The notes beneath the pieces are model-generated. The model ran no database searches. It was not told the DNA's origin and saw only the letters and a list, made by a program, of their open reading frames with translations. Source: Takakia lepidozioides (Eukaryota; Plantae; Bryophyta). From it: DNA of 64,000 nt. This document shows, one piece after another, positions 1 through 64,000 of the stretch (within the stretch, counting starts at the first letter, position 1; each line of letters begins with the position of its first letter). The DNA lies in the NCBI GenBank assembly GCA_030704615.1, contig CM060734.1:54374001-54438000 (forward strand). Direction: 5' to 3'. A program made the position numbers and the translations under genes.

Positions 1-303
1 GCCGCCTCTGCCAGTACCTACGACGATACTTGGAAATGCGGCGCGCATTTCCTTGTCGGAGGTCGAATGAGGAAAGCAAGTTTTCGGAAAGCAGAAAAAA
101 CATGAACCCTCCAACATACAAAAATACATGCACGTGGAAGCAAGTGAACGATATAGTAATATCTTAGTTCGAGCAAAACAGGTTACTGGTAGGCAAGACA
201 TATGTCGGACCTTTCTGTGGCCAGAGTCTGAGGTACTGGCAGCAGTACAGTTCTACTATCCGAAAAAGGATGGCGTACCATTGTATTGGAACGCAAGCCA
301 AGC

Positions 304-3300
304 TCACTGGTCCCTGGATCCATATTCAGAAGAGTGTGAACCTCCTGGGGGGCTCAACCCTGGTGCATGTATGAAGTGATGAGTTGTGGAATTACAACGG
401 AGTCTCTTTAGGTACACGTAGTACAAATGCTTGCAAGGGCAGTATGATGCCCCCTTGTTCGCCATGATCTGGAAAGTCGGTGCAATTGCAGGTGGTAATT
501 CTGAAATGGTGATGGTGTACACCTCATTGCGAACAGCTGAGCCCGCCGTGGCCATCTGATACACACGCCGAATCCTGGTGGGGGCACTTCTGTCGAGCTG
601 GATTGTACAGTTCATCCGAAGTGCATTCCCATCCTTGTCTCGTTCACTTTTGAGGGAGGTCGCCGCCTCTTCGGTTTCCCCCCAACGGTGTGTAGGATGT
701 TAGAGCTGTGTGTCCCATTGTTCTTGCTCTCACAGGGGTCGGTGGTGGAGGCTGTGGAAGCGGAAGGAAATGGTTCTGGGGACGTCATGCGCTGCACCAT
801 CCGAAAATCCTGCGGCGGGTAAGGGCGTCGGCCTCAACCTGACTCAGATCGCAGCCTGGTTCCACCGGCCCACACCGGGGGAGCCTCTGGCATTGTTTGT
901 ATGTTGTACTTGGGCTTTTCCATACACGCAAGTCATAATGTCGTGCTGCAGAACCAGAACTGGGTGGTCGCCTCCGCAAACTTTGCATGGACAAATCTTC
1001 CTGTAAAAGTAGGAGCAGGGACAGCCCCATCTGGATCCTCCTTATCATCTCTAAACAACGTTGCCGTGTATCCACACGAATTGCGGAACACCTTCCTCGA
1101 AACGACGGCTTTGTGCGAGCAATTTCTCCACTGTGATGCAGACACAGTCGTCTCCACAATGGCTTGGCCATAGGCATAACAGCGGGCGGAATGTGGGGCA
1201 AGGGAGCGGTGGGAATTTTTGCACGAAATCCCCGGTTGAAGGCGACGGCGATCTGGAATTTCTTGGGCTTCCATGCTGGAAGACACATGTGCGGCAACAT
1301 GACGGACCTCGAGGTGCTGTCCGATGTTCCTGTCGGATCTCCAGGAATCCTCTTCGCACCCGGGTTCCTCTTCAATCTCCGCCTGAAGGGCGAGTCCGGA
1401 CGTCCCCCTAGGTGTTCACCTCTGCGGTGCAGAGGCGTCCCTTTGATCTTCTCTCGCCAATGCTGTCGCCCATTTCACTGGATTCTTGGACCTCGAAGCT
1501 GTTCGTACCAACAATTCCTCCTGTCCGGCCCAAAGCCCCATTGTTGCCGCTCAGGAACTTGTAGTACGTGGCTTGCTGCATGATTGCTCTGTCGATGTCC
1601 TCCGTTGTGGCCGTCACTACGTCCACAGATGTGCGGCAGAAGATGACGCTCGCCAGGAGGAGTGGACCGATTCTGCCATATTCGTGTTCGGCATGTCCGT
1701 GTCGGAATCCAAGCACCGCTCCTAGAAGGACACAAACAATGGTGAGGGACCAATCGAAATGTCCGTAACAGAAAGACAAATGAACGAAAATGACAGCAGC
1801 CTACCTCCCGCATGTACTGTCCGAACTGTCGATACCGAAAATGCCACCACCCCAACCAGCTGTGCAATGCTCCCAGATTGGTTGTCTCCACTGCACCTGA
1901 CGTGTTCCACCAAGCCTCGATGATAGCAAACTTAACCTCCGCGTCATCAAATGTGGGTGCATCCTTCCACGCCGTACAAAGGACACGGTGTTCAGCCTGG
2001 AATGAGCTAGCAACAAATTTGGTAGTGTAGTGGGATAGACTCTGCATCCAATGGAATCCACAGGATCTCTCTTTCCCCTCCATTGGAACATTGGGGTCCT
2101 CACCGTACACACGCCGCACCGCTGCCCAGTTGGCCTGAGCGTTGTCTGCCATGAATCCCCTGAAATTGGGCTCTGGCAATCCCGCCCTTGCCATCTGCTC
2201 GTTTATGCCCTCCCACAGATGCATCTCGGACTGTGTGTCCTCCCCTTTCATCTCGCAGATTGCAATCGTCATGAGCCTCTTGGAGTGATAGTCATAAACA
2301 TGCGCACCCATAGTCACCCACTGATGGTTTGTAATTCGCTTGATGTGATCAAACATCACCCAAGCATTCGACAAGTTTCCAGTTGTCATGCGAGTGACCA
2401 AGTCGACTCCACTCCCAGGCCCACACGTCGACATTTTGAAAATGTAACAACGATCGGATTCGCTGCCTTGCCCTGGAAACCTGCTACCTTGGATGTAGTC
2501 ATATCCAGTCATTCGTTTCACCTCCAGGATTGAGTACATGTCCGACCCCCTGCCGAACTCCTGCTTGCAAGATACGATGTGATTCCGCACATTCGGACTA
2601 CAAACGTGCGAGACGGACTCCAAGAGGTCACGCATCTCGTCTTCGGTCAAGGGCTCTCGGTCGGAACCATCTTCAGACATGATTTTGCCAAGAGCAATCT
2701 TGTGGGCTGCCTTCAGCTGAATCTGCTTTGGTCTGGCTCCGGGGCTCAATTTCACCTCCTCTTTTATGATGTCGTGTGCTTCCTGCACAGCCTCACGCAT
2801 GTTGCCTCTCGCCAAGGGGTGGCAGTGGACCCCAACGTGTATGCAAGCTCTAGTCAAGTCCGGGAGCAAATGGATTACGTAATATTGCTTGGCTCTGCAC
2901 ATGGACATGCACGTCGGTGGTTCTTTGCAATGTGCACACTTGAAAGAACCCGCAGGAGCTTGGCTGGAGACAATGAATGGATGATGCGTTGTGCCAGTCC
3001 AATCCGTCTCGTTTCTCCGCCCTCCTTTGGAGAGAAAGTGGAAGCAGGTGGGATTGAGGCACCTCAGCTTCCCCGCACAGAGGACATATCGTACACGAAC
3101 ACCATCAGCAATTTTCGTGCTACTGGTCTTCGTCACACACCAGGGGTGTCCGTCATGCTTTCGATCCATGTCTGTTAACATCCCGGAGGCTTTCTTTGAC
3201 GAAGAAACAGGTGGAAACTCGAAGATGACATTGCCATCGACTTCGGGAGGCAGAAAAGTTACCTTTCTGACTGGGAATTTGGCATAGTCGAGAGCAGCCA

Positions 3301-3898
3301 GCTCGGAGCGAGAACCATCGAGGTGATGTTGTCGTAGGAGCTGCACAATGGACCGGGTTGGAGTTATGCTCGAGGGCACATGCGTAGCACCTACAGAGAC
3401 GTCCATGCCGGATTTGAACGACCGTGTGGAGGACATGGGTACCTCAATGCAATCATCTTCCTCGTCGGAAATGTCGAATACGTCCACACGAGAAGCTATG
3501 GAGGGTCTTGACGGTCCAGGTCGGGAATGATTATCGTTGCATACCTCTCTGTTGGCAGTGGCCGCCTCTCGGTTTCCGGACTCCTTTGTGGATGGTGTGG
3601 GCAGCGACTGATTCGGAAAGGGAATGGGCATTCCCACAGCTCGGTACAGGATGGTGTCTGACGGGGGAACGTGCCATTCGATTCCGCAACCTCCGTCGTT
3701 ACCTAGCACGACAATGGTCTCGTCAACCTGTCCAGGAACATCCTTCCTTTCTTCTTCCAAATAAACTGTGCCCGGTTTGAGCTTGAATTTGGAACAAAGG
3801 TAAGTTTCAGTCACTCTGCAAAGTCCTCCCTCGTTTGGGATCCAGGCTCTCCCAAGTTGCGGAGGACAGCAAACTATAGCGTAGGAATTCGGAGCCAT
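304..3898 (-). CDS. MULE transposase: GCM-like zinc DNA-binding domain, DDE core, C-terminal SWIM finger; intron ~1722-1804; several frameshifts in exon 2
   Basis: GCM-like motifs YVLCAGKLRC..C, CAHC, MCRAK and GVHCHP at ~2817-3160. MULE motifs WVMFD, GFMADNAQANWAAVRRVY and SCGFHW. After a GT-AG intron, PNTNMAESVHSSW supplies the catalytic E. SWIM is TCNCTDF (shifted frame) plus CPCKHLYYV at ~420-495. Start ATG at 3898 and the 3' end are approximate. Confidence 0.85.
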
Positions 3899-4327
3899 CG
3901 AACACCGCACGGAGTTGGCAAGTGCGAGGTTCAGTATAGCGACAGACCAAGGCTCACAGGCACCATCTAAGTGGATCTGCGGAGTCCATCGACAATTGGA
4001 AGTCGCACATTGAAGTGGAAAGTATTGTTTCAAGCTACATGCATGAAGGTGGGAGGTTTGATTCCATAGCCAGTGAGTAGGACAATGATGGCCGATTCGG
4101 CGACGAAATAACATCTCCTGACAGTTTCTCCTGAGGGTGGATCCAGCAGTATTCTCGGTGCAGACAGGAACGTTCGCACTGACAAGTGCCAGGACTGCTG
4201 GTTAAAACGGTCAGACAACCAAGTTGTGCTCATCAAGACTGGCCGCAATTGTGTTGTTTCGGAACAATGCAACCCATTGAGGTTCCAGATTTCCCGTCAC
4301 GAGTGATTCTGTCGATTGCTGGTGGAC

Positions 4328-6051
4328 GGAAATACGGCGCCGCATTTCCGTATTGCATCTTGGTCATGCAACAGAGCGACGGAAATGCGGCACCGAGTTT
4401 CCGTCCGGGGGAAACCTTTATACTCTCCAGAACGGAAATGCGGTAACGCATTTCCATCCAGCAAGCACGGTATGTGAAGGTGGAACGGAAATGCGGTACC
4501 GCATTTCCGTTCTGATTGAGATTTATGAACAACGGGAACAGAAATGCGGCACCGCATTTCCGTCCGAGTCGCACTTTTCGACATTCCAGAACGGGAATGC
4601 GGCGCCGCATTTCCATTTTGTATCTGATGCATGGAGCTGAGGGATAGAAATGCTGCAGCACATTTCCGTCCTTAAAAGACATTCATACTCTCGAGAACGG
4701 AAATGCGGTACCGCATTTTCATTCAACAAGCACGGTATGTGAAGGTGGAACGGAAATGCGGTACCGCATTTCCGTTCTGATTGAGAATTATGAACAACGG
4801 GAACAGAAATGCGGCACCGCATTTCCGTCAAAGTCGCACTTTTCGACATTCCATAAAGGAAATGCGGCGCCGCATTTCCATTTTGTATCTGATGCCTGGA
4901 GCCGAGTAAGATTCCGACAGCTTCATACAGCGCAATTCCGACCGGTTGAGACATTCACACTATCCAGAACGGAAATGCGGCACCGCATTTCCGTTCTGAC
5001 TGAAAATCGTGAACTATCTGAACTGAAATGCGGCACCGTATTTCCATCCGAGTCGCACCTACCATCATTCCAGAACGGAAATGCGGCACCGCATTTCCGT
5101 TCTGACTGAAAATCGTGAACCATCGGAACTGAAATGCGGCAACGTATTTCCATCCGAGTCGCACCTACCATCATTCCAGAACGGAAATGCGGCACCGCAT
5201 TTCCGTTCTGACTGAAAATCGTGAACCATCGGAACTGAAATGCGGCAGCGCATTTCCATCCGAGTCGCACCTCCCAACATTCCAGAACGGAATGTATTAG
5301 ATTTAAAAGGGAAATGCGGCACCGCATTTCCGTTCTGATGAAATATCCTGAAACATCGGAATTGAAATGCGGTACCGCATTTCCGTCGGAGTCCCACCAT
5401 CCGACATTCCAAAACGGAAATGCGGCACCGCATTTCCGTTTTGTATGTGAGGCATGGAGCTGTGGAACGAAAATGCGGGAAGGCATTTCCGCCAGCGGTA
5501 CCGCATTTCCATTCTGACTGAAAATCGTGCGCAACGGGTACAGAAATGCGGCACCGCATTTCCGTTCGAGTCGCACCTTCCGACATTCTCGAACGGAAAT
5601 GCGGCGCCGCATTTCCGTTTTGTATATTCGGCCTGGAGCTGTGCTACGGAAATGTGTTGCCGCATTTCCATCCATGTGAGACCTTCAACCTTTCCAGACC
5701 GGAAATGCGACACCGCATTTCTGTCCAGGTGAGACCTCTATACTTTCCCGAACGGAAATGTGGCACGGCATTTCCATTCATCAACTAACGTATGTGAAGT
5801 GGGAACGGAAATGCGGCGCCGCATTTCCCTTCTGAATCTCATACTTGGAGCTGTGGGACGGAAATGCGGCACCGTATTTCCGTTCAACAACTAAGGTATG
5901 TGAAGGTGGAACGGAAATGCGGTGCCGCATTTTCTTCCAACAAGTACGGATGTGTAGCAGAGTGATCGTACTTAACGGAAATGCGGCGCCGCATTCGCAT
6001 TCTCGCTCCAACTCATCAGACGCTGGGACGGAAATGCCTTGAAATGTGAAC
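4328..6051. repeat. Array of ~30 palindromes GGAAATGCGG-NN-CCGCATTTCC on a 53-bp period with higher-order spacer structure
   Basis: Repeat starts at 4328, 4381, 4434, 4487, 4540, 4593, 4646, 4699, 4752, 4805, 4858; 4971-5236 every 53 bp; 5310-5469; 5542-5913; 5977. The 31-bp spacers fall into about five classes that recur as 265-bp and 106-bp units. Confidence 0.97.
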
Positions 6052-6346
6052 ACGTGGAGCAACGGAATTGCTGCACATGTCGGCACTCTATCTGACTGAA
6101 GGGGCATGAGGCGGCGCGGCCTGACCGTTGGATAATGATGTTTGATTTTCGGACGGCGGGCGTACCCTCAACGATTCGAATTTCGTAATGACGCAAACTC
6201 CACGAGGAGACACTTTCGTCCAACCTTTCGAACCCAAGTGGTGCATCACCGCCGTTTCATCTACTTTTGTCGTGTCTCCTCAGTCACCCCTCTCGCGCCC
6301 TTTCCATCTGCACTCTTTGCCCCTTTTCCCTCTCTCTGTTCTTCTT

Positions 6347-9300
6347 ATGCTCGAACCTGAGAGGGGGGGAGTTCGTGCACCAGACAGGAGACCTCGTCGC
6401 AAGCTCCGGAAATTATACTTCGGACGTAGGCCAATGCCGAAGGGAGGAAGCAGATGCGTCTACAGGAGGAGATTGCCATCTCCGAGCAGCAGGCCACTCA
6501 GGCAACCCAGCCACCAGTGAGAGCTCCATGCGATCGGGCTGCGCGCAGCTGATCGAGCACCGAACCCCCCATTTTGCTTCTGTAATTCTTAGACTGAATG
6601 CTAGGAGACTTGAATGCAGAACATGTTTGCATGCCTAACAGGAAAGGTGGACGTGCTGGAGGGATCGCAGGAATCCGAAGAGCCGCAGGAAGAGTCCGAG
6701 GAGCTAGCTGCAGCACGTACACCCACCCGATCCCCGAGCGCGGGTACTCCTGCCGGGCCTAGCCCTCTGCGATTCAAAGACGCGTCTTCGAAGGGCAAGT
6801 TCAAAGTCTCAGAGATCGACTCGCGTTCTTCGATCATGGAGAATCGCCAGCAGGGGTCGGGCCCTTCTCCAGCAAAGTCGAAGAAGAAGCAGCCCGTCCC
6901 TCTACTGGCTTCTGAACCGGCTCAGGCCGATTCACCCCCCCAACGCGAATGAAGCAGCAGGGTAGAAGACAGATTCTATTGCAGCAGACACCTTCACCTG
7001 CAAGGATGAGGAAGCAGAAGGCAATCAGGGCGACGGCCGAACAATCTCCCGCAAAACCGCTTCCACGAGCTGAAGCTCAGTTCCTGGAGGATTTCCCGCC
7101 TGCAGATGTTGGGGCCGACTCTGCTGCAGCGAAGGCAATGGGATCGACCGTTGATCTCGATTTGGTACCGGAGGAGGGTGCTGCCGCTGAACGTTCGCAG
7201 GCAGACCTCACCACCGATGAGCTAGCAGGCCCGGAGGAGGCCTCTGCAGTGGCAGAATTGCCCGCACACAGGCCCCAGAGTGCAGCTCCAGTTGAGGATG
7301 CTCCACCTGCTCAGCCACTACCGGCACCTACAGACATGTCTCCGGAGGATTTCAAAAGTGCAGCGGATAAAATGTTGGAGGAGACACACAGTAGCATTGG
7401 CAGAGTTCTGGGCAGCAGGGTATTCCAGCGGACTCTTCGAATCCCACTCTGTCGCATGGTCTCCCTTCCCATCGTCAGGCAGGCCCTTCCCGGAGATGTG
7501 GATAAGCTCAAGTTCGCATTTCGAGAAGGGTACCGTCTGGGATCGGCAGCGTTTTACGTTTCCATAGAGAATGAGGACGGCGAAACCCGTGGACCCACTG
7601 CCGATGAATTGTCAACGTGGGATACCCACTGGCACACTCGCAACCACGAATTCGAGGCGACGCTGAAGGGTGATCCCGACTTCGGCCATATGTCGGGAAA
7701 AATGTTCTTTGTGTGGGACGGGAATCACCGACTTCTCGCCTGGTGGGAGTACATCAAGCAGAACCATGCCAAGCACATTGGCTGGCATTACATGGTGGAG
7801 TGTGTCATCCTCAAGGTGAAGGCGGCAGACTCCTCCCTCCTCAAGAATGCCATGGCGGACCTCAACTCGTAAGATACTCATACCCTCCCTAGCACATTCG
7901 AAATGCGGTGCCGCATTTCGGTTTCCATTCTGGTTTGATTCCGTGCTTCCGTGTACTGAACTGGAGAGTGTGCCTTGCAGGGTCACTGAGAATGCGTACG
8001 TGCATACCCACATGGCACATATGCTGTACAGGGTGAGGAAAACTGGTCTTACTGATCCGCAGATGTTTGCGGAAATGCTGGAGCCGGAGCTCATTCAGAA
8101 AGCCGTTGCAAAAACAGACCGGACATGGTATCGTCTCACTATGGATGGAATGGTGGAGGTGATATACGAAGTAAGTCGTGCTCCAATTTCCCTCTGCTCA
8201 TCCTTCCCCAATTTCCAGTAATGTTTCCACATGAATCGAATGTAACGCTTCTGCATGTTTTTGTTGGCAGTCAAACATCAAGCTGGATTTGGCCCATGCC
8301 AAACGCTTCTTCATGGAAAGTGAGGGGCAGGTCAAAACGTTGCAGTCATTGACTGAGCACTTGAAGGAAGCCGGTGTCAAGTCCAGAACCAAATACAAGT
8401 CAAAGCTTGTGAAGCTGGTGGCAATTGCAGATCCGGCACTTGGAAAGGACTTCATCCCCGAGATTGCAAAACACTATTCTCGGGCCATGCAGCCGACCAT
8501 GCAATTGGAGAAACTGCATCACCTCTCAACGGCATGTGTGGAGGCGAAAGAGAAGGTGAGGTTTCAATGCACTGAATTTCCTTCCTAGCAATAGCCACTC
8601 TCTTCCAGCCACTGACATTGGATCGGAAATGGCAGACACGGTGGCTGTCGATCTGGAATGCATCCGAGAGCATAAGGACAATGTGGTCTTTTCCACTGGA
8701 AGTTTCCGACCCTGCAGTGGATGTGTGGCTCAACCGTATGACTTGGTGGTTCCAGGTAATTCAAGGTACTTCCCCAGATTTGCTTTTCTGACATGAATTC
8801 CCTGAACTGCTACGTGACAATGCATTTGGGAATGGCAGGTAATGTCGAATGCAAAGGAGCAAGTCGTAATGCACACAAATTCGTTCGGCTTGTACGTCAA
8901 ATGGGATGGAACACAGACATTGGAAGACTACGTGACACGTTTCAGATGTGCGTACAAGGACAACCTTTTCGCCAGAGAGCTACAGACAGCAAGAAGGAGC
9001 GTGGAGTTTACACATCAGGAGGGAGCGGGGAAAGCTGCAATGCGAATTGTTTACAGGTGAAGCACAGCTGCCCTTGTATGCGAAGCCTGGTTACGAGGTT
9101 TGTCTCGGAAATGCGGCACCGCATTCGCATTTTATGTTTTCGGTGGCACTCTGCCAGTAGGTTGGTCTCAACTTTTGCTCACGCATGCTGACTGCCTTGC
9201 AGGTATATGAAATACGTGCTCCTTCAGACAGGGGCCCTGGCTCAAGAGCCCCCGTTCTTCATGGCTTGGACCGTGGCGGGCCCAAGCTGTGTCTACACAC

Positions 9301-11555
9301 CCGAGATGCAGAAACAATGGCATCCCGCGCATCTCGTTGGATGCCCGTGGTACCTGGACATGTCTGGCGGTATTGTTGACGAGTCTGAGAAAGATCTGCA
9401 CGCCTTGGCAGAAGAGAAGAGAAAGGAAAGACGTGTCCCTGCTGGGCCAAAGTCGGCAAAGGAATCTGCTGCTCTGGAAGAATCCAGAAAGGCAGCTGAG
9501 ATGGCACAAAAGACGGTGGATGCAGCTGTGCAGGCCCAACAGAAGGGGTCGAAGAAGAGGACTCGCCAGCAAGGAGCAGCTGTTGTGACACCCGCCAAAA
9601 CGAAGAAGCAGAAACAGCCTGTTCAGGAAGAGGGTGAGGAAGAGGACTCCGATGGAGACTTTGCAACCAGCCCACCCCCCAAACGCAGGCTGCCTCCCCT
9701 GTGCCCACCGTTGTCACCAGAGGCACGAGAACTGGCTCGGCAAAGAAGGCACTCTTCAACCCCCCAGGGGGGCACCCTTTCGAGCCGGTGGAAATGAAGA
9801 GGCCGAAAGTGGCTCCCGAAACTGTAGTCCAGTGTGTAAATGAGAGTTTCTTGGCGGCTTTGGATGGACGGGCAGCCAAGTTGGCATACATGAAGACCAT
9901 GGAGGGTCTGAAGGGCAGAGCACTGAAGAAGGCGACTGCCGAAGAGCCTTCCGACACCCCAGGATTTCAGAATATGGTCTCGTTCTTTGAGAGGGTGTGT
10001 GCAGACAAGGATTGTAGGAGGGGCGGAAATGCCACCGAGTGGTCTTGCGATATGATCATCTTGGATATTCCGGACGGAGAGCCTGTGGAAGGACTGCAAG
10101 CTTTGCCATCTTGGAACAGGTACTCGGAGGACTTTTGGAAGAAAGGATTCGGGCTTGCCCGCATGGTGTTGGACGACAGAGGCTGTGTGGTTGTCCTGGC
10201 GAGCAGAGGAAAAAACACTCAGACAGGAATTGCGAAGTGGACCCGCAAGAGCGCCGTCCCGATTCTGAAAAAGAAGTGGACGTGCATCAACACACTGGGC
10301 CTTCGGTCGGAAGGGAAGAAGGTGATTACGACACTGGCACTCGTCCATTCATTTGCTTGGGTGCTTTCAAATGCGGTGCCGCATTCGGTTTCTAATCGTT
10401 TTCCCCCTGTGTATGCAGACGAAGCAGTTCGATGCATACTGCTTTGTGAAGGAAAACTCCACCTTTGCTTTCCGGAAGGAGGGAGGAAAGGTTGACCCGA
10501 ACTGCGACCCACTCGATTACGACGTTCTGTTCAACAACGTTCCCAAGGAACTTCTCCCTCATAGCCTCACTTCAACGGAACCCCTGCGGTACTCACGGAC
10601 TCGGAGCCCTGCCTTCATTCAGACAATTATGGAGACATGCACAGACGTGGAGGGCACAGTGCTGGACCTCATCTGTGGGACAGGTATGCAGAATCTTGAT
10701 CTCTGCTGTTCTGCAAATTCTCGTTAGGATGTAGTTCGCAACATCTGAAGCGCCATGTGGTAATGTGTGGATGGCATTGTAACAGGTGCCTCAATGTGGG
10801 CTGGGCGGTTTTCCGACCGGCACCTCTTTGCCTACGAGGAGGATTCATCCGTGTGGGGATCCCATCTGGAGGGGCTGCAACGGAATGTGAAGGCTCCCGA
10901 CAGAGCGGAAGTCTCCTCGGATTCGTCGGAGTCCGAGGAAGACACAGTGGACATTGATGCAGAGGAGAACCCGGAATACGAGTGAGTGCAAACATTGTAA
11001 GTTTGCAAAGCCTTCTGGGTCATTTATGTCAAAGGAATTTCCCGACTGTGGTTCTCATTAGTCTCGTTGATGATTGTCATGTGCAGGATTGCAGGGTCCG
11101 GGTCGAAGCATGTAGGGCCTACACTTCCTGCCAGGAAGAATGTCCCGTTCTTTGCGAGGGCCGACTTCATGACGAGCCCGGTGAGGGACTACTCCCTTCC
11201 TAGTTATGCAGCTAAACTCGCAAATACAGCGATTAGAAGAAGTGAGAATCCCAGTAAAGTAGAGCAGATTTTGGAGAGGGCTAGGGAGGACAGAAGGATA
11301 AGGAAAGAGTTGGCAGCAGCTCAGACAGGTAGACGGGTACGAAAGTACATATGTGATTCAGCGGATGAGAGCGACGCAGACAGGGAGGAGGACGACCCAA
11401 CGGAGGTGAGATGGACAGTTCCGCAAGGGGAAGATGGGATTTTTGAAAGCCTGGCCAACGAGCAGTCCGCTGGAGATGAGAGAGGCACTGAGGGGGTGGA
11501 GGAGGAGCAGGACAGTCTAGAACAGGATGAGGATTCGGATGATTTTCAAGATTAA
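6347..11555 (+). CDS. Multi-exon gene: low-complexity N-terminus, ParB/Srx-like domain, linker, beta-class N4-cytosine/N6-adenine DNA methyltransferase fold, acidic tail
   Basis: Phase-compatible GT-AG exons ~6642-7868, 7981-8170, 8271-8555, 8636-8755, 8839-9056, 9203-10321, 10419-10683, 10786-10981, 11087-11555. ParB motif FFVWDGNHRL at ~7705-7735. MTase motif-IV-like MIILDIPDG at 10052-10078, followed by motif-I region TVLDLICGT/GASMWAGRFSDRHLFAYEED. The first exon and start are uncertain; frameshifts at ~6940 and ~9700-9795. Confidence 0.8.
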
Positions 11556-11691
11556 TAGAATTTTAATGAAGTCTCTGTAAATGTAAATTCTCTTCCAGAG
11601 TATATAAAGAAAATTCTGCCCGACATTCGTGACCCCTCTCCAGTGTGCATTCCAGCCACACAATCGCCCAAACCAGGACGCTCCCAAAATC

Positions 11692-12427
11692 AGAAATGGG
11701 ACAGGGCATTTCCAAAATTTTGGCAACTCTAAGAACCTCTTTTGGAAATGCGGCACCGCATTTCCAAAACAGGGGAGGGACTAATTTTTCCATTTCAATG
11801 TTGGCATAGTAAAAAGTAATCTGAATTGGGAATGCGGTGCCGCATTTCCAAAATTTCCTTTGTCCACACGCCAGTTTTGGCCTCTCCCGCTCATTGCATG
11901 GATGCCACCACGCTTACAGAGGTCGAACAAGGAGGTCGAACAAGGAGGCCGACATGGCGGGATTGGAAATGCGGTGCCGCATTTCCATATTGGGGATGGT
12001 GGTTGTTCGAACTGCAGACCCATCAACAAAAACTGGCACCGCATTCCATTGTAAAAAAAAAGTCGATGACGGACATGGAAATGCGGCGCCGCATTTCCAG
12101 AACGGACATCGCAATTTGTCAATTTGCAGACCCTCTCTCGGAAATGCGGTAACGCATTCCATCGCGCTGGTCGGAAATAGGTGCACTTTTCGAAGTGTTG
12201 GACGGAAATGCGGCACCGCATTCCCTTGTCCAAAAAGAAGTTTCCATTGCCAAGCTGGAAATGCGTCGCCGCATTTGCAATGCCAACCTCGTTTTCTGAT
12301 CAATTTATAGACCCGTGTTGGTATTTCGTGTACCTGGACGGAAATGATGCACCGCATTTTCTTGTCCCACATGGAAATGCGGTGCCGCATTTCGATGTCC
12401 GACATGGAAATGCGGTGCCGCATTTCG
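11692..12427. repeat. Second, irregularly spaced cluster of the same palindrome (~11 copies)
   Basis: Copies at ~11692 (degenerate), 11744, 11828, 11965, ~12027 (degenerate), 12077, 12140, 12204, 12257, 12340, 12373, 12406. Confidence 0.93.
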
Positions 12428-12943
12428 ATGTCCGACATGGCGTTACTCTGGTATATTCTTGACACATGACTCACATACCGGTTACTCTGCTTTATTCAAC
12501 CAGACAGACAAATTGTAGAAATGAGACATCAAATTGTAAACAGTGGGCCAAATCCGAGAGTTATTCAACACAATGAAACACAGTCATACAGAAGTGAGGT
12601 ACATTCCAGGGCACACTCCAGGGCACATTTAAATTTCCCCCCTACAGGATCCTGGACCGATGAAGATTGGCTGCTGCATGAATGTAGCCGTTTCAGTTTC
12701 CTACCCTGCCATGCAAATTATGGGCACTCACTGCCAGGTGGGCCGATAGCCACTGGACACGACGAAGTCCATCCCCTCTTCGATGTAAATGCGGCGCCGA
12801 ATTTCCATCCGGGGGGATGGATTTCGGTGGCAGATCTCAAACTATAACTTGTTGATGAGAAAGATGTATGGCTTCATCCACCGCTGGCGTGATGAACACG
12901 TTCCACCTCCGTCGGTGGGTACGTGTGACCCAGATGCTCCATT

Positions 12944-13618
12944 TTGGAGGCCGGACTGCTCTTCCGCTTCGTATCTTTTCCAAAATCTAAGGGCTTCGTA
13001 GCTGTCCGCAAGGTCATCGGCATCCAAGTCGTCCTCAGGTCCTCCATTGCAAGGATGCCGTGCTTCCGGAACCGGGACGACTGCCCCTTTGGAGGCATCG
13101 ATTATGCAATGTATTCGGCCACATCGGGAGACATTGTTATCTGGTACACAGATTACACAGAAGATACTGGTTCGATTGTGGAAACATTGGTGGCTTTTGA
13201 GTATATCGTAGGCCACTACGCCTTCGAGCGGGGTGACGATCTTGGTTTGAGGAGTCCGTGGCTCCTGCGCATCCTCGATTCCGATTTTCCCAGCTACGAC
13301 GGTCACCCATGCAGAAGAAGGCGCACTGCTATGCTGTTGCGGTGGAACTGCTGCCACTGGACGTGGGTGGACTCAATCGGAGAGACCTATTCTCCTCGAG
13401 GAGTGCGCTCCTCTTCTCCATTGTATGGGGACATTCGCATTGGTGTGGACGACGAAAACGTGAAGATTTCCATATTCGATGGTGGTATGATTGAAGGGCA
13501 GGACATTGTGGTGAACATCACTAGGGGCGGTACAACGGCTGCAATCGACTTTACATGGAGGAGCCCCAGGACTCATGAGCTAGTTCTGAGAGCAGTCGAA
13601 GTCCCATTGACAACGTGA
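12944..13618 (+). CDS. Putative third cargo gene of unknown function; probably has upstream exon(s) from ~12648
   Basis: 224-codon open frame with protein-like composition, followed by AATAAA at ~13702. Possible acceptor (ccctacag) at ~12648. No recognisable family. Confidence 0.4.
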   Translation: MEAGLLFRFVSFPKSKGFVAVRKVIGIQVVLRSSIARMPCFRNRDDCPFGGIDYAMYSATSGDIVIWYTDYTEDTGSIVETLVAFEYIVGHYAFERGDDLGLRSPWLLRILDSDFPSYDGHPCRRRRTAMLLRWNCCHWTWVDSIGETYSPRGVRSSSPLYGDIRIGVDDENVKISIFDGGMIEGQDIVVNITRGGTTAAIDFTWRSPRTHELVLRAVEVPLTT

Positions 13619-13999
13619 CTTGTATTCAGTAGGCACAGGGCTCAAGATTTGAGGGCACAATCAGCACAGTAGACGTGCTTCAAATGCAATTCATGTGGAT
13701 CAATAAAAACCTCATTGTGCCCTCTTTTTATTCTATTCTGTGTCCATTGTTCCGAGAATGCGTCATTGCTCATTTCGTTTGGGATTGGGAGTGTGGGTGA
13801 ATTTTGCAAATGGCTGGTAGGCTGAAATGGGCCCCCATTGTACAGAGCAATACCACCCTACCATTCGCGAAACATTGCCTTTCAATATATAATTCTAAAT
13901 AACATTGCCGAACCTCCTTCATCGGGAGGTCCTTCTCCCCCTATGACCGTGGCACCCTAAACCCTATTCCCGCGGACACTCATTTCCGGAAAATAGTGC

Positions 14000-14080
14000 T
14001 GCTCATGTTTTTTTCCACACTTACGACTCTGCTCATGGCTCATGCCGCTCATGGCTCATGGCTCATGAAATAGCAGCCCC
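14000..14080. repeat. Right terminal region of the MULE (putative TIR) with GCTCATG repeats
   Basis: About six GCTCATG copies ending in ...ATGAAATAGCAGCCCC, immediately followed by Gypsy pol sequence (cagtttacaggatgaactgg). Confidence 0.6.
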
Positions 14081-15232
14081 CAGTTTACAGGATGAACTGG
14101 TGACTGGTTGGACAATCACAGCTGATGAGCAGGTGAGAGAAGTGAATGTGGGAACTGAAGAGGAACCGAGGATGGTGAAGGTAGGAGCTGATTTGGAGCC
14201 AAAATTCTTTGAGGAAGCTAAGAGTTTGTTCATCAAATACAAAGATGTATTTTCTTGGAGCTACGAGGATCTAAAAGGGATACCACCTGAGATCTGTCAG
14301 CATAAGATTGTACTGGAACCAGGGTCTGTACCAATCAAATAGGCAAGGTACAGAATGAATCCCAACTATGCACAGAAGGTTGGAGAAGAGATCAAGAAGT
14401 TGGCTGAGGCTAAGTTTATATACCCAATAGAGTATACAACACTGTGGCAGGCCATGAGATGTACTCATTCATGGATGGCTTCAGTGGTTATAATCAAGTG
14501 CAAGTGGCGGAAGACTAGGGAAAGACGGCTTTCATCACAGACTGGGGTGCTTATGCATACAAAGTCATGCCTTTTGGACTTTGTAATGCACCAGCAACCT
14601 TTCAGAGAGTGATAAGTGAATCTTTTCATGAGTATCTGGATGATTTCATGCAGGTGATCTTGGATGATTTCAGTGTGTACAGCTCAAAGAGTGAGCACTT
14701 GCATAAATTGGAGTTATGTTTGGCCAGATGCAGGATGAAAGGTCTGGGCCTGAATCCAGATAAGTGTACTTTCTGTGTGAACTCAGGGGTGCTTTTGGGA
14801 CACATTGTGTGTAAAGATGGGACTTCTTGTGGATCCCAGGAAGACAGAGGCCATTAAAGCCTCTCTACCACTAGAGGTTGCAGGAGCATGCTGCAGTGAT
14901 AAAGATCCAGAGTTCTTACCGAGGTTGGCTAGCTAATGTTAAGAGTCTAAGGAGATTCCTTGGACAAACCAGTTATTACAAAAGATTTGTCAAAAGGTAT
15001 GCACAGATAGCAGCACCATTGAGCAAGCTTCTGAAGAAAGATGCAGTGTTTGCATGGACATGTCTGAATGTCAATAGGCTTATTGAGGAACTTACATTTC
15101 AGTAACAACTACCATTTGTTGATTAACCCTCACTGGCAGTAGTATTTCATGTTCATTGTGATGCCTCAGGAGAACGTGGCGGTGTGGTTGAGCATGTGTA
15201 GTCAAATGTATTTGCAGGAAATTCACATTCAC
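14081..15232 (+). pseudogene. Degenerate Ty3/Gypsy pol fragment (RT to RNase H), same family as 15233-28745
   Basis: Matches 40495-41710 (SLQDE..TGWTITADEQ, MPFGLCNAPATFQR, LDDFSVYS). Contains stops, an internal deletion and frameshifts. Confidence 0.92.
14875..14932 (+). other. 58-bp foreign insert encoding an IQ calmodulin-binding-like motif inside Gypsy pol
   Basis: Absent from the other two pol copies. Reads [19 protein letters not shown]. Flanked by CTAG at 14871-14874 and 14929-14932. Confidence 0.7.
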
Positions 15233-16295
15233 TGTCGCGCGGCTTTTACTCACCCATCCCTTCGCTATCCGAGGCGGAAACTCCAAGATAGAAGAGTTGG
15301 AAATCTCTAAGTACTCAGCCCGCGCAGAACAATCAGTCATGACCTACAGCTAGTGTATCATGGGGGTGTTTCCTATTTGTTTCCCTTTTCGCATTCATCT
15401 TAGCTACCTTACCATTGATAATTACGTATTAGTTTCCTTCACTCCTCCATTCAATCCACAGCTTCACTCAGATCTCTCTACACAGTGTGATTGTATCGTA
15501 TAAATATCAGATTATGATTTATCAGGTATCAGGCCGAAGCCATTGTATCTCTATTCTCCTCTACAATATCCCTACGGCTTTGCATCTAACAAGCATCTAC
15601 TAATCCTCCTTCATCGTGCTCTCCGATCTCCGCTTCCGCCTGACTCCCAAGTCCTCCCCGAATAATCATCTCATCATAATCCCCGTTCTTCCCTTTATCC
15701 TCCTATCCGCGGTTCTAACCGTTTCCCTCTCTAACCGTCGTATGTGAACTAACATGTTCCCTTCTCTGGTGTTGTTCCCCACAGTCGTTCCCTGTCCTAC
15801 TCTTCGTTCCCTATTATCGTGACAGCTGTGTCAAGCGGTGACTGGCTGTGTTTGGCTGTGTCGGGCTGTGACTGGCTGTGTGGCTATGCCGGGCTGTGAC
15901 TGGCTGTGTGGGCTGTGTCTGCTGTGACGACTGTGACGGGCTGTGTGGGCTGTGTGGGCTGTGACGACTATGACGGGCTGTGTGGGCTGTGACGGCTGTG
16001 ACGGGCTGTGTTGGCTGTGACGGCTGTGTGGGCTGTGTGGGCTGTGACGCTGTGTGGGCTGTGTGGGCTGTGGGCTTTGTGTGGGCTGTGTGGGCTGTGT
16101 TGGGCTGTGTGGGCTGTGTCGGCTGTGTTGGCTGTGACGGCTGTGACGGCTGTGTGGGCTGTGTGGGTTGTGTAACCCCCTTCTACAGTGCTCTGCTGTC
16201 ACCCCTAAGGTTCCTGTTTGTCTCAGTCTGTGCAAAAATTAAGGGTACCCTACAGATCCCGTATAAGTGTCTAAGTCCCCTACAGTCCTCTAACA
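15233..16295 (-). repeat. 3' LTR containing GGCTGTGT/CACAGCC minisatellite
   Basis: TGTCGCG...CTAACA, nearly identical to 27674-28745. Confidence 0.95.
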
Positions 16296-16312
16296 TTACC
16301 CCTTCCCCCCTC
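16296..16312 (-). other. Polypurine tract
   Basis: Minus strand GAGGGGGGAAGGGGTAA directly before the 3' LTR. Confidence 0.88.
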
Positions 16313-19300
16313 AAAAAGCCGTGTCCTCACGGTTTACTGTTTTCGAGTAGCAAACCTTTGTGAGTGAGCACTTTGACGTTGAGAGTTCGTGGTGGGCTGT
16401 GTGTACGAGCCCGAGGTCTGTCTCTGGTTGATGGAGATGGTTGATTACTACCTGGATAAGTGAGGCCTTCTGGAGGCTGATATCGAGGTAATCTTTCCGG
16501 CAGAGGAGATCCCCTTTGTTTCTTCTCTTCCATCTGAATTGTATAGTCTTCTCCCATGTCAAAAGAATTTTGTGAAGAACCAGTTGTATCAGAATCGTCA
16601 TCGCCTCTTAGGTGTTTTAATTTTCGAACTTTTTGTGGAATCATCTGGGGCATACAATGCTGTCCTACCATGTCTGGAAGTTTGCATTTTACAACCTGGT
16701 GCAACCGTTGAACAGCAAAATTGGTGTAGACACTGAGCTCCTTGTCTGTCCAAATGAGTGGGGTACCAATTACTGGTGCCGCGTGCAAGTATTTTCCATG
16801 CGATATGTCCCTTATAGAAAATGTCATCAAGTCCGAATTTCTGTGTTGACAAATTGTTGCAGGCTGCTTGAAACCATGAACGAATTTGAGAATCCTTCTG
16901 TATCATAACTTTTGGGTCATATAGGTACATATGAGGTGGCACCGAAGGTAATACCCAATGATCTCCACTGGAGTAACTTTGAAAGCGTGCTTGCATCTTT
17001 TGTTGCTCAATGTGGTAACGTATCAGAAAACAAGCAGCGTAGTATAGCCCGCACCCCATGACAATACTTGCTATCTCCTTGGTCTTGGTATAAATGAGTC
17101 CATGTACAACCTGGAAAGCAACCAATTCCCTCAACATTGTACCTGCCTCGTGCCAGTATTGTGCAAAGTGATGATCTTCAATATGTCGATTGTTTGGAAG
17201 AACTTTAGTCCTGGTTGCCACTGGCAGCCAAATACGCATGATTTGGTAGTAATGTGCGAATGACTGCGGAGGACTAAATTCTTTCCAAGCCAAATCCAAC
17301 ATGAATGGAATTTGGTTGAAGGGCATAATCATAGCCCTACTGTACTCCCTGGCAGCTGGAGTTTTAGGTGGGTTAAAAGCTGCATTGCCCCATACCTCCG
17401 GCTGTGGTGGCTGTGGTGTGGTTGTAGTAACCACAGGTTCAGTTACTGGTACACTGACCTGTTGTGGTGGTGGTGGTAGTGGTTCCTGTACCATTGGCAT
17501 CTCTTGCACCTCCTGTGAAGACTGAAAAGCCAGAGTTCTGGCTTTCAAATAAGAAGCCATTAGCTGTTCCCGAGGGATATAGACTCTTTGGTCGATGTTT
17601 GAAGTGAGGTCTTCCACTTGAGTCTGGAGTCCGTCTACATCCTCTTGTAACTCTGCTATCCTACTATAGACATTGTCTATAGTAGTTGTGGCAATGTTCT
17701 GCACCTGCAGTCTAAGCTCATTCATCTCGCTTTGGGTGAGCTTCCGTGGGGCTTTGCCTTCTACTGGCCCTTGTGCTAGCCAGACCTGCATAAGGCTGTT
17801 ATCCACCAAGCTGCTTGTGGTTCCCCTGAGAGTTTGCTCCTCTCTTAGCTTATACAATTCCAACTGCTGTTGTAAATCCTTCATGCGCTTCGCCTGTGGC
17901 TCAACCAATTGCGCATAGGCAACAAGTAGATTATTGGCTTCTTTCGAAGCCTTGTTACTGATTGAGATTTCATTTCTATTGGCCACGATGTTTTGTTGCA
18001 ACTCCACGATGTATTTCTCATTCTCAGCTTCCATCTGCCTGTATTGCTTGAGAGTATCTTCATTGCGACAGATTGTATTCTTCATATCGACAATGAGCTT
18101 CATGTGCTCCGCATTCTCTTCTTCTGCCTTCGTACATTTTTCCGCTTGACTGTTTATTTCTTTTGTTGATTGGTCAAGCATAGTTGTAATTGTAGCGCAT
18201 TGTATTGCCATCCTGTTATGCACTGTTTGCAACTCCGTATGTAGTGCATTCAGTTCTTGCAACTTGCTTTCATGCTGCACCTGCATTTGGTATAGCTGTT
18301 GCTTATGTGCTTCGTGCAACTGGTCTTGCGCGAGGCCTGCCTCAATCAATTGTTGCTTGGCTAATTGCAAAGCCATTTCTGTATTGGCCAAGTCCTGCTT
18401 CATCTTGAGAGTGACCTCTTCATCGACCTTGTTTGCACACTCAGTGGCAAGTCGAGCCTCAAACTCCTTCCTGAGTTCTTCTTTCAAGGCTGTCAATTGG
18501 GTAATTGGAACATGGGTTTTGACATAAGTCCCCAACAAATTAAGTGTCCTGCCTATGGAACTCATCAGCATTTCCTGTTGAGGGTCATCATGGTGAGGTT
18601 GCTGCTGTTCCTCCCGATCTTCAACAGTATGATGTCTCACTAACCATTCAGACCATTGTCCCACCGGATTTTCTTCCTGAACTACTTCATTCATGACCGG
18701 TGCTACAGTGTCATGGCCTTCTGCCTGTGGTACCTCCAACACAGGTGTGTGCATTATATGCACCTCAGGATTTCCTTTGGGCAACTGTTGCACCTCTGGG
18801 ATTTCTGTCTCCTTTACCAGACCAGAATATTCATAGAGAAGGTCCCCTTTCTCTATTTCTGCCACTATCTGCTCTGTAGTTGGAATCTCTATCCCTTCAC
18901 TTTCCAAATCAATTATTTCGGTTTGAGCTGCATGGATAACTTGTGACCTTGTGACAAGTCGTTCAAGTGGCTGTGTTGGTTGTGATGCAGAAGTAACTTC
19001 TTCCTCCCTCTCTGAAGGTCCTGCTTCCAGTAATAACATTCTTTTGTGCTGCTGTGCCCCTTCCTGGTTATGAGCTTGGGAAACATTATCATGCGGAATC
19101 CGTGAAGCCAGTGGATCCGCCACTACAGTCTTTCCCCTTCTCTGCCTCTTAGTCTCTGGTTGTGCTGCTAGTCCACCCTCACTGTGTGAAGAGCCTTGCT
19201 CTTCCATTGCAGTTGTTTCTGGCTCAAACACTCCCATTTCCTTCCTTTCTTGTGCATTAAGTATGCCCGAACTAAGGATTATTTGAGCAATGATTGGGCC

Positions 19301-20299
19301 AGACACTATGATAGGAGATTTTGCGGTAGTACTTTGTAATCTTTTCATCTCCTCTACCAGTGCGTTGTACATTATGTCCGCCCATAGTACCTCTTGTCCC
19401 TTCAAGCCTTTGAGGATTTCCTCTGTGAAGGATTTGCTCAAATATTGTTGGTTCTGTTTCAGGGCAATCAGAACGTTCAATACTTGGCTTATGTCTTTTA
19501 ACCCTGGGTACACAGCTTTGGTACAAGCATAACCCTGAGTTTTAAAGAAACTCCCTTCTTGGAATAAATCCCCTATTTGCAGTCTTTCCCTGTGTTCTTC
19601 CACATACACATGACCTGCTGGCAATTGAAACAATTGCTGGAGGTATAGGGGAGTAATCATTAATTCAACTCCCTTCACCGTTGTTGTTCCTGTCTTTGGC
19701 TCAAAGTTCTGCAAAAATTGTAACATGTACTGTCTATGGTGTAGTGTCCAATCCTTGCTTTGCAATCCTTCCAATCTCAGCTCCTTCAGTATCTTTGTCG
19801 CCTGTGGGGTAGCCATCGTTTGTTTCTGCAGAATGGTGGTGCTCTTCACCCTGATTTCCTCCATTCCTCTCACTCTCTTCATCTTAGACTCACCGAACTG
19901 CTTTGGCTGTAACAACTGCAGGAGTGCCTGTAGTGCACAAAGCAGAAACGTATGGTTGCCGCAGAAAGCTATGGGTAACCTCTTGTAAGCCTGCGGGGCT
20001 TGCAAGCATTGTTCAAGAGAAAAGCTCTGCTCTTTCGTTTCGTGTCTCTGCCACTGCGTAAGTAATATTGCGAGCGTAATGTCTGTTAGTTCCTCCATAG
20101 TTTCCAAGTTATAGCATTTATGGCCTGTCCTGTCGAGACGCCCGTTACTCTGAACGACGCCGCCTCTTGCGCTCAATTTCCCTCCATTTTCTTGATCATT
20201 TTTCTGGTTTTCTATTGGCTGTGGCCGCTGTGACTGGATTTTAACTTTTATCTTCTTTAGTGGACTTTCCCTGTTGGATAGTCCACTAGGATCACACAT
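16311..20299 (-). CDS. Extra 3' ORF of the Gypsy element (>1200 aa, long coiled coil, env-like position), frameshifted near the C-terminus
   Basis: 1233-aa ORF 16598-20299 in sense with gag-pol, heptad-rich central region, continuing in 16327-16830 and 16311-16601. Homologous ORF at 43996-45395. Confidence 0.8.
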
Positions 20300-20566
20300 G
20301 CGACATGAATTCGGCTTTTCTGTACTTGCCGTTCGTTCTGTTTCCCTTTTTCCGTATCATTAATGGGTCCGCCTTTCATCCCTTTTGACGGCCGTTCTTG
20401 TCCTCTTTCTTTTTGACACCTGTCCTTGCACTTCATTCTCTGCTGTGTGTCGCACCCTGACCTCCACGTGTCTATTTTTAAATTAATTTCCGTTTCTTCT
20501 TCCTTCAGCCATTTTACTGAAGTTTTTATGTGTCCACTTGTCACTGATTCTATGGATCGTGTAACT

Positions 20567-23542
20567 TTAGTAGGCTGTCTTGAGCTGTGATAGGCTGTGT
20601 TGCACTGTGGTAAGCTGTGATAGGCTGTGACACGCTGCGGTAGTTGTGATAGGCTGTGTCACGCCTTGCTGGGTTGTGGTTGGCTGTGTCACGTCGTGAC
20701 GGGCTGTGATAGGCTGTGTCACGTCGTGACGGGCTGTGGTAAGCTGTGTTGCGCCTTGCTGGCTGTGGTTGGCTGTGTCACGTCGTGATGGGCTGTGATA
20801 GGCTGTGTCACGCCGTGATGGGCTGTGATAGGCTGTGGTGCGCCTTGCTGGGCTGTGGTTGGCTGTGTCACGTCGTGATGGGCTGTGATAGGCTGTGTCA
20901 CGCCTTGATGGGCTGTGATAGGCTGTGTCACGTTTGTTTTGCCCACCCCGGTCATATATACTGGGCCTAGCGACAAGTGTTCCATACTCCGTTCGTAACA
21001 CTGGTGCAGCCCGTGACTGCTCTTGCGGTTCAACATGCAAATCATGTTGCAGGGGTTTGTCATGGATACCACTGTACCCCTTCAACTTATTTGCATTGAC
21101 TCTTCCCAGCATTTCCTTGTTAATGGTTTGTAACATGGCTGTGTTGTTATCATACATCTTTTGTATGACATAAGGTCCTTTCCATGGTGATTTAAGCTTA
21201 GAAGCTTGAATCTTTCCTTTCTTCTGCAACCATAAAACCAAATCCCCCGTCTTAAAAGTCTTTAATTTGCCTTTATCAAACTGTTCCTTTCGCTTCATCT
21301 GAATTCTGGTCATATTATCAGCTGCATCAGCACGTACTTCTTCCACATGGTATAATTCATGTTTCCTGACCTTGATGGAGTCTTGCAATTCCATTCTTTT
21401 TCCCCACTCTGTTCTCATGGTAGGTAACAGGAATTCCACTGGAAGTAAGGCTTCCATACCATAAACTAATTGGAATGGTGTATACTTAGTGGTGACTTTA
21501 TATGAAGTCCTGTATGACCACAAAGCTGTCAGCAGCTTTGTATCCCAATCCGTTCTGTTTGCATTGACTATCTTAGCCAAGATAGTACATAGTATTTTGT
21601 TGGTAGCCTCTGCCTGTCCATTACCCTGTGGGTAATATGTTGTACTCTTTCTATGCACAATCATAAACTCTTTAGTCAATAACTCAATGGTCTCATTCAT
21701 GAAGTGACTTCCTTGATCACTGATAAATTCTAAGGGACATCCAAATCGTGTAAGTATGTTCTCGTACAGGAACCTTGCTGTGGACTTGGCTGTGTTGTCC
21801 CTCAAAGCTTTAGCTTCCACCCACTTTGTAGTATAATCAGTGGCTGTAATTATGTACCTGTTTCGTGTATTCTTGGATGGTGGATTAATTGGTCCAACAA
21901 AGTCTAGTCCCCATTTCTGAAATGGTTCCGTAGGCATTGTAGGATGCAAGGCCATTCTTCCAGATCTCTGCAAAGGTCCTAGCCTCTGACATTCATCACA
22001 CTTCTGACAATACTCATGTACATCTTTGAACAACGTAGGCCACCAGTATCCTGCGAGTAGTATCTTTCTACTGGTAGTCTCTTCTCCAAAATGACCTCCA
22101 GCCACTCCTTTATGAACTTCCTCCAAGACTTTATTTACTTCATGGTGGTACAAGCATCGTTTTAGTACTCCATCAGGTCCTAACTTATACATTCTGCTTC
22201 CTACCATAGTATAAGGTAAAGCTCTGATAGCAATTCTTTTCCTTTGCTCCTTACCATAACTAGGTGGGCACTGACCATGAGCAAGGTAGTATCTGATTGG
22301 CCATTGCCAATCTAACCATTCATCTGCACTTCCTTGCACCTCCATTACAAATAAACTCGCATCAGGTAACTGATCGTCCACTCCTGTGGCGGCCTCTCCT
22401 GTTGTTAGTCGTGACAAATGATCTGCCACAAGATGCAAACGGCCAGGCTTGTAAATAACCTCGAACTCAAACTCATGCAAGATTATTAACCACCTCGCTA
22501 TCCTTCCACTTATCAAAGGTTTGTTCACCAGATATATCAGAGCCTGGTGATCCACATAAAACATAAACTTTCTTCCCAATAGGTAATGCCTGAATTTCTT
22601 CACTGCATAGATCATTGCCAATGCTTCTCTTTCCGTTGTGCTATAGTTCCTCTCAGCACTGTTCATCAACCGGCTAGCATAGTACACAGGTGAATCTATA
22701 TTCCCTGTAACATTCTGGGCTAACACCGCTCCCAATGCTTCTCCTGATGCATCGCAGTGAACATGAAATACTACATGCCAGTGAGGGTTAATCAGCACAG
22801 GTGTAGTTGTTACTGACAGTGTAAGTTCCTCAAACGCCTGTTGACATTCAGCTGTCCATGCAAACACTGCATCTTTCTTCAGAAGCTTGCTCAATGGTGC
22901 TGCTATTTGTGCATACCTTTTGACAAATCTTCTGTAATAACTGGTTTGCCCAAGGAATCTCCTTAAACTCTTAACATTCACTGGTGGTGGAGAGACTTTA
23001 ATGGACTCTGTCTTCCTGGGATCCACAAGAAGTCCCTTCTTACACACTATGTGTCCCAGAAGCACCCCTGAGTTCACACAGAAAGTACACTTCTCTGGAT
23101 TCAAGCCCAGACCTCTCATCCTGCATCTGGCCAGGCATAACTCCAATTTATGCAAGTGCTCATTCTTAGAGCTGTACACACTGAAATCATCCAAAAACAC
23201 CTGCATGAAATCATCCAGATACTCTTGAAAAGATTCACTTATCACTCTCTGAAAGGTCGCTGGTGCATTACAAAGTCCAAAGGGCATGACTTTGTATGCA
23301 TAAGCCCCCCAGTCTGTGATGAAAGCTGTTTTCCCTTGGTCTTCTTCTGCCACTTGCACTTGATTATAACCACTGAAGCCATCCATGAATGAGTACATCT
23401 CATGGCCTGCCACAGTGTCTAATACTGCTTCTGTGAATGGCAAAGGGAAAGGATCTTTCTTCGTACAAGCATTCAGCTTCTTATAGTTCACACATACTCT
23501 TAGTTTGCCATTCTTCTTGGGAACTATAACAATGGGTGACAA
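20567..23542 (-). CDS. pol: pol: reverse transcriptase, RNase H, integrase
   Basis: [34 protein letters not shown] zinc finger, WGLDFVGP, ISDQGSHF, WKGPY. Separated from gag-PR by a 10-bp deletion near 23555 relative to copy 2. Confidence 0.95.
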   Translation of the reverse strand: MSPIVIVPKKNGKLRVCVNYKKLNACTKKDPFPLPFTEAVLDTVAGHEMYSFMDGFSGYNQVQVAEEDQGKTAFITDWGAYAYKVMPFGLCNAPATFQRVISESFQEYLDDFMQVFLDDFSVYSSKNEHLHKLELCLARCRMRGLGLNPEKCTFCVNSGVLLGHIVCKKGLLVDPRKTESIKVSPPPVNVKSLRRFLGQTSYYRRFVKRYAQIAAPLSKLLKKDAVFAWTAECQQAFEELTLSVTTTPVLINPHWHVVFHVHCDASGEALGAVLAQNVTGNIDSPVYYASRLMNSAERNYSTTEREALAMIYAVKKFRHYLLGRKFMFYVDHQALIYLVNKPLISGRIARWLIILHEFEFEVIYKPGRLHLVADHLSRLTTGEAATGVDDQLPDASLFVMEVQGSADEWLDWQWPIRYYLAHGQCPPSYGKEQRKRIAIRALPYTMVGSRMYKLGPDGVLKRCLYHHEVNKVLEEVHKGVAGGHFGEETTSRKILLAGYWWPTLFKDVHEYCQKCDECQRLGPLQRSGRMALHPTMPTEPFQKWGLDFVGPINPPSKNTRNRYIITATDYTTKWVEAKALRDNTAKSTARFLYENILTRFGCPLEFISDQGSHFMNETIELLTKEFMIVHRKSTTYYPQGNGQAEATNKILCTILAKIVNANRTDWDTKLLTALWSYRTSYKVTTKYTPFQLVYGMEALLPVEFLLPTMRTEWGKRMELQDSIKVRKHELYHVEEVRADAADNMTRIQMKRKEQFDKGKLKTFKTGDLVLWLQKKGKIQASKLKSPWKGPYVIQKMYDNNTAMLQTINKEMLGRVNANKLKGYSGIHDKPLQHDLHVEPQEQSRAAPVLRTEYGTLVARPSIYDRGGQNKRDTAYHSPSRRDTAYHSPSRRDTANHSPARRTTAYHSPSRRDTAYHSPSRRDTANHSQQGATQLTTARHDVTQPITARHDVTQPTTTQQGVTQPITTTAACHSLSQLTTVQHSLSQLKTAY
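20571..20931. repeat. ~30-bp minisatellite built of 10-bp GGCTGTG subunits at the end of pol
   Basis: Repeated ggctgtgata ggctgtgtca cgNNNtgatg units. Homologous array at 43458-43700. Confidence 0.9.
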
Positions 23543-26500
23543 CCAAGTTGTATACTCTTAAACTTAGCCTCAGCCAACTTCTTTATCTCTTCTCCAACCT
23601 TCTGTGCGTAGTTGGGATTCATTCTATACCTCGCCTGCTTGATTGGCACTGACCCTGGTTCCAGTTCAATTTTATGCTGACAGACTTCAGGTGGTATCCC
23701 TTTTAGATCCTCATAGCTCCAAGCAAATACATCTCTGTATTTGATGAACAAGCTTTTAGCTTCTTCGAAGAATTCCGGCTCCAAATCAGCTCCTACTTTC
23801 ACCATCCTTGGTTCCTCCGGAGTTCCCACATTTACTTCTCTCACCTGCTCATCAGCTGTGATTGTCCAACCAGTCACCACTTCATCCTGTAAGCTCACAG
23901 TGGCTGGTTCTTCTAGGATTTCTATTTCTCCTTCTCTTTCTTCATAGAAATGTGATGGGTAAATGCTGGTTTCTTCTTCCGTTGGTGTTGCTGTCACTAC
24001 ACCACAGCAGATACCTCTCAAACAACTTAGGCTTTCCAGCCGCATCTCTGCAACTTGCTCCCACTCTGGGTGTGCAGCAAATAGGGTAGCTTCCTGCTCC
24101 TCATCCAGTCCTCCCCTCCAGTCATACTCTCTGACTCCTCGAGGTCTTCTTGTAGCAGGTAATCTACTAGATTTCTTTGTGGTAATTTGTATCTCGTGCA
24201 TCCCATTATGCACAGTTAGTAACTGAGAATTCCAGTCATGGAATACCCTGGCCTGTTTCAGCCACGGACGTCCCAATAATAAGGAATAAGCCTCCATGAC
24301 TTCATCCATTTTTAATACAGTTACTGTGATCAGAAAGATCATTTTCTGTATCTGTATCTTAACTCCTCTTATTAATCCCAATGGCTGTACACTTCTTTGA
24401 TCTGCCATTGTTACTGTAAATGGGGCTGGTTTCATGTTACTTAGACCAAGCTTCTTCCTTAATTGGTCTGTCATGATATTTACTCCAGAACCACCATCTA
24501 TCAGTACATCAGTTAGTTCTGTGCTTCCAATTCTCAATTGGATTACTGGCATAGAATCATCAAAGTCCATGACTGGTTCTCGCCCTTCCGGCTTCACATT
24601 ATAACTGGTCACCTTGCTGTTCAGGTCTGTGTTTCCTGTTTCTTGGGCAATTCGATTGATTGCCTGATACAGCCTGTGCCTACAATAAGGTGCCACAGCT
24701 AATAGCTGTCCAATGGTAATTTCTGCTTTGGTCTGACATATTACTTCAGCCAAAGTCTCTTCATTACTTTGCATGTCTGCATCTTCTTTTCTCCTTTCTT
24801 CCTCACTCTCCTCTTTTTCTCCATCCGAATCAGAGGAATCTGCCACAGGAATATCAGTACTCTTTTGCATTTCCCTTATAGTATCTGCCACTTCCTTGTG
24901 CAGTTCCTTCTCATCCTTCCAAGTCTCTTCATCTTCAGGCATATCATTGCCACTTCCAGTCTCATCTTCTTCCTCTTCTACTGGAGGTATTAGTTTAGCT
25001 TTACTTCTTGTTACTATCATTGTACTTACTTCTGGTACAACACATGGCCTAACCATGTGAGCTGCCACCACTGGGCCCTCATTCACAGGAGCTCTCATCT
25101 CATTCTGGTGTCTTATCCAGAATGAACAGGCTGCCTTGCGATGTCCTGGCTGATTACAATAGTAACATAGCTCTTCACCATTGGGTCCTCGCCCTTGGTC
25201 TGGTCTTGGATTATTTCTATAATCCTGATTCCCGGGCTGGTAATTCCCCCTCGGATTACCCTGATAGTTGCCTCTGGAATTTCCTTGGTAATTCCCTCTT
25301 GAATTACCTCTTCCTTCCATGCCATTGTTATAACCACCAGACCTACCATAGTGGTCCTGATCATTGCTTCTTCTTGGCTGGGGTTGCACCTGATGCACCC
25401 TCACTTGCCTAGGTTCTCTGGCAGCTGTCCTTCTGTTGTAGTAACAATTCTCAGTAGAATGGTTATCCATTTTACAGATAGTACAGTGTTTCTCCTTCAT
25501 GTGGCATTCTGTAGTGGTATGGCCTTCATTCTGGCACTTTGCACACCATACACCCTTCCTCCAATGTGTTGCAGCCTCTGTGGCATACTTCTTCAAGATT
25601 TCTTCCAATCTTTTCTCATAGTTATCCCTCTTCAACTTTTCCTTTCTCTTACTCTTTCTTTTTAGTTCTTGCTCTTCTTCTTCATCTGACTCATCTTCAG
25701 AGTCCTCATCTTCCTTTTTCTCTCTCCTGAGCATTCCCAATTGCTCAATTCTGTTCGCAGTTTCAAATGCCTCCTCCACTGTATTATGGGGTAACATATC
25801 CACTTTCTTCTGCAACTCTGGTCTTAGTCCACTCACAAACCAAGTCTTCTGTAAACCGGGTGCTGGTACTGCAGCCAGCTTTTTCATCATCAATTCCATC
25901 TTCTCCATATACTCTTCAACAGTTTCATGCTTCTTCTGCTTCAGCTGTTGTAAACTTCCATACACTTCATCCTCAGTTTTACTTGTCCTGAACCTATTTC
26001 GAAATGCTGTATTCAAGCCATTCCAGGTTAGGAAATGATTATCAGGGAATCTTGCATACCATTCACTTGCTTTCTTGATAAGTGAACAAGGAAACAGTCT
26101 CATCTTGGCATCATCGCCATTCTCATTGTTCACTATACACATGTGCTCAAATTGGCTAATGTGTACATCGGGATCCCCTTTTCCTGAATATATTGGAAAG
26201 GGTGGTTTTGCCCGTGTTGGTTGTAACGCCATCTGTGGCCCTACCTTCTGCCCACTGACAGGTGCTGGCACCCTTGCTGGTGCTGGTCCTTCTGGACCTG
26301 TTGTTTTTGTGGTGGATCTTCCACCAAGTGGTGGCCCTTGAGCACTCCCTGCTTCTGGCCCCACGATATTCACAGTATTCCCAGCTTCAGTTGCACTACT
26401 TCCCACACTCCCTGTCCCCCCAGAGCCAGATCCAGGCAGCCCGCCTGATCCCCCTGAGCCGACACCTTCGTTGGCCTGTGATCCAAGTGCTCCACTTGAT

Positions 26501-27063
26501 CCAGGTCCAACGGGTTGGGATGTCCTGGTTGTAGTCTCAACCTCAGCTGTTGGGTCTACTTCTTCATATTCTTCCTCTTCCAATTTCTTCTCTCTGTTTT
26601 CATCATTCAAGTTCTGCCCTTGGGTTTCTTCTTCACTCATGTAACTCAACTGTAATGGTGTTGGAGAGTCTGAACTCTCCGTTGGCTCTGCCACATCCTC
26701 ATCTCCTTCTTCATCTTCTGCTTCAGAAACTGGAGTTCCTGCTTTTGGTGTTCCATGCCAACTTTTATCAAAGATTTCTGTCAAATCTTTTATCCAAGGA
26801 TGTACCTCAGATCTTTCACCTCTTGATTGATCTTCTTCCTGTACCAATTCCCTTAATCTTTCTTGCAAAGAAACAGAAGGAGTGGCATCCAACTCTAGTT
26901 CTTCCGGTATAGGTGATGCACTTTTTGATCTTGATGGTGTGAGAGGTCCAGATGATTCCCCTATGTCTATTCCTCTCTCCCAAAGATATGGATAATTAGC
27001 TTTCAGATAGCTTTCCCTTTTTAATGAATATCTTTGTCGTCTAGCTTCTCTTTCATCACTCAT
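23524..27063 (-). CDS. gag: gag-protease polyprotein
   Basis: Retrotrans_gag (YSGKGDPDVHISQFE..KMRLFPCSL..ASEWY), CCHC knuckles, protease VLIDGGSGVNIM and LLLGRPWL. Confidence 0.95.
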   Translation of the reverse strand: MSDEREARRQRYSLKRESYLKANYPYLWERGIDIGESSGPLTPSRSKSASPIPEELELDATPSVSLQERLRELVQEEDQSRGERSEVHPWIKDLTEIFDKSWHGTPKAGTPVSEAEDEEGDEDVAEPTESSDSPTPLQLSYMSEEETQGQNLNDENREKKLEEEEYEEVDPTAEVETTTRTSQPVGPGSSGALGSQANEGVGSGGSGGLPGSGSGGTGSVGSSATEAGNTVNIVGPEAGSAQGPPLGGRSTTKTTGPEGPAPARVPAPVSGQKVGPQMALQPTRAKPPFPIYSGKGDPDVHISQFEHMCIVNNENGDDAKMRLFPCSLIKKASEWYARFPDNHFLTWNGLNTAFRNRFRTSKTEDEVYGSLQQLKQKKHETVEEYMEKMELMMKKLAAVPAPGLQKTWFVSGLRPELQKKVDMLPHNTVEEAFETANRIEQLGMLRREKKEDEDSEDESDEEEEQELKRKSKRKEKLKRDNYEKRLEEILKKYATEAATHWRKGVWCAKCQNEGHTTTECHMKEKHCTICKMDNHSTENCYYNRRTAAREPRQVRVHQVQPQPRRSNDQDHYGRSGGYNNGMEGRGNSRGNYQGNSRGNYQGNPRGNYQPGNQDYRNNPRPDQGRGPNGEELCYYCNQPGHRKAACSFWIRHQNEMRAPVNEGPVVAAHMVRPCVVPEVSTMIVTRSKAKLIPPVEEEEDETGSGNDMPEDEETWKDEKELHKEVADTIREMQKSTDIPVADSSDSDGEKEESEEERRKEDADMQSNEETLAEVICQTKAEITIGQLLAVAPYCRHRLYQAINRIAQETGNTDLNSKVTSYNVKPEGREPVMDFDDSMPVIQLRIGSTELTDVLIDGGSGVNIMTDQLRKKLGLSNMKPAPFTVTMADQRSVQPLGLIRGVKIQIQKMIFLITVTVLKMDEVMEAYSLLLGRPWLKQARVFHDWNSQLLTVHNGMHEIQITTKKSSRLPATRRPRGVREYDWRGGLDEEQEATLFAAHPEWEQVAEMRLESLSCLRGICCGVVTATPTEEETSIYPSHFYEEREGEIEILEEPATVSLQDEVVTGWTITADEQVREVNVGTPEEPRMVKVGADLEPEFFEEAKSLFIKYRDVFAWSYEDLKGIPPEVCQHKIELEPGSVPIKQARYRMNPNYAQKVGEEIKKLAEAKFKSIQLGCHPLL

Positions 27064-27085
27064 GTCCCATGTCTTTCATTTCTTT

Positions 27086-27781
27086 TTAATGTGGCAATAA
27101 CCAAAACTCTCTTCTGTAATATCTCTCGTATATGCCTGGATTTCTTTCAAGCTTCAATGCACCCTTGGCTATACTTGAAGTCTCCGTTACCATATAACCA
27201 TATGGCAAACAAGTCTGAAAAGCTGTTCTTGGTGTGAGTTTGATCCACAAAATATCCTTTGGAATCCAATTCTTTACCAGTACAAGCTCTTCATGCATAT
27301 GAGTATAAACATTCACCTTTCTTTCTTCCCAGCCTTCAAACTCTACTCGTTTAATGGATAGCAATGCTATCACATAAACCAATGTTGGTAACCAACGTGC
27401 TCTTCCTCTACAGGCTACCTGATAAATCTTTATCACTCCTTTCTCCAGACCCCATTCTGGATCAGCATCATGCACTCGTTTAAGAATATTTTCTTTACAT
27501 CCGTCTGGCAATTCCAAGAACCTTTGAAAGAACTGTTTGGACAATCTTTCTTCCTTCGTTTCACAGGGAATTTGATTCACTTCAAATTCTTTAATGGTCC
27601 AACCACCATGATCCCACCAGATGCCTGTCACATCTGGTTGTTCATGTCCCAGTTCCCCAGTATGGTCGCCAAATGTCGCGCGGCTTTTACTCACCCATCC
27701 CTTCGCTATCCGAGGCGGAAACTCCAAGATAGAAGAGTTGGAAATCTCTAAGTACTCAGCCCGCGCAGAACAATCAGTCAT
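27086..27781 (-). CDS. Extra 5' ORF upstream of gag (231 aa, unknown function), initiating inside the LTR
   Basis: Open from ATG 27781 through the LTR end and PBS. The last ~180 aa are conserved and open in copy 2 (36765-37310). Confidence 0.65.
   Translation of the reverse strand: MTDCSARAEYLEISNSSILEFPPRIAKGWVSKSRATFGDHTGELGHEQPDVTGIWWDHGGWTIKEFEVNQIPCETKEERLSKQFFQRFLELPDGCKENILKRVHDADPEWGLEKGVIKIYQVACRGRARWLPTLVYVIALLSIKRVEFEGWEERKVNVYTHMHEELVLVKNWIPKDILWIKLTPRTAFQTCLPYGYMVTETSSIAKGALKLERNPGIYERYYRREFWLLPH
27654..27671 (-). other. Primer binding site (tRNA-Arg-like)
   Basis: TGGCGACCATACTGGGGA two bases after the 5' LTR end. Confidence 0.75.
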
Positions 27782-28745
27782 GACCTACAGCTAGTGTATC
27801 ATGGGGGTGTTTCCTATTTGTTTCCCTTTTCGCATTCATCTTAGCTACCTTACCATTGATAATTACGTATTAGTTTCCTTCACTCCTCCATTCAATCCAC
27901 AGCTTCACTCAGATCTCTCTACACAGTGTGATTGTATCGTATAAATATCAGATTATGATTTATCAGGTATCAGGCCGAAGCCATTGTATCTCTATTCTCC
28001 TCTACAATATCCCTACGGCTTTGCATCTAACAAGCATCTACTAATCCTCCTTCATCGTGCTCTCCGATCTCCGCTTCCGCCTGACTCCCAAGTCCTCCCC
28101 GAATAATGATCTCATCATAATCCCCGTTCTTCCCTTTATCCTCCTATCCGCGGTTCTAACCGTTTCCCTCTCTAACCGTCGTATGTGAACTAACATGTTC
28201 CCTTCTCTGGTGTTGTTCCCCACAGTCGTTCCCTGTCCTACTCTTCGTTCCCTATTATCGTGACAGCTGTGTCAAGCGGTGACTGGCTGTGTTTGGCTGT
28301 GTCGGGCTGTGACTGGCTGTGTGGCTATGCCGGGCTGTGACTGGCTGTGTGGGCTGTGTCTGCTGTGACGACTGTGACGGGCTGTGTGGGCTGTGTGGGC
28401 TGTGACGACTATGACGGGCTGTGTGGGCTGTGACGGCTGTGACGGGCTGTGTTGGCTGTGACGGCTGTGTGGGCTGTGTGGGCTGTGACGGCTGTGTGGG
28501 CTGTGTGGGCTGTGTGGGCTGTGTGGGCTGTGTGGGCTGTGTGGGCTGTGTGGGCTGTGTGGGCTGTGTCGGCTGTGTGGGCTGTGACGGCTGTGACGGC
28601 TGTGTGGGCTGTGTGGGTTGTGTAACCCCCTTCTACAGTGCTCTGCTGTCACCCCTAAGGTTCCTGTTTGTCTCAGTCTGTGCAAAAATTAAGGGTACCC
28701 TACAGATCCCGTATAAGTGTCTAAGTCCCCTACAGTCCTCTAACA
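27674..28745 (-). repeat. 5' LTR
   Basis: Direct repeat of 15233-16295, differing mainly in minisatellite copy number. Confidence 0.95.
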
Positions 28746-29301
28746 TCATCCTCAGCGATGTACTGAGTAGTTATGTAGTCATCAGTGTAGTCCCACAATG
28801 TAGTCATGTAGTCATAAAGTTACGCCTACATCACTATACTCCATCTCACGATTTGGACACGTGTCATAGCAAAGGGATTACGTGTGTCACGCAAACAACT
28901 ATCCATGTAGGCGGACTTCTGTAGTAATGTAGTTATCATGTTAGTCATAACATGTAGTTGTGTAGTCGTGTAGTCCACTGTACCTTGTGGATGAATACAC
29001 ATGTCAAATCCCAAGGATCCCACGTGTCACGCACAAGCCTCTCCATGTAGGCGCAATATTGTAGTGATGTAGTCATAACTTACAGTTGTGTGGTTATTTC
29101 TGTTATGACTACATCACCAAACCCTGCATCACTATCCCATGCCACGTCGTCAGTGACGACCATGACTTCGCACTTATCACTCCGTAGTCATGGTAGAACT
29201 GACTTCGTGTTTGTCACTATAGAGTGAGGTAGTCGTAAAAGCACTTATCACTGAAAATGCAGTGATATCCGTAGTCATAAAAACGTTAACTTGTACTAGT
29301 G
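28746..29301. mobile_element. CACTA terminus with GTAGTCAT subterminal repeats
   Basis: Ends ...TTGTACTAGTG (CACTAGTACAA on minus). Many GTAGTCAT/ATGACTAC copies in both orientations. Confidence 0.75.
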
Positions 29302-29897
29302 CTAGCAAGGTTTGATTTTGTTATTACCTACCGTCCCGGACATCTTCAAGAAAAACCAGATGCTCTTTCTCGACGATCGTATCTTGCGCGAAAAGAAGGG
29401 GATGCAGCTTATGACCAACAGAAATCCATCATCTTGAAACCAACAAATCTCCAAGTGAATATGCGATCAATGTCCACCTATGACGATGTAGAGATCATAA
29501 AAAAGATCCAGGAAGCACTAAAAAAAGAGCAATTTGCCACGACACTACGGAGTCAACTAAATCGACTTCGAGAGAACCCACATGTTACAAACGACTTCGA
29601 ATTCAAAGATGACTTACTTTATTTCAAGGGACTTCTCTATGTACCTCCAGGACCTATACGACTTCGAATTCTTCAAACATGTCATGATCTTCCGGCTCCA
29701 GGACATTTCGGCTTCAACAAAACAATGGAATTGATATCCAGGGACTATTGGTGGCCACAGATGTGAAAACTCGTGAAAGAATTTATAAAAACTTGCGACA
29801 CGTGTGTTAAAGTGAAGGGACCACGACATCGACCTTACGGCCTTCTTCAACCATTACCCATTCCCAAGGGTCCATGGTCGTTCGTGTCTATGGACTT
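29302..29897 (+). pseudogene. Chromovirus-type Gypsy pol fragment (RNase H end to integrase zinc finger)
   Basis: FDFVITYRPG..DALSRR, GHFGFNKTMELISRDYWWPQM*, CDTC, PYGLLQPLPIP..PWSFVSMD. Confidence 0.88.
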
Positions 29898-30081
29898 GTG
29901 TGACGGGCTGTGTTGGCTGTGTTGGCTGTGACGACTGTGACGACTGTGACGGGCTGTGTAACCCCCCTCTACAGTGCGCTGCTGTCACCCCTAAGGCTCC
30001 TGTTGGTCTCAGTCTGTGCAAAAATTAAGGGTACCCTACAGATCCCGTATAAGTGTCTAAGTCCCCGACAGTCCTCTAACA
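29898..30081 (-). repeat. Truncated LTR of the 15233-28745 family
   Basis: GGCTGTG repeats followed by ...cagtcctctaaca, matching the LTR terminus. Confidence 0.9.
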
Positions 30082-30950
30082 AATAACCACTCTGTTAACC
30101 ACTCATTTTGAGTGGTAAAAGACACTAAACCACTCTGGCCCCAGAGTGATGAAGAACCAGTGCATTAGGACAAGTGAGTGGTAAAAGACATTACGTGGCA
30201 CCGGTGGTTAAGGACAGTGGTTCGAACCACTCACGTCCGGGTCCACCTGTTAGCTGACGTGTCACAGTGGTAAATTAACCACTGTGACATGTCAATGACG
30301 TGTCACTGAGGTAAACCAACCACTTATGACGTATCACAGTGGTAAACTGACATGTCATAGTGGTAAAGTAACCACTTCCGTTTTGTAGTGGAGACGTGTA
30401 AGCCGGTGGTCCGTGGCTGATATTGGAGATTATATCAACACGTGGCGACACTCTCAACATGGACACGTGTCGTGTGTCAGTGCTACGAAATGGATGGAGT
30501 GAAATTCAATGATTTCCGAAACCACTTGTTGAGTGATCACAAAATGACTCATAGAGTCATTCTATGAAAACGGAGAATATACAATATCACTCACAGAGTG
30601 GTTATGTGAGTGGATGACATCTCTCAGCAGGTCATTGGAATGATTATACCCACAGAGTGGTGTGTAAGCTATTTGAGTCATTCATGGTGTCTCTCTGAGT
30701 GGGAACTATGAATTGGAGTGATTACTAACAGAGTGGTGTGTAAGTGATTAGGAATACCATTGGAGGAATTCATACCACTAATACAGTAATATATATGTGA
30801 CTACTTATACCACTATACGAGTGGTAATGTAGGCAATTATGTGCATTTGGCTACTCCCACAGTTTTAAATTATACCACTATTATAGTGATGTGCAAGTGA
30901 TTATGAACATGACTAGAGGAACACATACCACTAGTGTAGTGAAAGAAGTA
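30082..30950. mobile_element. CACTA-derived terminal/subterminal sequence rich in ACCACT/AGTGGT repeats
   Basis: Terminus ...CCGTTTTGTAGTG at 30390 (CACTACAAAACGG on minus) with dense ACCACT motifs on both sides. Confidence 0.62.
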
Positions 30951-31148
30951 CCATTGGGGATTCAAACTCCACAAAATAGACTAGAATCCCAGAGAGTTAA
31001 GTGTTGGAACACTGTCAACAAAATCCAGCCATGATAAAAGTCTGAGCCTAACTTCTACACGGCGTCTCCACATGCATGCTACGAACACTGAACTGTTTTC
31101 CTGCCTTCTTCTCACTGCCAGCAATGTCTATGCCCGGGCGAACAAAAT

Positions 31149-31424
31149 CTAAGCCCTCTTCATGTTCTTCTCTGGCCAAAGACAATTCAGACCGACAACA
31201 TCCTCCAACATTGTTTGCGGTGGGACCTCTTCCTCGTTAGGGTGAGGCAAGACACAATTGGCAATATAGATATCATTCACCTCAACGCGCCACAATCCTT
31301 CAGGTATAACACGGCAGTGATATGTGTCTTTGCCAGGCACACCAGTGACAATTCCACAAGCAGCCCTGTGTCGTGGTAAATGAGGATCATACAGGCTGAT
31401 TTTGTCCTTCAACTTAAACTGCAC
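31149..31424 (-). pseudogene. C-terminal exon of a CACTA TnpA-like protein
   Basis: YHCRVIPEGLWRVEVNDIYIANCVLPHPNEE..MLEDVVGLNCLWP resembles the conserved C-terminal domain of En/Spm TnpA-like proteins. Confidence 0.65.
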
Positions 31425-32299
31425 ACAACACCCACCATAAAACCCACATTAATCAACCCATGAAGACTTACATGTACATTGAAAACTAGATAATGAGGAC
31501 CGTCCAGTATAAGCAATCACTCAAAGTGCAGAGTACTTTTGGTAGCATAAGAATATCTGCCACTGTGGCAGGGGGTTGATATTTGGGGGTTGCCTTTGAA
31601 GGCGCCGTAGTTGGTGCACTGTCGGTGGCAATATCAAGAGTGGCTTTCTCAGCCTGCAAACATCACGCCCAACACCCCTTAGCAGTTACATTTAGCAATG
31701 CATCTACTAATAGTTTGAAGTACCCAACATGTAAATGGCCACATTGTACAGAACTGATAGCCAACAGGTGCATGCATGCTCACCTCTAGTACGAAAACTG
31801 CTGCATGAGAGGTGCCTCTAGTTGCAGCCTAACACAAGCCCCTCCACCCCACAAAGTTAGCAATTATGGAAAATAAGGTCAACCGGGCAACGAGCAAGGT
31901 CGGCAGTTCGTGAACGCATACAAACCTTGGTCCAACGTGCCAAAAAAAATTTGGCATCCAATGGTGTGAATGCATGGAATGTCATGCTCTAGCGTCCTAG
32001 CAATGTCCCACATCCATTCAGTATTAAAACCCTAACACATGTTCTAACCCTTTGAAATTTAATCCATGGGTCAAGCCATACATAGCCCAATTCGTAAGCC
32101 ATTCATCTTTCTAACAAGGTTTCTAGGTCATTCACATTTAGGAAAGAACCTTGGTTTGATATATAACATTTACCACCATATATGCAGATTGTAAACTCAT
32201 CACAAAGATTGCAGGTTTGGAGATAAATCTCCGGAACTAGGTTCAAAGCATATCAGGTTTGAAATGAAACAATCAGCCACTCATGCCTTAAGTTCATGA

Positions 32300-35200
32300 A
32301 GTTTTTACCTCGATTGTCCCACCATTGACTGGGTCAAAAAAGTATTCATTCCACAGCTTCTCCTCGTCTCAGTTGTTACCTATTTTTGGATACTTCCCTA
32401 TTGTCACATTGGCAGTACCATGTCAAAGTCGCTCCAAACTATCAAAGGCTCACTCAACCAGCTAACTTGCAGAATTCAACATGAAAATTTAGGGCCGATT
32501 TGGATAAGAGGAAAAAACAGGGTGAAATGTGTTGAAGAAGGTGCTTTCATTACCAGTGCCTGAGTTTATCATTGTGCCGCTGCTGCTGCGGCTTCTAGTT
32601 GACCAGTCACCATCCCATGCAGGTTTCTTATAGCTATTGATCCATCTGGTACATTTCCAGCTTTGGTGATGCAACCATGCACCTCCGATGCCCTTTTCCA
32701 GGGCTGCCAGGCTTGCACACGCACTGCAAACGCACACAAACATGATGTGGTCGAACTTCACCCCTTCCCCCATCATTTGCTTTCAGGTCTCCAAAGCCCT
32801 ATACAGCGCCCCTGCTCTGCACACCCTGCAAACATCACATTCCACAACACCACATCTCATTCAGCCATAGTGTTGAACACTCCCTTGGCATCCTCAATGC
32901 TACCATATTTGGCATACATGGCCACCAGAGCAGTGTTCATGATGACATCTGGAACAATTGCAGATTTGATCATGTCACCAGGGATCTCTTTGCCCTTTTC
33001 CAGGGATGCCAGACACATTGCAAACACACACAAACCTTATGTCGGCGGGCTTCACCCCTTCCCCCATCATTTGCTCATAGGTTGGAGCCTCCATCCCGCA
33101 CCCCTGTTGTGCATACCCAGCAAGCATCGCACTCCACAACACCACATCTTGTTCAGCCATAGTGTTGAACACTCCCTTGGCATCCTCGATGCACCCACAT
33201 TTGGCATACATGTCCACCAAGGCAGGGGCAGTGTTCAGAATGACATCTGGTAATCTGACAAACATTCTCCTTTTAGAATTGTTCCAGCAAATGCCCCAAC
33301 CCTACTGACTTAGAGGCTGTAGTGTCCAAAGCCATGTCTGTTTCCAGAAAATAGTCTGATGAAAATGAAGTTAGGCAGAAAACTTCCCTGGACTTGTTTC
33401 CAGTCTGTGACATGGGGGAGGACATCATGGATGACCTCAAGGGTCTACCCACTCTCGGCACCAGACTGAAATTTAAACTAAGGGCAAGAATCCTACCTTT
33501 GAATAGCAAACAGAAGTAGAGAGGAAAGGGAGAGTGCAATTGCACCCAACTCAACTTATCACACTAGTTCCTATGATCAATTGCATCTGCTACACTCTGT
33601 AATCTGACAGGCATTCACCTTTTTGCCTCGGTTGTCCCACCAGTTACTGGGGTCAGAAAAGTATTCATCCCACAGCTTCTTCTCATATCTATTACCTGTT
33701 TTTGGATACTTAGGGACGACTCTAATAGCAGGGGAATTCAGGGTGAAATATGTTGAAGAAGGTACCTTCATTAGCAATGGGCCTTGTTCTATCAATTGCG
33801 CTGCTGCCATTGCTTTTTCCAGTTGACCATCTACCCACTCGTAGCCATTGTGCTATTGAAGAAGGTGCCCCCCCTTCCCCCATCATTTGCTCATAGCTCT
33901 CCAAAGCCTCCATCCCACGTCCCTGCCGTGCATACCATGCAAGCATCGCACTCCACGACACCACATCTCGTTCAGCCATAGTGTCGAACACTCCCTTTGC
34001 ATCCTAGATGCACCCACATTTTGCAAACATGTTCACCAGGGTTTTGTTCAGGATGACATCTGGTACAATTCCAGCTCTGAAGATGTCGCCATGGACCTCT
34101 TTCCCCTAAGCTGCCAGGGCAGTGTTCAGATTGACATTTGGCACAATTCCAGCTTTGATGATATCCCCATGCACCTAGACTTGCCCTTCATTTCGCATAC
34201 ATGTCCACCAGGGTATGGTTCAGACTGACATTTGGTACAATTCCAGCTCTGAAGATGTCGCCATGGACCTCTTTCCCCTTTTCCAGAGCTGCCAGGGCAG
34301 TGTTCAGATTCACATTTGGTACAATTCCGGCTTTGATGATATCCCCATGCACCTCTTGCCCTTCTCCAGGGCTGCCAGGCTTGCACAAGCATTGCAAATG
34401 CACACAAACATGATGTGCTTCCCCCATCATTTGCTCATAGCTCTCCAAAGCCTCCATCCCACGTCCCTGCCGTGCATACCATGCAAGCATCGCACTCCAC
34501 GACACCACATCTCGTTCAGCCATAGTGTCGAACACTCCCTTTGCACCCACATTTTGCAAACATGTTCACCAGGGTTTTGTTCAGATGACATCTAGTACAA
34601 TTCCAACTCTGAAGATGTCGCCATGCACCTCTTTCCCCTAAGCTGCCAGGGCAATGTTCAGATTGACATTTGGCACAATTCCAGCTTTGATGATATCCCC
34701 ATGCACCTCTTGCCCTTCTCCAGGCTGGATGTCAGGCTTGCACAAGCATTGCAAATGCACACAAACATGATGTGTTTCCCCCATCATTTGCTCATAGCTC
34801 TCCAAAGCCTCCATCCCACGTCCCTGCCGTGCATACCCTGCAAGCATCGCACTCCACGTCACCACATCTCGTTCAGCCATAGTGTCGAACACTCCCTTTG
34901 CATCCTAGATGCACCCACATTTTGCAAACATGTTCACCAGGGTATTGTTCAGAATGACATATGGTACAATTCCAACTCTAAAGATGTCGCCATGGACCTC
35001 TTTCCCCTTTTCCAAAGCTGCTAGGGCAGTGTTCAAATTGACATTTGGCACAATTCCAGCTTTGAAGATATCCCCATGCACCTCTTGCCCTTCTCCAGGG
35101 CTGCCAGGCTTGCACAAGAATTGCAAATGCACACAAACATGATGTGCTTCCCCCATCCTTTGCTCATAGGTCTCCAAAGCCTCCATCCCACGTCCCTGCC

Positions 35201-35765
35201 GTGCATACCTTGCAAGCATCGCACTCCACGACACCACATCTCGTTCAGCCATAGTGTCGAACACTCCCTTTGCATCCTAGATCCTAGATCCCTTTGCACC
35301 CACATTTTGCAAACATGTCCACCAGGGTATGGTTCAGAATGACATTTGGTACAATTCCAGCTCTGAAGATGTCGCCATGGACCTCTTTCCTCTTTTTCTA
35401 GAGCTGCCAGGGTAGTGTTCATAATGACATTTGGTATAATTCCAGCTTTGATGATACCCCATGCACCGCTTTGCCCTTGTCCAGGCTCGATGCACCCACA
35501 TTTTGCATAAATGTCCACCAGGGTATGGTTCAGAATGACATTTGGTACAATTCCAGCTCTGAAGATGTCGCCATGGACCTCTTTCCCCTTTTTCCAGAGC
35601 TGCCAGGGCAGTGTTCATAATGACATTTGGTACAATTCCAGCTTTGATGATACCCCATGCACCTCTTTGCCCTCGTCCAGGCTCGATGCACCCACATTTC
35701 GCATACATGTCCATCAGGGTATGGTTCAGACTGACATTTGGTACAATTCCAGCTCTGAAGATGTC
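32300..35765 (-). pseudogene. PLS-type PPR pseudogene with tandemly amplified motifs and two OSB-type PDF-motif exons
   Basis: Repeated [38 protein letters not shown] and EKGKEVHGDI units. KLWDEYFSDPSNWWDNRGKK at ~33620-33690 and KLWNEYFFDPVKWWDNRGKK at ~32300-32365. Many frameshifts. Confidence 0.85.
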
Positions 35766-36735
35766 TGTTAGATGACTGTCTGGGACTTAGACACTTATAC
35801 GGGATCTGTAGGGTACCCTTAATTTTTGCACAGACTGAGACCAACAGGAGCCTTAGGGGTGACAACAGCGCACTGTAGAGGGGGGTTACACAGTCCGTCA
35901 CAGTCCAACACAGCCCGTCATAGCCCGACACAGCCATCACAGCCAACACAGCCCGTCACAACCGACACAGCCACACAGCCAGTCACAGCCCGACACAGCC
36001 AAACACAGTTGCACAGCCAGTCGCAGCCCGTCACAGTTTCACACAGCCAGTCACAGCTTGACACAGCTGTCACGACCATAGGGAACGGAGAGCAGGACAG
36101 AGAACGACTGTGGGGAACAACACCTGCAAATGGAACATGTTAGTTCACGGACGACGGTTAGTAAGGGAAACGGTTAGAGCCACGGGTAGGAAGATAAAGG
36201 GAGAAGCAAGGACTGAGAGGATAGATATATATTCTTGGAAGCACTTGAGGGGGGAGGACTTCTTGGTCATGCATGAGAGGGGATCGGGCGGAGAGCAGAA
36301 ACGGAAGCAAGCATGGAGAGCACGGTGAAGGAGGAGAGATGATTAGTAGATGCTTGTTATATGCAAAGCTGTAGTGATATTGTAGAGCAGATTAGAGACA
36401 CAATGGCTTCGGCCTGATACCTGATAAATCATAATCTGATACTTATACGATATAATCACACTGTGTAGAGAGATCTGAGTGAAGCTGTGGAATGAATGGA
36501 TGCGTTGATAGAATCCGATAGATTGATGAAGCAAACTGATACTTAATTATCAATAACTAGGTAGCTAACATGAATGCGGAAAGGAAAACAAATAGGAAAC
36601 ACCCCCATGATACACTAGCTGTAGGTCATGACTGATTGTTCTGAGCGGGCTGAGTACTTAGAGATTTCCAACTCTTCTATCTTGGAGTTTCCGCCTCGGA
36701 TAGCGAAGGGATGGGTGAGTAAAAGCCGCGCGACA
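35766..36735 (+). repeat. 5' LTR of copy 2
   Basis: TGTTAGATGACTG...GCGCGACA, a diverged inverse match to 27674-28745. Confidence 0.92.
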
Positions 36736-39700
36736 TTTGGCGACTGAGTCATGAACAACCAGATGTGATAGGCATCTGGTGGGATCATGGTGGTTGGACC
36801 ATTAAAGAATTTGAAGTGAATCAAATTCCCTGTGGAACGAAGGAAGAAAGATTGTCCAAACAATTCTTTCAAAGGTTCTTGGAATTGCCAGACGGTTGTA
36901 AAGAAAATATTCTTAAGCGAGTGCATGATGCTGATCCGGAATGGGGTCTGGAGAAAGGAGTGATAAAGATTTATCAGGTAGCTTGTAAAGGAAGAGCACG
37001 TTGGTTACCAACGTTGGTTTATGTGATAGCATTGCTATCCATTAAGCGAGTAGAGTTTGAAGGTTGGGAAGAAAGAAAGGTGAATGTTTATACTCATATG
37101 CATGAAGAACTTGTACTGGTAAAGAATTGGATTCCAAAGGATATTTTGTGGATCAAACTCACACCAAGAACAGCTTTCCAGACTTGTTTGCCATATGGTT
37201 ATATGGTAACGGAGACTTCAAGTATAACCAAGGGTGCATTGAAGCTTGAAAGAAACCCAGGCATATACGAGAGACATTACAGAAGAGAGTTTTGGTTACT
37301 GCCACATTAAAAGAAATGAAAGACATGGGACATGAGTGATGAAAGAGAAGCTAGACGCCAGAGATATTCAGTAAAAAGAGAAAGCTATCTGAAAGCTAAT
37401 TATCCATATCTTTGGGAGAGAGGAATAGACATAGGGGAATCATCTGGACCTCTCACACCATTAAGATCAAAGAGTACATCACCCATACCGGAAGAACTAG
37501 AGTTGGATGCCACTCCTTCTGTTTCTTTGCAAGAAAGATTAAGGGAATTGGTACAGGAAGAAGATCAATCACGAGGTGAAAGATCTGAGGTACATCCTTG
37601 GATAAAAGATTTCACAGAAATCTTTGATAAGAGTTGGCATGGAACACCAAAAGCAGGAACTCCAGTTTCAGAAGCGGAAGGTGAAGAAGGAGAAGAGGAT
37701 GTGGCAGAGCCAACGGAGAGTTCAGACTCTCCAACACCATTACAGTTGAGTTACATGAGTGAAGAAGAAACCCAAGGGCAGAACTTGGAGGATGAAAACA
37801 GAGAGAAGAAATTGGAAGAGGAAGAATATGAAGAAGTAGACCCAACAGCTGAGGTTGAGACTACAACCAGGACATCCCAACCCGTTGGACCTGGATCAAG
37901 TGGAGCACTTGGATCACAGGCCAACGAAGGTGTCGGCTCAGGGGGATCAAGCGGGCGGCCTGGATCTGGCTCTGGGGGGACAGGGAGTGTGGGAAGTAGT
38001 GCAACTGAAGCTGGGAATACTGTGAATATCGTGGGGCCAGTAGCAGGGAGTGCTCAAGGGCCACCACTTGGTGGAAGATCCACCACAAAAACAACAGGTC
38101 CAGAAGGACCAGCACCAGCAAGGGTGCCAGCACCTGTCAGTGGGCAGAAGGTAGGGCCACAGATGGCGTTACAACCAACACGGGCAAAACCACCCTTTCC
38201 AATATATTCAGGAAAAGGGGATCCCGATGTACACATTAGCCAATTTGAGCACATGTGTATAGTGAACAATGAGAATGGCGATGATGCCAAGATGAGATTG
38301 TTTCCTTGTTCACTTATCAAGAAAGCAAGTGAATGGTATGCAAGATTCCCTGATAATCATTTCCTAACCTGGAATGGCTTGAATACAGCATTTCGAAATA
38401 GGTTCAGGACAAGTAAAACTGAGGATGAAGTGTATGGAAGTTTACAACAGTTAAAGCAAAAGAAGCATGAAACTGTGAGGAGTATATGGAAAAGATGGAA
38501 TTGATGATGAAAAAGCTGGCTGCAGTACCAGCACCCAGTTTACATAAGACTTGGTTTGTGAGTGGACTAAGACCAGAGTTGCAAAAGAAAGTGGATATGT
38601 TACCCCATAATACAGTGGAGGATGCATATGAAACTGCAAACAGAATTGAGCAATTGGGAATGCTCAGGAGAGAGAAAAAGGATGATGAGGACTCTGAGGA
38701 TGAGTCAGATGAAGAAGAAGAGCAAGAACTAAAAAGGAAGAGTAAGAGAAAGGAGAAGTTGAAGAGGGATAACTATGAAAAAAAATTGGAAGAAATCTTG
38801 AAGAAGTATGCCACAGAGGCTGCAACACATTGGAGGAAGGGTGTATGGTGTGCAAAGTGCCAGAATGAAGGCCATACCACCACAGAATGCCACATGAAGG
38901 AGAAACACTGTACTATCTGTAAAATGGATAACCATTCTACTGAGAATTGTTACTACAACAGAAGGACAGCTGCAAGAGAACCTAGGCAAGTAAGGGTGCA
39001 TCAGGTGCAACCCCAGCCAAGAAGAAACAATGATCAGGACCACTATGGTAGGTCTGGTGGTTATAACAATGGCATGGAAGGGAGAGGTAATTCAAGAGGA
39101 AATTACCAAGGAAATGCCAGAGGCAACTATCAGGGTAATCCAAGGGGGAATTACCAGCCCAGGAATCAGGATTACAGAAATAATCCAAGAATAGACCAAG
39201 GGCGAAGACCCAATGGTGAAGAACTATGTTACTATTGTAATCAGCCAGGACATCGCAGGGCAGCCTGTTCATTCTGGATAAGACACCAGAATGAGATGAG
39301 AGCTCCTGTGAATGAGGGCCCAGTGGTGGCAGCTCACATGGTTAGGCCGTGTGTTGTACCAGAAGTAAGTACAATGATAGTAACCAAAGCAAAGTCAAAC
39401 TAATACCTCCAGTAGCTGAGGAAGATGATGATAATGAAGATGGCAGTGATATGCCTGAAGATGAAGAGACTTGGAAAGATGAGAAGGAATTGCACAAGGA
39501 AGTGGCAGATACTATAAGGGAAATGCAGAAGAGTACTGATATTCTTGTGGCAGATTCCTCTGATTCTGATGGAGAAGAAGAAGTGAGTGAGGATGAAAGG
39601 AAGAAAGAAGATGCAGGCATGCAAAGTAATGAAGAGACTTTGGCTGAAGTAATATGTCAGACCAAAGCAGAAATTACCATTGGACAGCTATTAGCTGTGG

Positions 39701-42700
39701 CACCTTATTGTAGGCACAGGCTGTATCAAGCAATCAATCGAATTGCCCAAGAGACAGGAAACACAGACCTGAACAGCAAGGTGACCAGTTATAATGTGAA
39801 GCCGGAAGGGCGAGAACCAGTCATGGACTTTGATGATTCTATGCCAGTAATCCAATTGAGAATTGGAAGCACAGAACTAACTGATGTACTGATAGATGGA
39901 GGTTCTGGAGTGAATATCATGACAGACCAATTAAGAAAGAAGTTTGGTCTAAGTAACATGAAACCAGCCCCATTTACAGTAACAATGGCAGATCAAAGAA
40001 GTGTACAGCCATTGGGATTAATAAGAGGAGTTAAGATACAGATACAGAAGATGATCTTTATGATCACAGTAACTGTGTTGAAGATGGATGAAGTCATGGA
40101 GGCTTACTCCTTATTATTGGGACGTCCGTGGCTGAAACAGGCCAGGGTATTCCATGACTGGAATTCTCAGTTACTAACCGTGCATAATGGGATACACGAG
40201 ATACAAATACCACAAAGAAATCTAGTAGATTACCTGCTACGAGAAGACCTCGAGGAGTCAGAGAGTATGACTGGAAAGGAGGACTGGATGAGGAGCAGGA
40301 AGCTACCCTATTTGCTGCACACCCAGAGTGGGAGCAGGTTGCAGAGATGCGGCTGGAAAAGCCTAAGTTGTTTAAGAGGTATCTGCTGTGGTGTAGTGAC
40401 AGCAACACCAACTGAACGAGGAAACCAGCAGTTACCCATCACATTTCTATGAAGAAAGAGAAGGAGAAATGGAAATCCTAGAGGAACAGCCACTGTGAGC
40501 TTACAGGATGAAGTGGTGACTGGTTGGACAATCACAGCTGATGAGCAGGTGAGGGAAGTGAATGTGGGAACTAAAGAGGAACCGAGGATGGTGAAAGTAG
40601 GAGCTGATTTGGAGCCGGAATTCTTTGAAGAAGCTAAAAGCTTGTTCATCAAATACAGAGATGTATTTGCTTGGAGCTATGAGGATCTAAAAGGGATACC
40701 ACCTGAAGTCTGTCAGCATAAGATTGAACTAGAACCAGGGTCAGTACCAATCAAGCAGGCGAAATACAGAATGAATCCCAACTACGCACAGAAGGTTGGA
40801 GAAGAGATTAAGAAGTTGGCTGAGGCTAAGTTTATATACCCAATAGAGTATACAACTTGGTTGTCACCCATTGTTATAGTTCCCAAGAAGAATGGTAAAC
40901 TAAGAGTATGTGTGAACTACAAGAAGCTGAATGCTTGTACGAAGATAGATCCTTTCCCTTTGCCATTCACAGAAGCAGTATTGGACACTGTGGCAGGCCA
41001 TGAGATGCACTCATTCATGGATGGTTTCAGTGGTTATAATCAAGTGCAAGTGGCAGAAGAAGATCAAGGACAGACAGCTTTCATCACAGACTGGGGTGCT
41101 TATGCATATAAAGTCATGTCCTTTGGACTTTGTAATGCACCAGCAACCTTTCAGAGAGTGATAAGTGAATCTTTTCATGAGTATCTGGATGATTTCATGC
41201 AGGTATTCTTGGATGATTTCAGTGTGTACAGCTCTAAGAATGAGCACTTACATAAATTGGAGTTATGTCTGGCCAGATGCAAGATGAGAGGTTTGGGCCT
41301 GAATCCAGAGAAGTGTACTTTCTGTGTGAACTCAGGGGTGCTTCTGGGACACATTGTGTGTAAGAAGGGACTTCTTGTGGATCCCAGGAAGACAGAATCC
41401 ATTAAAGCCTCTCCACCACCAGTGAATGTTAAGAGTTTAAGGAGATTCATTGGGCAAACCAGTTATTACAGAAGATTTGTCAAAAGGTATGCACAAATAG
41501 CAGCACCATTGAGCAAGCTTCTGAAGAAAGATGCAGTGTTTGCCTGGACAGCTGAATGTCAACAGGCGTTTGAGGAACTTACACTGTCAGTAACAACTAC
41601 ACCTGTGCTGATTAACCCTCACTGGCATGTAGTATTTCATGTTCACTGTGATGCATCAGGAGAAGCGTTGGAGCGGTGTTAGCCCAGAATGTTACAAGAA
41701 ATATAGATTCACCTGTGTACTAGTTAGCAGGTTGATGAACAGTGCTGAAAGGAACTATAGCACAACGGAAAGAGAAGCATTGGCAATGATCTATGCAGTG
41801 AAGAAATTCAGGCATTACCTGTTGGGCAAGAAGTTTATGTTTATGTGGATCACCAGGCTCTGATATACCTGGTAAACAAACCTCTGATAAGCGGAAGAAT
41901 AGCAAGATGGTTGATAATCTTGCACGAGTTTGAGTTCGAGGTTGTTTACAAGCCTGGGAGACTGCATCTTGTGGCGGATCACTTGTCACGGTTATCAACA
42001 GGAGAACCAGCCACAGGAATAGATGATCAATTACCAGATGCGAGTCTATTTGCAGTGGAGGTGCAGGGAAGTGCAGATGACTGGTTAGATTGGCAGTGGC
42101 CAATCAGATACTACCTTGCTCATGGTCAGTGCCCACCTAGTTATGGTAAGGAGCAGAGGAAGAGAATCGCTATCAAGCTTTACCTTATACTATGGTAGGC
42201 AAATAATGTATAAGCTAGGACCTGATGGAGTACTAAAACGATGCTTGTACCACCATGAAGTAAATAAAGTTTTGGAGGAAGTTCATAAAGGAGTGGCTGG
42301 AGGTCATTTTGGAGAAGAGACTACCAGTAGGAAGATACTACTCGCAGGTTACTGGTGGCCTACTTGTTCAAAGATGTACACGAGTATTGTCAGAGTTGTG
42401 ATGAATGTCAGAGGCTAGGACCTTTGCAGAGATCTGGAAGGATGGCCTTGCATCTACAATGCCTACGGAACCATTTAGAAATGGGGACTAGACTTTGTTG
42501 GACCGATTAACCCACCGGCCAAGAATACACGGAACAGGTACATAATTACAGCCACTGATTTATACTACGAAGTGGGGGAAGCTAAAGCTTTGAGGGCAAC
42601 CAGCCAAGTCCACAACAAGGTTCCTGTATGAGAACATACTTACACGATTTGGCTGTCCCTTAGAATTTATCAGTGATCAGGGAAGTCACTTCATTAATGA

Positions 42701-45395
42701 GACCATTGAATTATTGACTAAAGAGTTCATGATTGTGCATAGAAGAGTACAACATATTACCCACAGGGTAATGGGCAGGCAGAGGCTACCAACAAAATAC
42801 TATGTACTATCTTGGCTAAGATAGTCAATGCAAACAGAACGGATTGGGATACAAAGCTGTTGACAGCTTTGTGGTCATACAGGACTTCATATAAAGTCAC
42901 CACTAAGTATACACCATTCCAATTAGTTTATGGTATGGAAGCCTTACTTCCAGTGGAATTCCTGTTACCTACCATGAGAACGGATGGGGAAAGAGAATGG
43001 AATTGCAAGATTCCATTAAAGTCAGGAAACATGAATTATACCATGTGGAAGAAGTACGTGCTGATGCAGCTGATAATATGACCAGAATTCAGATGAAGAG
43101 GAAGGAACAGTTTGATGAAAACAAGTTAAAAACTTTTAAGACGGGAAATTTGGTTCTATGGTTGCAGAAGAAGGGAAAAATTAAAGCTTCTAAGATTAAA
43201 TCACCATGGAAAGGACCTTATGTCATACAAAAGATGTATGATAACAACACCGCCATGTTACAAACCATTAACAAAGAGATGCTGGGAAGAGTCAATGCCA
43301 ATAAGTTGAAGGGGTACAGTGGTATCCATGACAAACCATTGCAGCATGATTTGCATGTTGAAACGCAAGAGCAGTCACGGGCTGCACCAGTGTTACCAAC
43401 GGAGTATGGAGCACTTGTCGCTAGGCCAAGCATATATGACCAGGGCGGGCAGAACAAGCGTGACACAGCCTATCACAGCCTATCAAGATGAAACACAGCC
43501 TATCACAGTCCATCACGACGTGACACAGCCTATCACAGCCCATCAAGGCAAAACACAGCCTATCACAGCCCAGCACGGCGCAACACAGCCTATCACAACC
43601 TACCACCGCGTGTCACAGCCTATCACAGCTTACCACAGTGCATCACAGCCTATCACAGCGTACCACAGTATGACACAGCCTGTCACAGCTCAACACAGCC
43701 TACTAGGATTACACGATCCATAGAATCAGTGACAGGTGGGCGCACAATAACTTCAGGAAAATGGCTGACGGAAGAAAAGACGGAAACCAGTTTAAAAATA
43801 GACACGTGGAAGTCAGGGCGCGACACACAGCTGAGAAGGAAGTGCAAGAACAGGTGTCATCAAGAAAGAGGACAAGAATGGCCGTCAAAATACCTAATCA
43901 GCGCGTCAAATTGGATGAAAGGCGGGCCCATTAATGAATACGGAAAAAAGGGAACGGAACAAACGGCAAGTACAGAAAAGCGAAATTCTTGTCACATGTG
44001 TGATCCTAGTGGACTATCCAGCAGGGAAAGTCCACTAAAGAAAATGAAATCTAAAATCCAGTCACAGCGGTTACAGCCAATAGAAAGCCAGAGAAAGGAT
44101 CAAGAAATTGGAGGGAAATTACGCGCAAGAGGCGGCGTCGTTCTGAGTAACGGGCGTCTCGACAGGACAGACCATCAATGCTATAGCTTGGAAACTATGG
44201 AGGAACTAACAGACTATACGCTCGCAATATTACTTACGCAGTGGCATAGACACGAAAGAACAGAGCGGAGCTTTTCTCTTGATCGATGCTTGCAAGCCCC
44301 GCAGGCTTACAAGAAATTACCCATAGCTTTTTGTGGCAACCATACGTTTATGCTTTGTGCACTACAGGCATTTCTGCAGTTGTTACAGCCAAAACATTTC
44401 TGTGGATCTAAAATGAAGAGAGTGAGAGGAATGGAGGAAATCAGGGTGAAGAGCACCACAATTCTGCAGAAACAAACGATTGCTACCCCACATGGCGATA
44501 CAGATACTGAAGGAGCTGAGATTGCAAGGATTGCAAAGCATAGATTGGACATTGCACCATAGACAGTACATGTTACAATTCTTGCAGAACTTTGAGCCAA
44601 AGACAGGAACAACAACGGTGAAGGGAGTTGAATTAGTAATTACTCCCTATACCTCCAGCAATTGTTTCGATTGCCAGCAGGTCAGGTGCATGTGGAGGAG
44701 CACAGGGCAAGACTGCAAATAGGGGACTTATTCCAAGAAGGGAGTTTCTTTAAAACTCAGGGTTATGCTTGTACCAAGGCCGTGTACCCAGGGCTAAAGG
44801 AGGTAGGCCAGGTATTGAACGTTCTGATTGCCATGAAACAGAACCAACAGTATTTGAGCAGATCCTTCACGGAGGAAATACTCAAAGCCCTGAAAGGACA
44901 AGAGGTAGAATGGGCGGACATAATGTACAACGCACTGGTAGAGGAGATGAAAAGATTACAAGGTACTACCGCAAAGTCTCCTATCATAGTGTCTGGCCGA
45001 ATCATTGCTCAAATAATTCTTGATTCTGGCATACTTGATGCGCAAGAAAGAAAGGAGATGGGAGTGTTTGAGCCAGAAACCACTGCAATGGAAGAGCAAG
45101 GTTCTTCACACAGTGAGGGTGGACTAGCAGGGCAACCCGAGACTAAGAGACAGAGATGGGGAAAGACTGTAGTGGCGGATCCACTGGCTTCACGGATTCC
45201 GCAATGATAATGTTTCCCAAGCTCATGTGCAGGAAGGGGCACAGCAGCACAGATAACTGCTATTACTGGAAGCAGGACCTTCAGAGAGGGAAAGGAGGAT
45301 TACTTCAGTATCACAACCATCACAGCCAGCTGATCGACTTGTTACAAGGTTACAAGTTGTCCATGCAGCTCAACCAGAAATAATTGATTTGGAAA
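35766..45395 (+). mobile_element. Second copy of the Athila/Phygy-like Gypsy element, 3'-truncated within the extra ORF
   Basis: 5' LTR 35766-36735, PBS with a 13-nt deletion, ORF0 36765-37310, gag-pol 37332-43491 with many frameshifts, extra ORF from 43996. Homology to copy 1 stops at ~45395. Confidence 0.93.
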
Positions 45396-46698
45396 AAGAA
45401 TTTGCGGTTGGACACCCCAAATTCTTCACCAAAAAAAAGTCTATTTCTACCTCCAGACCCTGTACCTTGTTTCACAGTTCCAGTAAAGATCAGGATGCAA
45501 AATCGAGATATCTCCGTAAAAGCACTTTTGGACTCGGGCGCTTCAGCGTGTTTTATTGACAAAGACTTTGCGAAGCAACACAATTTAACGCTCGTAAGAA
45601 AGAAATTCTCGACCCCTGTTGAAGTCATTGATAGACGACCGTTAGCATCAAGAAATATTGACCATGAAACTCGACCCCTTGAAGTGAAGCTTAAAAATCA
45701 AGCATCACAGATTGTTTTCAATGTCATCCAGTCTCCTACGAATCGAGACGATGGGCCACCAATGCGATGCGTACTTCCTCGTCTGGACCCTGTACGACAG
45801 CAAGTGGAGCCTACTCGAAGTCTGATAATTCTGTTGGAGGTTGAGGCTTCGGACCCAGAGGCAACGAAATCATGTTTGAAGGCAACTTCGAAAATTAGAA
45901 TGCTCAAATCACTGCGTGGTCCCAAGTTCAAGGTGTTGGACACTATCAATGGTTGCAGGGACCTATAAATCATTTGAGTAAAAAACAAAGATCCGAATAC
46001 TTGACAAGTACCATTCACCGGATTTTGGATTTTCTCCAACTCTAAGCAAGTCCAAGATTTTACCGCTCCTCGAGGAACTCGACGCTAGAGGAGGGGTGAT
46101 GTCACGGATATAGCCCAGAAAAACTTACCAGGAATAAATACCGAAAATTACCAAGTTACCATGTTACCGGAAGTTATCATGATTTACCGTGATTTATCAT
46201 TACTTATCAAGTTACCGGGAGTTTACCAAATTACCAAGAGTAACTTGGGAAACTGCTCAGGAAGCTTCATTTGGAGGAAACTTTTCCATCAAGATACCTC
46301 ATTTGTTTAAGGAAGCTTCTCCATCAAGAAACCTTTATTTAATCTTGGAAACTTCTTCAGCAAGAAACCTCCATAGGGGAAGCTTCTTAGTAGCCAGTAT
46401 ATATAGGAGGCGAGACTGGACACTCTTCAGTCTCGCCAATACCAGTTCAAGCTACTCTTGTTTCCAGTTCCCAGTACTCTAGCCCAGTTTCCAGTATCTG
46501 GTACTCCAGTCTAGTTTCCAACATTCCAGTATTCAAGTCGTGTTCCAATATCTTGTACTCTTGTTCATTGTTATAAATATCATCTTGATTCCTATTTACT
46601 CATCGTGCATACGGCCATGCCGACCTTGACTTCTTGTCTAGTCTTGTACCTCTAGTCTGATATCTTGTTTGTGTTCAGTCATGTTCTCGTCCTTGACA
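45396..46698 (+). mobile_element. Internally deleted Gypsy remnant: protease fragment, PPT and 3' LTR (46100-46698)
   Basis: VKALLDSGASACFIDKDFAKQHNL; PPT AGAGGAGGGGTGA followed by TGTCACGG...CCTTGACA. Confidence 0.8.
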
Positions 46699-48278
46699 CC
46701 CGGCCCCATAAATTAAAAAAACACATCGCCCCCCGCGACGGTTATCCGTCGCGGGGTGTGACCCCCAGGTAAAAAAATGAAAAAACACTCGTCGTCAAAT
46801 GCGACGCGAGGGTGTCGCAGGAGGCAACGGCCGGCCTTTCTGGGTTTAGGGTTCAGGGTCTTTTGGGGTTCTTACTTTTTTTTTTTTTAAATTTTTTTTT
46901 TTCATATGGTACTGGGTTCGGGTGTTTGTTTTTCTTTATGGTGCTGGGTTTTGGATTGGCGGTTTTGGTTGTGGGTCTTGGGGTTAAAAAGATAAACGGT
47001 GTAATTAGGATTCACATACCCAAAATGTGGTTCAATCTGATAATCGCAAAGCGCTGGGTCTCACAAATTTTTCCAGGGTGTGGGCATCCTGAAGATAGAA
47101 CGAGATGAAGGATTTATTGTCTTGGGCTCTAGCACCATAGGGATGCTCCGCCTTTGGTTACCAATTTTGAAAGCCCCGAGGCTGAGGCATAGGGTTTTTT
47201 TGCCAACGGTTTTTGAGAAATGAAAGTGTTGGTGGTGTGTATTAATTAGGATGGGATGGTGAGGAAACATCGACCCGTCTCCCTCGAGGATGGGGAGGAC
47301 CTGATCCAATACAGGCTGTCGGGCACAATCGTAGAAGTGACCGGGGCCAAATTTCAGGTGATGCGGAGGATGTTGACACTCCGGGATCGAGTCGGGGGCG
47401 CCGCGGGTTGCCCCCCTCGCGGGCCACCCGTCCAACACGTCCACCTTTGAACCCCCCGACAAGATTGAGTGTTGGTGCACTAAGTGTTGGGAACAGATAC
47501 CGCCGGGCGGCACCAGACCACCGAGGCGGTGACCACATGTTGTCGAAAAACATTACAAGAAGAACAAGATTGCGGATGCGGCAAAGGTGAGTGTTTTTCC
47601 CACCCCTCTCATTAACATTCATTTAAGGTACATTTAGGTTTATCTAATAAATAGTATGATTGGTAAGCATACATGAATCAAAATTACGACATAAATATTG
47701 ATGCGTCGTTCACTACGCACATTGCAGCCACGACTTGATGCCCAAGCTCGCAATCACGTTGCACAGGAGGCATTTCGCGCCGGTCTACTTGCAGAATCTG
47801 TGCCAGAGCATGTGCCCGATGTGACCAGTTGGTTCCCCCAGCAGCACATAGATGAGATGCGTAGGGTCGAGGGGTATCGTAGGTGTCGTAGGCATTATGG
47901 CCGACGACGAGCAGGCCCACCCTCCCCTCCCCCCCCCCCCGTCTGTTTCTTTGCCTGATCCGGACGTTGTACCCCCCGGCTGTACCTCCGACATTACATC
48001 CTCAACCACCTCCACTTTCATCTCTTCCACCAGTAGTACCACCTCCACCTCCACCTCCACGTGCATGTGCCCCCCGAACCCCTATGAGGGGTCGGCTTCG
48101 CCCTAGGTTTCATCCCCTTCGGCTTGGGCGGCCTGAGCCGGATCCTCGCCCCCGATGGGAAGCGCATAGGACTATGTTACTGAGGACCGTCCAGCCTCGT
48201 TGTTGGGGGAATCATCTCGACCCTCCCACCCCCATCTGAGAAAATGTGGAGTTCGAGTATTGGGGGAGACGGTAAGTT

Positions 48279-48825
48279 ATGAGAGCCGCTACAGACCCTG
48301 TTATAGGTCGGGGTTTATTCACGGTCAATGATATTGTGGTTCCTCCTCGGAGAAACAGCATGGTGGACTTGTTTCCCTACTACGATCCATACTACACCTC
48401 CGCGGAGTTCCGTACATTACGCCTCGAAGCCCCATACATCCTACCCTACATTTTGTGTATCAACGGACAGGATGTACGTAGACGGGGGTTGTCTCCCATT
48501 GAGATCAGATTTTGTGATGGTGACCCCGACATCTTCGGCAATGTTGATGGGCTGGTCAATAGTTCTTCTGGTCATCCTAGGAGAACCAATGTAGTATGGG
48601 ATGAGCAAAGCGATGGGCATGAGAGCTTTTGTGGTCATACACTGTGAGGGGATGCATATGTTTGTGATGACATGTGCTAGTAGGACTATTAGGGCTGGCA
48701 GCGAACTATTTGCATCATACGAGTTCTCCCGGGATGATTGGGACCTCCGATTACAGCGTGAGTGGGATGTGTATGATAGAAATAGGGTTCCTTTGAGACA
48801 GGGATCGTGTAGAGGGGCATTGTAA
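48279..48825 (+). pseudogene. SET-domain (lysine methyltransferase-like) coding region, frameshifted
   Basis: IGRGLFT, DGDP..FGNVDGLVNSS..N and CASRTIRAGSELFASY match SET signature motifs in order. Possible upstream exons at 47408-47586 and 47698-48240. Confidence 0.72.
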
Positions 48826-49847
48826 ATATTCTCATGATGTACTTTGTATACATCCGATTAATCGATTGATGTAAAAAAAATTCTTGTTGCTCGTGTGGTT
48901 TGCAACTTTGCATATGTGATCTAAACATACTTATGCTCATGTGGACCAAATATGAGCTTGAACCAAGTTGATTCAATGGGTCATTCTAGTGTTGAACGCA
49001 GCTACGTGTCATAGAGACGGAAAATTGCGTTTCGCCTGCTGATGATTTTTTTTTTAATTCCATTTTTAAGCCATATGCTTAATGATAGCATATGCAATGT
49101 GCGTGCAAAATTTGGGAGTAAACAAAAGTCATTTGGACCCATAAACAGATTTTGTTATCTTATTTGCACTCCAAAGTTGAGCTATTTTCAACTTCATGCA
49201 CTCTTTATAGAGAGTTCTGCAAAAGTGACCCTAGAAACACACTTATTTTTTTTCCATTTTGTTTTTGTCCCATTTTTTGCATGGATGTAGGGGTGCAAAG
49301 CCCAATGTTACAGATCAAAATAGAGCTAAAAATAAAATCATTACGCCCCTCAAAACCGCAATCATATATTTTCTAAATGCAAATATTTATTTTAAATTCA
49401 TTTAAATTCGATTTAGGTCAAAATTGGTGCAAGGGTGAGTGCGTCGTTGGGGAGGCAATTATTTTTTATTTTTTATTTTTTATTTTAATTTATTTATCCT
49501 GCTGGATCTTTGTACAGGTGTTGCACACATATTTAATCACATGTAGGAAAAAATGAAGCTTGAGCCACATCCGTTTGTTGGGTGCAATGGCATGAGATGA
49601 TTTTCTTTCACATTAATAAACAAAAATTGGTTGATAGGGTGAATGCGTCATTGGGGGGACAAATGATTTTTTTTTGGGTTGGAAACTTTGCATGCGTGTA
49701 CGTTGCGCACATACATGTAATTATTGAATGACATATTTGATGCACACACACACATTGAAGGTTGTTGTTTGCATTTCGCTTATAATGAAGTGTATGGTTG
49801 CAAGACACATTATAATATATGTCCCTATGTTCATTTGTTTGTATCAG

Positions 49848-50379
49848 GACTTTGTCCATCCATTCCTGGTCTTTTCTCTTGGCACCCCATCCGAAAACAA
49901 CCCAAGTACATCAGGCGGGAGCCGTGGGCGAGACGCCGCCCCCACGGTACCGGACGATGATGACGATGATAGTGATAGTGGCAGTGACAACAACAATGAG
50001 CATGGAATTAACCAGGAGGATGTGCAAGCCATGAAAGATCTCTTAATGCATTATGTGGGCACTGATGCATCCCATGAAGAGGGAACCCGACCAATCGATG
50101 ATCCTGAAATGGCCCCCTCAAATGACATAGAGAGGGAGGCGAGAACTCCCTTGTACGAAGGGGCGAAAGTGAGTCCGACTTTCAACAATCTTACTTTTGC
50201 TCAATCTTCAAATTCGATTTGACATAAGTAATGTTGGGATGTCTGCCATAATGCGAACTATTGCAGACTATATCTTTGCTCCACACTTGAAACCCAAGAT
50301 GCCACGGTCGCGGAAAGAGGCGCGCGAAGTCTTGGACTCTGTGGGGATGGGCTAATAAGATTTTTCATACATGTCCATG
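49848..50379 (+). pseudogene. CACTA TnpD (Transposase_21) N-terminal exon, interrupted by an LTR
   Basis: EARTPLYEGAK-SRLSTILLLLNLQIRFDISN...KMPRSRKEAREVLDSVGMG..HTCP; continues at 61450 on the minus strand. Confidence 0.8.
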
Positions 50380-51104
50380 TGTCGCGCACCTCACTTCGGT
50401 AAGCTCCCCCTCAAGTCATAGTTACTCGCTTTGATGCGCGCGCCTGACTCCCAACCGGCCGCCGGGCCAACTTGGAGCTTCGGCTGCTCACCGGGACATA
50501 ACGGTCCCCCTTCGCTCTCCCGAAAGACCCTCCACCTATTTGGGCCTAGTGGAATTCCCTTTGGTAGATGGCAGTCCGGAACAGCTCCCCACTCTTTGGT
50601 CGCTTTCCGGCTCGCTCGCTTACTCACTAGTTTTTGGTCACCAACGGGCTTGCACCGTTCTCAGGGTTACTACTCCCTATATATACTTCTGTAGCTGTCC
50701 GCGGGGGTTTCACAACCAGCCATGCCATTTTATGGCGAACCACCACGAAGACCCTCGATTCCCGGTGGTGAGTCGCGGTGAGTCTTGGCCCGCTCACCAC
50801 GGCCCCTATGGACCGTGATGAGTCCCAAGACTCCCCACGACTCCACCACGAGGTCTCCGCCCCCATGGTGAGTCCTATGCCACCCCCACTAAGTCCCACT
50901 AAGCTACCACCACCCTTGTGGAGCCACCCCCACCGCAACCCGGTGTGCGGGGCTTCACCTAGTGAGCGCCTCTACTTCCCTGAGTGCCTTGGGCACTCAA
51001 GGGTGCTTCAGCCCCCCCTATACCTATCGCTGCCGCTGCCCCCACCACAGGGGCAGCCCCTCATGTGTCCCGACCCCCTGCCCTCAAGGCAAAGGGCCGC
51101 GACA
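50380..51104 (-). repeat. 3' LTR of a Gypsy element, partner of 61451-62172
   Basis: Inverted near-identical copy of 61451-62172, preceded on minus by PPT-like GGTAGGGGTG; flank CCATG at 50375-50379. Confidence 0.9.
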
Positions 51105-53624
51105 CACACCCCTACCAACAGGGAGTCGATGTCCTCATCGACTTGTCCATTTTGTAGAAACGAACATCCAAGTTGCGGCGTCCCACATCAAGGAGTTTGT
51201 TTCTGTACCATGGCGTCCCATGGCAAAGAACCAAACCCCACACTTGACTCTACTCTCCACTAGCTAGTTCGGCCGACTTCCTCCAAGTCCCGGCCAAGGG
51301 TGGAGCCTCTCCAGCTCCTCCCAGTGCACTCTTCTTGGCCTACTTCAAGGCCAAGGAACGATCCTCCCCGAGGATCGAATCGCCTTACTGCAACAACATT
51401 TGCTTGCGATCGCTCATGACTTCCCATACATAGCAAGTCTTGTGTGTGGCCAACCCTTGTTGCCTGTATTGTTGAAACCGCTCTTAGGCAGTTAACAATG
51501 AACTTGAAACTTAATTTGATTAAAAGGGCTCCATCCCCTTTCTCTTAAAAAAAATTAAAATTAAAATTAAAACTTTGAAAACTGCCAAGCATAGCAACCT
51601 GGTATTATTATATCAGGCCACACAGTCCTGTTTGTAGTAATCATGAACTCATGTTCATTGCTTTCAAACTACTTGAATATATTTCTCAATTTTCGAATAG
51701 CAGGGCGATCATATCACCAATAATCATGATACTCTTCCTCTCCTCTCTTCCCTCACTTGCATGACCATGGAAATATCTCCTCAAACCGCCCTCCACGAGC
51801 TTCAAAATTCGGCCTTCGAGACCACATGCCAGTCCTTAGGCAGTCCACCAGTGCCTCCACGAGTTAGCACAGGCCGTCCACAGGTCAACACGGGCCACCA
51901 CATACCAGCACAGGCCCACACAGATCACTGGTCACAGCCGTCACAGCCCGTCACAGCCCTACACAGGTCACAGGGGTCACATCCCCTCACAGCCCCACAA
52001 GCCACATATCACAGCCCATCACAGCCCTACACAGGTCACAGGATCACGGCCCTACATGCCACAGCCCGTCACAGCCTGTCACAGCCCCATCCATGGCCAC
52101 TCATGGCAGTTTAGCCATTTCTCCAAGGGGTTTAGCCACGCCAAGCTAGGGTTTGTGTCTCTTTCTAGGCTTCTTTGCACCGAGCTATGGTGGCTGTGAA
52201 GAAATCAGCAAGGTATTCTTGCTCTTTTGGCTCCCACACACCACCAATAGTAGCCCTAAGCCATGAGGAAGATGGTTGCCACAAACCAAGCCTTCTTTCT
52301 CACTTAGACTCCCCAAACACGCCACTAAACTCAATGGCAAACAACCAAGCCTTGCTGGTTTCCAGCCCTTGTGAGCACTCATTCAAGCGTTTTCCTTGGC
52401 CATAACATCTGTCTTAGAGCCTATTCCAGCCCCCTACACCTGCCACTTCAAGAGCCATGCTCCATCTAGGCTTGAGGTGAAAAACCCCACCTCACATATG
52501 CCCTACAAGTGCTTTTCTTTCACCCAAGTGGGAACCAGCCCTAGCCCTTCCATTCTAGCTCTCTAAAGCTTGAAAACAAAAGTCCAATGGACTGAAGGCA
52601 TGCTCCACACATGCCCCACTCTCACCACAAGAAAATCAGCCCCTTTGCTTCATTTCTTGCACCCACCAACCTGAAAATACAAGCTTCAGCGGGCTGGAAG
52701 CATGCTCCACACATGCCCTACAGGGAAACCAGCCCCTTCCTTCTTTTCTTGCACTCCCAAACCTGAAAGTACAAGCCTTCAATGGGCTGAAAGCATGCTC
52801 CACACATGCGTTGCCCTCACATAAGAGAAGTCAGCCCTTCTCTCTTCCTTGCTTGCCCTCCAAGCTTGAAGATGGAAGCTTCAATGGGCTGCATGTATGC
52901 TCCACACATGCATCATCTTCACACAAGAGGTAATATCAGCCCCCTATCTTGGCTCTTTGGCTCCTTGATGCTCTCTAAGACAAGACTAAGCACTCCACAG
53001 CCCTTGCCAAGCTCCTGAAACCCTAAGGCTTACATTTCCAGCCACAAGACACTCCTATTGTGGTGCAAGAGTTCTTCTTCCAAGCTCTGAAACCCTAGGT
53101 GCAGATTCCATGGCCTTGCCGCACCTCTTAGCTCCTGTTCCAGCCGTGCTCTTGCCATGACAAAAGCCCTCTCAATGCTGAAGCTCGAGATTGAAACCCA
53201 ATCTCAACATACTCTACAAAGTGCACTGATTTGCCCCAAGCCAAATCAGCCCTTTCGCTTGGTCTTGCAATCCTTCACACAATGAAAGCTCGCATTCCCA
53301 AGTCCAGTTCTCAGCTTTGCCACCAAAGCCACTCTAATCTGCTCTTGACTGGTCCTCTTCCCAATCGTGCTTGCTCATGCATGTACACAATCTGAAACCA
53401 TCAAGGTGCTCTGGAATTACCTGCAGCATGGTGCTTTCATCTCTGAAGCTGAAAATCGAATGCCAAGGTCTACTACCTCGTAACCCACATCGCCTCCACT
53501 TCTAACAACCAAGAGCTCCACGGTGCTCCTTGCATAACAACCTGGTTTCTCTCATTCTCAAGCAAAAACCACAAGTGCTACAACTAACTCGTATCTGGCA
53601 CTCACAGATACGAGCTCATCTTTC

Positions 53625-53957
53625 TCGAGTGATAAAGAAGAAGAATACAAGCACAAGCTCATGCGAGCTCACAAAGCTGAAGCATAAACTCATGCATATA
53701 TAACCTCATCACTCAAATACAAGTCAAGCCAAGTGCACCCCACGCCATGGGGAATCCACACTACGGCGCCATAGCTACGCGCGGTGAGGCTCAACTCGAG
53801 AAAGATGAGCCTCCCCGCGCTTGCCGCGAAGATAACCACTCCAGGGCCTAAATCTGCCTTGACCCCTGGATTGACACTTGGGCCAATCCCAAATGTCAAT
53901 ATGTAAAAGCTAGCTATTTCCTAGCTAGTTTCACACTAGTGGCAAAATAACTTGACA
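53625..53957 (-). repeat. Diverged ~330-bp repeat (LTR-like), inverted copy of 55323-55644
   Basis: Shared CCACGCCATGGGGAATCCACACTACGGCGCCATAGCTA core and TGTCAAG terminus. Confidence 0.75.
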
Positions 53958-54130
53958 TCTCTTACCCCATGAGATGTCAAATTCTGCAAGAAGTTGCGTT
54001 CTTCTTCTTCGACTACATCTGCGAATAGCTTCCCTCAACACCCGCCAAGCCTATGATCTTGCTTGAGACATTAAGTCTGAGTGAGTCCTAAACAGAATAG
54101 CCCTCACACATACGGGTTTTCCTTCAAAAG

Positions 54131-54469
54131 TCAAAGCACACCTTGCCTTCCACATATTCCAAAGAGTATGAGCTTTAAAGATGCCCATACCGGACATGAT
54201 GACCACAAGGAACCCTCAGCATAATTCAGAAGCAGTATAGAAGTGGGGTTAGAATGGAGATCTTTCCACAAGAATAAAAAAGACAGAACAGGTTCCCACA
54301 CCCTCCGTGCAATAGGACAGAAGAGGAAGCAATGTTCCAAAGTCTCTGAGGCTTGTAGGTTATAGGAAGTGCAAATGGATGATGAGTCTGGAAAATTACA
54401 GCGCATAGGGAGTACCCTATTGACTAATTTCCAAAGAAAACCACTTATTTTGGCAGCTCTTTGACACAT
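54131..54469 (-). pseudogene. LINE ORF2 C-terminal zinc-binding (zf-RVT) fragment
   Basis: KISGFLWKLVNRVLP..C..ETLEHCFLFCPIARRVW. Confidence 0.8.
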
Positions 54470-55320
54470 TGAGATATGCCACTATACGTGGAGGGGGATA
54501 TCGGCCATGTGTTCGGCGTTTCCACCCTGGGGACTATGTGTATCTGCAGCAGACAGTGCCTACAACCTTGGATGTCATAGCAGGACGTGTGATTCTAAGG
54601 GTTAGGGAGGTGTTACCTTCAGGAGTGTTGATTCTGGAGGGTCGAGATGGCATGATATGGAAGGACCATGTGCGCAATTGTGCACCATGTCACCTTCCAC
54701 ATGTGGATGGGAGGATAGATCCCAACCTTGCAGTGGTACCTGCAGGATTGCGCTGCATGCTATGTGGGCATGCTCGTGGTGCCACCACTATGCTGGTGTG
54801 TGATCGATGCTCACAAGGTTGGCACATGGGATGCTAGACACCACCTCTTGAGAGGGTTCCTGATGGAGATTGGTTATGTCCACACTGCTTGGGATAGTGG
54901 CAGTGGATATGACTAGTGGCAGCTAACAAGACATGGGAGGCCAAGCTCATATGAGTCAATACCCGAGATCTCAGGCTCAAGTTCACAGGCTGCAAGACGG
55001 CGACTAACGATGGGGCAACTCTTGTACCCGGCCTCTTGATCTATTGAGTTTGAGTGTAGTAGGGACAGTGGTGGAGGACTTTGTGAGGCTATGGCCACTA
55101 TCACATCTTGTGGCTACCTGGACTTAGAGGGACCTAAGCGCCAGCTAGGGGGGCGATTGTGATGGACTAGTGGCAGCCTAGTGATGAACTAGTGGCTGCA
55201 CTAGTGGTGGCTAGTGGCAGCCTAGTGGTGGACTAGTTATAGACTAATGTTTGGTGTGCACATGTGTTGTGTGGTTTTGGACAACGATGTAGTTGTGTAG
55301 CGATATGTATGCGCACGACA
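54469..55320 (+). mobile_element. 3' end of a Gypsy-type element: integrase C-terminus with PHD finger, PPT, short LTR (55158-55320)
   Basis: RRFHPGDYVYL..; CMLC..MLVCDRCSQGWHMGC*TPPLERVPDGDWLCPHC (PHD); AGGGGGGCGAT followed by TGTGATGG...CACGACA. Confidence 0.78.
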
Positions 55321-55645
55321 CCTGTCAAGTTATTTTACCACTAGTGTGAAGTTAGCTAGGAAATAGCTAGCTTTCATATATTGACATTTGGGATTGACCC
55401 AAGTGTCAATCCAGGGGCCAATACATGTTTGGGCACCTGGCGTTGTTATCTTCACGGCAGATCGCGGTGGGCTCATCTTTCTCGAGTTGAGCCTCACCGC
55501 GTCTAGCTATGGCGCCGTAGTGTGGATTCCCCATGGCGTGGGGTGTACTTGGCTCGACTTAATATATGAGTGATGTTTTCATGTGCAAATATGTGAGTTT
55601 GAGAGAGCTTATGTGCTTGTATTATTCCTTTCCTTATCACTCGAT

Positions 55646-55955
55646 TGTGATGGACTAGTGGCAGCCTAGTGATGTACTAGTGGTTGCACTAGTAGTGGCT
55701 AGTGGTAGCCTAGTGGTTGGACTAGTGGTGGCTAGTGGCAGCCTAGTGGTTGGACTAGTGGTTGCACTAGTGGTGGCTAGTGGCAGCCTAGTGTTAGACT
55801 AGTGGCTGCACTAGTGGTAGACTAGTGGTTGCACTAGTAGCAGGACTAGCGGTGCACTAGTGGTGGACTAGTTATAGACTAGTGTTTGGTGTGCACATGT
55901 GTTGTGTGGTTTTGGACAGCGATGTAGTTGTGTAGCGATATGTATGCGCATGACA
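55646..55955 (+). repeat. Second LTR copy of the PHD element with expanded ACTAGTGG microrepeats
   Basis: TGTGATGGACTAGTGG...GCATGACA, same ends as 55158-55320. Confidence 0.8.
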
Positions 55956-56759
55956 TCTACATTATGAAGTCTATAATACCCTTGGTGAAATGAGCATGGG
56001 GATCGCATTCAAAGGTGGCCCCGTTCCGTTGCAACCTATGACACAACTAGGACAAACAAGCATAGGCATGATTTACACTTTTTGCCACAAATCACTTGCA
56101 TCATCCGTAGTTGAACTCCTTGTTTATGTGACATGCTTGGACTTTGTCATCTCACACATCAAAGAAAAAACCAGAATATTTCGAAAAAAAATCCATAGAA
56201 TTTTAACAAGAGACCAAAAAGGAAACCCAGGTCTAGGTGGGTAGCATGGTCTCTATACAAGGTGATTTATTTTAAATTGTAAGTGGTTTCAACAACTTTA
56301 TTAACAACTCCACAATTATATTTTAAATTCATGTAAATTGAAATATATAAATCAGTATTGGATTTAAAAAAAAATAGTTGTTTTAACTACTCATTTCATG
56401 ACTATGAACCTTACCCAATAAATAAATTAACCGGGGCCTTTGTACCTTGTTATATATATACGTTTTGCACCCTAATATATATATATATATATAGCTAAGA
56501 ATATCTTCACATAATTACATGGACCATATAATTATTTTATATAATGTTAGGGTGCAAAACGTTCAAAAACTTCAAAAGTTGGCTCGAATTTAGGCTATTA
56601 GGTTGCGGTGTGCAGGGCTGGGACTTAGCGTTTTTAGGGGTCCGGTCTTCTTAGTGCCAAGCATCCTGATAGTAGGAACTTGAGGCCAATTTGGTGAGGG
56701 CACCTTCTTCTTTGACCTATTTCAGCCTGTTTTGCCCTCTCATCAGACTCGGTCCTGAA

Positions 56760-56910
56760 TTTGCAGCACGGAGCATAGCTGGCATGAGTTTTACCCTTCA
56801 CGATGGTGGGACAACAGCCATGAGTTTTCCAAGGATGCGAAGGGTGTGTTCGACGAAATGGCTGCCAAGATGTCGTGTCGTGGAATGCAATGATCGCAGT
56901 GTAGTACGAA
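56760..56910 (+). pseudogene. Short PPR fragment
   Basis: DAKGVFDEMA followed, with a frameshift, by DVVSWNAMIA. Confidence 0.55.
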
Positions 56911-57050
56911 GGCTTGGACATATGAAAATGAAATGATGCCGGATAGGTTGAACCACCAAGTTGTTATGGGCCAGGCCAACCTCGGCGACATTAGCCAAAT
57001 CTTTGAACGGTATCACACTAACTCTCGGGAAAGAACGCCACAAATCTCAT

Positions 57051-60000
57051 TACTACGTTTGGGGGAGGTTAGCGATGCCCCAGCGACCTCCAACCGCCGC
57101 GATTAGCGACGGAAATACTCTACGGGGCCCGGGGCGCGCCGGGGGCATTTTGCGACGTCGAGAAGTCGCAGAGACGTCGCACCCGGAACGTCGCTAATTA
57201 GCGTTGTCGGGGAATCGCAAACCCCCCGGGACGCCTCGGCCGCGGCACCGGCGCAACTTGCGACGTCCGGGCATCAAAAAAAAAAAAAAAAAAAAAAACA
57301 TTTTTTTCTGCGACGTTTTTCTGCGACGTCGACGTCCGGGGGTCGTAAATGCGACCCCTAGACGTCACAGTAGGAGGGTACATTTGAATTTAGGTGGGAA
57401 ATTTTGAATTTGAATTGAAATTTGAATTTTGAATTTCAAAAACTAGTTGACCATTGACTCGGCAAGCGATTATGATAAGAGGGGAAAACATAGTGAAATG
57501 ACATGGCATTGAAAAGAACACAAGTTCAGAGAGGGGGAATGGTACCTGGGAGATTCAATGAGCTGCTTCACCATGGTCGCTTGTAGTTGGATATCACTTG
57601 AGACGAAGTGGGGAGGGTATAGGGCATGTAACCTGACCTGCATTCTGGTGTTTTCTAATGTGAGAGTCCTTGGTTTGTCATTGTTGTGGATGTTTTGAGA
57701 CGGTGAGCAACAACCTGTTGTCTTAAGCATAGCTGAAATGTACATATATTGTTAGTGCTCATAATCATAAATCCGAGTTCCTGTATGGTGTGGGAGGGGG
57801 CATGTGCCTTAGGGTGCATAGGTCGGAGACATAGAACGTTGTCAGCATGGTTGTAGTAATTACTGGTACAACAGTTGATAACATGCACCATTTGGTAAGT
57901 AGACTTCAGATAAGTATGTAAAAATAAGATACTGCGTGTTGATCCAAGAGCCGGGGCATGTATCTCTAAATACATATCATAGGATGGAAGTGAGATAACG
58001 AAATCATAGAACAAAACAACATAAAGAGCATGTACAAATATCTCTGGATTTTAATCAAATAGAGGGGGGAGTGTGGCATGTACATTTGGAAAGCGGGCAT
58101 GTGCATGAGAGTAAAATGATCTGAAGTATACTGTTGATCCAAAAACAGGGGCATGTGCCATTGATCAGTATACATCATAAACAGGAGGTGAAGTAAAGAG
58201 GTCACAGTACCAGACACCATCCGAAGAAAGAGACTAGGTACAGACGTTGGGCAGCCTGAATATGTGCAGTTGAGAGTCCCAAGCAACGTTGAAGCCCACC
58301 CAAGCCATACTCAACCCCAGTCGATCAGCCTTAGTGGCAGGGAAAAGAATGGCAGCCCACTCGCCAATGCTTCCATACCCCGGGGTGCTTAGTTTGTCAA
58401 ACTCGGAGTTGAGGGGAAAACTACCAGCCAACGCGTGGTGAAATTTGACGGAGCAACAGATTGGCCATAACCTGCACACATCTTCATACGCCCAATACAT
58501 GCAGTGGCGCAGGGAGAAACAGCCTCCTCAAAGAGACCATGACACTTAGTTAATTTGAAACCCTGATAAGTGAGAGCTTGTGCGTTGCGTTGTGCCTCCA
58601 CTGGTCTAGAAATTTGGCTAGCATATGGGGCAGCCTGATGGCATGAGATCAGCCTAAGCCTTGAATGGTTTTGGTGTTTTTGCCTTTTCCCAGTTCCTTG
58701 TCTACATGGAATGTGCCAGACCTCACTGATGAAGCTGGAGTTCATGCAATAATACAACATCAATGCTGATCCCTTCACTTTGTATCATGGATTGAGTTTC
58801 TTGCAGCACCCAAGGGCCTCATTAGAAGGCATGAGATGCCCATTCCGTGTTGCCATTGCCCCATAGCATCATCAACCACAGAGCCTGAAGCAATTTTAAG
58901 ACTGCCTCCTGATGACACCCAGCCTTTTCCAGCAATTTGGCAACATTCGTCAGGGAATCAAGCTGCTTGCAACCCTTGTGTTCACATGTAGCCTTTGAGA
59001 TGATCAGATTTTGGCCACCAAAAGGTGTTTGAGAGGGGGTGCACCATTTGTCTTACAAATCCTTTCAAAGTCTTCATATAACGCTCAAGGAAGTACATCC
59101 ACCGAGAAGAACGGGGCCGACAATCGAAGCTTCTTCCACTAAGTGCACTACCAAGTGCACTTGGATGTCAAAGAAGGAGGGAGGCAGGTGCATCTCCAAC
59201 ATACACATTACCTCCGCCGCCTCCTTCTTCATGCGTGGAAAATCTGCTTCTTCCAACTCTTTGGAGCAAATCCACCGGAACAAGCCTCCCAATCTATGGA
59301 TTGTCTCACGAACCTCGGGAGTCAATGTCCCACGTACTACAATGGGCAAGATGTCTTGCAATAGATTGTGGTAGTCATGAGACTTCAAACCATGGACCCC
59401 GTCTTCTTCGCTGAACTTCGTACGGAAGGATGACCCATAACCAGTTGGTGTTCGGACAGCACTTATGGTGGCTATCACTTTCTTGTATTCCTCCTTTGTC
59501 CATTGCCAAGGTGCGCGCTTATACTTTCACCGTACAACACCCTTTGGGTCCATACCATTTTGTTCGGCGCATGTGACCCTGCTCCTCAAGCTCCTTTGTA
59601 ACACCGAGAGAATCTCCTTTTGCAGCCACTCCCTTCTTTGCCGGCGCGGCGTGCCATGAAGAACCCGAAAAAGGGACGAGCAGACATTCTTCTCAATATG
59701 CAGGATCTAGAAGATGTTCGAATCTTCAGGTCCTATATATATCCCCACCCACAAAGACTTACACAAAAAAATTTACGTGAAAGTGACAATGCAACGCATA
59801 CCAAATGTGCAATATCACATGCATGCATAGGGATATTGACGGTGTTTTTGTGGAATATGTACCGCCCAATATGACAACTCGTAGAAGATTGAAAGTCGTT
59901 TCATGCCGGGCACGTCCACTTCACCGTCCGTGCCCGCATGGGCCTCCTTCCATCGGTCCTCCCAAAACTGCCCGGACGGTGTCATAGGGGGGGGGGACGT

Positions 60001-61450
60001 ACTTCCTCTTTGTCATCAAACAAGTGTTTCTCTCTTCTTCTTCTCATCGATGGCTCATAGGAAGAAATTTGCGGTAGTTGGGATACACCATCTTGTGAAG
60101 ATGGCGGGAGCTATGTGCATCAAGATCATCGCCACAATGCAAGCATGCATGGTACCCTTTGGTGCTTAGCCCCGAGCAAACAGCTAGTCATGTACTACAC
60201 ATCCCGACACATTAGCAAAAACAAAAAGTTGTCATGTGCATGGCCCATAATGTCATCTACCCCACTACGGTGCACAAGACTGTTGCCGCTACTTCAATCA
60301 ATCCTAATCCTCATCGATATTATCCGGCATTGACAAGTGAATGTACGCGGGTTGTTCATGGGGAACATAATATACTTGGATAATCATGCATTGTCCAAAG
60401 CAAGATGCCTCTCATCTGAAAAGATTGTCCGGCCATAAGATCAAGTGAAGCATCCAATGTCGAGACCCCCCTCCATAGCTCCTTAAGTTCATCAACAAGA
60501 GGTCGCAAGTACGTGTCCATGTTTGCCACTTGTTTTTTCCCTATGAGACATTCACATCATTGTTTCAATGCTCCACCAATATGCAAATTATACTACAAAA
60601 TGAATTACACGTCTTACTCCATGATTATGTCACTCATCAATCTTGCATCCGAATTGCGTCAGAGATCAGAAGTTTAATGTAAAGTCTAAGGAAATAATAA
60701 ACATGAAATGAGTACATTCACTTGGCACAATGGCAGCCAATATGATACGACCTTTTTTAATTGAAAGATACGGAGGGATGTTGTAATTCACCATGGTCAC
60801 CGGCCAAGTGGAATGACTACATGACTGGATAGAGAATGGGTTGACCCCATCCGAGGAGAAGCCGAGGTGGACATGTCGTGGGTCCTCCAAGAGAAAAAAC
60901 CACATCTCTTCAATATGCATCTATGCTTGTGAATCTTGTGGCCCGCACACCTTTCCCGGGGGGCTCCGATGCGAGGCGTGCCATCTCATGAGTCTGGCCA
61001 ATTCGGGGCTTCGGTACTGTGCCCTCAATCGCGGGATGATTGGAAAGTAATGCATTTTCTATGATGACATACCCCACGTCCCCCACATGTAATCATCCCA
61101 TTAGCACACATAATACAACACCCTTATGTCTTTCCCTTTATGCAGCCTCTCCCTCATTTGGGTGTAAATGGTCAAAACCGAACGTCGTTCCTTCCACTCC
61201 TCACTCACTCCTTCCAAAACCACAATCAGATCTTGCATGAGTACTACTCTCTAAACCCTAAACTTTGTGGAATACACTTTACATACATTGAGAAGATTAA
61301 AGAAAGTAATCTCCATGCGAGGGGGAATGGCGCTTATACCTTGCGTGGTACTTTTTTCCCTTGGACATCATCTCGATATCGGTCTTTCTTGCACTTTGGG
61401 CACTTGGTGAGATGCGAATCCTCTCTGTAGTATAGGGTTTTATCACATGG
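57051..61450 (-). mobile_element. Inverted 3' part of the CACTA element with TnpD exons at 59074-61450
   Basis: PCDKTLYY..CPKCKKDRY, YFPIIPRLR..LMRWHA, LGFSSDGVNPF..HSTWPV..YNIPP, GLKSHDYH, FFDIQVHLVVHL. GCGAC repeats at 57070-57365 and a TACTA (decayed CACTA?) terminus at 57051. Confidence 0.82.
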
Positions 61451-62172
61451 TGTCGCGGCCCTTTGCCTTGAGGGCAGGGGGTCGGGACACATGAGGGGCT
61501 GCCCCTGTGGTGGGGGCAGCGGCAGCGATAGGTATAGGGGGGGCTGAAGCACCCTTGAGTGCCCAAGGCACTCAGGGAAGCAGAGGCGCTCACTAGGTGA
61601 AGCCCCGCACACCGGGTTGCGGTGGGGGTGGCTCCACAAGGGGTGGTGGTAGCTTAGTGGGACTTAGTGGGGGTGGCATTGGACTCACCATGGGGGCGGA
61701 GACCTCGTGGTGGGAGTCGTGGGGAGTCTTGGGACTCATCACGGTCCATAGGGGCCGTGGTGAGCGGGCCAAGACTCACCGCGACTCACCACCGGAATTG
61801 AGGGTCTTCGTGGTGGTTCGCCATAAAATGGCATGGCTGGTTGTGAAACCCCCGGACAGCTACAGAAGTATATATAGGGAGTAGTAACCCCGAGAACGGT
61901 GCAAGCCCGTTGGTGACCAAAAACTAGTGAGTAAGCGAGCGAGCCGGAAAGCGACCAAAGAGTGGGGAGCTGTTCCGGACTGCCATCTACCAAAGGGAAT
62001 TCCACTAGGCCCAAATAGGTGGAGGGTCTTTCGGGAGAGTGAAGGGGGACCATTATGTCCGGTGAGCAGCCGAAGCTCCAAGTTGGCCCGGCGGCCGGTT
62101 GGGGTCAGGCGCGCGCATCAAAGCGAGTAACTATGACTTGAGGGGGAGCTTACCGAAGTGAGGTGCGCGACA
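61451..62172 (+). repeat. 5' LTR of a Gypsy element
   Basis: TGTCGCGG...GCGCGACA followed by a Met PBS; 5' flank CATGG. Confidence 0.93.
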
Positions 62173-62174
62173 CT

Positions 62175-62186
62175 TGGTATCAGAGC
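62175..62186 (+). other. Primer binding site, tRNA-iMet
   Basis: TGGTATCAGAGC. Confidence 0.92.
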
Positions 62187-62227
62187 TTAGAGTTCAGTAC
62201 GCGATCGTCCTTGGGATTGGCCTCATC

Positions 62228-64000
62228 ATGGGGTCGGGCAAGCCGAAGCGAAAGCGGAACGGCCCAAAAGATGATGATCCCGGTGAGCCCGATGGGGGCG
62301 GCGTGTCACCGAGGCGGCCGTTTGAGGAAGCGATGCATGTTTCCGAAAACGAGGCCGCCCAAGAGCGGGAGGATCCGAGGAGTCGGAGCCCGAGGAATCC
62401 TTGAGAGCTCCGACAAACCAAGAGATGCCTCCCATGCCGGCAGCCTTTTGGGAAGGGTTGTTGGCGCAGTTTGGCGGGACGTTGAAAGACGTGTTGAAGG
62501 CGGCTAATGCCACTTCCGCTAAGGCAAAGTTTAAGGTGAAGCCTAAGGAACCAGGCACCTTCGAGGGCGTCCGGAATCGGAAGGCACTCAACACCTGGCT
62601 CTTGGAGCTAGAGCAATACTTCCGGGCGGCCAAGTTGAGTGACGAGGATCGGGTGGAAGTGGCTCCCACCTATTTGAGGGGCTATGCTCAACAATGGTGG
62701 CAGAAACGCCTTCCCGACCGAGGTCCAAGCCCGGAAATCTTGAACTGGAGTGGGTTCAAGGAATTGATGAAGACAGTGTGCCCCTCAACGCGTCCTGGCT
62801 CGCCCGGGACAAGATGAGGAATTTGAAGCAAACAGATGACATTCGGGGATATGTCCAGGCTTTCAATGTGCTGTTGCTCGAAGTCGCGGACATGGCAGAA
62901 CCAGAAATGGTCTTCAACTTTGTGGCGGGATTGGCCCCATGGGCCAGGCGGAAGTTGGAGGAGAAGCCACCCAAGACTTTGAACGAGGCTATTGAGAGGG
63001 CTGAATGTTTCTCAGATGTCCCTAGGGGTGAAAGACAAGGCCGTACGGAGCTGAACCACAAGAAGATTCGGCGGAAGGTGACTCCTCCCGACCGGAAAAG
63101 AAGTGGGATAGGCCACGCGGCAAAAATGGCACGTGGAAATCGAAGGGAGGGCCTTCACACGTCAAGGCGGCACCCGGTGCTTCGAAAGGAAAAGCGGGTG
63201 GAGCGGCTTATGGCGGACAGAAGGCGACCTTTGATGGAGTGTGTTTCAATTGCGGGGAGCCCGGGCACATGGCCAAGAAGTGCACGAAGCCCCGGCAATT
63301 GAACATGACTCGGGCGACCATGGAGCTGTCGGAAGATACCATCAGTCGCTTGGTGGAAGCGGTGGTCGCCAGGACTTGCAAGGTAGGCAAATTTTCTTGT
63401 GAGTTGTATCAGGAAACTGGCGCCTTACGAAAGGGAGTCAGTTATTGTTCGTGGATGGGATAATATCCGGAACTAATGTGTCGTTGTTAGTGGACACAGG
63501 AGCGTCGCACTCCTTCATGACACCGGCAACGGCACAAAAGCTGGGACTCCCGACAAGTGACGTGGGGGCCTCTATTGAGGTGCGTTCTACCAAAGGAGAA
63601 CCACAGTTGGCGACAAGGTTGGCGATTGATGTTCCTCTTCAACTGGGGAGTTGGGAGGGACGTGAGAACTTCACCATCTGCGAGATCGATGGAGTGGATC
63701 TCATTTTGGGGATGACTTTTTTGAGCAAATCTGGAGCGGTCATAGATGGCCGCAAGAGAGTAGTCACGCTGCCATGTGGGAATGGTGGCAAGGTTTTACG
63801 AGTGTCAGAAACGCCCAAATCCGTGGGAGGGCGAATAAACCTTCTGTCAGCAAAGGAGTGGGCCGTGGAGGAGGCACACGAGCCCCACTTTTTGCTTTAC
63901 ATTAGAGAAGTGAAAGGAGAAGGCGATGGGGAGCCGAGCCCAGATTGGATCAAGGGGATTTTGGAGAAATACCAGGATGTGATGCCGGAGGATTTACCAA
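62228..64000 (+). pseudogene. gag: Gypsy gag-protease (frameshifted), running off the window
   Basis: KPKEPGTFEG..WLLELEQYF..AQQWW, LKQTDDIRGYVQAF, CFNCGEPGHMAKKC, LLVDTGASHSF, LILGMTFL. Confidence 0.9.

Follow-up and report, generated by a model that had tools for sequence, protein, structure and literature searches.

Intronic palindromes in a predicted Takakia lepidozioides transposon as putative selected sites for the element's own ParB-methyltransferase-like protein

The window, a 64,000-nucleotide stretch of the Takakia lepidozioides genome, contains a predicted cut-and-paste transposon in which a transposase-like gene, a palindrome array, a cargo gene and another array follow one another in that order. 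The transposase-like gene (421..3931, minus strand) has a 708-aa first frame with FDH and ADNAQA acidic motifs and a CxxH, recognized by eye, as was a SWIM-like C-terminus across a frame break; from motifs only, we infer that it belongs to a Mutator-like class. Searches with this gene gave no Pfam or PDB match and 54 homologs, and transposase homologs lay divergently upstream of the cargo gene at 11 of the 28 loci with at least 4 kb of upstream sequence. Array 1 (4328..5998, no strand assigned) comprises 30 palindrome copies with a 53-bp period between the two divergent genes. Array 2 (11692..12806, likewise unstranded) holds about 10 irregular copies (11744-12427), flanked by a worn one at 11692 and a solitary one at 12785. 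A further worn, unstranded copy was found at the very start of the window (32..52), and the element probably runs past the left window edge.

The cargo gene (6434..11555, plus strand) was modelled with 1398 codons in 10 exons, separated by nine predicted introns (6517-6619, 7869-7980, 8171-8270, 8556-8635, 8756-8838, 9057-9202, 10322-10418, 10684-10785 and 10982-11086). The open frame holds once three single-base losses are read as N; contigs from other samples contain the extra bases behind 6441, 6934 and 9674, and the losses belong to this copy or its assembly. Introns 8556-8635 and 8756-8838 were spliced in X9, the sole RNA-like contig spanning exon joints (its RNA nature is a guess). The palindrome-bearing introns are predicted from the reading frame and from same-codon introns in relatives rather than from X9 splicing, while the first intron and the start codon are the least sure parts of the model. 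Intron positions 445, 716 and about 1090 are common to the related elements L001 and L007, and since such positions are shared by elements with different palindromes, the introns are older than the palindrome they carry.

The cargo product joins a ParB/Srx-fold domain to a beta-class amino-methyltransferase fold whose catalytic motif is non-standard. The ParB/Srx-fold domain, with a DGNHR motif, is encoded at 7345..7868 on the plus strand (model pLDDT 91.9; ESM 0.93-0.94). The top eight VIA-align rows for its model were all of the ParB/Srx family (Z 5.5-7.8, the next row being at 3.2), the best of them KorB (Z 7.8, rmsd 2.5, 89 aligned residues); in Foldseek the same model gave E-values above 0.001. 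Past the N-terminal domain, to model residue 445, the KorB match was weak (Z 7.1, rmsd 6.8), and a helix-turn-helix behind the ParB domain would be at most a candidate feature. The beta-class N6A/N4C DNA methyltransferase-like domain spans three exons (9821..10981, plus strand; ESM 0.90-0.91 to N6_N4_Mtase clusters). Both the fold and the motif order, IV before I, are present, the fold being taken from the model of a Riccia homolog, P0243, which matched M.MboIIa (1g60) with Z 15.6 and rmsd 3.5 over 201 aligned residues. A further homolog, P0153, hit Pfam PF01555 at E 5e-5, below the curated cut-off. Active beta-class amino-methyltransferases carry the catalytic motif [DNS]PP[YFW]. Here motif I reads VLDLICGTG and motif IV reads DIPD, and motif IV was never [DNS]PP[YFW] among 19 aligned rows, 18 of which have D-x-P-x and one N-x-P; the fold is kept in homologs from liverwort to fern. 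Pfam searches of the window exons gave nothing significant and PDB sequence searches no relevant match. A full HMMER scan with the ParB exon recovered 487 homologs at E up to 0.001, and a word-indexed search for longer homologs of that exon found none.

Single palindrome copies lie in three of the nine cargo-gene introns. The core in the window is AATGCGG-NN-CCGCATT (16 bp), which is perfect at 7902, 9110 and 10370; the 22-mers beginning at 7899, 9107 and 10367 differ from GGAAATGCGGNNCCGCATTTCC by 2, 2 and 5 mismatches, respectively, and the window contains 29 occurrences of GCGGNNCCGC, where 0.27 would be expected. The first copy (7899..7920; intron 7869-7980, codon 445) has centre TG and 10-bp arms, the second (9107..9128; intron 9057-9202, codon 716) has centre CA, and the third (10367..10388; intron 10322-10418, codon 1090) has centre TG and worn outer arms, all three being unstranded. 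The positions of the copies, reported in a first-pass annotation of the same DNA, were confirmed, as were the intron limits, which are GT..AG and join one open frame. Within 6000-11690 only these three sites matched the core at up to 3 mismatches, and no perfect core was found in cargo-gene exons. A search allowing up to 2 mismatches returned zero matches in the 50 kb control region of the window (14001-64000, mostly retrotransposon DNA), and no palindrome site was present in the transposase-like gene. The central CpG was lost in 32 of 41 array copies and in all three intronic copies, with arm CpGs intact at 75 of 82 array and 6 of 6 intronic positions. The intronic copies also resemble the arrays in their flanks: the 9107 copy has 25 of 26 bases in common with the last array-1 unit, at 5977, and the flanks of the 10367 copy are similar to those of the 7899 copy.

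The arrangement of the copies was then set against what the first-pass annotation had made of it. The probability that all three gene-internal copies would be wholly intronic by chance was 0.0037, yet the absence from exons, earlier read as evidence of selected sites, would be expected anyway from selection on the reading frame. A proposed stepping of about 1.2 kb between the arrays describes three of the site-to-site gaps (1208, 1260 and 1325 bp) and fails for the first, at 1.9 kb (1922 bp); in a post hoc test, these three introns gave the most even split of the inter-array interval among 84 possible triples. Coverage of the whole element, also claimed, applies to the cargo half and stops short of the site-free transposase-like gene. 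The symmetric outer C/G pair noted at 7899 is a single, non-significant event: the right arm is already present in array-2 units 12373 and 12406, so only the left C needs explaining, a 1-in-4 chance. The argument that isolated intronic copies are not products of tandem slippage was upheld, as such copies recur in distant relatives, whose introns carry the palindrome peculiar to their lineage. That they are selected binding sites agrees with their behaviour as far as selection is concerned, while the binding itself is a prediction.

Sister copies of the element in other samples were compared for conservation. The 7899 site was identical in X8, X12 and the main X6 contigs, with 11 other intron positions variable, and was damaged in one low-depth X6 contig; the comparison excluded the X11 contig, which falls outside the intron. 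With 0 of 11 intron changes in the site, conservation leans weakly towards selection and is not significant (P=0.079). Contig joints linking 7919 to 9106, considered as deletions, were treated instead as array contigs matching two palindromes. Among the window's intronic copies, mismatches fell at 9 of 18 outer and 0 of 42 core positions (Fisher P=3e-6), a P-value we set aside, since array units already carried some of the outer variants. Copying does happen, as the flanks shared with array units show, and repeated conversion, which inflates this outer-versus-core contrast, could therefore mimic co-evolution.

For comparison with related elements, the best 80 of 124 confirmed loci were sorted into 52 locus groups, and all of these except L012 and L049 (50 of 52) were modelled. 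Next to the cargo gene, relatives carry palindrome arrays of their own, differing from those of the window, and several have two different palindrome types within one upstream array. In a clade of 24 elements, the clade's own palindrome gave 10 matches in 9,394 bp of intron and 0 in 29,805 bp of exon, at a motif score where the null rate is 0.012 hits per kb. These sites were concentrated in one intron (codon 445, 0/24; codon 509, 0/22; codon 644, 1/13; codon 716, 9/16 covered), and the codon-716 intron is the counterpart of window intron 9057-9202. With the site masked, the site-bearing clade introns fell into three groups that could be aligned neither with each other nor with the window's intron. 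The matrix of an element's own lineage scored highest in 12 of 15 intron regions scored, the "own" motif being that of the clade for L027, L040, L079 and L025, where no array was captured, and the window motif scored at most -5 in all 12 foreign intron regions. Furthermore, in 10 of 12 cases the arm ends of an intronic copy agreed with those most frequent in the array at that locus. Since intronic copies thus mostly track the array variant of their lineage, selected DNA sites are favoured over stray copies, and this cross-lineage evidence, derived from sequence comparison, is what we regard as new.

Other relatives showed a more varied picture. L019, L039 and L069 lack the codon-716 site and instead have a small array of 5-9 copies within a different intron, after a splice donor and before the methyltransferase exon; for L039 and L069 a position downstream of the gene was ruled out by methyltransferase sequence behind the arrays, and L019 has no methyltransferase match, so that the shared donor alone positions its internal array. 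In L005, two copies of its own motif follow the codon-644 donor. All nine codon-716 sites belong to one clade (18 rows), supported by SH-aLRT 99 in a quick tree, and may represent one ancestral site; the copies at most of these loci have decayed, and five intron limits were placed manually. Intact L001 and L007 had no site in eight introns each (their own arrays were not captured), L073 and L064 had no intronic site, and the intronic site of L066 is decayed. One exonic match (14.5 bits) was seen in L014, and three copies in L006 may lie in a 5′ exon. Weak matches in L065, located in DNA inserted behind a broken gene, were dropped, and motif F079, scattered at many distances, was not counted as an array motif.

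From these comparisons we consider it probable that the intronic palindromes are selected sites, putatively bound by the element's own ParB-methyltransferase-like protein, that recur every 1-2 kb between the arrays. Introns would be the only gene-internal DNA tolerating the palindrome. Array units would seed the first copies through short copying events, exonic copies would be purged, and intronic copies would be retained and updated as the recognized motif drifts. In the manner of ParB, KorB or Noc, the protein may dimerize on the palindrome and then spread a short way, so that it could load at intervals of 1-2 kb over the 5.7 kb separating the arrays. The purpose is the least sure point and is probably, by analogy with VANC, to keep the element free of host silencing. 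This might work through an N4C or N6A mark that the element places on itself or, as the catalytic motif is altered, through occupancy or shielding of DNA rich in CpG.

The main competing view is that template switching or gene conversion copies array units into nearby DNA, where exonic copies are purged and intronic ones persist without function. The rare flanks common to the intronic copies, particular array units and each other are in keeping with such copying, exon exclusion requires no site function, the sister-copy test was not significant, and several relatives are without an intronic copy. We nonetheless judge this unlikely, as neutral strays would not predict that the transposase-like gene, equally close to array 1, is free of copies, along with 50 kb of other DNA, or that one intron position has 9 of the 10 single clade sites and two others 0 of 46; the persistence of the site in introns that are no longer alignable, and the most even spacing possible in the window, also speak against it. 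A still less probable reading is that the palindromes act as pre-mRNA hairpins, for splicing control or as a small-RNA source. The 7899 copy does fold as a 10-bp stem (intron z -2.1), but the other two introns were no better than shuffles (z 0.7 and -0.8), the same word fills the intergenic arrays, and what is conserved is the sequence of the core, not the pairing of the outer bases; we therefore regard an RNA role as very improbable.

If the copies are selected DNA sites, the protein that binds them could be the transposase, with the palindromes serving as subterminal-type repeats for end pairing or element activation. DNA transposases commonly bind repeated internal motifs, and the two palindrome types per upstream array in several relatives could serve two proteins. 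A ParB-type dimer would fit a dyad of about 16 bp, however, and the sites are grouped in and around the cargo gene, with none in the transposase-like gene. Unrelated Plavaka elements, as described in part of a recent report, also have inverted-repeat arrays beside a ParB-like accessory gene (10.1101/2025.02.11.637652), and we see binding by the transposase as rather unlikely, slightly more so than stray copying. Alternatively, the sites could be operators at which the cargo protein represses or tunes transcription of the cargo and transposase genes at a distance, leaving host silencing unaffected. The N-terminal domain is structurally closest to KorB, described as a sliding clamp repressing at long range (PMC11790492, in part), array 1 lies between the divergent genes, and the catalytic motif is altered, all in line with autoregulation. 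Operators need promoter-near sites rather than downstream arrays and mid-gene introns, and homologs from liverworts to ferns retain the methyltransferase fold; autoregulation as the only role therefore seems improbable.

Beyond this locus, we tentatively suggest, at less than even confidence, a widespread transposon family of non-seed land plants that combines ParB/parS-type clamp self-recognition with a methyltransferase fold marking or shielding the element against 5mC silencing, convergent with VANC. Such a family would be built from prokaryotic parts and carry its own palindrome in arrays and ancient introns, the clamp reloading about every kilobase through chromatin and the intronic sites changing in step with protein specificity. 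Papers on algal transposons propose that accessory proteins of the ParB type bind and modify the elements encoding them, and the passages considered give no test (PMC12477816, 10.1101/2025.02.11.637652). Here the target word is explicit, lineage-specific and kept in introns that are otherwise unalignable, which is sequence-level evidence that the sites matter. The several protein-palindrome pairs provide a ready cognate versus non-cognate test, and the question of how short motifs let a transposon protein act over many kilobases becomes testable. If true, this would be another, independently built self-recognition system in plant transposons and possibly a sequence-specific epigenetic tool.

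The N-terminal ParB/Srx fold likens the protein to the bacterial ParB/parS, Noc/NBS and KorB/OB clamps, whose palindromic sites are of similar length and are repeated over the replicon. Bacterial ParB clamps have a GERR patch where the window protein has DGNHR; moreover, no ParA partner was seen here, the host is eukaryotic, and CTP use and clamp closure are predicted at most. A ParB-methyltransferase cargo has already been proposed for algal transposons. The accessory gene of Sola1-1_Ec32 in Ectocarpus combines ParB-like and N4C/N6A methyltransferase parts in one gene of similar size (1104 aa), oriented opposite to the transposase as here, and its protein was proposed to bind and modify its own element; the host is a brown alga and the transposase of the Sola type, the likeness to the window protein is one of architecture, and the portion of that report considered gives no target motif, array or intronic site (PMC12477816, in part). 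Plavaka PAG2/PAG3 of Bostrychia and other red algae likewise have a ParB-like protein with adjoining tandem inverted-repeat arrays and an N6-methylase-like gene in the cassette. There, the ParB part is joined to a 2OG oxygenase, and the methylase, which has a SET domain, is encoded by its own gene; the main text contains neither "intronic" nor "palindrom", and Supplemental Fig. 13 could show intronic sites. Accessory homologs also occur on Mutator elements of Chondrus (10.1101/2025.02.11.637652, in part). Finally, the Arabidopsis VANDAL/VANC system, as set out in parts of two papers (PMC5735166, PMC10398659), differs in that binding and demethylation are demonstrated, whereas here any such activity is a prediction. 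VANC motifs are 8-9-bp words (YAGTATTAY, AGTTGTMC) against a 16-22-bp palindrome with a CpG centre, and the folds found here are ParB/Srx and beta-class methyltransferase, with no fold assigned to the middle helical region. The VANDAL/VANC effect spreads over the element, for which the counterpart here is a proposal. Both are DNA transposons with an accessory gene, in both the motifs differ between related families, and both carry short lineage-specific motifs in tandem repeats and non-coding parts, introns included, as with VANC21, whose bound motifs include ones in the introns of the element that encodes it (PMC5735166).

The first 13 kb of the window was observed to hold most of one element. 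A leftward gene (421-3931, minus strand), putatively classed as a transposase from motifs recognized by eye, is followed by array 1 (4328-5998), which contains 30 palindrome copies with a 53-bp period, by a rightward cargo gene (6434-11555, plus strand) and by further palindrome copies in array 2 (11692-12806). The core GCGGNNCCGC occurs 29 times in the window against 0.27 expected, every occurrence lying inside the element, and no 16-bp core with up to two mismatches was found in 14001-64000. Exactly three copies lie between the arrays, at 7899, 9107 and 10367, and as the first-pass annotation had claimed they sit in introns of the cargo gene, each with a perfect AATGCGG-NN-CCGCATT core. Its proposed spacing of about 1.2 kb holds for three of the gaps from array to array (1208, 1260 and 1325 bp) but not for the first (1922 bp). 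The palindrome-bearing introns give the most even split among 84 possible three-intron choices, a post hoc comparison. Three random sites would all be intronic with a chance of 0.0037; exons lacking copies would also follow from selection on the reading frame.

Several observations concern the surroundings of the element. Just past array 2 is a 221-codon open frame (12953-13615, plus strand), which may be the element's third gene and had no match in Pfam or among 80 loci. Ty3-type retrotransposon sequence carrying tandem repeats of GGCTGTG type occupies 14080-46000; its observed/expected CpG ratio is 0.37-0.41, versus 0.70-0.78 across both genes of the transposon. The contrast is compatible with the transposon being younger or less methylated, with coding constraint also contributing. 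The very small contig sets of sequencing runs X4 and X7 (2-4 million letters) cover 30/30 bins of the cargo gene (6300-11700), a hint of a multi-copy family.

The cargo frame comprises 1398 codons joined across nine GT..AG introns, with three single-base losses taken as N. These losses (6441, 6934 and 9674, mostly in short G/C runs) interrupt the frame three times, and the missing bases were found in contigs from other samples, so assembly error is likely. Near 480, one frame break divides the SWIM-like end of the transposase. Two of the nine introns, neither palindrome-bearing, are spliced out in an RNA-like contig from run X9 (RNA being a guess). In the metagenome relatives L001 and L007, introns lie at codons 445, 509, 644, 716, about 1090 and 1178, and the codon-445 junction is the end point of many database fragments; the intron positions of relatives support the three predicted palindrome-bearing introns.

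Structure modelling of exon 7345-7866 gave a confident fold (pLDDT 91.9) whose eight best structural matches all belong to the ParB/Srx family, with KorB first (Z 7.8, rmsd 2.5, 89 aligned). Exon 9821-10321 is similar to N6_N4_Mtase clusters, and a full-length Riccia homolog, folded as a stand-in for the spliced window protein, matched beta-class methyltransferases with Z 15.6. Motif IV reads D-x-P-x in 18/19 rows and is of the usual DPPY type in none, which makes catalysis doubtful. Named homologs come from Riccia and Adiantum, which points to a non-seed plant as the likely host, with Riccia sorocarpa alone supplying about 30 long ones; four of its proteins (P0151, P0153, P0154, P0233) carry the UniRef label 'Trimethylguanosine synthase', probably a wrong name for this transposon cargo family.

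The first-pass annotation had looked to sister copies for conservation of the intronic sites, and at 7899 the outcome leans that way without reaching significance. Across four runs compared over 7835-8015 (X11 lacking cover), none of the 11 variable positions of intron 7869-7980 fell within the palindrome; for the most diverged contig P was 0.079, and in one low-depth contig the site is damaged. The symmetric outer C/G pair at 7899, invariant in X8, in X12 and in the main contigs of X6, proved weak evidence because its right half is already present in array-2 units. The central CpG has decayed in 32/41 array copies and 3/3 intronic copies, and arm CpGs are intact in 75/82 and 6/6, respectively; since the copies are related by amplification, these counts are not independent events.

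The best 80 of 124 confirmed metagenome loci formed 52 groups at 97% identity, 50 of which were modelled. Among these 80, palindrome arrays adjoin the cargo gene in many relatives, and a homologous transposase-like gene lies divergent and upstream in 11/28 loci with enough sequence. Palindrome arms are specific to each lineage, with the window's central CGG-NN-CCG common to several. In eight upstream arrays (L016, L023, L030, L042, L044, L054, L061, L066) a ACTYTCGGCGCCGARAGT type alternates with an AGCT- or GAAGAAC-armed type, and there may be two binding proteins.

A matrix from 79 array sites, scanned across gene bodies from all 50 representatives, matched 12 loci: ten in introns, one in an exon of L014 and one, at L065, in inserted DNA. 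In a comparison of intronic copies with the arrays of their own loci, arm ends agreed with the most frequent array arm end in 10/12 cases. Within a 24-row clade sharing the motif, defined by a quick tree, there were 10 matches in 9,394 intron bp versus 0 in 29,805 exon bp. By intron these were 0/24 at codon 445, 0/22 at 509, 1/13 at 644 and 9/16 at 716, with five limits set by hand; the codon-716 intron corresponds to window intron 9057-9202. Against this pattern, all nine codon-716 cases may go back to a single site. With sites masked, their introns fell into three groups that aligned neither with each other nor with the window intron.

Other loci varied. L019, L039 and L069 lack the codon-716 site and carry 5-9 copies after a donor, the methyltransferase exon coming after these copies in L039 and L069. 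Their codon-716 intron keeps a worn inverted repeat (CAATG..CATTG ends) in 3/3, which scores near background and does not match their array motif. L005 has two own-motif copies after the codon-644 donor, its contig stopping before any acceptor, and in L008 two copies lie in what is probably its first intron, as judged by eye. The L008 motif, TTGGCGG-NN-CCGCCAA (7-343, 1041, 1346), has GCGG-NN-CCGC in common with the window motif, the proteins being only about 40% identical, and provides a natural near-cognate control. Some loci tell against the intronic pattern: three L006 copies may be exonic, and no site was found in the eight introns each of L001 and L007, whose arrays were uncaptured, or in L073 and L064. 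At the level of sequence, the intronic sites track the lineage-specific palindromes.

We favour, with some reserve, a mechanism in which the arrays would seed palindromes elsewhere through short copying events; the 9107 copy and the last array 1 unit are identical at 25/26 bases. Copies landing in exons would be lost. A predicted ParB-type dimer of the cargo protein would load at the intronic copies; the gene would be too long for cover from the arrays alone, and intronic loading would cover it. The intronic copies would be kept because the protein loads there, and would then shift together with the lineage's motif. The layout of the element and the agreement of intronic sites with their lineage's palindrome are observed, and binding, sliding and an anti-silencing purpose are what we infer; the cargo protein is probably the binder, and selection very probably acts on the intronic sites.

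The intronic palindromes of the cargo gene are a real feature. The principle of intronic self-sites is already known from VANC21, which recognizes motifs within its own Mutator-like element, in introns as well as in intergenic and terminal regions, and removes methylation from that element (PMC5735166; PMC10398659). An Ectocarpus accessory gene is reported to have ParB-like and amino-methyltransferase parts (PMC12477816); ParB-like genes are reported to adjoin inverted-repeat arrays in red algal Plavaka elements (10.1101/2025.02.11.637652); and a review of adenine methylation mentions ParB-type HTH fusions in chlorophytes and chytrids (PMC4738411). A literature search, with most subscription papers outside its reach, found no land-plant report of such a system. 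The element with its intronic palindromes resembles the Arabidopsis VANDAL/VANC anti-silencing system in its proposed mode of working, and its cargo gene resembles the algal ParB-methyltransferase cassettes in build.
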